Assembly (NCBI GenBank): GCA_035650735.1
Contig: DASRGZ010000170.1
Location: 1-36,336 of the forward strand
Length of the DNA: 36,336 nt
From: Chthonomonadaceae bacterium
Lineage (GTDB): Bacteria > Armatimonadota > Chthonomonadetes > Chthonomonadales > Chthonomonadaceae
Reading direction: 5' to 3'
Below are positions 1 through 36,336 of this stretch, piece by piece. The position numbers and the translations under genes were made by a program. The notes beneath the pieces were generated by a model. It did no database searches, was not told where the DNA came from, and saw nothing but the letters and a program-made list of their open reading frames with translations. How positions within the stretch are numbered: the stretch's first letter is position 1; each line of letters opens with the position of its first letter.

Positions 1-4
1 TCGG

Positions 5-88
5 GCGGCTAATGACCTTTGACAATCTAACCGGATAGTGTTGAGTTAGAAAAACTGCCCCCTTAGACAATCCAAGGTCATCAGCCGC
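5..88. repeat. 26-bp imperfect inverted repeat pair around a 32-bp spacer (MITE-like)
   Basis: 5-30 GCGGCTAATGACCTTTGACAATCTAA matches the reverse complement of 63-88 (GCGGCTGATGACCTTGGATTGTCTAA) at 21/26 positions. Confidence 0.6.
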
Positions 89-220
89 AGCAACAAAGGC
101 ACCAAGTCCGCCTTCGCGGACTCCTTTCTCCCCTCTCCTTCTCAAGGAGAGGGGCCGGGGGGGAGGTCTGTAGTCGCCGCAGGCCGACTTTGTGCTTTTG
201 TTGCCGCGAATTCATTCGCC
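83..220. repeat. Composite REP-like element: two inverted palindromic units flanking a CCCCTCTCC/GGAGAGGGG hairpin
   Basis: Reverse complement of about 84-122 (AGTCCGCGAAGGCGGACTTGGTGCCTTTGTTGCTGCGGC) resembles 172-210 (AGTCGCCGCAGGCCGACTTTGTGCTTTTGTTGCCGCGAA); central hairpin 130-154 recurs at 18820-18844, about 25525-25549 and about 34985-35013. Confidence 0.75.
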
Positions 221-1129
221 CGCAACCGTGTAGGAATCGCGCTTCCGGCTGCGCCGACGAACCGGCGTGTCCTCGGCATCGGAGCGCCGGCGCGTTGCCA
301 CCCAGAACTTGCCCTGACGCAATCCGTTGCGAGTGAACGGCCCAATATCGGGGGCTTGCAGCAGCCGGTTTAACTGTTCGCGCAGCTTCTCTTTGGGCAG
401 GGGGCGAATGAGCTTGCCTTCGACGGCAATCGAGATCGTTCCCGTCTCTTCCGAGACAATCACCACGACCGCGTCGCTGTTTTCCGACATGCCGAGCGCC
501 GCCTTGTGGCGCGTGTGGACCGTCACATCCACTTTGGGGCGGTCGGTCAGGGGAAGGATGCAGGCGGCGGCGGCGAGATGGCCGTTGCGGATCACCACGG
601 CCCCATCGTGGAGCGGCGTGCCTTTGTAAAAGATCGTGTCCAAAAGTTGGGCTGTGACCGTCGCATTGACGGGCGTTCCCGTGGCAATGATCTCGTCCAG
701 CCCGGTCTGCCGCTCGAAGACGATGAGGGCGCCGACCCGCTTGGCTGAGAGCGCGCAGACGGCCTGCACGACCTCCTCGATCATCTCGCTCACGTCTTCA
801 CGATTGATCAGACTCAGGCCCCGGCTCCAGAAGCGCGGCCCAAACTCTTCCAGCGCGTGCCGCAGTTCCGGATAGAACAGAATGACGATGGCGACCGGGC
901 CGAGGGGAACGATCTGGCGCAGCAGCCAGTTGAGCGTGTTCAACTGGAGGCGGTCGCTCAGGATCAAGGCCAGCAACAGCGTGCCCAGCCCACCCAGGAT
1001 CTGGAGGGCGCGCGTGCCCCGCACCAGCAGCAGCAGGCGATAGATCAGGTAGGCGACAACCAGGATATCCAGAATCTCCGTCCAGATACCGCTGCCTCGC
1101 AATGCGTTCAGTGCTTGCTGCGCCCCCAT
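212..1129 (-). CDS. dacA: Diadenylate cyclase (CdaA/DacA; three N-terminal TM helices plus DisA_N/DAC domain)
   Basis: DILVVAYLIYRLLLLVRGTRA, FYPELRHALE, GALIVFER, TPLHDGAVVI, TRHKAALGMSE, VSEETGTIS. ATG at 1129 chosen because AGGAG lies upstream; ORF track starts at 1228. Confidence 0.95.
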   Translation of the reverse strand: MGAQQALNALRGSGIWTEILDILVVAYLIYRLLLLVRGTRALQILGGLGTLLLALILSDRLQLNTLNWLLRQIVPLGPVAIVILFYPELRHALEEFGPRFWSRGLSLINREDVSEMIEEVVQAVCALSAKRVGALIVFERQTGLDEIIATGTPVNATVTAQLLDTIFYKGTPLHDGAVVIRNGHLAAAACILPLTDRPKVDVTVHTRHKAALGMSENSDAVVVIVSEETGTISIAVEGKLIRPLPKEKLREQLNRLLQAPDIGPFTRNGLRQGKFWVATRRRSDAEDTPVRRRSRKRDSYTVAGE

Positions 1130-1265
1130 CAAGCTTGCTCCTACCGCCCGCGTCAGCAGGGACGGAATGCCCCGTGTGACGAAATAGTGCTCCTGTTTCA
1201 GTATATCATACGACCGGGATTGGGTCAAGCGAGGAATAACCCCAGGAATTTTTGAGCCAGAAGGC

Positions 1266-1295
1266 TTGACAAATGCCCGCCGAATCCGTTATGAT
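1266..1295 (+). promoter_or_regulatory. Sigma70-type promoter for the NlpC/P60 gene
   Basis: TTGACA (1266-1271), 18-nt spacer, TATGAT (1290-1295). Confidence 0.7.
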
Positions 1296-1316
1296 GACCG
1301 ACGAGCACTCTACTTA

Positions 1317-1332
1317 TGTGAGAAAGTTCACA
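1317..1332. promoter_or_regulatory. CRP-family operator
   Basis: TGTGA-GAAAGT-TCACA is an exact TGTGA-N6-TCACA palindrome just downstream of the promoter. Confidence 0.6.
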
Positions 1333-1563
1333 CGTCAATCGTGAGCTTGACCACAAGAAGACAAGCTGCTCCACCCTTGTCTTCACGTCCTCCCCAGCAA
1401 CACGACAACCAGAGCCTGAGCAGCGGCCCTCCACCACAAGTAGCTGACGAAGGCAAAGGCAGGAAACCTCCCTGCCCGAGCGGAAGCAGCGGGGCCATCA
1501 GGCGCAAAAATACCGTGCGGCCCTGGGCCGACACCAACGCCAAACAGGAAGGAGCAAACGGAT

Positions 1564-2736
1564 TTGCGTATCCGCCAACTTCGCTGGGCGCGTGTGTGCG
1601 TCATGGCAACGTCTACCTCGCTTCTCTCCAGCGCCGCCTGGGCCTCCACCATCCACACCATCAAGCCGGGAGATACGCTCTTCCTCCTGGCGCGCAGGTA
1701 CCGGGTAGCGATACGCGACATCACCAGAACCAATCACATTTCTGAGAACGCCGAGCTCAACATCGGCGACAAGCTCATTCTTCCCGATTCTTCCAGGCGC
1801 ATCACAGCCCCTACGAGGATGCGCAGGACGGCCTATATCAAGGAGAATCGGGGCGTCAACGTGCGATCCGGGCCGGGAGCCAGCCATCCCCGTCTGGACA
1901 CGCTGGATGCGGGCGCGCGTGTTGTTATCTCCGCCCGCCGCAACGGCTGGGCGCAGGTGAAGCTGCCGGACGGGCGCACCGGATGGGTGCGCCAGGATCT
2001 CATCGGGTACGGCAGGCGCGCTCAGCAAGATAGGACAGACCCCTCGCTGGCCTCGCGCCCCCCCAGGCCGGCCCGACGCAAGCGCGTGCCCCACTACGCC
2101 CCGGCGGAAGCCGTCTCGGAGAACCGCTGGCGCCGCTGGCGGCTGGCGCGCTACGCCAAATCGTCGGCCCATGCGACCAAGAGGCATCCTGAGCATCAGC
2201 ATCCCGTGCGTTGGGCCAGGCGGCATCGCCGTCGGGCGGAGTGGGCCGTCCGTCCGCACCGACATCGCCGCAGGGAATGGGCAGCCAATGCTCCTCGCCG
2301 CTATCGCTCCTGGCAGCGTTGGGCTGGGCGTGGGCGCTTTCTGCCGGAAGCCGCCAGGCCGGCGGCGAGCACGGACATCGTGCGCACGGCCTACGCCTAT
2401 CGGGGCACGCCCTATCGCTGGGGCGGCGACTCGCGTGGCGGCTTTGACTGCTCCGGCTTCACCAGCTATCTCTACCGTCGGCGGGGAATCGCGTTGCCGC
2501 ACTCGGCGCGCGGCCAGTTCTCCTACGGCCATCGGGTGGAGCGCGGCCAGTTGAGGCCCGGCGACCTGGTTTTCTTCGAGACGGTGCACCCGGGCATCTC
2601 GCATGTCGGGATGTACGTCGGCAATGGCCGCTTCGTCCATGCCTCCAGTCGCCGTGCCGGGGGCGTGCGCGTGGATAGGCTCGACTCCGGTTACTACAGC
2701 GCGCACTTCCGGGGCGCGCGGCGCATCCAAAAGTAA
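1564..2736 (+). CDS. Secreted LysM-SH3-NlpC/P60 (C40) cell-wall endopeptidase
   Basis: Signal peptide; LysM (HTIKPGDTLFLLARRY...LNIGDKLILP); SH3b (VNVRSGPG...GWAQVKLPDGRTGWV); C40 motifs GTPYRWGG, GFDCSGF, PGDLVFF, HVGMYVGNGRFVHA. TTG start with AAGGAG upstream. Confidence 0.93.
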   Translation: MRIRQLRWARVCVMATSTSLLSSAAWASTIHTIKPGDTLFLLARRYRVAIRDITRTNHISENAELNIGDKLILPDSSRRITAPTRMRRTAYIKENRGVNVRSGPGASHPRLDTLDAGARVVISARRNGWAQVKLPDGRTGWVRQDLIGYGRRAQQDRTDPSLASRPPRPARRKRVPHYAPAEAVSENRWRRWRLARYAKSSAHATKRHPEHQHPVRWARRHRRRAEWAVRPHRHRRREWAANAPRRYRSWQRWAGRGRFLPEAARPAASTDIVRTAYAYRGTPYRWGGDSRGGFDCSGFTSYLYRRRGIALPHSARGQFSYGHRVERGQLRPGDLVFFETVHPGISHVGMYVGNGRFVHASSRRAGGVRVDRLDSGYYSAHFRGARRIQK

Positions 2737-2876
2737 TCGGACCTTATCCCGTCCTACGGCAAAATCTGGCCCTGCAGATACCCGTTTCCAGGACCTGACA
2801 GCCAACCGATCTCCATGCGGAAGACCTCGCCTATTGGCAGGTACAAGCCTTTATTGAGAGGCGAGTGCCTGCCAAT

Positions 2877-2948
2877 TTCAGTTGCGCCCGCCTGTTTCAA
2901 CAACTCGACCATTTCCGAGGAGCGGAATTCCTTTGCGCGGGTCAATGG
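2877..2948 (-). pseudogene. Orphan C-terminal fragment of an ankyrin-repeat protein
   Basis: PLTRAKEFRSSEMVELLKQAGATE resembles a terminal ankyrin repeat (PLxxA...EMVELLKxAGA); no further repeats upstream. Confidence 0.45.
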
Positions 2949-3016
2949 GTGAGCAAGCGCGGGCCGACGCGGGCTGTGGAGTGGAGGGTGAGCGAGCGCT
3001 TGCTGTGACAAATGAC

Positions 3017-3057
3017 GGATTGCAATGTATAAAAACCATGGATTGCAGTGTATAAAA
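3017..3057 (+). promoter_or_regulatory. Tandem 18-bp direct repeat, probable regulator binding site
   Basis: GGATTGCAATGTATAAAA (3017-3034) and GGATTGCAGTGTATAAAA (3040-3057), 17/18 identical, 23-bp period. Confidence 0.6.
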
Positions 3058-3177
3058 GAGCGAGCGAAGTTCTGTAACCTTTGGGCACGGCAGGTGTCTA
3101 ATTCGCCAGGCCGTGCCTTTGCAGGTCACGGCAGTGTCCCTGCGACCTGCACGCGCACGGAAGGAAATCGATTCAAA

Positions 3178-4068
3178 GTGTTGAAGTCAAAACGTAATGC
3201 ACGGTTGGCGGTCGGCAGGCTCGGCTTCCGAATGTTGATCGCCTTTGTCGCTATCGGGGGATGGATTTCGCCCCGGCAAGCGCTGGCGATGCCTACGTTC
3301 CCGGCGGTGGTCCGGCAGACCTATTCACTCAAGCCCGGAGGGACAATCTCCGCAACGGTAGATTCCTGCACCTTCTGCCATGTCGCTCCCGGACAGACCA
3401 AGCGCAACCCCTACGGTCTGGACGTGCAGGCGGCCCTGCGGCAGGCCAACACGAAGACGCTGACACCCGCGATATTGAAGTCTATCGAAAACAAGGACTC
3501 CGACGGCGATGGGTTCCCCAATGGCGTCGAGATCGCCGCCGATACCCTGCCCGGTGACCCGGCCAGCAAGCCGGCAGGCAAGCCCGTCAGCGCCCCGACG
3601 GCGGCTGCGGCGCAAGCATCTAGTCCGACCGGCCCCTTCGCGCTGAGGACGCTCCTGCTCCCCCGGCATGCCCAGCATCCGGTCGTGGTGCATTTTCCCA
3701 TCGCGCTGCTGGTGGTCAGCCTGCTCTTCGATCTGCTAGGGTACCTGAAGCGCAACGGCGCCCTCATGACGGCAGGCTACTATAACCTGGTTGCGGCGGG
3801 AGCCAGCGCGCCGCTTGCGGTGGCTACCGGGCTCCTGGCCTGGATATTTGCGTTTGGTCAAACCAGGCTAACCGGTATCCTGTTGTACCACCTGATCCTC
3901 GGCGTGCTCACCACGGCGCTCATCGGCGTGCTGTGGTGGCTGCGGGCGCGCAACAAGGGGCAGTTGTCCGGCAGGATGGTGCGTGCCTATCTGATCTGCG
4001 GGTTCGTAGCCTTCGTGATTATCGCCCTGACCGGGCACCTGGGCGGGACCCTCGTGCAGGGTGAATAG
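3178..4068 (+). CDS. Exported monoheme cytochrome c-like domain fused to a DUF2231-type four-TM membrane domain
   Basis: Signal peptide ending QALA; CTFCH (3367-3381); NPYG; DSDGDGFPNGVEI calcium-binding-type repeat; HPVVVHFPIALL...YHLILG...TGHLGGTLV typical of DUF2231. Start uncertain (GTG 3178, TTG 3181 or ATG 3232). Confidence 0.75.
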   Translation: MLKSKRNARLAVGRLGFRMLIAFVAIGGWISPRQALAMPTFPAVVRQTYSLKPGGTISATVDSCTFCHVAPGQTKRNPYGLDVQAALRQANTKTLTPAILKSIENKDSDGDGFPNGVEIAADTLPGDPASKPAGKPVSAPTAAAAQASSPTGPFALRTLLLPRHAQHPVVVHFPIALLVVSLLFDLLGYLKRNGALMTAGYYNLVAAGASAPLAVATGLLAWIFAFGQTRLTGILLYHLILGVLTTALIGVLWWLRARNKGQLSGRMVRAYLICGFVAFVIIALTGHLGGTLVQGE

Positions 4069-4360
4069 CCTCCTCTCCGCTTTCCCCGGCAGGAAAGCGT
4101 GGTGCATGTTTAGGGCCATCGCCTCTTCCTCTCATCCCAGCCGACTCGCTCGATTAGACTAGAGGGGAAATGTGCGCGATGGCCCTGGCGCACGCTTGTT
4201 TCTGCGGAATTGATCAGGTAGAATAGTAATTGATGTTCTTCAACGAGATACGTCCCCTCTCTACCGACGTATACGCGTTCCACTATCGCGTGCTGCTTGT
4301 CACTCTGTCTGGCGGCGCGCCTCCCGGACAATCCTTGACACCAGGAAGAAAACTTCGCTC

Positions 4361-5638
4361 ATGAATCGCCGAGATTTTTTGAAAGATGCAACTGCGCTCG
4401 CCATGACGGTCGCGATGGCGATGGGCGCGGAAGAGCTGTTTGCGGAACCGGCCCCCGAAGAGGAAAAGCCGAGCGGCCCGCCCGTCCCCTGCGGCGTGAT
4501 CGGCCTCGGCCCGCAGGGGCGCGAGATCCTGGCTTCTCTGGCCAAGCTGGGCACCGCGCCGGTCGTCGCCGTCTGCGATACCTACACCGTTCCCGCCTAC
4601 CTCAAGCGCGCCACCGAGATCGCCCCCAATGCCACCGTCCACAACGACTACCGCAAGCTCCTTGACCAGAAGGACGTGCAGGCCGTCTTCGTCGCTACGC
4701 CCTCGCACAAGCACAAGCAGATCGTCCTGGACGCGCTGGCGGCGGGCAAGCACGTCTACTGTGAGGCGCCGCTGGCGGTCGATCCGGGCGAGGCGAAGGA
4801 GATCGCCAAGGCCGGCGTCGCCGCCAAGACGGTCTTCCAATCCGGCTTGCAGTACCGCGCCAACAAGCAGCATCAGCACGTGCTGGGCTTCATGCGCGCC
4901 GGCGTTCTGGGCCATGTCGCCGAGGGACGCGCGCAGTGGCACAAGAAGATGAGCTGGCGGCGGGCTGCCCCCACCGATGAGCGGGAGCGTGAGCTGAACT
5001 GGCGGCTCTACAAGGCCACCTCCAGCGGCCTGTGCGGCGAGATTGGCATCCACCAGTTTGACACGGCCACCTGGTTCCTCAAAGCCCTGCCCGTCTCCGT
5101 CCTCGGCTACGGCAGCATCCGGCACTGGACGCAGGACGGCATGGAGGTGCCGGATACGGTGCAGGTAGTGCTGGAATATCCCGACAACGTGCGCTACTTC
5201 TACGATGCCACGCTCGCCAACTCCTTCGATGGCAGCTACGATGTCTTCATGGGCTCCGATTCGGCCCTGATGATACGCGACCAGCGCGCCTGGATGTTCA
5301 AAGAGACCGACTCGCCGCTGCTGGGCTGGGAGGTCTATGCGCGCAAGGACAAGCTCGGCATCGGCGAGGATACCACCGGCACCGGCATCGCGCTCGTTGC
5401 TGACGCGACCAAGCTGATCGCCCAGGGCAAGCAGCCCGGCGAGGTCGGTCAGGATGTGACCAAAACCGCGCTGTACCAGGCCCTCTCCGCCTTCCTTGAT
5501 AGCATTCACACCGGCAAGAAGCCTGCCGCCGGGCCACTCGAAGGCTACCAGGCTACCCTGATCGCCAGCAAAGCCCATGAAGCGGTGATGACCGGCAGCA
5601 AGATCACTTTCCAGAAAGAGTGGTTTGACTTAGCGTAA
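4361..5638 (+). CDS. Tat-exported Gfo/Idh/MocA-family oxidoreductase (EAP variant)
   Basis: MNRRDFLK twin-arginine signal; GVIGLGPQG Rossmann motif; ATPSHKH; GKHVYCEAPLA; GEIGIHQFD. Confidence 0.9.
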   Translation: MNRRDFLKDATALAMTVAMAMGAEELFAEPAPEEEKPSGPPVPCGVIGLGPQGREILASLAKLGTAPVVAVCDTYTVPAYLKRATEIAPNATVHNDYRKLLDQKDVQAVFVATPSHKHKQIVLDALAAGKHVYCEAPLAVDPGEAKEIAKAGVAAKTVFQSGLQYRANKQHQHVLGFMRAGVLGHVAEGRAQWHKKMSWRRAAPTDERERELNWRLYKATSSGLCGEIGIHQFDTATWFLKALPVSVLGYGSIRHWTQDGMEVPDTVQVVLEYPDNVRYFYDATLANSFDGSYDVFMGSDSALMIRDQRAWMFKETDSPLLGWEVYARKDKLGIGEDTTGTGIALVADATKLIAQGKQPGEVGQDVTKTALYQALSAFLDSIHTGKKPAAGPLEGYQATLIASKAHEAVMTGSKITFQKEWFDLA

Positions 5639-5663
5639 TCTGCCTAGCAAAGGAGCAACGACC

Positions 5664-7007
5664 TTGAGCGAGAACCAGGACAACCAAACATCGCGCCGCG
5701 AATTCCTGCGCAACGCTGCCGTCACCGTCAGCGCGGGCGTGGCAGCCACTACCCTCAGCTCTATGCCCACGACCGCCCACGCCATGGCGCGCATCCGGGG
5801 CGCCAACGACCGCCTTCTCATCGGCCATGTTGGACTAGGTGGGCAGGGCATGACCCACGTGCGCCTGCTCAGAGACAACGCCAATGAGGGCCTCAAGAAC
5901 AATACCGAATCCATCGCGGTCTGCGATCTCTACGTCCGCCGCAAGAAGGGCGCGCAGAACTTCCTGGGTCTGAAGGACAACCAGACCTATGACGATTACC
6001 GCAAGCTGGTGGAGAACAAGGATCTGGATGCCGTCTGGGTGACGACCTCCGACAATTGGCATGCGCCGGTCGCCTTGGCGGCGATGGAGGCGGGCAAGCA
6101 CGTCTATATCGAAAAGCCGATGTGTAAGACGCTGGAGGAGGCGTTCGCGCTGCATGACACCGCCAAGCGCACCGGCAAGATCGTGCAGGTCGGCTCGCAG
6201 GGCTGCTCGGATGAGAAGTGGCATGTCGCCGGGCGCGTGGTCAAGTCCGGGCGCATCGGCAAGCTGGTCATGGCGCAGGGCAGCTATTGCCGCAACTCCA
6301 AGGGCGGCGAATGGAACTACTACACCATTGACAAGGATGCCGGGCCGACCTCTACGGGCGACGGCTACGTCAACTGGGAGATGTTCCGCCGGGGCCAGGG
6401 GCCCAAGGAGTGGGATCCGGATCGCTTCTTCCGCTGGCGCAAATACTGGGCCTACGGAACCGGGATCATGGGCGACCTGTTCCCGCACCGCCTGCACCCA
6501 TTGATGATCGCGATGGCGCAGCCGCAGGATGGCTACGACGGCTTCCCGATCCGCGTCGCCTCGCTGGGCGGCATCTATGTCCAGAAGATCAACCCGGAGA
6601 CCGGCAAGCCCGACCGCGAAGTGCCCGACTTCACTAACATCATCGTGGACTTCCCCAACGACTGCTCCCTGATGCTGCTCGGCACGGTCATCAATGAGCA
6701 GGGCTGGCAGGACATGATCCGGGGCAACAAGGCTACCCTCTATTTCGGCGGCAGCGGCGTCGAGATCAAGCCGGAGCGCGTCTGGTCGGATGAAGTCGAA
6801 GGCGGCACGGAGCCGGTGAACGGGCCGGGCGAGGACATCGCCGTCCATGAGCGCAACTTCATTGACTCTATCCGCAACAACACCGTCCCCAACTGCAACA
6901 TTGACCTGGCCGTGCGCGTCCAGACCATGATCTCGCTGGGCGAGATGGCCTACCGCCAGGGCAAGACGATGCACTTCGACCCCAAGACCCGCAAAGCCTG
7001 GGGCTAA
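5664..7007 (+). CDS. Tat-exported Gfo/Idh/MocA-family oxidoreductase
   Basis: SRREFLR Tat motif; GHVGLGGQG; GKHVYIEKPM; VQVGSQ; FFRWRKYWAYGTGIMGDLFPH. TTG start with AAGGAG upstream. Confidence 0.92.
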   Translation: MSENQDNQTSRREFLRNAAVTVSAGVAATTLSSMPTTAHAMARIRGANDRLLIGHVGLGGQGMTHVRLLRDNANEGLKNNTESIAVCDLYVRRKKGAQNFLGLKDNQTYDDYRKLVENKDLDAVWVTTSDNWHAPVALAAMEAGKHVYIEKPMCKTLEEAFALHDTAKRTGKIVQVGSQGCSDEKWHVAGRVVKSGRIGKLVMAQGSYCRNSKGGEWNYYTIDKDAGPTSTGDGYVNWEMFRRGQGPKEWDPDRFFRWRKYWAYGTGIMGDLFPHRLHPLMIAMAQPQDGYDGFPIRVASLGGIYVQKINPETGKPDREVPDFTNIIVDFPNDCSLMLLGTVINEQGWQDMIRGNKATLYFGGSGVEIKPERVWSDEVEGGTEPVNGPGEDIAVHERNFIDSIRNNTVPNCNIDLAVRVQTMISLGEMAYRQGKTMHFDPKTRKAWG

Positions 7008-7035
7008 AGAGAAGTCAAAGGATCAATACGTCAAT

Positions 7036-7078
7036 GGGGCGAGGAGAAAACACGTTTCCTCCTTGCCCCTTTTCTTTT
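7036..7078 (+). terminator. Probable intrinsic terminator between the oxidoreductase pair and apbE
   Basis: GGGGCGAGGA...TCCTTGCCCC stem followed by TTTTCTTTT. Confidence 0.7.
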
Positions 7079-7092
7079 GGGGGTTAGATCAA

Positions 7093-8019
7093 GTGGTGAC
7101 ATTGGCGCGGCGCGCGATGGGAACGCGCTTTGAACTGGTCCTCTACGGGGCGAGGGAGGCGTTTCTGCGCGCGGCAGGCGAGGAGGCTCTGGAGGAGATC
7201 GAGCGGCTGGAGGCCCAGCTTAGCCTGTACCGCCCGGAGAGCGACGTAAGCGACCTCAACCGGCGGGCGGCATTCGCGCCTGTGCCGGTGGACCCGCGCC
7301 TGTTCGCGCTGCTGGCGCACGCCAAAAGGCTGAGCGAGGAGACGGAAGGCGCGTTTGATATCACCGTCGCGCCGCTGATGCGCTGCTGGGGATTTGTGGG
7401 CGGCAGCGGCCAGATGCCCTCGCCGGAGGCCATTGCAGAGGCGCGGGCGCGCGTCGGGATGCAGCACGTCCGGTTGGATGCCGAACACTTCACGGTGCGC
7501 TTCGACCGTGAGGGCGTGATGCTCGATTTCGGGGCCATCGGCAAGGGCTACGCGATAGAGCGCGCGGTGGATCTTTTGCGCGAGAACGGCGTCACCAGCG
7601 CCCTGCTGCATGGGGGAACCAGCACCGTCTACGGCCTGGGCGTGCCGCCGGACGCCGACGCCTGGACCGTCGCCATCCAACGCCCCTTTGATACCGAGGA
7701 GGGCCACTATCTAACGCAGGTAAAGCTGCGGGACGCCGCGCTTTCCGTCTCCGCCCCGCACGGCAAATGGTTTCAGTCGGGAGGACGGCGGTACGGCCAC
7801 GTGATCGACCCGCGCACGGGTTATCCTGCCAGCCGCAGCCTGCTCGCCGCCCTCGTCTGCGAGTCGGCCACCGACAGCGACGCGCTCTCCACAGCCCTCC
7901 TGACGTTGGGCGAACCGTTCCTGCCGGCCCTCTGCGCCCGCCCTGGAACGCAAGGTGCGCTGCTCGCCATAGAAGAGGAGAGCGGTGAGATGCACGTCCT
8001 ATCGCAGGGGCTTGGCTGA
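7093..8019 (+). CDS. apbE: FAD:protein FMN transferase (ApbE family) without signal peptide
   Basis: AMGT, GAFDITVAPL, LDFGAIGKGYA, YGHVIDPRTG, SDALSTAL. TTG 7063 lies inside the terminator, so GTG 7093 or ATG 7117 is preferred. Confidence 0.92.
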   Translation: MVTLARRAMGTRFELVLYGAREAFLRAAGEEALEEIERLEAQLSLYRPESDVSDLNRRAAFAPVPVDPRLFALLAHAKRLSEETEGAFDITVAPLMRCWGFVGGSGQMPSPEAIAEARARVGMQHVRLDAEHFTVRFDREGVMLDFGAIGKGYAIERAVDLLRENGVTSALLHGGTSTVYGLGVPPDADAWTVAIQRPFDTEEGHYLTQVKLRDAALSVSAPHGKWFQSGGRRYGHVIDPRTGYPASRSLLAALVCESATDSDALSTALLTLGEPFLPALCARPGTQGALLAIEEESGEMHVLSQGLG

Positions 8020-8038
8020 GCGGGGCCGTCCCGGCGGC

Positions 8039-8066
8039 TTGACTTCCGCGCGAAAGCCGGTATAAT
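8039..8066 (+). promoter_or_regulatory. Sigma70-type promoter
   Basis: TTGACT, 16-nt spacer, TATAAT upstream of the YccA-family gene. Confidence 0.7.
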
Positions 8067-8114
8067 GGATTTGTCTCTGTCTGGTTGTCGAACCGTTTCA
8101 AGGAGGCGGAAGCC

Positions 8115-8801
8115 ATGGATTACGACATCCCGACTGCGCGTGGCTTCGTGGCCTATGCGCCCGCCAACGTCCGCGCGGAGTTCATTCGCAAAGTTTACAA
8201 CCTCTTCTTTGTCTCGATCCTGGTGACGGTCGGCGTCGGGGCGTTTTGCGCGCAGCCCACGGTCGCTCCGGCTATGCTGGGAATGCTGCCCGCGCTGCTC
8301 ATCGGCGGGTTCCTCATCGGCATTATCATGGCCTTTGCGCGGCGGACGACGGGCCTGAATGTGCTCCTGTTCTACCTCTACTCGGCGATCCAGGGCGCGA
8401 TCCTCGGCCCGGTGCTGACGCTGCTCAACCAGGCCGCGCCAGGCGTTCCCACGCAGGCGGCGGTGCTAACCGCTGTCGTGTTCGGTGGGCTATCGCTCTA
8501 TGCGATCCAATCCGGCAAGGACTTTAGCTTCCTGGGCGGCCTGCTTTTTGCCGGAATCATCGGGCTGGTGGTCGCCGGAATCGTGATGTGGTTCGTGCAC
8601 TCGTCGCTGCTGCACACGCTGTACGCCTTCCTCGGCGTGCTGATCTTCAGCGGCTACATCCTCTACGACACGTCGCAGATTATGAAGCGGCTCGGCCCGG
8701 AGGAGGCCATCGCCGGCGCGATCAGTCTCTACCTGGACCTGCTCAACCTGTTCTGGTTCATCCTCCAGCTTCTCATGGAGCTCAACAATCGCCGCGATTA
8801 A
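8115..8801 (+). CDS. Bax inhibitor-1/YccA family membrane protein
   Basis: RAEFIRKVY, KDFSFLGG, FSGYILYDTSQI, AISLYLDLLNLF; about seven TM helices; AGGAGG RBS before ATG 8115. Confidence 0.93.
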   Translation: MDYDIPTARGFVAYAPANVRAEFIRKVYNLFFVSILVTVGVGAFCAQPTVAPAMLGMLPALLIGGFLIGIIMAFARRTTGLNVLLFYLYSAIQGAILGPVLTLLNQAAPGVPTQAAVLTAVVFGGLSLYAIQSGKDFSFLGGLLFAGIIGLVVAGIVMWFVHSSLLHTLYAFLGVLIFSGYILYDTSQIMKRLGPEEAIAGAISLYLDLLNLFWFILQLLMELNNRRD

Positions 8802-8824
8802 GGCCAAAATGAGAGCGGTCAGCT

Positions 8825-9358
8825 ATGAACATCACCTTTACGCGAACCGGCGAGTGTACATATACGACTCAGGCCCTGCGGGATGATGCCGTCCTGCTGG
8901 AGGTGCCGAGCTACGACCGGACGCACGCGATCCCTCACGACCTCGCCCATTATGTCGTAGAGCGAGAGCTCGGACTCAAGCGTGGGTTCTGGGGATGCGT
9001 AGCCGCAGGCGCCCTGTTTCCCGGTATCAAGGTGATCTCCGGTCGGCAGCCGGACCATACCGCCGCGCGCTCTCAGGCGGTAATTCGCGAAGCCGGACAG
9101 CAGGGCACGGAGGCGGAAGTGCTGGTTGGCGTTCTGCTGCGAATCCTGGAGGAAGGTTTAGAGAATAACTGGCCTGCCGCACGGGCGCTATTGCGTGAGG
9201 CCTGGAAACCAAGCAAGCCATCGCGCGGGCCGCTTGAGGCCGAAGAGATGCGGCGTGTCTGCGCGGCTCTGTGCCAGGCCCAACAGCGTTGGCAGGCTTT
9301 AGCCGTTGGGGAAAGCATGACCGTCTCCTGGCGGCTGGACAAACGCGCAAAACGTTGA
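8825..9358 (+). CDS. Hypothetical protein with HDxxH motif
   Basis: Coherent 177-aa ORF with GAGAG upstream; IPHDLAHYVVERELGL..GFWGCVAAGA looks like a conserved block. Confidence 0.7.
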   Translation: MNITFTRTGECTYTTQALRDDAVLLEVPSYDRTHAIPHDLAHYVVERELGLKRGFWGCVAAGALFPGIKVISGRQPDHTAARSQAVIREAGQQGTEAEVLVGVLLRILEEGLENNWPAARALLREAWKPSKPSRGPLEAEEMRRVCAALCQAQQRWQALAVGESMTVSWRLDKRAKR

Positions 9359-9437
9359 AGCGCGATTGCTCAGCCTCTTTGCTTTTCTCCGTGTGGCTTT
9401 TCCTCCGTGTCTCTGTGTCTCTAGCGCAGCGGGTGGT

Positions 9438-9974
9438 TTAATCTGACCCCTGTTCTTCTAGCCCGAACGCGAAAGCGACCGGATCCGGAGACCCGGCGCC
9501 GCTGAATGTAGCCTCCCACTGCTGCATCAGCGTATCTATTCCCTTACCGAGGGGCCTCGTGCCCTCTGGGATGGGTTTGCCCTGGGACTCGAATATCTCC
9601 TCAGCCACGTAGATAGGACGGCCTGTATGCACGGCCAGCGCGATGGCGTCGCTAGGGCGGCAATCCACTTCCTGAACGCGTTCGCCGCTGCGAATGCGGG
9701 CGACGGCGTAATAGGTTTCCTCCCGCAGCTCTACGATTCGAACATCTTCCAGTTGCGCGCCGGCGGCCTCAAGAAGGCCCTTGATAAACTGAATGGTCAT
9801 CGGCCGAAGCGTACCCGGAGGTTGGCGCAGCCCCAGGGCAATTGACATGGCCTCAACGTGTCCGATCCACATGGGCAGGGCGCGGTGGCCCATTTGGTCG
9901 TGCAATACCACTGAGGTGGCCTTTGACCCTAAGTGCTCCTGTGGAACGACATCCGCGACCTTGACTTCCACCAT
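9438..9974 (-). CDS. Bifunctional nuclease (DUF151) domain protein, possibly the C-terminal remnant of a longer fusion
   Basis: LPMWIGHVEAMSIA, RPMT, YYA, VDCRPSDAIALAV...PIYVAEEI; GGAGG RBS 9 nt before ATG 9974; frame stays open up to the IS3 end at 10041. Confidence 0.85.
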   Translation of the reverse strand: MVEVKVADVVPQEHLGSKATSVVLHDQMGHRALPMWIGHVEAMSIALGLRQPPGTLRPMTIQFIKGLLEAAGAQLEDVRIVELREETYYAVARIRSGERVQEVDCRPSDAIALAVHTGRPIYVAEEIFESQGKPIPEGTRPLGKGIDTLMQQWEATFSGAGSPDPVAFAFGLEEQGSD

Positions 9975-10117
9975 TTTTTGCTTCCTCCGCGATTTAGCTG
10001 TCTTGCGCCCGGCAATAATGTCCTGCGAATAGTACGGAGCTGACATGCGCCCGCTTTTGAGTAGCGGAGGAAGAGTGAGTCTTCTCGTCAAACAACATGG
10101 ACAAGGAGACGAGGAGA

Positions 10118-10387
10118 ATGAAGCAGAAGCAGTTTAGCGACGAGCAGATCGTGGCTATCCTCTCGCAGGCAGAGAAGGGTGAGAAGCCCATCGTGGAGAT
10201 CTGCCGCGAACACGGGATCACGGAGAATACCTTCTCCCGCTGGCGCAATAAGTTCGGCAGCGTGGGCGTGAAAGAAGTCCAGAGGTTGCCGGAGTTGGAG
10301 AAGGAGAACGCGCGGCTCAAGAAGTTGCTGGCCGCGCGCGACTTAGAGATTGACGCCTGCAAGGAGTTGCTGGCCAAAAATTGGTAG
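10118..10387 (+). CDS. IS3-family transposase OrfA (HTH)
   Basis: MKQKQFSDEQIVAIL...EICREHGITENTFSRWRNKFG...ELEKENARLKKLLA; GAGGAG RBS. Confidence 0.88.
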   Translation: MKQKQFSDEQIVAILSQAEKGEKPIVEICREHGITENTFSRWRNKFGSVGVKEVQRLPELEKENARLKKLLAARDLEIDACKELLAKNW

Positions 10388-11283
10388 GCGCTCCCAAGCG
10401 GCGGGAAGGGGTACAGTTTCTGAGGCAGAGGAAGTTGTCGGAGCGGCGGGCATGTGCGCTGCTGCGCCTCTCCCCTTCCAGCCTGCGCTACCAGAGCCGT
10501 TCGCTGCAGCGTCCGAAGAACGCGGAGCTTGTGGAGCGCCTGAGAAAATTGGCTCATAGGAAAATGCGCGCGGGCTAGCGAAGCGCCTGGCAGAGGTTGC
10601 GGCGTGAGGGACACACGCTCAATCACAAACGCATCTACCGGCTGTGGAAACAGGAAGGTCTGTCTCAGAGAAAAGGGCACAAACGCCGCAAGAAGAGCCT
10701 GCTGCCGCAGGAGAAAGCGCCGCTGCGCGCCCCGCATCCAGGCCACGTCTGGACCTAGGACTTCGTCAGCGACAGTTGCCTGAATGGGAGAAAACTCCAA
10801 ATCCTCAATGGGGTGGACGCGTTCCCGCGCGAGTGTCTGGCGCTTCAGGTGGAAAGCCGACTGCCTGCCAGCAAAGTCAAAGCCGTGTTGGAGCGTTTGT
10901 TTCGGGAACACGGCGCACCCGAGTATCTCCGCAGTGACAACGGGCCGGAGTTCGTGGAGACGGCACTGCGACGCTAGCTCAAGCAGCAGGGCACGAACAC
11001 GGCTTCCCTCGAGAAAGGCCGACCATGGCAGAACGGGTATGTCGAGCGTTTCAATGGTCGGTTCCGAGACGAGTTTCTCAACCAGCAGGTGTTCCTCTCG
11101 CTCTTGGACGCGCAGGTTCGCATTGCCTGCTGGCGTAGAGAGTACACTGAGGGGCGGCCGCACAGCAGGCTGAGGTATCGAACGCCGCTGGAGTTCAAGA
11201 GAGAGGGGCAAGTCCACCTGCAGGACGGCCATTCAGGACAAATGGTACTGGTGTTTGCAGCAGACCGACCAGGCGAAGACTAA
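10381..11283 (+). pseudogene. IS3-family transposase OrfB (rve/DDE) with three in-frame TAG stops
   Basis: One frame reads SERRAC, NHKRIYRLWKQEGL, HVWT*DF, RSDNGPEF, PWQNGYVERFNGRFRDEFLN, RPHS; TAG at 10576, 10756 and 10975. Confidence 0.92.
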
Positions 11284-11317
11284 CTCGACTTTCGCTCCTC
11301 AATACGGGGGCAGGTCA

Positions 11318-12108
11318 GTCTGGGGGCGATAGGGACGGCACAGGCGCGGCCCCCAGCCCCAGTAGCGGGCGAAATCGGCAAAGGTGGGGGTCAGGCGCAC
11401 TTCGCCGCGTCCATCCACGCCTTCGGTAAGCGTCTTGAGGACGACGGTTTGGGGGTTGGCATACAGGCTCTCTTGTGGCACGCCGCCCAAGGGCTCGCAA
11501 GCCGCTTCGGGCAGACGCACAAAGGAGGGCCGTTTCTGGTCGGTAGCGATGTCCCAGACCATCGCCCGACTGTGTCCGCGCCTCATGACAAAGCCATAGA
11601 GTTTCTGGCGCGTTCCGTCCTCCTGCACGATCTCGCCCAGAGCGGCCCAGTCCACCTGGGCCTGCTGCCCCGGCGCAGTCTCAAAACGGCGCACGGCGAC
11701 CCAAGGGCATGGTTTCGCAGGGGCTCTGGAGAAACTGGCCCAGGCTCGTATAGCCGCCGGTGTAGCCGCGCTCTTTCAACGCGCGCAGCCGCACGGACGC
11801 ATTCCACACGCCTGCCGCCATACGCTCCTGAAGGTGGGGCTTGTAGGCATCGAGCCGGCTGGGACGCGGTTGGCGCGGGCCCCATAGCGTGGGGGCTGCG
11901 GGTTGTCCAGGTACTTGCAAATGGTCTTAGGATCGTATCCGGTCAGCGTGTGAATGTCGCTGAGGGAAAGCCCCTGGCGTTGGAGTTCGCGGATGTCGTG
12001 CACGTCTTTTCCTCGGAGCACAGGAGCCACCTCTTCTCACATGAAGTTGATGGCCTGTATTATGCTCGGTCGTGGGAAGCTTACTCCGCGATTTCAAGGA
12101 TTATGACA
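11318..12108 (-). mobile_element. istA: Truncated, frameshifted IS21-family element (5' part of istA)
   Basis: Across three frames: GLSLSDIHTLTGYDPKTICKYL, SRLDAYKPHLQERMAAGVWNA, RGYTGGY, RRFETAPGQQAQVDW, GGVPQE, CRPYRPQT, cut exactly at the IS3 right end. Left end placed tentatively at TGTCATAATCC (12108). Confidence 0.85.
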
Positions 12109-12987
12109 CCGGTAGTGACAGCAGCGCCTCGACCCATCGGTAAATCCTGTAGAAGAAGGTCCATAGGCCTGTAATGTACCCGCCCAGAGGCATGGGAAGC
12201 CCCGCCCATGGGCCAGGGGGAGCGTGGAGGAACCAGAGCATTAGGGGAATGAACATCGCCAAGAAGCAGAGGCGGGCTTACAATTCGGCTCCCCGATGTA
12301 GAATCTGTTCGGGCAGCGCGCGCTTGTAGAAGGGCCAGACGGCCGCGACAACGGCGGCTCCCACCAAGAAGGCAAGCAGAAATACGGCCAACTGCCTGAC
12401 AGAATGGATTCGCGTTGGTCCGACCAAACAGACCGAGCAGGGCGCTGGCATAGAAGAGGAGCACGGCGACCTTGATCGTAGTCGGTCTCCACAGGAAAGG
12501 GAGAGCTGTCTTCCGTAAAGTCAGTTCGGTTTGTGTAGCGGCCATGCAGGGGTCATCCTCGGTAAAGCCCGATACAGGGCTGGTCTTTGCCGCAGCGGCC
12601 TTGCGATTGGCACCTGCGGGCGTGCAGTAATATTGGGCAAATATACGCCTTTCCCCTACCTATGCCTCTATCTGCCGATTGTAGGGTCCAGGCCAGAGCG
12701 GGGGTATGCGGCGAGCGGGAAGTGTATGGCGGAGTGGCTGGCGCGGGCTGACGAAAAAGAACTGGACAGGGTTAAAGGATAAGCGCCCTGCGCACCCTTA
12801 GTAAGCTGGGAAGATCGGGTGGATCTCAGGCATAACGCTACATGGTCGTCCGTGCGGTATCGCCAGATGTGGGTGGCGATATGGGTCAACGCCAATCTGG
12901 ACGGGTGCGCAACAAGGTGGCTGGCTGATCTACACGGAACCTTGCGCAAACCCGTCCAGGTCAAGCAAACGTTGCAGGTTGGCCTGT

Positions 12988-13962
12988 CTAACTCTGAAGC
13001 GTCTGGCGGATGAAGGCAATGTCGTCGGCACTTAACGGCTTCCCCGACGCCTGGGCATTGATCTCCACCTGTCGCGCGTTCTTGAATCCAGGGATCACGC
13101 AGGCATTCGCCGACTGTGCCAGCGCGTACTGGAGCGCTACCCGCACAAGCGATTCGAGGGTGTCGCCGAATCGCTGCTTAATAGGAGCGAGGCGTCTGCG
13201 CATCTCTAATAGACGCTCCCGTGTGAATGCCGCGTTTCCAGCTCGCATATCGCCTTCACCGAACTTAGGCGGATTGTCGGGATCGAATTTGTCGAGTAGA
13301 ATGCCCTGCGCCAGCGGGCCGAAAATGACCATCCCCAGATTTTGTTCGTCAGCCCAACGAAATAGGTTTGTCTCCTGCCGGTCATACTGGCTTCCGAGCG
13401 CATTGTAGTGGAACTGAAGCACGTCGGGCCTCGTGACGGGGCAGACCCGCGTGAAATCTTGGAAGCTGTAAGCCGACTGGCCGATCACGCGTACCTTTCC
13501 TGCCTGCTGGGCCTGTCTTACCGTCTCTGCGGCTTCCTCCAGATACTGATCATCGGGGCCGAAATCACCGTGGTGGAAGTAGTAAAGGTCGATATAGTCT
13601 GTCCCGAGATTAGTCAGGGATTGTTCAAGCTGGTGGCGAATATGGACAGGCTGATAGGCATGGGGAGCTGTTCCACGGAACCAACCCACTTTCGATGCGA
13701 TCACCACCTGGTCACGCGCAACATCCCGGAGGAACTGGCCTATGAGGATTTCAGAATGGCCGTCGCCGTATACATCCGCGGTGTCGAAATGGTTGATCCC
13801 CAGTTCGTAGGCACGATGAAGTCCTGCTAGGGAGTCTTGATCGTTTGCCCCCGACCAGCCGACAGGATTCCCTGCACGCCAAGAGGGACCACCGATAGCC
13901 CAGCATCCCAGGCTAATCTCGCTCACACGCAGGCCAGACCGACCGAGTACGCGATATTCCAA
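12988..13962 (-). CDS. Aldo/keto reductase
   Basis: YRVLGRSGLRVSEISLGCW, GINHFDTADVYGDGHSE, ASKVG, SLTNLGTDYIDLYYFH, GKVRVIG, PLAQGIL, VIPG. TTG start with GAAGGAG RBS. Confidence 0.95.
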   Translation of the reverse strand: MEYRVLGRSGLRVSEISLGCWAIGGPSWRAGNPVGWSGANDQDSLAGLHRAYELGINHFDTADVYGDGHSEILIGQFLRDVARDQVVIASKVGWFRGTAPHAYQPVHIRHQLEQSLTNLGTDYIDLYYFHHGDFGPDDQYLEEAAETVRQAQQAGKVRVIGQSAYSFQDFTRVCPVTRPDVLQFHYNALGSQYDRQETNLFRWADEQNLGMVIFGPLAQGILLDKFDPDNPPKFGEGDMRAGNAAFTRERLLEMRRRLAPIKQRFGDTLESLVRVALQYALAQSANACVIPGFKNARQVEINAQASGKPLSADDIAFIRQTLQS

Positions 13963-14097
13963 CTGCTATGTCTCCTTCTCTTTGCTTGTTTACACGACCA
14001 GGATAACTGATGGAAACTGTGAGAGCATCCGATTCCATACCTCAATGGCGGTTATGCCGCGACCTGTTCCATTAGTTTGAGCCTTGCCGATGTTTGA

Positions 14098-14274
14098 ATG
14101 AGTGATACCAAGGTCGAAGGCGCGGAAGAGGCAGTCGCGCGCCGCGTCCTCGCCGCGATAGCCGCCGAACGTCTCCTACGTGCCGAGCGAGATGGCAGGC
14201 AGCATCAGGCCGTTGCGCCCGCAGCGGCGGTACTGCATCCGGTCATAACGATTGGGGGTAAATTCTCGTGTCAT
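14098..14274 (-). pseudogene. 5' fragment of a Gpr/YghZ-type aldo/keto reductase (absent from the ORF track)
   Basis: MTREFTPNRYDRMQYRRCGRNGLMLPAISLGT*ETFGGYRGEDAARDCLFRAFDLGITH; GAGAGG RBS; TAG at 14176-14178 at the usual Trp; similarity ends after GITH. Confidence 0.85.
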
Positions 14275-14437
14275 GGATACCTCTCTGGTCGGGCTTTGTT
14301 TCCAAACGGTAATTTAGGCATCGGACGCAGCGATCCTGCGTGCAGGAGACAAAAGCGAATGCGGCGAAAAATAGAGACGAGACAGAGGCAATCATGCGCT
14401 CCTGATGACCATAGACAGGAGCGAAGGGAGAGCGAGT

Positions 14438-14668
14438 ATGTTCGATGGCGCCGTAGGGATTGCGGTGGTAGTGATCATAGGCTTTGCGGTCTTCATTGTG
14501 TGGGCGAAGTCGCAGCGCGGGCAGGCGACGCTGCGGAATACGCTTGGGGAGCCGCATTCGTTCCGCAAGCGGCAGCGGCTGGCAAAGCGGCGCGCCGCCA
14601 TGAGCGGTTCTCGCCCGGCCAAAGCGGCCAAAACGTCGGCGACTACGACGAAGCGTTCTGCTCGCTAA
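14438..14668 (+). CDS. Small single-TM protein with basic tail (76 aa)
   Basis: GGGAG RBS; hydrophobic GAVGIAVVVIIGFAVFIVWA followed by a K/R-rich tail. Confidence 0.6.
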   Translation: MFDGAVGIAVVVIIGFAVFIVWAKSQRGQATLRNTLGEPHSFRKRQRLAKRRAAMSGSRPAKAAKTSATTTKRSAR

Positions 14669-15053
14669 AGGCGCACACGCGGGCCTCGATGGCGGCGTGC
14701 AGGGCGCGCAGTTCCGTGGGGCTGAGCGGCTGCGTCTCCAGCAGGCAGGCTACCAGTTGTGCGGGCGAGCCACCGAACAGGCGGTCTATCAGGTCGCGCA
14801 GGACGCCGGCGCGCGTGTCTTGCGCCGTCACCAGGGGGCGATAGCGGAACATGCGCGCGCCCTCCAGGGCCTCATGGGCCACCAGGCCACGCTTTTCCAG
14901 GTTGCGCAGCACCGTCAGGACTGTGGTATAGGCCGGTTTGCGCTCGGAAGGAAGGGCAGCCCGCACCTCATGGACGGTCGCCGCCTGCCGCGTCCAGAGC
15001 ACGTTCAGCACTGCCAGTTGGAGATCGCCCAGTTCAGAGAGGCGCGCAGTCAT
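14643..15053 (-). CDS. BlaI/MecI/CopY-family transcriptional regulator
   Basis: LGDLQLAVLNVLW...ATVHEV...AYTTVLTVLRNLEKRGLV...YRPLV...LIDRLFGGSPAQLVACLL. Confidence 0.93.
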   Translation of the reverse strand: MTARLSELGDLQLAVLNVLWTRQAATVHEVRAALPSERKPAYTTVLTVLRNLEKRGLVAHEALEGARMFRYRPLVTAQDTRAGVLRDLIDRLFGGSPAQLVACLLETQPLSPTELRALHAAIEARVCAFSEQNASS

Positions 15054-15203
15054 AGCATCGCTCCGTGGATGTGAACTATTTCACTGCCGCCCTGTGATCT
15101 TGGCTCTATCCCGACCCGGCGGGATCGCTTATAATGCCATCGTGGCGCCGGGCGCGGCCTGAGCCTGAAACGGAGGACATGCGCATAGGTCAGGGGCCCG
15201 GCG

Positions 15204-18002
15204 CTATCTATACAGGCGCTTATCCCGCATCGCCTCGCGAATGGTCTTGGTATCCAGCGGCAGCGGACGCACCCGCCCGTTGGGAACAAAGTCGCGCGGC
15301 GTGATCAGGAGGGCGTCAATCGAAAAGGCGTAGTTGGGCGGGGAGGCGGCGCGGTCGGTGACGTAGATGGTCAGCCGCTGCCGTTCGCCCTTCTTCAGGT
15401 TGGCCGTGCCGAGCAGGAACCACCCGAAGCGGTCGTTGAGGTAGAGCGGGCCGCGCGGAGTGGGGTCGGCGACCTCCTGGGCCGGTTCCTGGTTGATGCG
15501 CCACTGGATGGGCGAAGTGCTTGGGCCAGGCGGCGTGCCGGCCAACCAGAAATTATACCTGCCGTCGGCGGGCACGTCGAACAGATAGAACGCGCCGTAG
15601 GGAAGCCGACCGGGCGGGTTGGGCGTGGAGAGGCGCAGGTAGCCGCCCCCGCTGGCCGCGGCGTTGGGCGCGATCTCGGTGAACGTGCTGTACCGGGTCT
15701 CGCCCTCCAGCCAGATGTAGGGCTTGACATCCTGCAGCAGCTTCTCCAGCGAGGCGCGCGCGAACGTGTAGGCCGTTTCAAAGTCCTTCTGCGTCCTGTA
15801 GGCGTATTGGGCGCGATCCAGGGAGAACGCCTCGGTTTCCGCCGCGGGGATCTTTTGCGCCCTGGCGGTAGCCAGCAGTGCATTAAGCTCGATGATCGCG
15901 TCGGCAGCCGCTTCCTGTGGCACGAGCCGCTGCCCGCCCGTCTGGAAGAGGACCGGCGTTTCGTCCAGCGTGACCACGACAACCGATTTGCCCTCGACCT
16001 TCACCGGCACGGGCGTGCCGTCGGGCGCAAAGGCCCGCACCTGCCGGGCGTCCGGGCACCATAGATGCGTCTCCCGCTTGCCCTGCAAGGAGACTAGCGC
16101 CGTCTCCATCTCCCCCTCGCCCTTCTGGAGGATGTAGCCGCTATAGGAGGGCCACCAGTCTAGCTCCTCGCCGGGATAGAACGAATCCATCCACAGGACG
16201 TTAGGTGCGCCGGGCACGGGGCCAATGCGCGCGGGGCCGGGCGCAGATTGCGGGAAGAAGAGGATGCGCGGGGCGTAGTCGGCTGCGGGCGCGACCCGGG
16301 CCGCGTAGTCCTTCAGCCAGTCCAGCGAGTCGGGGTGGCGCAGCCATTCCATAGCGCCTCCCGCCGCCTCCTCCGGATTGGTCTGGAGGCCGTCGGCGAA
16401 GAATCCCTTTATGCCGACGGTACGCAGCCAGTTCAGGTCGTCAAAGAGGCTGGCGCGGCTCGTATAGCCGCCGCTGGAGGCCGGCTGGCCCGGCGGGAGG
16501 GCGGCGGTGGTCGGCTGTGGGTTGACGGCGGGTTGGGGAGTTGGTTCAGCCGCGCCGACGATCTCGGTCGCCACGCACCACATGGTGCGCGCGGCCTGCT
16601 CGGCCTCGCTGTAGGCCGGAGCCACCACGCGCGAGACGAGCGCCGCGCCATGCGCCCTGGCGGCGATGCCCAGGCCATCAAAGCCGCCCTGCGGGTCGGT
16701 GTTGCAGAAAATGGGGTGCGAGTGCGTCCAGGTGACGACGACCGGGACATCGGCGACCTGCTTCTTGAGCACGTTCGCCATTGTGTTCAGGTAGTAGAGG
16801 ATGGCCTCGTTGCGGTATTGCAGGAAATCCTGCCACCAGCGCGACTGCTCGGCGTCGAGGATGCGGTACGGGCGGTGGGCAGCCGGGTCATAGAAGTAGG
16901 GGACGCCGCGCCCGTTGGCCCAGAGCGGTACGAGCCGCGCCAGATCTCGAAGCGTCTTGAAATCGCCCTCGTTGATAGCCCAAGCCAGCTTCAGGTCGTC
17001 TACGTTCGGGTATTTGCGGGTGAGATATCCCTCCCACTCCAGCAGGAAGTTGGGCGAATCGGGGACAAGGTAATCCGACTCGTTGAGCAGGCCGAGGTGC
17101 CGGGCCAGCGGATCGAGGAAGAAGCGCAGCCCGCCGCCGAACTTGACCTGCCCCAGATAGGTGAGCACGCGATCCCGATAGTCGTCGAAGCCGGCCCAGA
17201 GGTCAGGCAGCTCGCCATCCCCGGCGGGGATCGCCTTGTGCGGGTAAAGGATGGCGACGACCTTGCCGGCGGCCTCCGGCGCGTCTATCGGGACGCTGAC
17301 GACGCCGTCGCGTACGGTGACCTGGCCGCTGCGCCCCTGGAGGATCTTGTTGTCGTCATCGGCGTCGGTCAGGATGAGGAGGGCGGTATCGGCGTGGGGA
17401 ACCTGCCAGGTCGCGCTGACACTGTCCTTATCGGCAAAGCGGTAGGCGGCGGGCTTGACGACCGTTCCGGTCAGCGGGGCGCTCAGGCCGGGACCGAACG
17501 CCAGGCCGTAGCGGAACCCGTTGGCATCCAGATAGTCCACGAGGCGCTGAAGGGCCTGGAGGGGCACGTCAGGAAGGGGCTTGCCCGGCCAGAGAAGGAT
17601 GTCCTGCAAGCCCTTGCTCTTGAGCGTGGAGAGCGCGGCGACATCTTCCTGCCAGGCGGCATCCGTGTCGCTGGCAAAGGAGCGCGGAGCGAACGTGCCG
17701 CCGACGGGCAGATAGGGCTGGCCGTCCCAGATCAGGGTTTTGGTTTCGGCGATCTGCCAGCGATGGGCCGCGCCCGTGCGGTCGGTAAAGGCGCCGGTCG
17801 TGACCGGTCGGGCCGGCTTGGGCGGCGTGGGCTCGGCTGCGGGCGGGCGGCGCTGCGCGGCGGCAGCGGGGCCGAGGGACGGGGCGGCGAGCAGCGTGAA
17901 GGCCAGCAGGCCGGAGAGACAGACGGCAGGCACGCCGCGTTTGTTGGCGGCAGCGGCACGGACAGCCCTGTCGTGTCGAGCGCATGTTTCCTTGCTATGC
18001 AT
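15204..18002 (-). CDS. Large secreted hypothetical protein, possibly glycoside-hydrolase-like with a C-terminal beta-sandwich
   Basis: Long ORF with typical codon usage; hydrophobic signal (CLSGLLAFTLLAAPSLGPAAAA); LIWDGQPYLPVGG, YLTRKYPNVDDLKLAW and WLEGE...ASGGGYL segments recall glycosidase/CBM modules. Start uncertain (GTG 18071 or ATG 18002). Confidence 0.75.
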   Translation of the reverse strand: MHSKETCARHDRAVRAAAANKRGVPAVCLSGLLAFTLLAAPSLGPAAAAQRRPPAAEPTPPKPARPVTTGAFTDRTGAAHRWQIAETKTLIWDGQPYLPVGGTFAPRSFASDTDAAWQEDVAALSTLKSKGLQDILLWPGKPLPDVPLQALQRLVDYLDANGFRYGLAFGPGLSAPLTGTVVKPAAYRFADKDSVSATWQVPHADTALLILTDADDDNKILQGRSGQVTVRDGVVSVPIDAPEAAGKVVAILYPHKAIPAGDGELPDLWAGFDDYRDRVLTYLGQVKFGGGLRFFLDPLARHLGLLNESDYLVPDSPNFLLEWEGYLTRKYPNVDDLKLAWAINEGDFKTLRDLARLVPLWANGRGVPYFYDPAAHRPYRILDAEQSRWWQDFLQYRNEAILYYLNTMANVLKKQVADVPVVVTWTHSHPIFCNTDPQGGFDGLGIAARAHGAALVSRVVAPAYSEAEQAARTMWCVATEIVGAAEPTPQPAVNPQPTTAALPPGQPASSGGYTSRASLFDDLNWLRTVGIKGFFADGLQTNPEEAAGGAMEWLRHPDSLDWLKDYAARVAPAADYAPRILFFPQSAPGPARIGPVPGAPNVLWMDSFYPGEELDWWPSYSGYILQKGEGEMETALVSLQGKRETHLWCPDARQVRAFAPDGTPVPVKVEGKSVVVVTLDETPVLFQTGGQRLVPQEAAADAIIELNALLATARAQKIPAAETEAFSLDRAQYAYRTQKDFETAYTFARASLEKLLQDVKPYIWLEGETRYSTFTEIAPNAAASGGGYLRLSTPNPPGRLPYGAFYLFDVPADGRYNFWLAGTPPGPSTSPIQWRINQEPAQEVADPTPRGPLYLNDRFGWFLLGTANLKKGERQRLTIYVTDRAASPPNYAFSIDALLITPRDFVPNGRVRPLPLDTKTIREAMRDKRLYR

Positions 18003-18071
18003 GTTGGTAGAGCTTTCGGGGATGGACCGCCTGTGGTGAACAGGCGATCCAGCGCACAGCCGGCCCGCCAC

Positions 18072-18434
18072 TCAGGGCAGGGCCGAATACTCCGAGATGG
18101 GCGAGAAGTGAATGACCGTGACCGTATCCTCCACGGAGATGTCATCCGAATAGATGCGCCGCAGCAGGTGAACGACGTCCTCGTTCGTGCGGAACTCCGG
18201 GTTCTCTTTCTGGATTTCGCGCGGGGAGAGCTGGTCAATTGTCTTGACTTCGACGCGGTCCAGGATAGCGGTAAAGAGCTTTTGGCGGCGCGCAAAGCGC
18301 GGGCCGACCGTCACCCAGACGATCATGCCGGACCGGTATTTATCGGTTTTATCGCCGAGACGGATACTAACGGTCTTGCGCCCGTTCTTAAGGACTTCCT
18401 CATAAAATTCGGAATAGAAATTCAAGGCGAACAT
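18072..18434 (-). CDS. ASCH-domain (PUA-like) protein
   Basis: MFALNFYSEFYEEVLKNGRKTVSIRLGDK carries the GxKxxxxR ASCH signature; ends VTVIHF. Confidence 0.85.
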   Translation of the reverse strand: MFALNFYSEFYEEVLKNGRKTVSIRLGDKTDKYRSGMIVWVTVGPRFARRQKLFTAILDRVEVKTIDQLSPREIQKENPEFRTNEDVVHLLRRIYSDDISVEDTVTVIHFSPISEYSALP

Positions 18435-18567
18435 ACTTCCGCTCGCTTCCTTCTCCATAGGATAGGCTGCCGCAGGCCCGCATAGATAGCGGAGAGGTCG
18501 CCTGGCAGTCAACCATCTTAGCATAAAGAGGGCTCGCCGTCAACCGGTAGCTCTTCGTGGGGCTAAA

Positions 18568-19065
18568 AACCTTACCCCCGGCTCTATAGCCCTCACCCCC
18601 TGTCCCCCCACTGCCAGGGTCGGCCCTGCAATGGACTGCCAGGGTCGCGCCTACAATGGCTGGGCCCCTGCTCGGGTCGGCAAGGTGCTGCAAGGAACGG
18701 GCCTGCCATGGTTGGGCCCTCTGCCTTGCGAGGCCCGTGCCTCCGCCCAGCCACACCTGGCCACAGCCCTCCGCCTGGCGAGCCACGCTGCGGGAGAGGG
18801 GAGAGGACCTCACCCCCTACCCCTCTCCTTCGTAAGGAGAGGGGAGAATTTCTCGCTCCCAGGCTCTTTCGTTCTCTTTTATCTTCCCTTCTCCCCGGCC
18901 CTTCTCCCTGCAACGGAGAAGGGGAAGCAGAAGCCAACGCTGACTCTCCCCTCCCCTGTTCTTGGGGATCGCAAGGTGTCGCAAGGCGGAGGCAAGGGCC
19001 GTAACCTTGCCGACCCTGCGAACGCAGTGAGCGAACTAGGGAAGGGGGACGGGGGGGTTAGGTCA
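18568..19065. repeat. Mosaic cluster of REP-like hairpins with nested inserts
   Basis: Several CCTCACCCCC..CCCCTCTCC..GGAGAGGGG units in both orientations; 25-bp tandem repeat at 18610-18659; GGGTCGGCAAGG...GCCTTGCGA module present as two inverted copies. Confidence 0.8.
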
Positions 19066-19112
19066 AGAAGGGCCTGGGTGGGGGCCGCGTTCTCTTCCCT
19101 GATCGTGAGCGC

Positions 19113-20894
19113 CTACATCTGCTGGGGCGCGGTGACGCCAAGCAGCCCAAGCAGATTTCTCAGCACGATCCGCGCGCCGTTGACCAGGGCCAGACGCGCC
19201 GCCGTCAACTCGGGTGAAACGGGCTCCTCCTTGCCGGGCAGAACCCGGCAGTTCTCGTAGAAGATATTGAGCAGGCTCGCCAGGTCTATGGCGTAGCGCG
19301 TCAGGCGGTGGGGCGCGTAGTTCTCGGCGGCCAGGGCGACTTCCGTGGGGTAGTCGGCCAGCTTGCGCAGCACGTCCAGCTCGCTCGGATGCGAGAGCAG
19401 CGAGCGATTGACCGTGTCGGCAGGCTGAAGTTCCCAGCCCTGCTCTGAGGCCCGCCGCCGGATGTTGCAGAGGCGCGCATGGGCGTACTGCACGTAATAG
19501 ACCGGGTTCTCATTGGACTGCTTCTTAGCCAGCTCCACATCTACCGTCGCTGGCGTCTCATAGGAGTTGAGCAGGAAGTAAAAGCGGGCCGCGTCCTTGC
19601 CGATCTCGTCAATCAAGTCCTCTTTGAGCTCGATGACGTTGCCCTTGCGCTTGCCGCCGAGCACGGTCTCCCCATCGCGCACCAGGGAGACCATCTGCGT
19701 CAGGATGATCTCCAGGTCGTCCGGATTATAGCCGAGCGCGGCGACGCCAGCTTTGAGGCGGGCGACATAGCCGTGATGGTCTGCGCCCCAGATGTTGATG
19801 AGGTGATTGTAGCCGCGCCCGAACTTGTTGGCATGGTAAGCCGCGTCGGCAGCAATATAGGTCGCCTTCTCGTTGGAGCGGACGAGCACGCGGTCTTTCT
19901 CGTCGCCAAACGCGGTGGAGCGCAGCCAGAGCGCGCCGTCTTTCTCGTAGGCGTACCCGCGCTCGCGCAGGATGGCGATGGTGCGGTCTACCTCGCCCGA
20001 CTCGTAGAGGCTGCTCTCGAAGAACCAGGTGTCGAAGTGGACGCCGAAGGCATCCAGAGCGGCCCTCTGCGCAGCCACCATTCGCTCCAGGGTCACCCTG
20101 CGGAAGAAGGCGATGCGCTCCTCCTCCGGCGCCTGGGCGTAACCTGCCCCCACTTCCGCGACGATCTGCCTGGCAATGTCCTTGACGTACTCGCCCCGGT
20201 AGCCGTCTTTGGGGAAGTGGATCAGGGGAAGCTCGCCCGCCTGGCCCGGCTGCGCGGCGCCCGGCTCGATCACGTCTTCTTCCTCATCGTTGCCCGCCGG
20301 GATCAGAACCGGATAGCCAAGCTGCTGGAGATAGCGCACGTAGACCGAGTGGGCGAAAATCTCGAGCTGCCGGGAATTGAGAGCGTCGTTGATATAGTAT
20401 TCGCGCGCTGCCTCGCCCCCTTGCGCAGCCAGCAAATTGGCCAGCACGTCGCCAAGCACGGCGGCGCGTCCGTTGACGACGTTGATCGGGCCGGTGGGGT
20501 TGGCGCTGACGAACTCGATGAGCGTCCTCTGACCGGCGCGCTGGCGGCTCGTGCCGTAGCAGACATCCTCCGTCTCGATGCGCACCAGCGTATCGTGCAG
20601 CCAGTCGGGCTTGAGGTAGAAATTGATGAAGCCCGGCCCGGCCACCTCCACGCGCGCAATAAGCGGGCTCTCCGGTAGATGCCGGAGGATGCGCGCGGCG
20701 ATGTCGCGGCTATTTTCGATGCCGGTCGCCTTTTTCAGGGTCAGGGCGATATTGCTGGAGTAGTCGCCGTGTGCTTTGTTCTTGGGCGTCTCCAGCGCCA
20801 CGCTCACCGCATCGTCAGGAAGCGAGAACTCGCCCGCATCCCGCGCCGCCAGCACGGCCTGGCGCAGCAACGCGGCTAAATCATCCGTAATCAC
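19113..20894 (-). CDS. argS: Arginine--tRNA ligase
   Basis: HGDYSSNIA, AGPGFINF, EFVSANPTGP, REYYIND, EKDRVLVRS, IWGADHHGY, NENPVYYVQYAHAR, APHRL, LLGVTAPQQM. Confidence 0.97.
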   Translation of the reverse strand: MITDDLAALLRQAVLAARDAGEFSLPDDAVSVALETPKNKAHGDYSSNIALTLKKATGIENSRDIAARILRHLPESPLIARVEVAGPGFINFYLKPDWLHDTLVRIETEDVCYGTSRQRAGQRTLIEFVSANPTGPINVVNGRAAVLGDVLANLLAAQGGEAAREYYINDALNSRQLEIFAHSVYVRYLQQLGYPVLIPAGNDEEEDVIEPGAAQPGQAGELPLIHFPKDGYRGEYVKDIARQIVAEVGAGYAQAPEEERIAFFRRVTLERMVAAQRAALDAFGVHFDTWFFESSLYESGEVDRTIAILRERGYAYEKDGALWLRSTAFGDEKDRVLVRSNEKATYIAADAAYHANKFGRGYNHLINIWGADHHGYVARLKAGVAALGYNPDDLEIILTQMVSLVRDGETVLGGKRKGNVIELKEDLIDEIGKDAARFYFLLNSYETPATVDVELAKKQSNENPVYYVQYAHARLCNIRRRASEQGWELQPADTVNRSLLSHPSELDVLRKLADYPTEVALAAENYAPHRLTRYAIDLASLLNIFYENCRVLPGKEEPVSPELTAARLALVNGARIVLRNLLGLLGVTAPQQM

Positions 20895-20915
20895 AGACCA
20901 AAGCTCCTTGAAGGT

Positions 20916-22166
20916 CTAATGTTTCCACAGGCCCCAGGTCAGGCTGAGAAGCTGGATCGAGCCAAGCATTAAGCTCGACCCAACCATGATCTGCAGCAGG
21001 CCCATGCACCAGATACGACGATAAAGACGCGCTCGCGCGGGCGCGCTGTGCAGATATTTCTCCAGCAGCTCCTCTCCCGCCGCAATGCCGCTGGCGATCT
21101 GGCGGTCGCTGGCCGGTTTGGTGGTGAAGCGCTCCTGCAAGAACGTGCCGAAGGTGCGCCAGGTGAACAGCGTAGCAAGCCCGGCAAAAACGAGAGCAAA
21201 ATCGCCCACGTAAGGGATAGATTCCAGGGCTTGCCAGAGACCTCCGAACAGCACGACGGCCCCGACCAGATTGGTGCCGCAGCGCGGGTGGGCGCGGGGC
21301 ATCCGACGGACGACCTCGGGCGCGAGCGTCTCTTCGCGCTCGATGGCGTGGACAGTCTGATGCTCGGCGGCATGGTAGCCCGCCAGGCCCGTTGCGCGCA
21401 GCAGCAGCAAGAAGAGCAACAGCACCAGCCCTTGCAGTCCGAGCGAGACCAGGCCCGGCACGAACTGGCCCGCTGGCGGCGTATCGGCCAGGTCAAACAT
21501 GGGCGTTCGGGGCAGGTGGGCGTAATGCTGTGCCAGCCAGATGCCGCCGCTGACCAGCTTATACGAGAGGAGCATCAAGAGGCCCATCAGCATGCCGGTG
21601 CCGACCAGCGCCAGGTTGCTCGCGCCGGCCTGGATGGTTCCGTTGGTCAGATAGACGCCAAAAGGCGTGGCCATGCCGCCAATGAGGGCCGGGCGGGGCA
21701 TGGGCTGATCGGAGAGCAGCAGGTCGCTGGCCCGCACGATGCCCAGGCAATACCCCTCAGAGTCGACCACCGGAACCAGGCTCATGCCGTGCCGGGCACA
21801 TACCTGGCCGATCTCGGCGGGCGACATATCCGCGTGCGCGACGGCCTCCGGCGGGCGCATCAGGGCGGATACCGGCTGTCGCAGTTGCGCCTCGCGCTCC
21901 GCCTGCGAGCGCGCCTCCAGGATCGGCAGCACGTCGGTCAGGGAGACCATGCCGCAGAGATAGCCTCGTTGCAGCACCGGCAGCGTAGAGACGGCCTCCT
22001 GGCGAGTCACCTGAAGAAAGCGCGCCAGGCTGTCCTCGGGCGCCAGCAGCGGCGCGGGCCGCAGGAGCGCGCGCAGCGGCAATATGAAAAGATCGGGGGT
22101 AGCAGCCATTCTGTTTCCCGGTAAAATCCCTGGCGCGACGGCTTCCTGGGGAGGCCGCCGCGCCAT
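20916..22166 (-). CDS. CBS-pair plus DUF1385 membrane protein
   Basis: Two CBS repeats (LPVL..YLCGMVSLTDV; VPVVDSEGYCLGIV..SDL), then IGGMATPFGV, YHAAEHQTVHAIE, HPRCGT, LQERFTTKP of DUF1385. Start ATG 22166 or 22109. Confidence 0.85.
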   Translation of the reverse strand: MARRPPQEAVAPGILPGNRMAATPDLFILPLRALLRPAPLLAPEDSLARFLQVTRQEAVSTLPVLQRGYLCGMVSLTDVLPILEARSQAEREAQLRQPVSALMRPPEAVAHADMSPAEIGQVCARHGMSLVPVVDSEGYCLGIVRASDLLLSDQPMPRPALIGGMATPFGVYLTNGTIQAGASNLALVGTGMLMGLLMLLSYKLVSGGIWLAQHYAHLPRTPMFDLADTPPAGQFVPGLVSLGLQGLVLLLFLLLLRATGLAGYHAAEHQTVHAIEREETLAPEVVRRMPRAHPRCGTNLVGAVVLFGGLWQALESIPYVGDFALVFAGLATLFTWRTFGTFLQERFTTKPASDRQIASGIAAGEELLEKYLHSAPARARLYRRIWCMGLLQIMVGSSLMLGSIQLLSLTWGLWKH

Positions 22167-22177
22167 CTGTACCTGAA

Positions 22178-22206
22178 ATTATACACGCTAGAGAGGGGAT
22201 TTGCAA
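22178..22206 (-). promoter_or_regulatory. Sigma70-type promoter for the CBS-DUF1385/argS operon
   Basis: TTGCAA, 17-nt spacer, TATAAT on the minus strand. Confidence 0.7.
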
Positions 22207-22498
22207 GCGCCGCTGCCGTCGCAATCAGAGCAATTCCCTCTTCCTCGCATCGCAGATAGGCTCGCTTGGTTCGATGAAAAGGAAAAGCGCTCTGTGCAGT
22301 GGCCCTGCCGTCGCAGGCAGTATCCAAACGGTTGTCGGTGCTTTTATCGGGTGAGGGGACATCCAAAGCCCTAATTTTTTGCAACGTTGGGCGGCTCCTG
22401 GCGTCCATCGTAGTAGGATCGGTCGCCTTATGGCGACGTTTGCCCCGATTGAGAAGCGGGCGCAAGGGTGCGCTCGGAAACGAGGCCGGGGAACAATC

Positions 22499-22665
22499 GC
22501 CGTGCGGTGCCGGTCAAACCGACTAAGGAGAATTCTAGGTAGACACTCCCAGCCGTGTGGATCAATCTCACGCAGCCTGCTGCTGAGGAGATACGTCCAC
22601 ACCGTTGGGAGCGATTACCGAATTTTAGGTTACAGGAGGGGAACCGCGAGGAGTCGGGCGCGGCG
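22499..22665. ncRNA. Candidate structured RNA (long rod with central bubble, 6S-like shape)
   Basis: Inner stem 22546-22611 (CTCCCAGC/GTTGGGAG, GTGTGGA/TCCACAC, ATCTC/GAGAT, CAGC/GCTG) and outer pairings CGCCGTGC/GCGCGGCG and CCGACT/AGTCGG. Hand-folded only. Confidence 0.3.
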
Positions 22666-22702
22666 TCTCGCTCAGAAAGCACTTATCGTTTGAAAAGGGT
22701 AT

Positions 22703-23839
22703 ATGATGAACAGCATCCATGAACTGCTGGAAGTAGCGATACAAGCGAAAGCCTCCGATCTGGTGATCAAGGCCGGAACGGTGCCTATCATTCGGGTGGA
22801 CGGTCGCATGCAGGCCACCGATCTGCCGCCGCTCTCCCCGGAAGGCACGCGGGAACTGGCCTATGAGGTCATGTACAGCGCGAGCCGGGACGTGCTGCTG
22901 CAATATCCCAATTCGGAGGCGGCGGTCGGCGTGGATATGGAGGATGCCGAGGCCCGCATGAAGGAGTTGGAGCACAAGCAGGAATTGGACATGGTCTTTA
23001 CGATTCCTGGCCTGGCCCGCGTGCGGGCCAATCTGTTCTTGCAGCGCGCCACGATTGGGGCGGCGCTGCGCATTATCCCGCTGCATCCTTACACCGTGGA
23101 CGAGTTGGCGCTGCCGCCCATCCTTAAGAAGATGGCGCTGGAGCCGCAGGGCCTGATCATCCTTACCGGGCCAACCGGCAGCGGCAAGACGACCACCATG
23201 GCCGCCCTCATCGAGGAGATCAACCGTAACAAGCCGGCCAATATCTTCACCATTGAGGAGCCTATCGAGTACGTCTTCACGGACAAGAAGAGCGTCATTC
23301 ACCAGCGCGAGGTCGGACAGGATACCCAGTCGTTCGCGTCGGCGCTGCGCAGCGTGACGCGCCAGACCCCCGACGTCATCGCCATCGGCGAGCTGCGCGA
23401 TAGGGAGACGATGGATGTCGCCATGACCGCCGCCGAGATCGGCCACCTGGTCATTACCACCCTGCACACGACTTCCGCCTCCGCCACCGTGGACCGCATC
23501 GTCAACAGCTTCCCGCAGCATTTGAAGCAGCAGGTCTGCCAGCAGTTGAGCGCCTCCCTGCTGTGTGTGACCTCGCAGCGCCTGGTCCACCGGGCCAACG
23601 GCAGCGGACGCCTGCCTGCCGTGGAGGTGATGACCGCCTCGCCAACCGTCAAGAAGCTCCTGGACGATGGCGATACCGGCGACCTCTACGCCTGTATCCG
23701 GGACGGGGCGCACTTCGGCATGAATACAATGAACCAGGCGCTGGAGCGGCTCTATCAGGCCCGCATCATCACCTATGAGGAGGCGATCCAGTACGCGGGC
23801 AACCAGACGGAGCTGCGCCAGATGCTGCGCCGGCAGTGA
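22703..23839 (+). CDS. pilT: PilT/PilU-family type IV pilus ATPase
   Basis: ASDLVIKAG..PIIRVDG, GPTGSGKTTT (Walker A), TIEEPIEY, QREVGQDT, PDVIAIGELRD (Walker B), GHLVITTLHT, SQRL, GMNTMNQAL. Confidence 0.9.
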   Translation: MMNSIHELLEVAIQAKASDLVIKAGTVPIIRVDGRMQATDLPPLSPEGTRELAYEVMYSASRDVLLQYPNSEAAVGVDMEDAEARMKELEHKQELDMVFTIPGLARVRANLFLQRATIGAALRIIPLHPYTVDELALPPILKKMALEPQGLIILTGPTGSGKTTTMAALIEEINRNKPANIFTIEEPIEYVFTDKKSVIHQREVGQDTQSFASALRSVTRQTPDVIAIGELRDRETMDVAMTAAEIGHLVITTLHTTSASATVDRIVNSFPQHLKQQVCQQLSASLLCVTSQRLVHRANGSGRLPAVEVMTASPTVKKLLDDGDTGDLYACIRDGAHFGMNTMNQALERLYQARIITYEEAIQYAGNQTELRQMLRRQ

Positions 23840-23957
23840 CGACTTCCGCCTTGAAAGACGAAGCGGGGAAGCCCTCAATTAGAGGGAACTTTCCTCTTCC
23901 ATGAACAGACTTACGGGCGGCATACGCTATCACTCTGCTCATGGAGGAATCGAGACG

Positions 23958-24533
23958 ATGGCAGGAGAGAACATTCCCTGGCGGCATTCGCTGGAAGAGG
24001 CGCGTAATGAGGCCCGCCAGCAGAACAAGCTGGTGCTCATCGATCTGTTCAACCCCAATTGAGGGGGCTGCAAGACGATGGGTACCGTGACGTACCCCAA
24101 TCCCGAGGTGGAACGCTACATTCACCAGTATTTTGTTCCCGTCCAGTTCAATATCGTGGAACGGCCTGAGGTGATGGATCAGTTTAACTCCACCTGGACC
24201 CCCACGATTATCGTGCAAGATGCGGACGGGCGCGAACACCGCCGCGCGCAGGGCTACCTTGATCCGCAGCGGTTCCTGGGGGAGTTAGCGTTGGCGCGCG
24301 TCAAAGCGGCCATTGATCGGCATGACTACCAGGCCGCCCAGCAGCGCGCGCAGGAGGCTTTGGAAATGACGGAGGGCGATCCGGTACGCGAGCCGGAAGC
24401 GCTTTACTGGGCCTCGGTCGCCGACTACAAAGCCAGCAACGACGTCAACAAGCTGCTGCATGGATGGCGGGAACTGCTCAACGAGTTCCCGGAAAGCGAA
24501 TGGGCCAAGCGTGCCGAGTTCATCCGCGGCTAA
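23958..24533 (+). CDS. Thioredoxin-fold selenoprotein (UxxC) with C-terminal TPR-like helices, 191 aa with Sec35
   Basis: GGAGG RBS, ATG 23958, MAGENIPWRHSLEEARNEARQQNKLVLIDLFNPN-[TGA 24060-24062]-GGCKTM joins in frame the 151-aa ORF at 24078; WTPTII cis-Pro loop; PEALYW...EFPESEWAKRA. Confidence 0.9.
24063..24104 (+). promoter_or_regulatory. Bacterial SECIS-like hairpin
   Basis: GGGTAC (24080-24085) pairs with GTACCC (24092-24097); loop CGTGAC has G then U at positions 2-3 and starts 23 nt after the UGA. Confidence 0.7.
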
Positions 24534-24626
24534 GTTGCCGTGCCGCCAAAGTTGCGTAGAAACGACCTCTCGGAGAACTACCAATTTTGGTAGCGAACCG
24601 GCTTAGTGAACACAGCAGACGCAAAA

Positions 24627-24664
24627 GCGGGCGGTCCCGGAATCTTCCGGGACCGCTTGTTCTT
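24627..24664 (+). terminator. Intrinsic terminator after the selenoprotein gene
   Basis: GCGGTCCCGGAA/TTCCGGGACCGC inverted repeat followed by TTGTTCTT and preceded by AAAA. Confidence 0.75.
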
Positions 24665-24877
24665 GTCTGGGCAAGGGAACCACTCTGGCTCGATTAACTT
24701 CTGCCCTTTGCTTCTCTGTTGGGAGAAAATTCTCGACTCGCTCGTGCCGCTACCGAGGTCTGAGGAAGCTTCATGGCAGCCTCCCGAATCATTTCAAACT
24801 CAGTAACGTGCGGCGGCACGCCACCGTCTAAATGTCAGTAAACAGCCCAACACGACGGCCCGATAGAGGAGACCACC

Positions 24878-25474
24878 ATGAGAACAAAGTTCTTTCGGCT
24901 CGGTATAGTGCCGACATGCATCCTCCTGCTCTGCATTGCACTCCCTGCTTTTGCTCTCTGGGTGCAGATCCCCGTGACGGCCAACGGCATTTACGACGGC
25001 CAGCGCTTCACGATCAAGGTAACGGATCACGAGCAGTTCAAACAATTCCAGATCACCCTCGCCCCCGCCTCGAAGGAGGTCTCGCCGTTCCTGAATGGGA
25101 CGTTAAGCCTGATCGCCCAGGACCAATGGGTGGCCTCGGTCCCTGTGGCCGAGCATCGAGAAAAGGGGATCGTCACCTACACCTTTCGTGTCGTGCCGGG
25201 GGCGCTGGCGCAGTCCTCGTTTGAGATCAGCGCCAGCGCCTTTGCTCCTGCAAGGGGAGGCCCCAGCCCCTTTGGCACGGCGATGCTGGGCAAGCGGAAG
25301 GTGGAGCAGTTAATGGGAGGAACGATCTTTACGATCAAGTTGAGCGACTTCGCAACGCAGAAAAACCTGGGTTCTAACTGCCCCCTCTTCCCCGGTAAAG
25401 CCGGGAAGAAGGGCAGCGTGGCGGTCCAAGGTCGGGTGAGGACGAAACTTGCCTCCTCCCTCGCGTCGAAGTAG
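24878..25474 (+). CDS. Secreted hypothetical protein
   Basis: GAGGAG RBS; Sec signal ending PAFA; beta-rich mature region. Confidence 0.75.
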   Translation: MRTKFFRLGIVPTCILLLCIALPAFALWVQIPVTANGIYDGQRFTIKVTDHEQFKQFQITLAPASKEVSPFLNGTLSLIAQDQWVASVPVAEHREKGIVTYTFRVVPGALAQSSFEISASAFAPARGGPSPFGTAMLGKRKVEQLMGGTIFTIKLSDFATQKNLGSNCPLFPGKAGKKGSVAVQGRVRTKLASSLASK

Positions 25475-25511
25475 GCATCCCCACATTAAAACCGGGGATT
25501 TTCCCCAATAG

Positions 25512-25552
25512 ACCTCACCTCCGGCCCCTCTCCTTCGCAAGAAGAGGGGAGA
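25512..25552. repeat. REP-like hairpin copy
   Basis: ACCTCACCTCCGGCCCCTCTCCTTCGCAAGAAGAGGGGAGA, near-identical to 18807-18847. Confidence 0.8.
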
Positions 25553-25820
25553 AGCGTTTCATGCTCGGTGGTTCGCACCACGCAGCGAGGGCTGGCGAAA
25601 AAACTCAAAAGGCAGGTCTGGAGCGGGTTGCTTGCGTTTTTTGGCAAAAATGTGGCTTTTGGGGCCTGGTATCTCTAAGGAAGGCGCGTAAAATAGCCGA
25701 TACTATAAATGATTCGAGTTCACCTTCCTTCCTTGGGTGGCAGGCTTTGCTCTCCTTTACCTGCCGCCCTTTTTTCTTGCCTCCCGTAAGGCCCCGAATG
25801 AAGCTCTCGCACCGCTCTCC

Positions 25821-26315
25821 TCAGCGATAGTTGATAAACTCCACATCGTAGGGCAGGTTTTCCATGCTGCGCACCAACCGCTGCACGGCCTGCAGCGCGT
25901 CCTTCTCTTTGCTGGAGACACGCACTTGATCGCCCTGTAGCTGCGCCTGCGCCTTGATGCCCGACGCCTTGATCTGCTTGACGAGCGCCTTGGCCTCTTC
26001 GGTTGGAATGCCCTGGCGCAGAGTGACGACCTGGCGCACGGTGCCGTGCGCCGCCGGCTCAATCTTGCCGTATTGCAGGGCCTTGAGCGAGACGTTACGC
26101 TTGGCCAGCTTGCTGCGCAGGATATCCAGCACCATGTTCAGATGGAATTCATCGTCGGAGATAATCCGGATGGTATTGTCCTCCAACGCAAATGAGGTCT
26201 TGCTATTGCGGAAGTCGAAGCGGTTGGCGATCTCGCGCTCGGCCTGGTCCAGGGCGTTCTTAACCTCCGTCAGGTCCACTTTGGAGACGATATCGAACGA
26301 ATACTCCTGCGCCAT
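25821..26315 (-). CDS. yajQ: YajQ-family nucleotide/c-di-GMP-binding protein
   Basis: SFDIVSKVDLTEVKNALDQAEREIANRFDF, LRQGI, KAQAQLQGDQVRVS, DALQAV, FINYR. Confidence 0.96.
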   Translation of the reverse strand: MAQEYSFDIVSKVDLTEVKNALDQAEREIANRFDFRNSKTSFALEDNTIRIISDDEFHLNMVLDILRSKLAKRNVSLKALQYGKIEPAAHGTVRQVVTLRQGIPTEEAKALVKQIKASGIKAQAQLQGDQVRVSSKEKDALQAVQRLVRSMENLPYDVEFINYR

Positions 26316-27232
26316 CAGACCTTTTCTCCCAATTGCTCCTTGCAGCCGCGCAGCAGGCCATCCACGGCCAGCTTGAGCGAGGTCAGCGCGTCCTCGATCT
26401 GGCGCAGCTCGGTACGCGACAGGTTGGCCGGCTGGATGCCGGAGAGTGTGGGCAGGAAGTCGAGGATGCGCTGGGCGAGGGGCGACAGGCGCGCCGGCGC
26501 GCCGGCAACCTCGATGCTTTCCAGGAACTCCGCCGCCGGGTCGGCGCCCTGGAAAAACTTGACGAGATGGTCGGTGGGGCTCTCCAGGATCTCCTGGGCC
26601 TTGTCGGGCCGCTTCTTGAGGGCCTTGACCAGGTTGCCGGTGTCGTCGCTGGAGAGGCGCTCCTCGCGAATGCGCTCCACGACCGCCGATTGTAGCTCCG
26701 GCTCGTCGTTAAGCTGCTTGAGAAAGCGCGCGTGTTTTTCGGTGAGTTGGCCGTCGGCAGGGCGATTGGGGCTGGAGACAACGGCCTCGCCGATCTCTTC
26801 CGGCAGCGCCAGCAGGTCGAGCAGATAGCCTATGGTGCGCTCCGACAGGCCCAGGCGGCGGGCGACCTCGCGGTTGGTGGCGCCCAGCGCCTCCTTGACG
26901 TGCTGAATCGCCTTGGCTTTCTCAATCGGCTGCAGGTCTTCGCGCTGGAGGTTCTCGATAAGCTGCTCGGTCAGCCGCTCCTCGGCATCGAGCTCCTTGA
27001 CGATGCAGGGGATCGTGTCGAGATTGGCCATGAGGGCCGCGCGCCAGCGCCGTTCGCCGGTGATGATCTTGTAGCGGTTGACGTTATGCAGAGGCGTGAC
27101 GGTGATGGGATTGAGCATGCCATGCTGGCGGATGCTATCGGCCAGCCCGCGCAGACTCTCTTCGCTCTGGTGCTTGCGCGGCTGGTCGGGGTCTTCGACG
27201 ATCCGGTTGACTTCGATATGCTGGACGTTCAA
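26315..27232 (-). CDS. ParB/RepB/Spo0J-family protein with no adjacent parA
   Basis: DPDQPRK, LADSIRQHGMLNPITV, IITGERRWRAA, LIENLQREDL, HTH TNREVARRLGLSERTI. TTG 27232 follows GGAGG; TGA overlaps the yajQ ATG (TGATG). Confidence 0.9.
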   Translation of the reverse strand: MNVQHIEVNRIVEDPDQPRKHQSEESLRGLADSIRQHGMLNPITVTPLHNVNRYKIITGERRWRAALMANLDTIPCIVKELDAEERLTEQLIENLQREDLQPIEKAKAIQHVKEALGATNREVARRLGLSERTIGYLLDLLALPEEIGEAVVSSPNRPADGQLTEKHARFLKQLNDEPELQSAVVERIREERLSSDDTGNLVKALKKRPDKAQEILESPTDHLVKFFQGADPAAEFLESIEVAGAPARLSPLAQRILDFLPTLSGIQPANLSRTELRQIEDALTSLKLAVDGLLRGCKEQLGEKV

Positions 27233-27290
27233 AGCGGCAATGCCTCCATGAAGAAGTAGATAACACCTGTCTAGGCACGGGCGTCGGGCA

Positions 27291-27319
27291 ATTATAACAA
27301 AGCGAGGAAGATGTGTCAA
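27291..27319 (-). promoter_or_regulatory. Consensus sigma70 promoter with extended -10 for parB-like/yajQ
   Basis: TTGACA, 17-nt spacer ending TGT, TATAAT on the minus strand. Confidence 0.85.
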
Positions 27320-27386
27320 CACTCCCTGTCCATTCCGTGCGGCTAGGGCAGAGGCGGGCAGATCCGTTTTGCGACGGAATAGAATT

Positions 27387-27430
27387 CCTTCGCTGGAGGG
27401 CGCTACGCGCCCTCCAGCGAAGGGTTTTTA
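27387..27430. terminator. Perfect 17-bp hairpin (terminator or REP-like)
   Basis: CCTTCGCTGGAGGGCGC-TAC-GCGCCCTCCAGCGAAGG followed by GTTTTTA on the plus strand. Confidence 0.6.
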
Positions 27431-27461
27431 ACCCGTCGGTCAAAAGGTCCCCTTAAAGCGG

Positions 27462-28664
27462 CTAGGGCAGGGGCGCGGAGCGGGCTTGGCCCGTCGCTAT
27501 ATCTATAATCTCCAGGGCGCGCTTGCCCTCCTCAAAGCGGATCGCCGCCAGTTGCTTGCTATCCGGCGAGAAGGCGGGCAGGGTCATGGGGAAGGTCAGG
27601 CCCGTTAAGTCGGGGCCGGTCGGTGCGGGCGGCGCGGCATCGGGGGCCGATGGAGCGGCGGCGTTTGGCTTGGCTGCCGCGAGCGTCTGCCCGCGTCCGA
27701 GCAGGCGAACCTCCTTGCCCGTTAGGTCGCTGACGTAGAGCGCCACGCCGTTGGGGCCGGCTTCCGGCCCGCCGCGCGTGACGAAGGCAAAGTGGCTGCG
27801 GTCCGGGGCGAAAACGGCGGTAAGGACGGCCTCCACGGCGCGGCGGGGATGGGGATTGACGGCGGGCAGGACGGCGGGATAGTCTAATTTGCGCAGCTTG
27901 CGCGAGGAGAGCGCCAGCTCGTAGAGGGAGAAGATAATGTAGCGCGCGTTGCGGCTGCGCCGCACCCAGAGCACGCGCTCGCCATCGGCGGAGACCGTAA
28001 AGCCCAGCACGTCGCCGGTATTGCTGGTCAGACGCTCGACCTGGCCCTGATCGACGAGGTAGAGATCCGCGCGCTGGCCCTCGCCGCCGACCAGAACGAC
28101 GTTATCGGTATTGGGCACCCAGGCGATAGACTGAAGGTGCACTGCAGGCAGCGATGGGAAGGGCAGGTCCACCGTCAGCGCCGTGCCGCCGGTTCGGTAA
28201 TAGATGCGCATCTGCAGGCCGCCGTTCTCGGCCCGGCGCACGACGGCGAAGCTTTTGGAGTCGGGCGCCCAGCTTACGGGCGTGACCGCCGCTGCGTCCA
28301 TGACCGTGCTCTTCTGGGTGGCCAGGTCGAAGAGCCTCAATTTCTGGCCGTCGGCGAGATAGGCGAGGGTCTTGCCGTCGGGCGACCAGGCGGGAAAGGC
28401 GCTCTGGCCGGTGCCCGCAAGGGGGGCGATGGCGGGCGGTGGCGGAGGCGTGCCGGCGGGCGTGTTGGGAGCCGGTTGTCCGGCGTTGCTGAGAAGGGCG
28501 GAGACATCGGCCAGCGCCAGGGAGGGACCGCCGACGGCGATCTGGCGTCCGTCCGGCGACCAGTCCTGCGCCGGACAGGGGCGACCCGCGCAAAGGAGGA
28601 CGAGGGCCGCCAGGGCGCAAGCGCAGGCGCGAGAAAAGCTATCCGTTCGAGAATAAGTACACAT
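27462..28664 (-). CDS. Secreted TolB-like (PD40/WD40) beta-propeller protein
   Basis: Signal peptide; repeated WSPDGRQIA, PAWSPDGKTLAY, SWAPDSK, VSADGERV, FAPDRS, PAFSPDSKQLA. Confidence 0.85.
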   Translation of the reverse strand: MCTYSRTDSFSRACACALAALVLLCAGRPCPAQDWSPDGRQIAVGGPSLALADVSALLSNAGQPAPNTPAGTPPPPPAIAPLAGTGQSAFPAWSPDGKTLAYLADGQKLRLFDLATQKSTVMDAAAVTPVSWAPDSKSFAVVRRAENGGLQMRIYYRTGGTALTVDLPFPSLPAVHLQSIAWVPNTDNVVLVGGEGQRADLYLVDQGQVERLTSNTGDVLGFTVSADGERVLWVRRSRNARYIIFSLYELALSSRKLRKLDYPAVLPAVNPHPRRAVEAVLTAVFAPDRSHFAFVTRGGPEAGPNGVALYVSDLTGKEVRLLGRGQTLAAAKPNAAAPSAPDAAPPAPTGPDLTGLTFPMTLPAFSPDSKQLAAIRFEEGKRALEIIDIATGQARSAPLP

Positions 28665-28848
28665 TTTAGAGGAAACCTCGCGGTCTTTCTGTTGCGCACA
28701 ATAGAGGTTTTGCGCGCTATAGAGGCGGCTGGAAGTTCACCGCTAGTCAGGGAACCCAAGAAAAAGAAGATCCCACAATTGGAAAGTCAGGGCACAGAAG
28801 AACGCCGCTGGTTCGAGAACCTCTCGGTTGGCTTGTGGGCGTGTCCCC

Positions 28849-28877
28849 ATTATGGCGTGTGCGAGGCTGGCTGTCAA
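28849..28877 (-). promoter_or_regulatory. Sigma70-type promoter for the propeller gene
   Basis: TTGACA, 17-nt spacer, CATAAT on the minus strand. Confidence 0.75.
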
Positions 28878-28956
28878 GCGGGGATGGGCGCGCGGCAGGC
28901 TGCAAATAAAACTCCAAAAATGTTGCCAAATTATCGAACAATTTTACGAATATTGC

Positions 28957-28985
28957 TTGACAGTCCGTAGAGCAGGGTGTATAAT
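28957..28985 (+). promoter_or_regulatory. Consensus sigma70 promoter for the REC-HD-GYP gene
   Basis: TTGACA, 17-nt spacer, TATAAT, with an AT-rich tract upstream. Confidence 0.85.
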
Positions 28986-29052
28986 TTAGAACCTTCCCCT
29001 CCCTAGGGGTTGTCCAACGTCCATCCCTTTTGTCCCGAGGGAGCGTATACTG

Positions 29053-30174
29053 ATGATTTATCCGGCTTCGGCTCGCGACGCCGTCCCAACGTCACGAGCG
29101 ACGATACCGCCTGCGCTCATTGCTGCCGGGCCTGTTCCGTCTGCCCTCGATCCCGACGCCCTGTCCCCGCTGTCGGAACGAGGCGAGATGCCCCAGCGTG
29201 CGCCCCACACGACCCGCATCCTGATCGTAGATGACGACGAGTGGATACGGGATCTGCTGGCGCGCGTGCTGATGCGCAATGGCTATCAGGTGACCACCGC
29301 CCCCAGCGCCGAAGAGGCGCTTGTCCTGCTGCATCAGGCGCACTTTGACCTGCTCATCTCGGATATGATGTTGACGGGCATGAGCGGTCTGGATCTGACC
29401 CGCCACGTCGCCTACGCCCATCCCGATCTGCCTATCGTCCTCATTACCGCCCACGGCCACGCCGATCTGATGCGGGCCGCACTCCGGCAAGGCGCCACCG
29501 ATTTTATTGCCAAACCGTTTAACATTGAAACCATCCCCATCATCATCGAGCGCAACCTGGAACGTCACTCCCTGGAACGCGAGCGCATTCTGGAGCAAGA
29601 CAATCGGCTGATGTATAAGACGATCCAGGCGCTGGCTGCCGCGATTGACGCCAAGGAGCCGTTTACGGCCCAGCACTCGCGGCGGGTGGCGGCGCTGGCG
29701 GTGGCCGCCGCCAGGGTCATGCAGCTTCCCGATGCGGAGGTGCGCTACCTGGAGCTGGCCGCGCAGGTCCATGATGTCGGCAAAATCGGCACGCCCGACC
29801 ATATTCTTAACAAGCCCGGTCGGCTTAACGATGAGGAGTGGCAGGCGATGCGCCTCCATCCGGTGCAGGGCGCAGAGATTGTCGGCCGCGTCGAAGAGCT
29901 TGCCTACGTCGCCGATATCGTGCGCCACCACCACGAGTGGATCAATGGGGCCGGCTATCCGGACGGCTTGCGTGGTGAATCGATTCCTCTGCTTTCCCGC
30001 ATGATCTCTGTCGCCGATGCCTATGAAGTCATGACCTCGGATCGCGTTTACCATTCCCGCCTCCCCAGCGAAGAAGCGCTGCGCCGCCTGCAGGAGGCTG
30101 CAGGCGTCCAGTTCGATTCGGCGGTCGTACAGGCGTTCATACGGCTACAGCCAGGTTCACTGCTCCTCAAATAG
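29053..30174 (+). CDS. Response regulator with HD-GYP cyclic-dinucleotide phosphodiesterase domain
   Basis: REC: ILIVDDD, DLLISDMMLTGMSG, ITAH, FIAKPF. HD-GYP: HSRRVA, VHDVGKIG, HHEWINGAGYPDGL, VADAYEVMTSDRVY, GVQFD. Confidence 0.95.
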   Translation: MIYPASARDAVPTSRATIPPALIAAGPVPSALDPDALSPLSERGEMPQRAPHTTRILIVDDDEWIRDLLARVLMRNGYQVTTAPSAEEALVLLHQAHFDLLISDMMLTGMSGLDLTRHVAYAHPDLPIVLITAHGHADLMRAALRQGATDFIAKPFNIETIPIIIERNLERHSLERERILEQDNRLMYKTIQALAAAIDAKEPFTAQHSRRVAALAVAAARVMQLPDAEVRYLELAAQVHDVGKIGTPDHILNKPGRLNDEEWQAMRLHPVQGAEIVGRVEELAYVADIVRHHHEWINGAGYPDGLRGESIPLLSRMISVADAYEVMTSDRVYHSRLPSEEALRRLQEAAGVQFDSAVVQAFIRLQPGSLLLK

Positions 30175-30267
30175 CCCCTGCTCTTCCCCTCCCCGTGTTT
30201 ACCGGGACGCAGGCAGCGCCAATAGGAGCGAAATACTGTAGAGCAAGAATACTTGCAGCGCACCCCC

Positions 30268-30288
30268 GCCTGCGCCCCGGGCTTTTTT
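30268..30288 (+). terminator. Possible intrinsic terminator
   Basis: GCCTG-CGCCC-CGGGC followed by TTTTTT. Confidence 0.5.
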
Positions 30289-30437
30289 ACCCTGAGCGCA
30301 CACGCTCTGCTCTGTTTGGGAGAGAGTGCCTGCTGTAATTTGAAGCCAGGAAGTCAGGAAGTGCTGCTGACTCTAACGTTCCGTTGAGTTAGCGGAGCGG
30401 GCCAGCGGATGAGGGAACCTTTTACCCCCCCACGCAA

Positions 30438-30481
30438 AGTACCCTCGTAGTTTTCCAATTTCGGAAAACTACGAGGGTACT
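30438..30481. repeat. Perfect 19-bp inverted repeat between convergent genes
   Basis: AGTACCCTCGTAGTTTTCC-AATTTC-GGAAAACTACGAGGGTACT. Confidence 0.85.
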
Positions 30482-30588
30482 GCAAGGATGTGTTAGAGAG
30501 TGTCTGCTTATTCTGCAAGAGTGCCGGGTCTGCGAGGTCATCGCTCAGGCCAAAACCAGGCAAGGCTGCGGAATTTGTGCGTACACTC

Positions 30589-32049
30589 TTAGAGATTTTC
30601 CTCGGTGAGGGCGTCGGGCAGTTTGGAGGATGTGGGATCCAGGGGCGTATTGATGATAGCAGAATGGAAACGCGGAGCTGAGACCACGCGATTGCGGCCC
30701 GACCGCTTCGCCTCATAGAGCGCCATGTCCGCCAGCCGCAGGAGATTGGCCTCATCTTCGGCATCTACCGGATAGGTGGCGACGCCGATGCTGACGGTGA
30801 CGCCGATGGTGCCGTCCTGCGTGTCCTGGAAGGGCGTGCGCTCCACAGCCTGGCGAATGCGCTCCGCCACCAGAGCCGCGTCGGCTGCGCCCGTCTCCGG
30901 GCAGAGCACGACGAACTCCTCGCCGCCGTAGCGCGCCGGCAGGTCGGTATCGCGCAGGGAGGCGCGCAGCACCGAGGCCAGGTGCGCTAGCAGCCGGTCG
31001 CCCATCTGATGCCCGTAGCGGTCGTTGATCTGCTTGAAGCGGTCCAGGTCCAGCAGGAGCAGCGAGAGCGGGTGCTTGTAGCGGGTGGCACGCCGGACCT
31101 CTTCATCCAGCTGCGTTCGGAAGGCGCGGTAGTTCTTCAGGCCCGTCATGGCATCGGTATAGGCCATGCCGTGCAGGCGCTCCTGCTGAAGCGTTTTCTG
31201 CAAGGGGAAGGCGCTGCGCAGCGCAAAATCTTGCAGCAGGGTACGGTTTTCGGGCGTCAGCGCGTGCGGGCGGTCAAAGCCGATAAAGAGCACGCCCACC
31301 AGCGGATGGTTGGGAAGCGCCAGCGGGATAGCGGCGAACGAGCGCACGCCGGAGACCAGGCGGGCCAGCGGCGGCGCCTCGCCCCGTTCGACATCGCCGA
31401 CATAGACGGGGGAGTAGGAGCCCTCTCTGTTCACAACGCCCGCCGCCTCGGTCGAGAGGCGGGAGTATTTGAGCGGCCCCGCCGAGCCGTTGGAGCCGTA
31501 GGCGATCAGCAGGGCCGGCGATTCGTCGCGCAGGAAGACGGCGGCCACGTAGTAGGGATGGACCTGCGCCAGCGCCGAGAGGATGATGTCTACGGCGTCC
31601 TCCAGGCTGTTGCTGGTGTTGATCCAGAGCGAGAGGTTGAGGAGATTGTCGGCCTCCTCAAGCCGCCGCGCCAGCGCCCGCTGGTTTTGCTTGAGCTGGC
31701 GCGCGTACAGGCCCCCGATGACCGTGACCGTGTTGATGACCATGCCGCGCACGGTCGCGTTGATCAGGCGCGCGATGAACTCTGCCTCCCCAATGGCCCG
31801 GACGTTGTTATGCACCACCTCGAATTCGATGATGGCGGCGCTGATCACCAGGCCCAGCACCACCACGAACTCAAACTTACAGGCCAGGATCGCCAGGATC
31901 AGCGGCAGGAAGAGCAGGGGCATCAGGGGAGAGATGCCGCCCGCCGGCGGCACGGACATCACCAGCCAGCCGCACAATAGCGCCAGGCCGGATACCAGAA
32001 GATAAGGACGCGCCGCCATCAGGCGGGAAGAAAGCCGCTGCGGTATCAT
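30589..32049 (-). CDS. Membrane-anchored GAF-GGDEF diguanylate cyclase
   Basis: N-terminal TM helices; GAF (SFAAIPL...LVGVLFIG); TDAMTGLKN, DLDRFKQINDRYGHQMGD, RDTD I-site, ARYGGEEF, LYEAKRSGRN. Confidence 0.95.
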   Translation of the reverse strand: MIPQRLSSRLMAARPYLLVSGLALLCGWLVMSVPPAGGISPLMPLLFLPLILAILACKFEFVVVLGLVISAAIIEFEVVHNNVRAIGEAEFIARLINATVRGMVINTVTVIGGLYARQLKQNQRALARRLEEADNLLNLSLWINTSNSLEDAVDIILSALAQVHPYYVAAVFLRDESPALLIAYGSNGSAGPLKYSRLSTEAAGVVNREGSYSPVYVGDVERGEAPPLARLVSGVRSFAAIPLALPNHPLVGVLFIGFDRPHALTPENRTLLQDFALRSAFPLQKTLQQERLHGMAYTDAMTGLKNYRAFRTQLDEEVRRATRYKHPLSLLLLDLDRFKQINDRYGHQMGDRLLAHLASVLRASLRDTDLPARYGGEEFVVLCPETGAADAALVAERIRQAVERTPFQDTQDGTIGVTVSIGVATYPVDAEDEANLLRLADMALYEAKRSGRNRVVSAPRFHSAIINTPLDPTSSKLPDALTEENL

Positions 32050-32208
32050 AGGCGTTCACAGAGACTCACGGCAACCGGTGACTAGGGCGCAGGGAGAGAG
32101 CGGTTTCCGCCGGGAAGCAGCGGCCCTGGGACCTGCCCATAGACCCATCACAACCGAAACCAGAACGCGGGGGCCTGGACAGGAACGCCTGCGGGGCAGA
32201 CGGCGCGG

Positions 32209-33621
32209 TCAGGAAGCGGCGGCTTTTTGGTCCGCCCTGGCGCGCAACCGCGACTGGGCTTGCTGCCATTGAATACGCACCGCCTCCGGGGAAGTTCCGC
32301 CCTGGGAGCGGCGCGTGGTCACGCTGGAGCGGACGCCAAGAACGCTGAGCGCGGCGCAGACATCTTCGCCAAGCAGCGGCGAGAAGCCGGCCAGCGTCGG
32401 GCCATCCAGGGATTCCAGGGTGATACCTGATTGTATGCAGTGCCGGACGATACGCCCCACGACCTCATGCGCCTCCCGGAACGGCAGCCCGCGCCGTACC
32501 AGGTAATCGGCCAGGTCGGTGGCGGTGGAGAAGTCGCCGGTTGTGGCGGCAGCCATCCGGTCGGCACGGAAGCGGGCGGTGGCGAGGGTGCGTTGTAAGG
32601 CCGGAAGGACCAGCCGCAGCGTATCTACGGCGTCGAACAGGGGCTCTTTGTCCTCCTGCATATCTTTATTATAGGCTAATGGGAGCCCTTTCATCAGGGT
32701 CAAAATCGCCATGAGGTCGCCGTAGACCCGGCCCGTCTTGCCGCGCGCCAGCTCCGCCACGTCCGGGTTCTTCTTCTGGGGCATGATGCTGCTGCCCGTC
32801 GTCACCGAATCGTCGAGCGCGATAAAGCCGAACTCCGGGCTGTTCCAGAGGATGATCTCTTCGGCCAGGCGGGACAGGTGCATCATCAGGATGCTCGCCA
32901 CGGCCAGGAACTCGGCGATAAAGTCCCGGTCGGATACGGCATCTAGGCTGTTCTCCAGCACCTCCTCGAAGCCGAGTTCTGCGGCCACGCGCTTCCTGTC
33001 AATGGGGAAGCCGGTTCCGGCCAGCGCGCCCGCCCCCAGCGGCAGACGGTTGATGCGCTTGCGGGCGTCCGTCAGGCGCTCGCGGTCGCGGTCGAGCATC
33101 CAGAAATAGGCCAGCAGGTGATGCGCCAGCACAATCGGCTGGGCGTGCTGGAGGTGAGTGTAGCCGGGCAGGACGGTCTCCATCTCCCGGTCGGCCAGCG
33201 CCAGCAGCGTCTCCTGGAAGGCGGCGATCTCGGCGTCTAGGGCGTCGCACTCTTCCCGCAGGTAGAGGCGTACGTCCGTCGCCACCTGGTCGTTGCGGCT
33301 GCGGGCCGTGTGGAGCTTGCCTGCCACCGCGCCGATGCGCTCGCGCAGCAGGCCCTCCACGGCGGTATGCACGTCCTCGGCGTCGGCGGGCAGCTCCTCT
33401 GCGCCGCTCTCCAGGTCCTCCTGGAGCGCCCGCAACCCGGCCACGATCTGATCGGCCTCCTCCTGAGGGAGGATGCCGGTGGCACCCAGCATGGCGGCGT
33501 GGGCGAGGCTGCCCTGGATGTCGTGCCGCCACAGCCGCGCATCGAAGGTCAGTGAGTTGTTCAGGCGCTCAATGAGGGCGTCCGTCTGGCCCTCAAAGCG
33601 CCCGCCCCAGAGTTTGCGCAC
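32209..33621 (-). CDS. argH: Argininosuccinate lyase
   Basis: [57 protein letters not shown]. Confidence 0.98.
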
Positions 33622-33630
33622 GACGAACTC

Positions 33631-34851
33631 CTACTTCCCCTGGTGCTTGAGCATCCAGTACATGCGCGATTGCAGGCCGTGCGTCTTGACGATGCCCAGC
33701 GACTCGGACTGGTCGAAGGTCTTGCTGTCGAACGAGGCCAGGTCCTCGTTGTAGAGGGCATACGGGCTGCTGCGTCCGATGACGACGGCGCTGCCTTTAG
33801 CCAGCCGCAGCGTGACGGTGCCTGTGACGCGCTCCTGAATCTTGCCGATGAAGGCTTCCAGGTCTTCCTTGAGCGGGTCAAACCAGAGGCCCTTGTAGGC
33901 CAGCTCGCCCCACTCGCGGTCCACCAGCGCCTTGAACTTGAGCTCGCCCTGCGTGCAGACCAGCGCCTCCAGCGCCTTGTGCGCGGTCAGCAGCACGACG
34001 GCGGCGGGGCACTCGTAGTTCTCACGCACCTTCAGGCCCAGCATCCGGTCTTCCATGATGTCAATGCGGCCTACGCCGTTTTCGCCCGCGATTTTGTTCA
34101 ACTTTGTGACTAAATCCAGGCCAGAAAGCCGCTCACCGTCGAGCGCGGCGGGTGCGCCCTGCTCAAAGCCGATACGCAGAAGGCGCGGCGCGTCCGGGGC
34201 ATCCTGGAGGCTGCGCGTCCAGTGGAAGATCTCCTCTGGCGGCGCATAGTCCGGCTCCTCTAGGCGGCCCCCTTCAATGCTGCGGCCCCAAAGGTTCTCG
34301 TCAATGCTCCAGATCTTATCCTTGGTCTGCGGGATGGCGAGGCCGTGGGCGTTGGCGTAGTCGATCTCTTCGCTGCGCGTCCAGGGCTCGCGGCGTCCGT
34401 CGGGCAGCCTGCGGCCCTCGCGCATGGGCGCGACGATCTCGGCCTCCGGCATCAGCGTGCGGATGACGTACTCGATGCGGAACTGGTCGTTGCCTTTGCC
34501 GGTGCAGCCGTGCCCGAAGGCGTGCGCGCCCAGTTCCCGCGCCTTCTCGACGGCCTTGAGCGCGATCAGCGGGCGGGCGATGCTGGTGGAGATGGGATAG
34601 CCCTCGTAGTCGCCGTTGGCGCGGACGGCGGGCCAGCAGTAGTTTTCGACAAACTCGGTTTTGGCGTCTACCGTGTAGTGCTCCGTGCCGAGGCGCTTTG
34701 CGCGCTCCTCGGCCTCGCGGATGTCCTCGGCAGGCTGGCCGACATCCACGGTGACGGTGATGACGTGATCAAAGCCGTATTCTTCCCGCATTAGCGGGAT
34801 ACAGACGGAGGTATCCAGACCCCCGGAGTACACCAGAACAACTTTGCGCAT
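33631..34851 (-). CDS. argG: Argininosuccinate synthase
   Basis: YSGGLDTS, ARPLIA, HGCTGKGNDQFR, SIDENLWGRSIEGG, GVGRIDIMEDR, GRSSPYALY. Confidence 0.98.
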   Translation of the reverse strand: MRKVVLVYSGGLDTSVCIPLMREEYGFDHVITVTVDVGQPAEDIREAEERAKRLGTEHYTVDAKTEFVENYCWPAVRANGDYEGYPISTSIARPLIALKAVEKARELGAHAFGHGCTGKGNDQFRIEYVIRTLMPEAEIVAPMREGRRLPDGRREPWTRSEEIDYANAHGLAIPQTKDKIWSIDENLWGRSIEGGRLEEPDYAPPEEIFHWTRSLQDAPDAPRLLRIGFEQGAPAALDGERLSGLDLVTKLNKIAGENGVGRIDIMEDRMLGLKVRENYECPAAVVLLTAHKALEALVCTQGELKFKALVDREWGELAYKGLWFDPLKEDLEAFIGKIQERVTGTVTLRLAKGSAVVIGRSSPYALYNEDLASFDSKTFDQSESLGIVKTHGLQSRMYWMLKHQGK

Positions 34852-34903
34852 TCTCTCTTCCTTAAATGAGCGCGAACAGGCCCTTCTTGACCTAACTCCC
34901 GGC

Positions 34904-35028
34904 TCGGCAGGCTAAACCCTGCCGCTATGGGGCCTACGGCCCGCTGCCCACCTACGTGGGCAGAGAAAACACCCGGCTTCTCCTCCCTCCTCTCCCGCAG
35001 CGTGGGAGAGGGGTCGGGGGTGAGGGCT
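34904..35028. repeat. Composite REP-like element between argF and argG
   Basis: Stacked palindromes CGGCAGG/CCTGCCG, GGGCC/GGCCC and CTGCCCAC/GTGGGCAG, then CCTCTCCC-GCAGCGT-GGGAGAGG-GGTCGGGGGTGAGGG; same layout as the cluster at the window start. Confidence 0.75.
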
Positions 35029-35036
35029 ATTGCAGC

Positions 35037-36335
35037 TTATAATCCTAAAATCAGGGCGAGCAGGGCTTTCTGCGTGTGCAGGCGATTTTCGGCCTGATCG
35101 AGGATGGGCTTCTTGTATGCCTCCATTATGTCGTCGGCGATCTCCTCGCCCCGGTGCGCGGGCAGGCAGTGGAGGCAGATGGCATCCGGCTTGGCCTGGC
35201 GGACGAGCTCCATGTTGATCTGATAGGGCGCGAACACCTGCGCGCGCACCTGCTGCTCCTCCTCCTGGCCCATGCTGGCCCAGACATCGGTATAGAGGGC
35301 GTCGGCTCCCTGGGCCGCCTCCGCCGGGTCGGTGACGAGGGCGATCTGAGCGCCCGTCTCCTGTCCGATGCGCTGCGCCTCGGCAATATAAGCCGGGTCG
35401 GGCGCATAGCCCTGCGGACATGCCGCCGTTAAGTTTACCCCAACTTTGGCGCAGGCGAGCAAGAGGGCGTGCAAAACGTTGTTGCCGTCGCCGATATAGG
35501 CCAGTTTCAGGTTGTTGCCAAGCTCGCCTTTGTACTCCTGAAGGGTGAGGAGGTCGGCGAACGCCTGGCAGGGGTGCTCCCGGTCGCTGAGGGCGTTGAT
35601 GACGGGGATGGTAGCGTTGGCGGCCAACTGCTCGACGGTTTCATGCTTGAAGACCCGGGCGGCGATGGCGTCCACCCAGCGCGAGAGGGCGGCGGCGACA
35701 TCGGGGACGGCTTCGCGCGTGCCCAGGCCGACGTCGGTGGGGGCAAGGTAGATGGCGTGACCGCCGAGATGCGCCATGCCCGCCTCGAAGCTGACGCGCG
35801 TGCGCAGCGACGGCTTCTCGAACAGCATCGCCAGCGTGTGGGGATAAGAAAACTGATGTGTCAGAGACCGGCGCTCTTGATGCAGCAGTTTCATCGCCGC
35901 CGCGATGTCCAGAACGACGCGGAATTGCACCGGTGTGACATCAAACAGGCTGACGAGGGATCTCTTGCGCCACTGGGCGGAATCGGCGCGGATCTCACGA
36001 AGGCTGTTAAATTCTGCCAATCGAGCAGGATCGGCTGGCGCGCGCGTTACTTCACGGGATGCCACTTCGGGGTGCTCGGCCTGGATGGCCATGACCTCCT
36101 GGCGGGCACGCTCCAGATCCACGCCCAGCTTGGCCAGCACTCTCCCGGCCAACCCCTCGCCTTCCCGGATCAGACCCAGCAGCAGGTGCTCCGTGCCAAT
36201 GTAGTTGTTGGAAAGCTGACGGGCCTCATCGTAGGCCAGATCGATCACCCGCTTGGCCCGGGGCGTCAACTGCATGTCCTGGCCTAAGCGCCCGTCGCCT
36301 CGGGTGACCTGGCGCTCGATCTCGCTGCGGATGCG
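35037..36335 (-). CDS. argF: Ornithine carbamoyltransferase fused to an N-terminal Clp_N (ClpC-type repeat) domain; 5'-partial
   Basis: Frame open to the window edge: RIRSEIERQVTRGDGRLGQDMQLTPRAKRVIDLAYDEARQLSNNYIGTEHLLLGLIREGEG, then OTCase motifs FEKPSLRTRVSFE, PVINALS, HPCQ, GDGNN, YTDVWASMGQE, HCLPAHRG, QAENR. Confidence 0.93.
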   Translation of the reverse strand, partial: RIRSEIERQVTRGDGRLGQDMQLTPRAKRVIDLAYDEARQLSNNYIGTEHLLLGLIREGEGLAGRVLAKLGVDLERARQEVMAIQAEHPEVASREVTRAPADPARLAEFNSLREIRADSAQWRKRSLVSLFDVTPVQFRVVLDIAAAMKLLHQERRSLTHQFSYPHTLAMLFEKPSLRTRVSFEAGMAHLGGHAIYLAPTDVGLGTREAVPDVAAALSRWVDAIAARVFKHETVEQLAANATIPVINALSDREHPCQAFADLLTLQEYKGELGNNLKLAYIGDGNNVLHALLLACAKVGVNLTAACPQGYAPDPAYIAEAQRIGQETGAQIALVTDPAEAAQGADALYTDVWASMGQEEEQQVRAQVFAPYQINMELVRQAKPDAICLHCLPAHRGEEIADDIMEAYKKPILDQAENRLHTQKALLALILGL

Positions 36336-36336
36336 G

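Follow-up and report, generated by a model that had tools for sequence, protein, structure and literature searches.

A predicted selenoprotein with a thioredoxin fold, cut short in annotation at a UGA codon in its active site

In the window (the whole 36,336-nucleotide stretch of Chthonomonadaceae DNA analysed here), a table-11 scan of open reading frames finds only a 151-aa piece at the locus under study, starting at an internal ATG (24078..24080, plus strand), and the entry for the gene in the protein collection (P0002) is the same short form. Upstream of that ATG the frame continues to a TGA, and the question is whether this codon ends a short peptide or encodes selenocysteine (Sec). Read through the TGA, the coding sequence occupies 23958..24533 on the plus strand and gives a protein of 191 aa with Sec as residue 35 (U35), running from the ATG at 23958 to a TAA at 24531-24533, with a Shine-Dalgarno-like GGAGGA (23943..23948, plus strand) 9 nt 5' of the start. 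The TGA (24060..24062, plus strand) is codon 35, with 34 codons before it, in the context P-N-*-G-G-C-K, so read as the predicted Sec it gives a U-G-G-C active-site motif at residues 35-38 (24060..24071, plus strand), at the start of a helix spanning residues 36-45. Gene callers lose this active site because the UGA ‘stop’ lies at its first position, and the 151-aa product from the internal ATG (Met41 of the full protein) lacks it. An earlier note on this DNA had described the ribosome binding site, the ATG at 23958, the 34 codons, the TGA and the open frame downstream, and re-reading of the sequence bears this out.

The TGA is not an assembly error, since contigs from two studies (either of which is a possible source of the DNA) fully span a 701-nt stretch here with 0 differences, and 55 of 67 homologous sequences likewise have TGA as this codon. 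These come from a DNA-level set of 84 loci, in which 88 tblastn rows, 77 of them covering codon 35, gave 67 distinct sequences. Besides the 55 with TGA, nine have TGC or TGT, and CGC, TTG and AGA are each found once, the AGA locus with an apparent frameshift; neither TAA nor TAG occurs at codon 35 among the 67. Cys or TGA is therefore found in 64 of the 67 and another residue in three, in agreement with the earlier proposal that the TGA stands where the first Cys of a CxxC motif belongs, and the Cys at +3 is retained in all 55 TGA-type sequences. In one tandem pair (L057/L078, G306:C31:33523-34647) a U-G-G-C gene is directly followed by a paralogue without the first Cys or Sec, where a non-Cys residue stands at the site. 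A sample of 401 genomes across the phylum gave matches (E <= 1e-20) in 28, 22 with TGA, five with Cys and one with Leu; the TGA locus of genome G388 has further stops inside and may be broken.

The source genome (G000; 6.5 Mb, 97.6% complete), in which the window is contig C170, encodes the machinery that reading UGA as Sec would need. Searches for selA, selB, selD and tRNA-Sec found all four: selA (535.7 bits), selB (368.8) and selD (374.5) score above their curated cut-offs, and selD has a TGA within its own frame. For the tRNA-Sec the score is 71.7, where the gathering score is 47, and the anticodon is TCA (ARAGORN). The inference of the earlier note that the organism decodes Sec is thus supported by a full set of Sec genes. 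The tRNA-Sec gene follows the TGA-containing selD on one strand, ~1.5 kb downstream (C198:18925-21512), whereas selA and selB each lie on a contig other than this one.

Sec machinery also accompanies the TGA form elsewhere. Among 23 TGA-bearing genomes (22 from the phylum sample plus G019), selA is found in 23, selB in 21 and tRNA-Sec in 21, whereas in the five Cys-bearing genomes (86-94% complete) searches for selA, selB and tRNA-Sec found none of the three in any; these five belong to one genus, so the correlation rests on a single event. Cys-type loci from metagenomes have no genome attached for this comparison. One genome, G346, has the Sec machinery yet Leu at the codon-35 site; its related form has neither active-site residue. 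Among 61 related genomes searched, selA is present in 47 and a close orthologue of the gene in only two (G000 and G053), a patchy spread which could reflect transfer or loss.

For bacterial SECIS elements, the available text of PMC13188914 gives a consensus with a loop of 3-9 nt, a stem of 4-16 bp, a spacing of 16-37 nt, G in the first two loop positions and a minimum free energy (MFE) of at most -7.5. A predicted element of this kind lies at 24080..24097 (plus strand; -8.0 kcal/mol), with a 6-bp stem (GGGTAC/GTACCC, 24080-24085 and 24092-24097) and a 6-nt loop, CGTGAC (24086-24091), set at a spacing of 23 nt and with G at position 2 followed by U. Our own script places it within the consensus constraints, and the earlier reading of a CGUGAC-loop hairpin on the general bacterial SECIS model is in this respect sound. 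In a 60-nt window the single-sequence folding energy is not significant (z -0.10, 89 of 200 shuffles being as good), and when the peptide is recoded with synonymous codons, 3.5% of 5000 versions contain a model-fitting hairpin that is as good. In folding energy the hairpin by itself does not exceed chance; its weight comes from the comparison of homologues.

That comparison separates the two forms of the gene. Of the 54 Sec-type sequences, 47 have a model-fitting hairpin at <= -5 kcal/mol and seven are without a good one, versus no such hairpin in any of nine Cys-type sequences; among sequences at least 53% identical the counts are 33 of 34 and 0 of 4. In the 34 close Sec-type sequences the codons that form the hairpin are locked: Val44 is GTG in 34/34, Thr45 is ACG in 34/34 and Gly42 is GGT in 31/32, with GCC (25/25) and ACC (8/8) also fixed, while the usage of GTG, ACG and GGT in the genome is 0.34, 0.43 and 0.10. 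The flanking Gly36, Thr40 and Pro47 use all four of their codons in the same sequences. Pairing holds in 98.6% of 222 cells of an alignment (A3) of 37 Sec-type sequences, against 23-62% in slid controls, and in two of the six pairs both partners have changed (from G-C to A-U, in one and three sequences); these sequences were pre-selected for a V-T-Y motif and are related to one another, so the pair counts lean toward structure. Some of the compensatory changes alter amino acids. The predicted hairpin is conserved, codon-locked and compensated in Sec-type homologues and absent in Cys-type ones, as the model of a SECIS restricted to Sec-type genes would have it. By analogy with the pathway established in bacteria, SelB carrying Sec-tRNA would bind the hairpin, whose loop begins 23 nt downstream, and deliver Sec at the UGA. 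With its 18-nt hairpin, the clade offers a clean natural SECIS set that could be useful for testing the rules of SelB recognition.

Could the TGA nevertheless be a true stop? The gene would then be split or carry a nonsense mutation, with a peptide of 34 aa and a protein of 151 aa that has its own initiation at Met41, and the ATG at 24078 is indeed in frame, with a G-rich stretch ~10 nt upstream. Among the 120 closest homologues listed, 16 are full length and 104 are such short forms, whose first residue is the Met that follows the UGA position, so annotation does remove the active site, as had been anticipated. However, a short form is what a table-11 gene caller gives for any gene with an internal TGA, and Met41 is also usual in the full-length Cys forms. 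The stop is always TGA, never TAA or TAG, in 55 sequences across many lineages, Cys38 and the 34 upstream codons are conserved, intact Cys homologues exist, and the hairpin is retained only in TGA forms; a true stop is on these grounds very improbable. Still less credible is a reading of UGA as some other residue (Trp, Gly or Cys), whether by reassignment of the code or by leaky read-through. Nothing specific favours it, beyond the Trp that adjoins the active site in canonical thioredoxins, and against it the tRNA-Sec is the only tRNA found with a TCA anticodon, TGA serves as the stop of neighbouring genes under table 11 (the PilT-like gene with its end at 23839 is one), and Cys is the aligned residue in homologues. 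Judged from sequence comparison, the UGA at codon 35 is very likely decoded as selenocysteine, and the gene is a predicted selenoprotein, well supported as such and cut short in annotation.

The encoded protein is predicted to consist of a thioredoxin domain and a helical tail. Pfam, the structural model and structure matches agree on a thioredoxin fold of the DsbD-gamma/DUF255 type at ~residues 4-100 (23967..24257, plus strand). The best Pfam match is PF13098 (E 2.9e-12, 47.3 bits against a cut-off of 27), with PF13899, PF03190 and PF00085 also above their cut-offs; no NCBIfam model reaches its cut-off for this protein. In the structure predicted from a 123-sequence alignment, with Cys in place of Sec (pLDDT 97.6), the motif opens helix 36-45 of a thioredoxin fold, Pro82 precedes strand 83-87, and helices follow over residues 103-190. 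Pro82 lies in a W-T-P-T loop (residues 80-83; 24195..24206, plus strand), is present in 123/123 rows as the sole invariant column of the alignment, and occupies what we take to be the position of the thioredoxin cis-proline. The thioredoxin domain aligns with 2lst, 3f9u, 2ju5, 3ira and 1vrs at Z 15-17 (VIA-align), and the closest solved folds of residues 4-120 (1uc7, 1vrs, 3ira, 2ju5, 3f9u and 2lst) are those of DsbD gamma and of DUF255/Thioredox_DsbH, the N-terminal domain of YyaL/SSP411.

The helical bundle at residues 103-190 (24264..24527, plus strand) is TPR-like at the level of family profiles, which match TPR_6 in 40 and YbgF in 71 of 123 family members; the tail of this protein itself matches neither in Pfam or NCBIfam. 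When the tail was modelled in isolation, many of the top matches were TPR proteins, but weak ones (best E 0.14, best Z 7.9), with no Foldseek match at E <= 0.001 and none with Z >= 8. Of the thioredoxin-fold/TPR protein described in the earlier note, the thioredoxin fold stands on Pfam and the model, and the TPR part has support from family profiles but weak support from the structure search with the tail. A hydropathy scan for an export signal found no hydrophobic stretch (best 19-residue value 0.61), from which a cytoplasmic location is inferred. Unlike DsbD, the protein has no membrane domain and no export signal, has Sec at the first position and has an extra helical tail. A full DsbD was considered and rejected, as the match to NF001419 reaches 40.8 bits against a cut-off of 330 and covers the C-terminal domain only. 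Three other NCBIfam models with weak similarity in the thioredoxin domain, TsoB (NF045694), VPGUxxT (NF041383) and Trx7/PDZ (NF041199), differ in motif and architecture and fall far under their cut-offs (35.7/805, 24.6/275 and 12.7/300, respectively).

What might such a protein do? In the open literature searched, the family has catalogue entries but no experimental work was found. From thioredoxin chemistry, the Sec35 selenolate would attack a substrate disulfide, and Cys38 would resolve the mixed species to a selenenylsulfide, which a cellular reductant would recycle; the C-terminal TPR-like helices would bind a client or partner protein, the least certain step. By this analogy a cytoplasmic reductase with a partner-binding tail is the function we consider probable. 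Variation in the second active-site residue bears on the chemistry: the 16 full-length proteins among the 120 closest homologues listed comprise 13 with CGGS, two with CGGC and one with RGGS, the full-length Cys homologues being 53-63% identical. Since 13 of these 16 are without the resolving Cys, members of the family need not run a dithiol cycle, and the common CxxS forms suggest from sequence that some members use a one-residue mechanism. Five loci (L108, L112, L113, L125 and L127) and 13 listed proteins form a close C-G-G-S clade in which the resolving Cys and the hairpin are both lost.

The same variants could be read in favour of another function with the same decoding of Sec, namely a small CnoX-like chaperedoxin whose tail holds unfolding proteins, while mixed selenenylsulfides of Sec35 shield client cysteines under oxidative stress. 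CnoX/YbbN and this protein share an N-terminal thioredoxin domain followed by TPR-type helices, without an export signal, and the Foldseek matches include 3qdn and 3qou, both CnoX/YbbN structures; CxxS variants, which are unable to finish a dithiol cycle, are common, and a small group of loci adjoins a pirin gene (5/83) or an FMN reductase gene (3/83). However, the CnoX matches span the thioredoxin part only, with poor superposition of the whole chain (TM 0.39-0.40, rmsd >11 A, 13% identity), and the thioredoxin domain is of a different subtype, nearer to DsbD gamma and DUF255. CnoX has two five-helix TPR subdomains in the available text of PMC8129009, versus ~five short helices here. The full CnoX/YbbN architecture of ~285 aa was accordingly rejected for a protein of 191 aa with a much shorter tail of ~88 residues, and CnoX is absent from the selenoprotein families in the portions of the published tables available. 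A CnoX-like protector is for these reasons unlikely, and its more specific form, a minimal selenium-dependent chaperedoxin in which a short TPR-like tail on a Sec-thioredoxin holds clients, is more doubtful again. If the latter were true, it would be the first bacterial selenoprotein to couple holdase activity with redox protection, and the UxxC, CxxC and CxxS forms of this widespread, mostly truncated family would mark a switch from one role to the other, reductase or protector.

The protein has relatives in the literature. A 2006 paper (PMC1794560) lists a selenoprotein family named ‘thiol:disulfide interchange protein’ and gives three sequences for it, whose sources are Geobacter metallireducens, G. 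uraniireducens and Syntrophus aciditrophicus; two other papers describe the family as ‘predicted with high confidence’, with the representative WP_011366075.1 (PMC13188914, PMC9312934). The family has thus been listed in print since at least 2006 (PMC1794560), and the earlier note had stated that UxxC thioredoxin-like selenoproteins are known. Compared by eye, the three published sequences, as far as the source gives them, are of ~190 residues with no leader and have a thioredoxin domain and a helical tail, as here. Shared with them are the active site D-x-F-N-P-[G/N]-U-x-G-C-K-x-M and the motifs V-[T/A]-Y-P, W-T-P-[T/S], P-E-A-x-Y and a terminal P-x-S-x-W, and PF13098 is combined with a UxxC motif in both. 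The published active site reads F-N-P-[G/N]-U-I-G-C-K-x-M and the present one F-N-P-N-U-G-G-C-K-T-M, i.e. U-I-G-C there versus U-G-G-C here.

In BLAST searches, look-alikes of two of the published proteins, used as proxies and not themselves the published sequences, align at 34% identity over 184 aa (P0163, E 5e-40) and 35% over 150 aa (P0233, E 1e-32). A quick tree puts these look-alikes and the protein within a single family, on different branches that are each well supported. The published members are from Deltaproteobacteria, as far as the available text names them, whereas the closest named homologues among the matches listed here are Armatimonadota. Sequence similarity thus makes the gene very probably a distant member of the ‘thiol:disulfide interchange protein’ UxxC family. 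Taken whole, the explanation of a UGA-encoded Sec35 in a cytoplasmic thioredoxin-fold disulfide reductase that is a distant member of this published family is likely, with somewhat less confidence than its family assignment. What is new is the sub-branch and the lineage, the family itself having been catalogued since 2006; from three Deltaproteobacteria it extends to a scatter across the phylum, with the TGA form in 22 of 401 sampled genomes, in a lineage that has Armatimonadota as its named homologues. The main consequence is for annotation, as the 104 shortened proteins among the 120 closest homologues listed are named hypothetical or TPR proteins and lack the active site. No dedicated NCBIfam model is matched by any of the 123 family members, and annotation continues to truncate them for want of one.

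The source genome appears rich in selenoproteins. A scan of genome contigs with this single protein as query finds one locus only. A second, distant family member in the source genome (L079, C48:18710-19255) is 36% identical; its active site likewise has TGA (A-U-G-G-C), and its hairpin differs, the loop beginning 17 nt past the UGA. Two neighbouring thioredoxin-like genes (C64:39324-39653 and 40233-40553) have TGA at the first motif position, in the motifs W-U-G-W-C and W-U-G-F-C.

Gene neighbours point to no pathway, as none is conserved. The gene lies between a CBS/DUF1385 protein (20916-22166, minus strand) and a PilT-like ATPase (22703-23839, plus strand) on one side and, on the other, ORF198, of 198 aa and with no Pfam match (24878-25474, plus strand), a DUF520 protein (25821-26315, minus strand) and a ParB-like protein (26315-27322, minus strand). 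None of these five recurs at other family loci, 51 of the 84 loci reaching 3 kb, and the neighbours that do recur among 83 loci are lineage-limited and found at nine loci at most. A pirin gene adjoins L055, L085, L105, L106 and L120, in three of them together with a gene for an NADPH-dependent FMN reductase. A promoter scan found no site at the gene, and a terminator scan listed one site, inside the gene and at chance level. A strong inverted repeat seen by folding ~90 nt past the stop (24621..24666), absent from the terminator list, is a possible terminator.

Elsewhere in the window, insertion-sequence remnants at 10097-12030, apparently in pieces, include a transposase HTH ORF (10097-10387, plus strand) and an integrase-core fragment (11299-11694, minus strand). 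Three minus-strand ORFs at 32209-36275 presumably correspond to the arginine biosynthesis genes argH, argG and argF, which they resemble, and the argF-like one opens with a segment like the N-terminal part of Clp.

Follow-up and report, generated by a model that had tools for sequence, protein, structure and literature searches.

A ClpC-type N-terminal domain fused to ornithine carbamoyltransferase in Armatimonadota, a candidate tethered receptor on an arginine biosynthesis enzyme

Introduction

The N-terminal domain (NTD) of ClpC is the entry gate of a protease, where phospho-arginine (pArg) is read, adaptors dock, and antibiotics find their target. To our knowledge, outside ATPases the domain is known only from small regulators or sponges (ClpC2) and from plant ClpT. 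In the DNA analyzed here, a window of 36,336 nucleotides that comprises the entire contig C170 of a soil/mine Armatimonadota bacterium (assembly 97.6% complete), a domain of this kind is joined to ornithine carbamoyltransferase (OTCase). The locus raises the questions of whether the junction is real and what a protease receptor would do on an enzyme of arginine synthesis. A natural, phylum-wide fusion of a near-unaltered NTD with a housekeeping biosynthetic enzyme would be new, an arginine-pathway enzyme especially so, and the earlier note on this DNA did not know it from the literature; our literature search likewise found no description of a Clp_N-OTCase fusion.

The fusion raises the suspicion that arginine synthesis is connected with protein quality control in a way not yet described, and it offers a testable case of receptor-domain redeployment. 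It may also show that bacteria without ArgR regulate arginine synthesis after translation, and its natural NTD arrays, with 3 to 9 domains per presumed OTCase trimer, would be useful for studies of NTD ligands.

Gene structure

The gene is a single open frame of 432 aa on the minus strand (window positions 35037-36335), with its 5' end open at the end of the window and contig. Along the frame, a ClpC-type NTD is followed by a linker and a complete OTCase; argG and argH come next on the same strand. The features are as follows.

Off the contig: first ~57 residues of the NTD
36196..36336, minus strand: 141 nt shared at 100% identity with the end of contig C199, the one carrying a third Clp_N gene (alignment)
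36111..36237, minus strand: 127 nt shared at 100% identity with the start of contig C141, the one carrying the true clpC (alignment)
36072..36335, minus strand: visible part of the NTD, repeat 1 tail and whole repeat 2, frame residues 1-88 (Pfam Clp_N)
35964..36071, minus strand: linker of ~35 aa, rich in A, E, P, and R (frame and consensus of relatives)
35040..35963, minus strand: complete anabolic ArgF, the OTCase (Pfam OTCace_N and OTCace, TIGR00658)
35037-35039, minus strand: argF stop codon
34852..35036, minus strand: argF-argG spacer with a short G+C-rich inverted repeat, CTCTCCC...GGGAGAG (read directly from the sequence)
33631..34851, minus strand: argG, argininosuccinate synthase (Pfam Arginosuc_synth and Arginosuc_syn_C)
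32209..33621, minus strand: argH, argininosuccinate lyase (Pfam Lyase_1 and ASL_C2)

Pfam places Clp_N at residues 34-83 of the frame (E 1.9e-18), OTCace_N at 125-267 (E 1.8e-41), and OTCace at 275-428 (E 2.5e-56), and together with the frame call it bears out the original description of one uninterrupted Clp_N-linker-OTCase frame upstream of argG-argH without an AAA+ module. The Pfam search of the fusion protein returned only Clp_N and OTCase domains, with no HTH and no AAA+ module after the NTD. The D1 and D2 AAA+ modules of a Clp/Hsp100 unfoldase are absent, and the fusion therefore cannot itself unfold anything.

The ClpC-type domain comprises two Clp_N repeats over ~145 aa. The window holds the second repeat and, in the 20 residues ahead of it, the tail of the first, as the earlier note had proposed; synteny with G001, a genome of the same genus, puts the missing 5' part, including the start of repeat 1, at the end of contig C88. 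In G001 the gene is whole, with 479 aa, two Clp_N repeats, and the start MWQRF, and the single start and paired repeats that had been anticipated were confirmed on whole genes of relatives. The linker sequence shows no conservation among relatives apart from its final W-R-x-[KR]-S-L, which opens the OTCase fold. The sole in-frame candidate for an internal start that would release a free OTCase is a TTG at 'ARLAEF', which, judged by eye, lacks both a Shine-Dalgarno-like sequence and conservation; it is conceivable that two isoforms, fused and free, are made from the one gene.

Integrity of the fusion

At the contig end, where the frame breaks off, the argF fusion, clpC, and the third Clp_N gene have the same sequence, and this is the cause of the break. 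This position of the break, within sequence identical to two other contigs, is what could be taken to favor an assembly chimera of clpC and argF. Identity to the clpC contig drops abruptly to ~70% past 36111, which resembles the boundary of a gene-conversion tract, and the argF-specific sequence itself codes for a diverged NTD end. Contigs from four public runs (three studies), which may include the source sample, span 35300/35795-36140 with zero differences and so cover OTCase, linker, and NTD end, and a contig from one public run extends further, to 36225. Since these contigs bridge the NTD end, the linker, and the OTCase, the junction is not an assembly chimera. In public-run unitigs, word depth on the C199-identical stretch is ~2.6-3.2x that of OTCase-specific unitigs, and the depths along the NTD fit one, two, and three copies, figures that are indicative only since depths are not copy numbers. 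The gene is, moreover, contiguous and full-length in at least 12 fetched relatives and in 119 of the 121 database proteins retrieved. The chimera that the earlier note had named as a possible refutation is thus itself refuted, and the chance we would still allow it is negligible.

The OTCase and the arg operon

The OTCase half scores 377.6 bits against the TIGR00658 equivalog model (cut-off 280.85) and 395.2 bits against NF001986 (cut-off 306), whereas the putrescine, N-acetylornithine, and aspartate carbamoyltransferase models all score below their cut-offs on this protein. It is the only match above the TIGR00658 cut-off in the genome, which makes it the sole OTCase. In OTCases, carbamoyl phosphate is bound by S-T-R-T-R and H-P-x-Q, and ornithine by D-x-x-x-S-M-G and H-C-L-P; the fusion carries SLRTR, HPCQ, DVWASMG, and HCLP. 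The T to L change at position 2 of the first motif recurs in each of the 12 other Armatimonadota fusion OTCases examined. In G378, the one fetched genome with two OTCase paralogues, the fused copy keeps all four motifs, and the unfused one has SMRTR as its first motif and SVG in place of SMG. The protein thus resembles canonical anabolic OTCase (ArgF, TIGR00658) in its score, its substrate motifs, and its place in an arg operon beside argG and argH, and differs in a ~170-aa N-terminal extension and in having SLRTR for the usual STRTR. With intact motifs, no second OTCase in the genome, and this operon position, it is predicted to make citrulline from ornithine and carbamoyl phosphate.

The operon reads argJ-argB-argD-(solo Clp_N gene)-NTD::argF-argG-argH. 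A solo Clp_N gene lies directly upstream of the fused argF in this genome (G000) and in G001, G014, G022, G228, G332, and G342, and directly upstream of an unfused argF in G007 and G012. In these solo copies of the operon, neither pocket motif is complete any longer.

Distribution of the fusion

A search for the same architecture across genomes had been suggested; of the 401 genomes sampled from the phylum, at least 46 carry it, and they belong to eight families. The 121 retrieved database proteins (the 120 top matches and one added cluster member) carry one NTD in 95 cases, two in 22, and three in 2, and in the 119 fusion proteins the linker measures 20-189 aa (median 51). Two proteins, P0074 and P0020, have an MshEN domain between NTD and OTCase. 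On the OTCase tree, fused and unfused argF are intermixed, with at least four changes forced by well-supported branches and eight by parsimony; many close relatives can therefore do without the NTD. A related-locus search of genome contigs gave the fusion in one of the best 80 loci listed, a Chthonomonadaceae contig, the rest being mostly ordinary OTCases. What looked like a full-length match in an 'Anoxybacillus' MAG proved to be just argF adjoining a Clp ATPase gene.

The ClpC-type domain

The visible NTD is 95.5% identical over 89 aa to the fusion of G001, whose own NTD aligns without gaps to residues 1-140 of the M. tuberculosis ClpC1 NTD (E 1e-44); the fused NTD also matches the B. subtilis NTD-pArg entry 5hbn (E 1e-43). 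By these alignments the domain is of authentic ClpC type.

The pocket motifs T-x-R and TEH, said in the earlier note to be kept, are both present. TEH is partly structural in Clp_N repeats generally. Among 114 near-full-length, OTCase-proximal NTDs drawn from the 119 fusion proteins, all with both Clp_N repeats, the residues match the ClpC consensus at frequencies of 0.97 (T6), 0.95 (R8), 0.99 (E31), and 0.97 (H32) in repeat 1, and of 0.94 (T81), 0.89 (R83), 0.96 (K85), 0.96 (T105), 0.99 (E106), and 1.0 (H107) further along. Pocket and anchor positions E32/E106/T7/K85 of ClpC are described in PMC12583610. The pArg pocket of B. subtilis and S. aureus ClpC is formed by T7, E32, E106, and their repeat-2 equivalents, and this protein or its orthologue retains the corresponding predicted pocket residues T6, E31, T81, and E106 in its own numbering.

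In G001, the fused NTD and the genome's own ClpC NTD are identical at 141 of 145 aa despite 55 synonymous differences. The dN/dS ratio between the two domains is 0.004 there and 0.05-0.16 in four other genomes, over a dS of 0.6-1.6, and the fused copy itself has therefore been under long-term purifying selection. A DNA tree pairs the fused NTD with the clpC NTD of its own genome as sisters in G001 (support 98) and G024 (99), and groups it with its own clpC at support 94 in G017 and G020, the G020 group also taking in a distal NTD of G019. For five of six testable fused NTDs the own clpC is the nearest of 20, G011 being the exception. These trees and distances indicate that the fused NTD co-evolves with the clpC of its genome, a concerted evolution that could be neutral gene conversion. 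The fused NTDs of family f3 are only ~40-50% like the NTD of ClpC.

ClpC, arginine phosphorylation, and ArgR

A separate full-length clpC, which had been put forward as a check, is present in the genome on contig C141, and clpP is present too. The suggested tie to McsB fails in this genome: McsB (PF00217) gave no matches here, with a positive B. subtilis control, nor in any of 31 sampled genomes of the host's family f1, whereas 33 of 36 fusion-bearing genomes outside that family were positive. MecA was likewise not found in this genome, which thus lacks both the known writer of pArg and the classical adaptor. A search of the genome for ArgR found none, and Arg_repressor_C occurs in 1 of 41 genomes of the host's order; because ArgR is missing with fused and unfused argF alike, its absence is not specific to the fusion.

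Possible function of the fused domain

We tentatively favor, at somewhat less than even chances, the reading that the fused NTD is a ClpC-type receptor on a tether, through which OTCase is coupled to the ClpC/pArg network. This reading starts from the architecture and its conservation, purifying selection, the retained pocket motifs, joint evolution with clpC, and the place in the operon, and from these we infer all binding steps and their effect on the enzyme. The NTD would most likely be an independent docking module on a flexible tether, with the binding specificity of ClpC's own NTD, and its presumed ligands would be phospho-arginine marks, NTD-binding partner proteins, and possibly the ClpC M-domain. 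OTCase is a trimer in other organisms. If it is trimeric here, three receptors would be displayed, or six to nine with the tandem NTDs of relatives. OTCase would in this way be physically coupled to the ClpC-ClpP network, and arginine synthesis would come under post-translational control. The means would be turnover or sequestration, and the setting an order with hardly any ArgR found. ClpC2 gives a supporting precedent, as a Clp_N-like domain outside an ATPase that acts as a pArg-responsive module (described in part of PMC13345244). The McsB of most fusion genomes outside f1 and the separate Clp_N genes directly upstream of argF speak for it as well. The dispensability of the NTD in close relatives and the failure to find McsB and MecA in this genome count against the receptor reading, and so do the partly structural nature of TEH, the chance that gene conversion with clpC is neutral, and the lack of ArgR regardless of fusion.

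A linker of 20-189 aa and one to three tandem NTDs favor tethering and avidity over a fixed allosteric contact. They are hard to fit to a defined interface, and so weigh against the quite unlikely alternative of an allosteric sensor, which the earlier note had raised for arginine and pArg and in which the NTD would bind free pArg, arginine, or another phospho- or guanidino metabolite and alter OTCase in cis; carbamoyl phosphate, with a head group like phospho-guanidine, is a conceivable but purely speculative ligand. In the AF2 model of an orthologue (pTM 0.73), the last NTD helix continues unbroken into the linker, which speaks for such a sensor and could point to less flexibility in that orthologue. 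A complex prediction with alignments, run without controls on the G001 NTD (1-145) and OTCase part (166-479), scored 0.00 and carries no weight either way. Both pocket motifs are retained, which also fits a sensor, and P0074 and P0020 have acquired a second ligand-binding type of domain in MshEN. According to PMC12583610, ClpC is allosterically affected by free pArg, which uses these very pockets; against a sensor, unphosphorylated arginine was without action on the ClpC NTD in that work.

Unlikely, but to be reckoned with, is a role as decoy or buffer, in which OTCase-borne NTDs and Clp_N-only paralogues would soak up ClpC-NTD ligands (e.g. natural cyclic peptides, pArg proteins, adaptors) and so tune or protect ClpC, the OTCase being merely an abundant, stable scaffold. 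Mimicry is required of a decoy, and the fused NTD tracks its own ClpC NTD, both in the near-identical protein sequence of G001 with its many synonymous differences and in the nucleotide identity to clpC across the visible shared tract of this genome. The varying NTD number and the existence of extra Clp_N paralogues fit as well, and the mycobacterial ClpC2 sponge is a precedent (in parts of PMC13345244 and PMC10030653). A decoy leaves unexplained why OTCase is the constant partner and why solo Clp_N genes sit within the arg operon in several families; these solo copies would be poor mimics because parts of both pocket motifs are lost. Frequent gains and losses of the fusion, signatures of gene conversion, and the sufficiency of plain argF in many relatives would also suit a near-neutral passenger, a duplicated clpC 5' end placed before argF and kept homogeneous through gene conversion, which would do no more than influence solubility or oligomerization in a generic way. 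The low dN/dS at appreciable dS, the persistence of the fusion in eight families, including the diverged NTDs of f3, and the independent recruitment of Clp_N genes to arg operons make this very improbable.

The tethered-receptor reading can be widened, though we regard the wider version as quite unlikely: the ClpC receptor domain of Armatimonadota would put arginine biosynthesis under arginine phosphorylation and ClpC, feedback loop included. OTCase and the solo arg-operon Clp_N proteins would respond to proteins marked with pArg or to the free pArg that proteolysis sets loose, upon which arginine synthesis would be adjusted or the sensors degraded. The resulting loop between arginine supply and arginine-based protein tagging would replace the missing ArgR repressor.

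Comparison with known systems

The closest counterpart is the NTD of ClpC/ClpC1, the receptor of ClpCP for pArg, adaptors, and antibiotics, which is of the same fold family and has two Clp_N repeats, the pocket motifs, and K85. The fused NTD differs in that it precedes a linker and OTCase and occurs in one to three tandem copies. In plants, ClpT proteins serve in assembly of the ClpP core. ClpT1 and ClpT2 (PDB 4y0b, 4y0c) are stand-alone double Clp_N proteins that were matched weakly (E 8e-8 and 2e-6); their sequences are distant, and they are not fused to an enzyme.

In concept only, the fusion recalls BacPROTACs and Homo-BacPROTACs, where linkage to the ClpC NTD, or of two NTDs, decides the substrates of ClpCP (described in parts of PMC12583610 and PMC10914731); those are synthetic chemical tools, whereas the fusion is natural and known here from sequence. 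The mycobacterial and actinobacterial ClpC2, a pArg-responsive repressor and antibiotic sponge, is likewise a ClpC-NTD homologue outside an ATPase, with an N-terminal DNA-binding part, ~40% identity to the ClpC1 NTD, and one pArg site, according to PMC13345244. The fusion reverses the ClpC2 order of an N-terminal DNA-binding part and a C-terminal Clp_N-like domain: its Clp_N domain is N-terminal, is nearly identical to the ClpC NTD, retains both predicted pArg sites, and has an enzyme attached.

The fusion gene and the arginine operon

The fusion of a ClpC-type N-terminal domain (NTD, two Clp_N repeats) to ornithine carbamoyltransferase (OTCase, ArgF) is carried by one frame at the end of the window:

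36335-35037, minus strand, NTD::argF open frame, 432 codons, uninterrupted, 5' end beyond the window edge

Residues 1-20 of this frame are the tail of a preceding Clp_N repeat, and Pfam found Clp_N (residues 34-83, E 1.9e-18), OTCace_N (125-267) and OTCace (275-428) in that order. The OTCase half scored 377.6 bits against the NCBI equivalog model TIGR00658 (cut-off 280.85), fell under the cut-off of each related carbamoyltransferase model, and carries the motifs SLRTR, HPCQ, DVWASMG and HCLP. The genes argG and argH follow immediately downstream on the same strand. The earlier note had read a single Clp_N-OTCase frame ahead of argG-argH, and the frame, Pfam and TIGR00658 all bear this out.

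With the upstream contig assigned by synteny, the operon order is argJ, argB, argD, a solo Clp_N gene (one without OTCase, 174 aa), NTD::argF, argG, argH. No second OTCase accompanies the fusion in this genome (G000), the one further match being an aspartate-carbamoyltransferase-like gene below the cut-off. Judged from its sequence, the tethered enzyme is apparently functional, and it is the sole OTCase, inside the arginine operon. The 185-nt argF-argG spacer holds a G+C-rich inverted repeat, CTCTCCC ... GGGAGAG (window 34990-35025), that may form a hairpin or serve as a terminator or attenuator.

The contig end and the junction

The G000 assembly comprises 224 contigs (97.6% complete), and the window, which is the entire contig C170, terminates within a repeat. 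Its last 141 nt match the end of contig C199 at 100%, where another Clp_N gene lies, and positions 36237-36111 match the start of C141 without a difference; C141 runs on into true ClpC (AAA, AAA_lid_9, AAA_2 and ClpB_D2-small domains). The ends of C88, C172 and C56 have different upstream regions, each joining a common start, MWQRFTERARR, and are mutually identical across at least 135 nt; about 21 nt (codons 51-57) are absent from every contig. The assembly thus broke here because three genes have an identical NTD coding stretch. C88 was assigned to argF through synteny with the same-genus relative G001.

C88:308-832 (locus L032), minus strand, solo double-Clp_N gene, 174 aa, diverged, between argD and the NTD::argF start
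C199:31160-31705 (locus L029, 7160-7705), minus strand, third NTD paralogue, ClpC-like NTD with a tail of about 95 aa

The first 141 visible nt of the C199 copy do not differ from argF; the copy's tail of about 95 aa matched no Pfam or NCBIfam family, and its 5' end must be the contig end of C172 or C56.

A clpC-argF chimera made by the assembler would also place Clp_N beside OTCase, but its probability is close to nil. The last NTD helix, which is diverged, is encoded within argF-specific sequence itself, and contigs from four public runs (three studies, possibly with the source sample among them) span OTCase, linker and NTD end with zero differences, one of them extending 115 nt further into the shared tract. 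In G001 the gene lies intact on a 10-kb contig and encodes 479 aa from a single start with two Clp_N repeats, the structure that the earlier note had proposed to look for upstream. The junction is not an artefact.

Identity of the domain and its tether

The fused NTD of G001 gave an ungapped alignment with the M. tuberculosis ClpC1 NTD (residues 1-140, E 1e-44) and matched 5hbn, a crystal structure of the B. subtilis ClpC NTD with phospho-arginine (pArg), at E 1e-43. We scored pArg pocket and anchor positions T6, R8, T30, E31, H32, T81, R83, K85, T105, E106 and H107; the pocket positions are named after E32, E106, T7 and K85 as these appear in passages of PMC12583610. Across 114 OTCase-proximal NTDs, a sample skewed toward the query's close relatives, agreement with the ClpC consensus was 0.89-1.0. 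The additional N-terminal NTDs of tandem forms were looser (T6 0.68, R83 0.32; E31 1.0, E106 0.91), and the solo operon Clp_N proteins have lost R8 and E106. ClpC NTDs themselves are nearly invariant throughout the order.

In 119 proteins the linker from the last NTD to the OTCase fold spans 20-189 aa (median 51); A, E, P and S are abundant in it, and its sequence is unconserved apart from W-R-x-[KR]-S-L, which opens the OTCase fold. An AlphaFold2 model of the G001 protein (79 aligned sequences; mean pLDDT 94, pTM 0.73) extends the last NTD helix into the linker as a predicted long helix, 131-165, with a pLDDT dip to 71 at 141-150.

Distribution of the fusion

Full-length fusions among the 41 genomes of the order occur in G001, G010, G011, G014, G017, G019, G020, G022 and G024 of family f1, to which G000 belongs, and in G029, G035 and G036 of family f3; G019 and G024 have two complete tandem NTDs. 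Across the phylum, 401 sampled Armatimonadota genomes were searched with a 161-aa stretch from across the junction: 41 matched over its full length, and in 5 further known fusions the match was split or cut by a long linker or, in one case, by a contig end. The fusion is therefore present in at least 46 of 401 genomes (families f1, f3, f7, f16, f20, f23, f29 and f43), which answers the earlier note's call to look for this architecture elsewhere. In another 12 fusions fetched from these families, SLRTR, HPCQ and the SMG motif are always retained; HCLP is retained in 11, and G306 has ECLP.

From a database of 5.8 billion proteins we examined 121, the 120 best matches and one cluster member, and 119 had the Clp_N and OTCase architecture, with one NTD (95), two (22) or three (2); in a few, NTD and OTCase are separated by an MshEN or T2SSE-N-type domain. 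The named entries belong to Chthonomonadaceae, Chthonomonadales or Armatimonadetes MAGs. Many fusions of this kind are deposited in public databases, under the plain name 'ornithine carbamoyltransferase'. The architecture is neither described nor mentioned in the article texts searched, in keeping with the earlier note, which knew of no precedent. This is an OTCase with a receptor domain that has no precedent, and a new use of the ClpC NTD. One protein without OTCase as recorded, P0023 (665 aa, on a 3.3-kb contig that may cut the gene short), has four complete tandem NTDs, or eight Clp_N repeats.

Fused and unfused forms were intermixed in an OTCase tree of 34 genomes, which omits G002, G009, G011, G023 and G037 (partial genes) and G013 and G016 (motifs missed by the pattern). 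At least four changes of state are forced by well-supported branches; the parsimony count is eight. The f1 genome G378 (contigs C515 and C429; loci L154 and L155) has two OTCase genes, one a normal NTD fusion and the other a plain, unfused OTCase whose first motif reads SMRTR and in which SVG replaces SMG.

Selection and concerted evolution with clpC

In G001 the fused and ClpC NTDs share 141 of 145 residues and differ at 66 of 435 nucleotides; over 138 codons there are 55 synonymous changes and 1 non-synonymous change (dN/dS 0.004). The same comparison in G017, G020, G022 and G024 gave dN/dS of 0.05-0.16 at dS 0.64-1.6, and ClpC orthologues between genera gave 0.008-0.02 at dS 1.2-2.6. The low dN/dS means that the fused copy is under purifying selection, somewhat relaxed relative to ClpC. 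The ClpC receptor domain before OTCase is authentic and selectively maintained, on a tether that varies.

In a DNA tree the fused NTD was sister to the clpC NTD of its own genome in G001 (support 98) and G024 (99) and grouped with it in G017 (94); in G020 the two formed a three-way group with the distal NTD of G019 (94), and a solo NTD of G013 showed the same pairing (99). In each pairing the ClpC branch has almost no length, and the fused one is long. Where available, the genome's own clpC was the nearest of 20 for five of six fused NTDs, the exception being G011. These pairings, with the identical tract in G000, indicate repeated gene conversion from clpC to the argF copy, or repeated re-capture. 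The fused NTD, in one to three copies, co-evolves with clpC.

ClpC, McsB and ArgR context

G000 has clpP and, a point that the earlier note had asked to be checked, a separate full-length clpC (on C141). Searches of G000 for McsB (protein arginine kinase, PF00217), MecA (PF05389) and ArgR (PF02863), each with positive controls, found none. The suggested tie to McsB fails for G000, and McsB was found in 0 of 31 sampled f1 genomes, a family where the ClpC NTD is nevertheless nearly invariant with intact pocket motifs. Across the phylum McsB was found in 216 of the 401 genomes. Of the 36 genomes outside f1 that bear the fusion, 33 gave a McsB match (all but G193, G306 and G310), a pattern rather than a test since kin are not independent. 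All 16 genomes of families f2 and f3 have McsB and, where both genes are listed, it shares a contig with clpC and lies no more than about 1-1.3 kb away. ArgR_C was found in 1 of the 41 genomes of the order, regardless of argF fusion state.

A Clp_N gene lies directly upstream of fused argF in G000, G001, G014, G022, G228, G332 and G342, and also of plain argF in G007 and G012; the association of Clp_N with argF therefore extends beyond the fusion. Orthologues of the C88 solo gene precede argF in G001, G014, G022, G007 and G012.

Proposed function

We tentatively propose, at somewhat less than even odds, that the NTD docks ligands as a module of its own, with ClpC-like specificity. Docking would couple OTCase to the ClpC/ClpP network, and to McsB and pArg where present, and the outcome may be turnover or sequestration of the enzyme. 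PMC12583610 describes free pArg and NTD ligands as controlling ClpC via these pockets, and PMC13345244 presents the Clp_N-like domain of ClpC2 as a pArg-responsive switch. The absence of McsB need not be fatal to docking, because mycobacteria, according to PMC9604228, have pArg and an intact pocket without a known McsB.

The domain might instead titrate NTD ligands, as a decoy or buffer, which we consider unlikely; a pure decoy would not account for a partner that is constantly OTCase, and solo Clp_N genes are encoded in the operon. That it senses a ligand in cis and controls the enzyme allosterically is quite unlikely, as the tether is variable and NTDs occur in tandem arrays, both of which speak against a fixed allosteric interface. 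A near-neutral passenger is improbable given the low dN/dS.

Other features of the window

32049-30592, minus strand, GAF-GGDEF diguanylate cyclase, 160 nt downstream of argH, same strand
29053-30171, plus strand, response-regulator/HD-GYP-type gene, adjoining the diguanylate cyclase gene
20894-19116, minus strand, arginyl-tRNA synthetase, about 11 kb from the arg operon
18071-15207, minus strand, ORF without Pfam family (E <= 1e-5), 955 aa
2805-1501, minus strand, ORF without Pfam family (E <= 1e-5), 435 aa
5578-4286, minus strand, ORF without Pfam family (E <= 1e-5), 431 aa
11232-9997, minus strand, ORF without Pfam family (E <= 1e-5), 412 aa
23878-22628, minus strand, ORF without Pfam family (E <= 1e-5), 417 aa

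A diguanylate cyclase gene lies near argH, and database proteins P0074 and P0020 have MshEN, a c-di-GMP receptor type of domain, between NTD and OTCase; this may be coincidence. The neighbours of the arginyl-tRNA synthetase gene encode a CBS/DUF1385 protein and ORF products without families. Matches by blastn to the region upstream of the G001 arg operon brought up a short element (about 35-40 nt; copies 88-97% identical) at window 19037-19072 and on at least 20 other G000 contigs, which may be a REP-like repeat.
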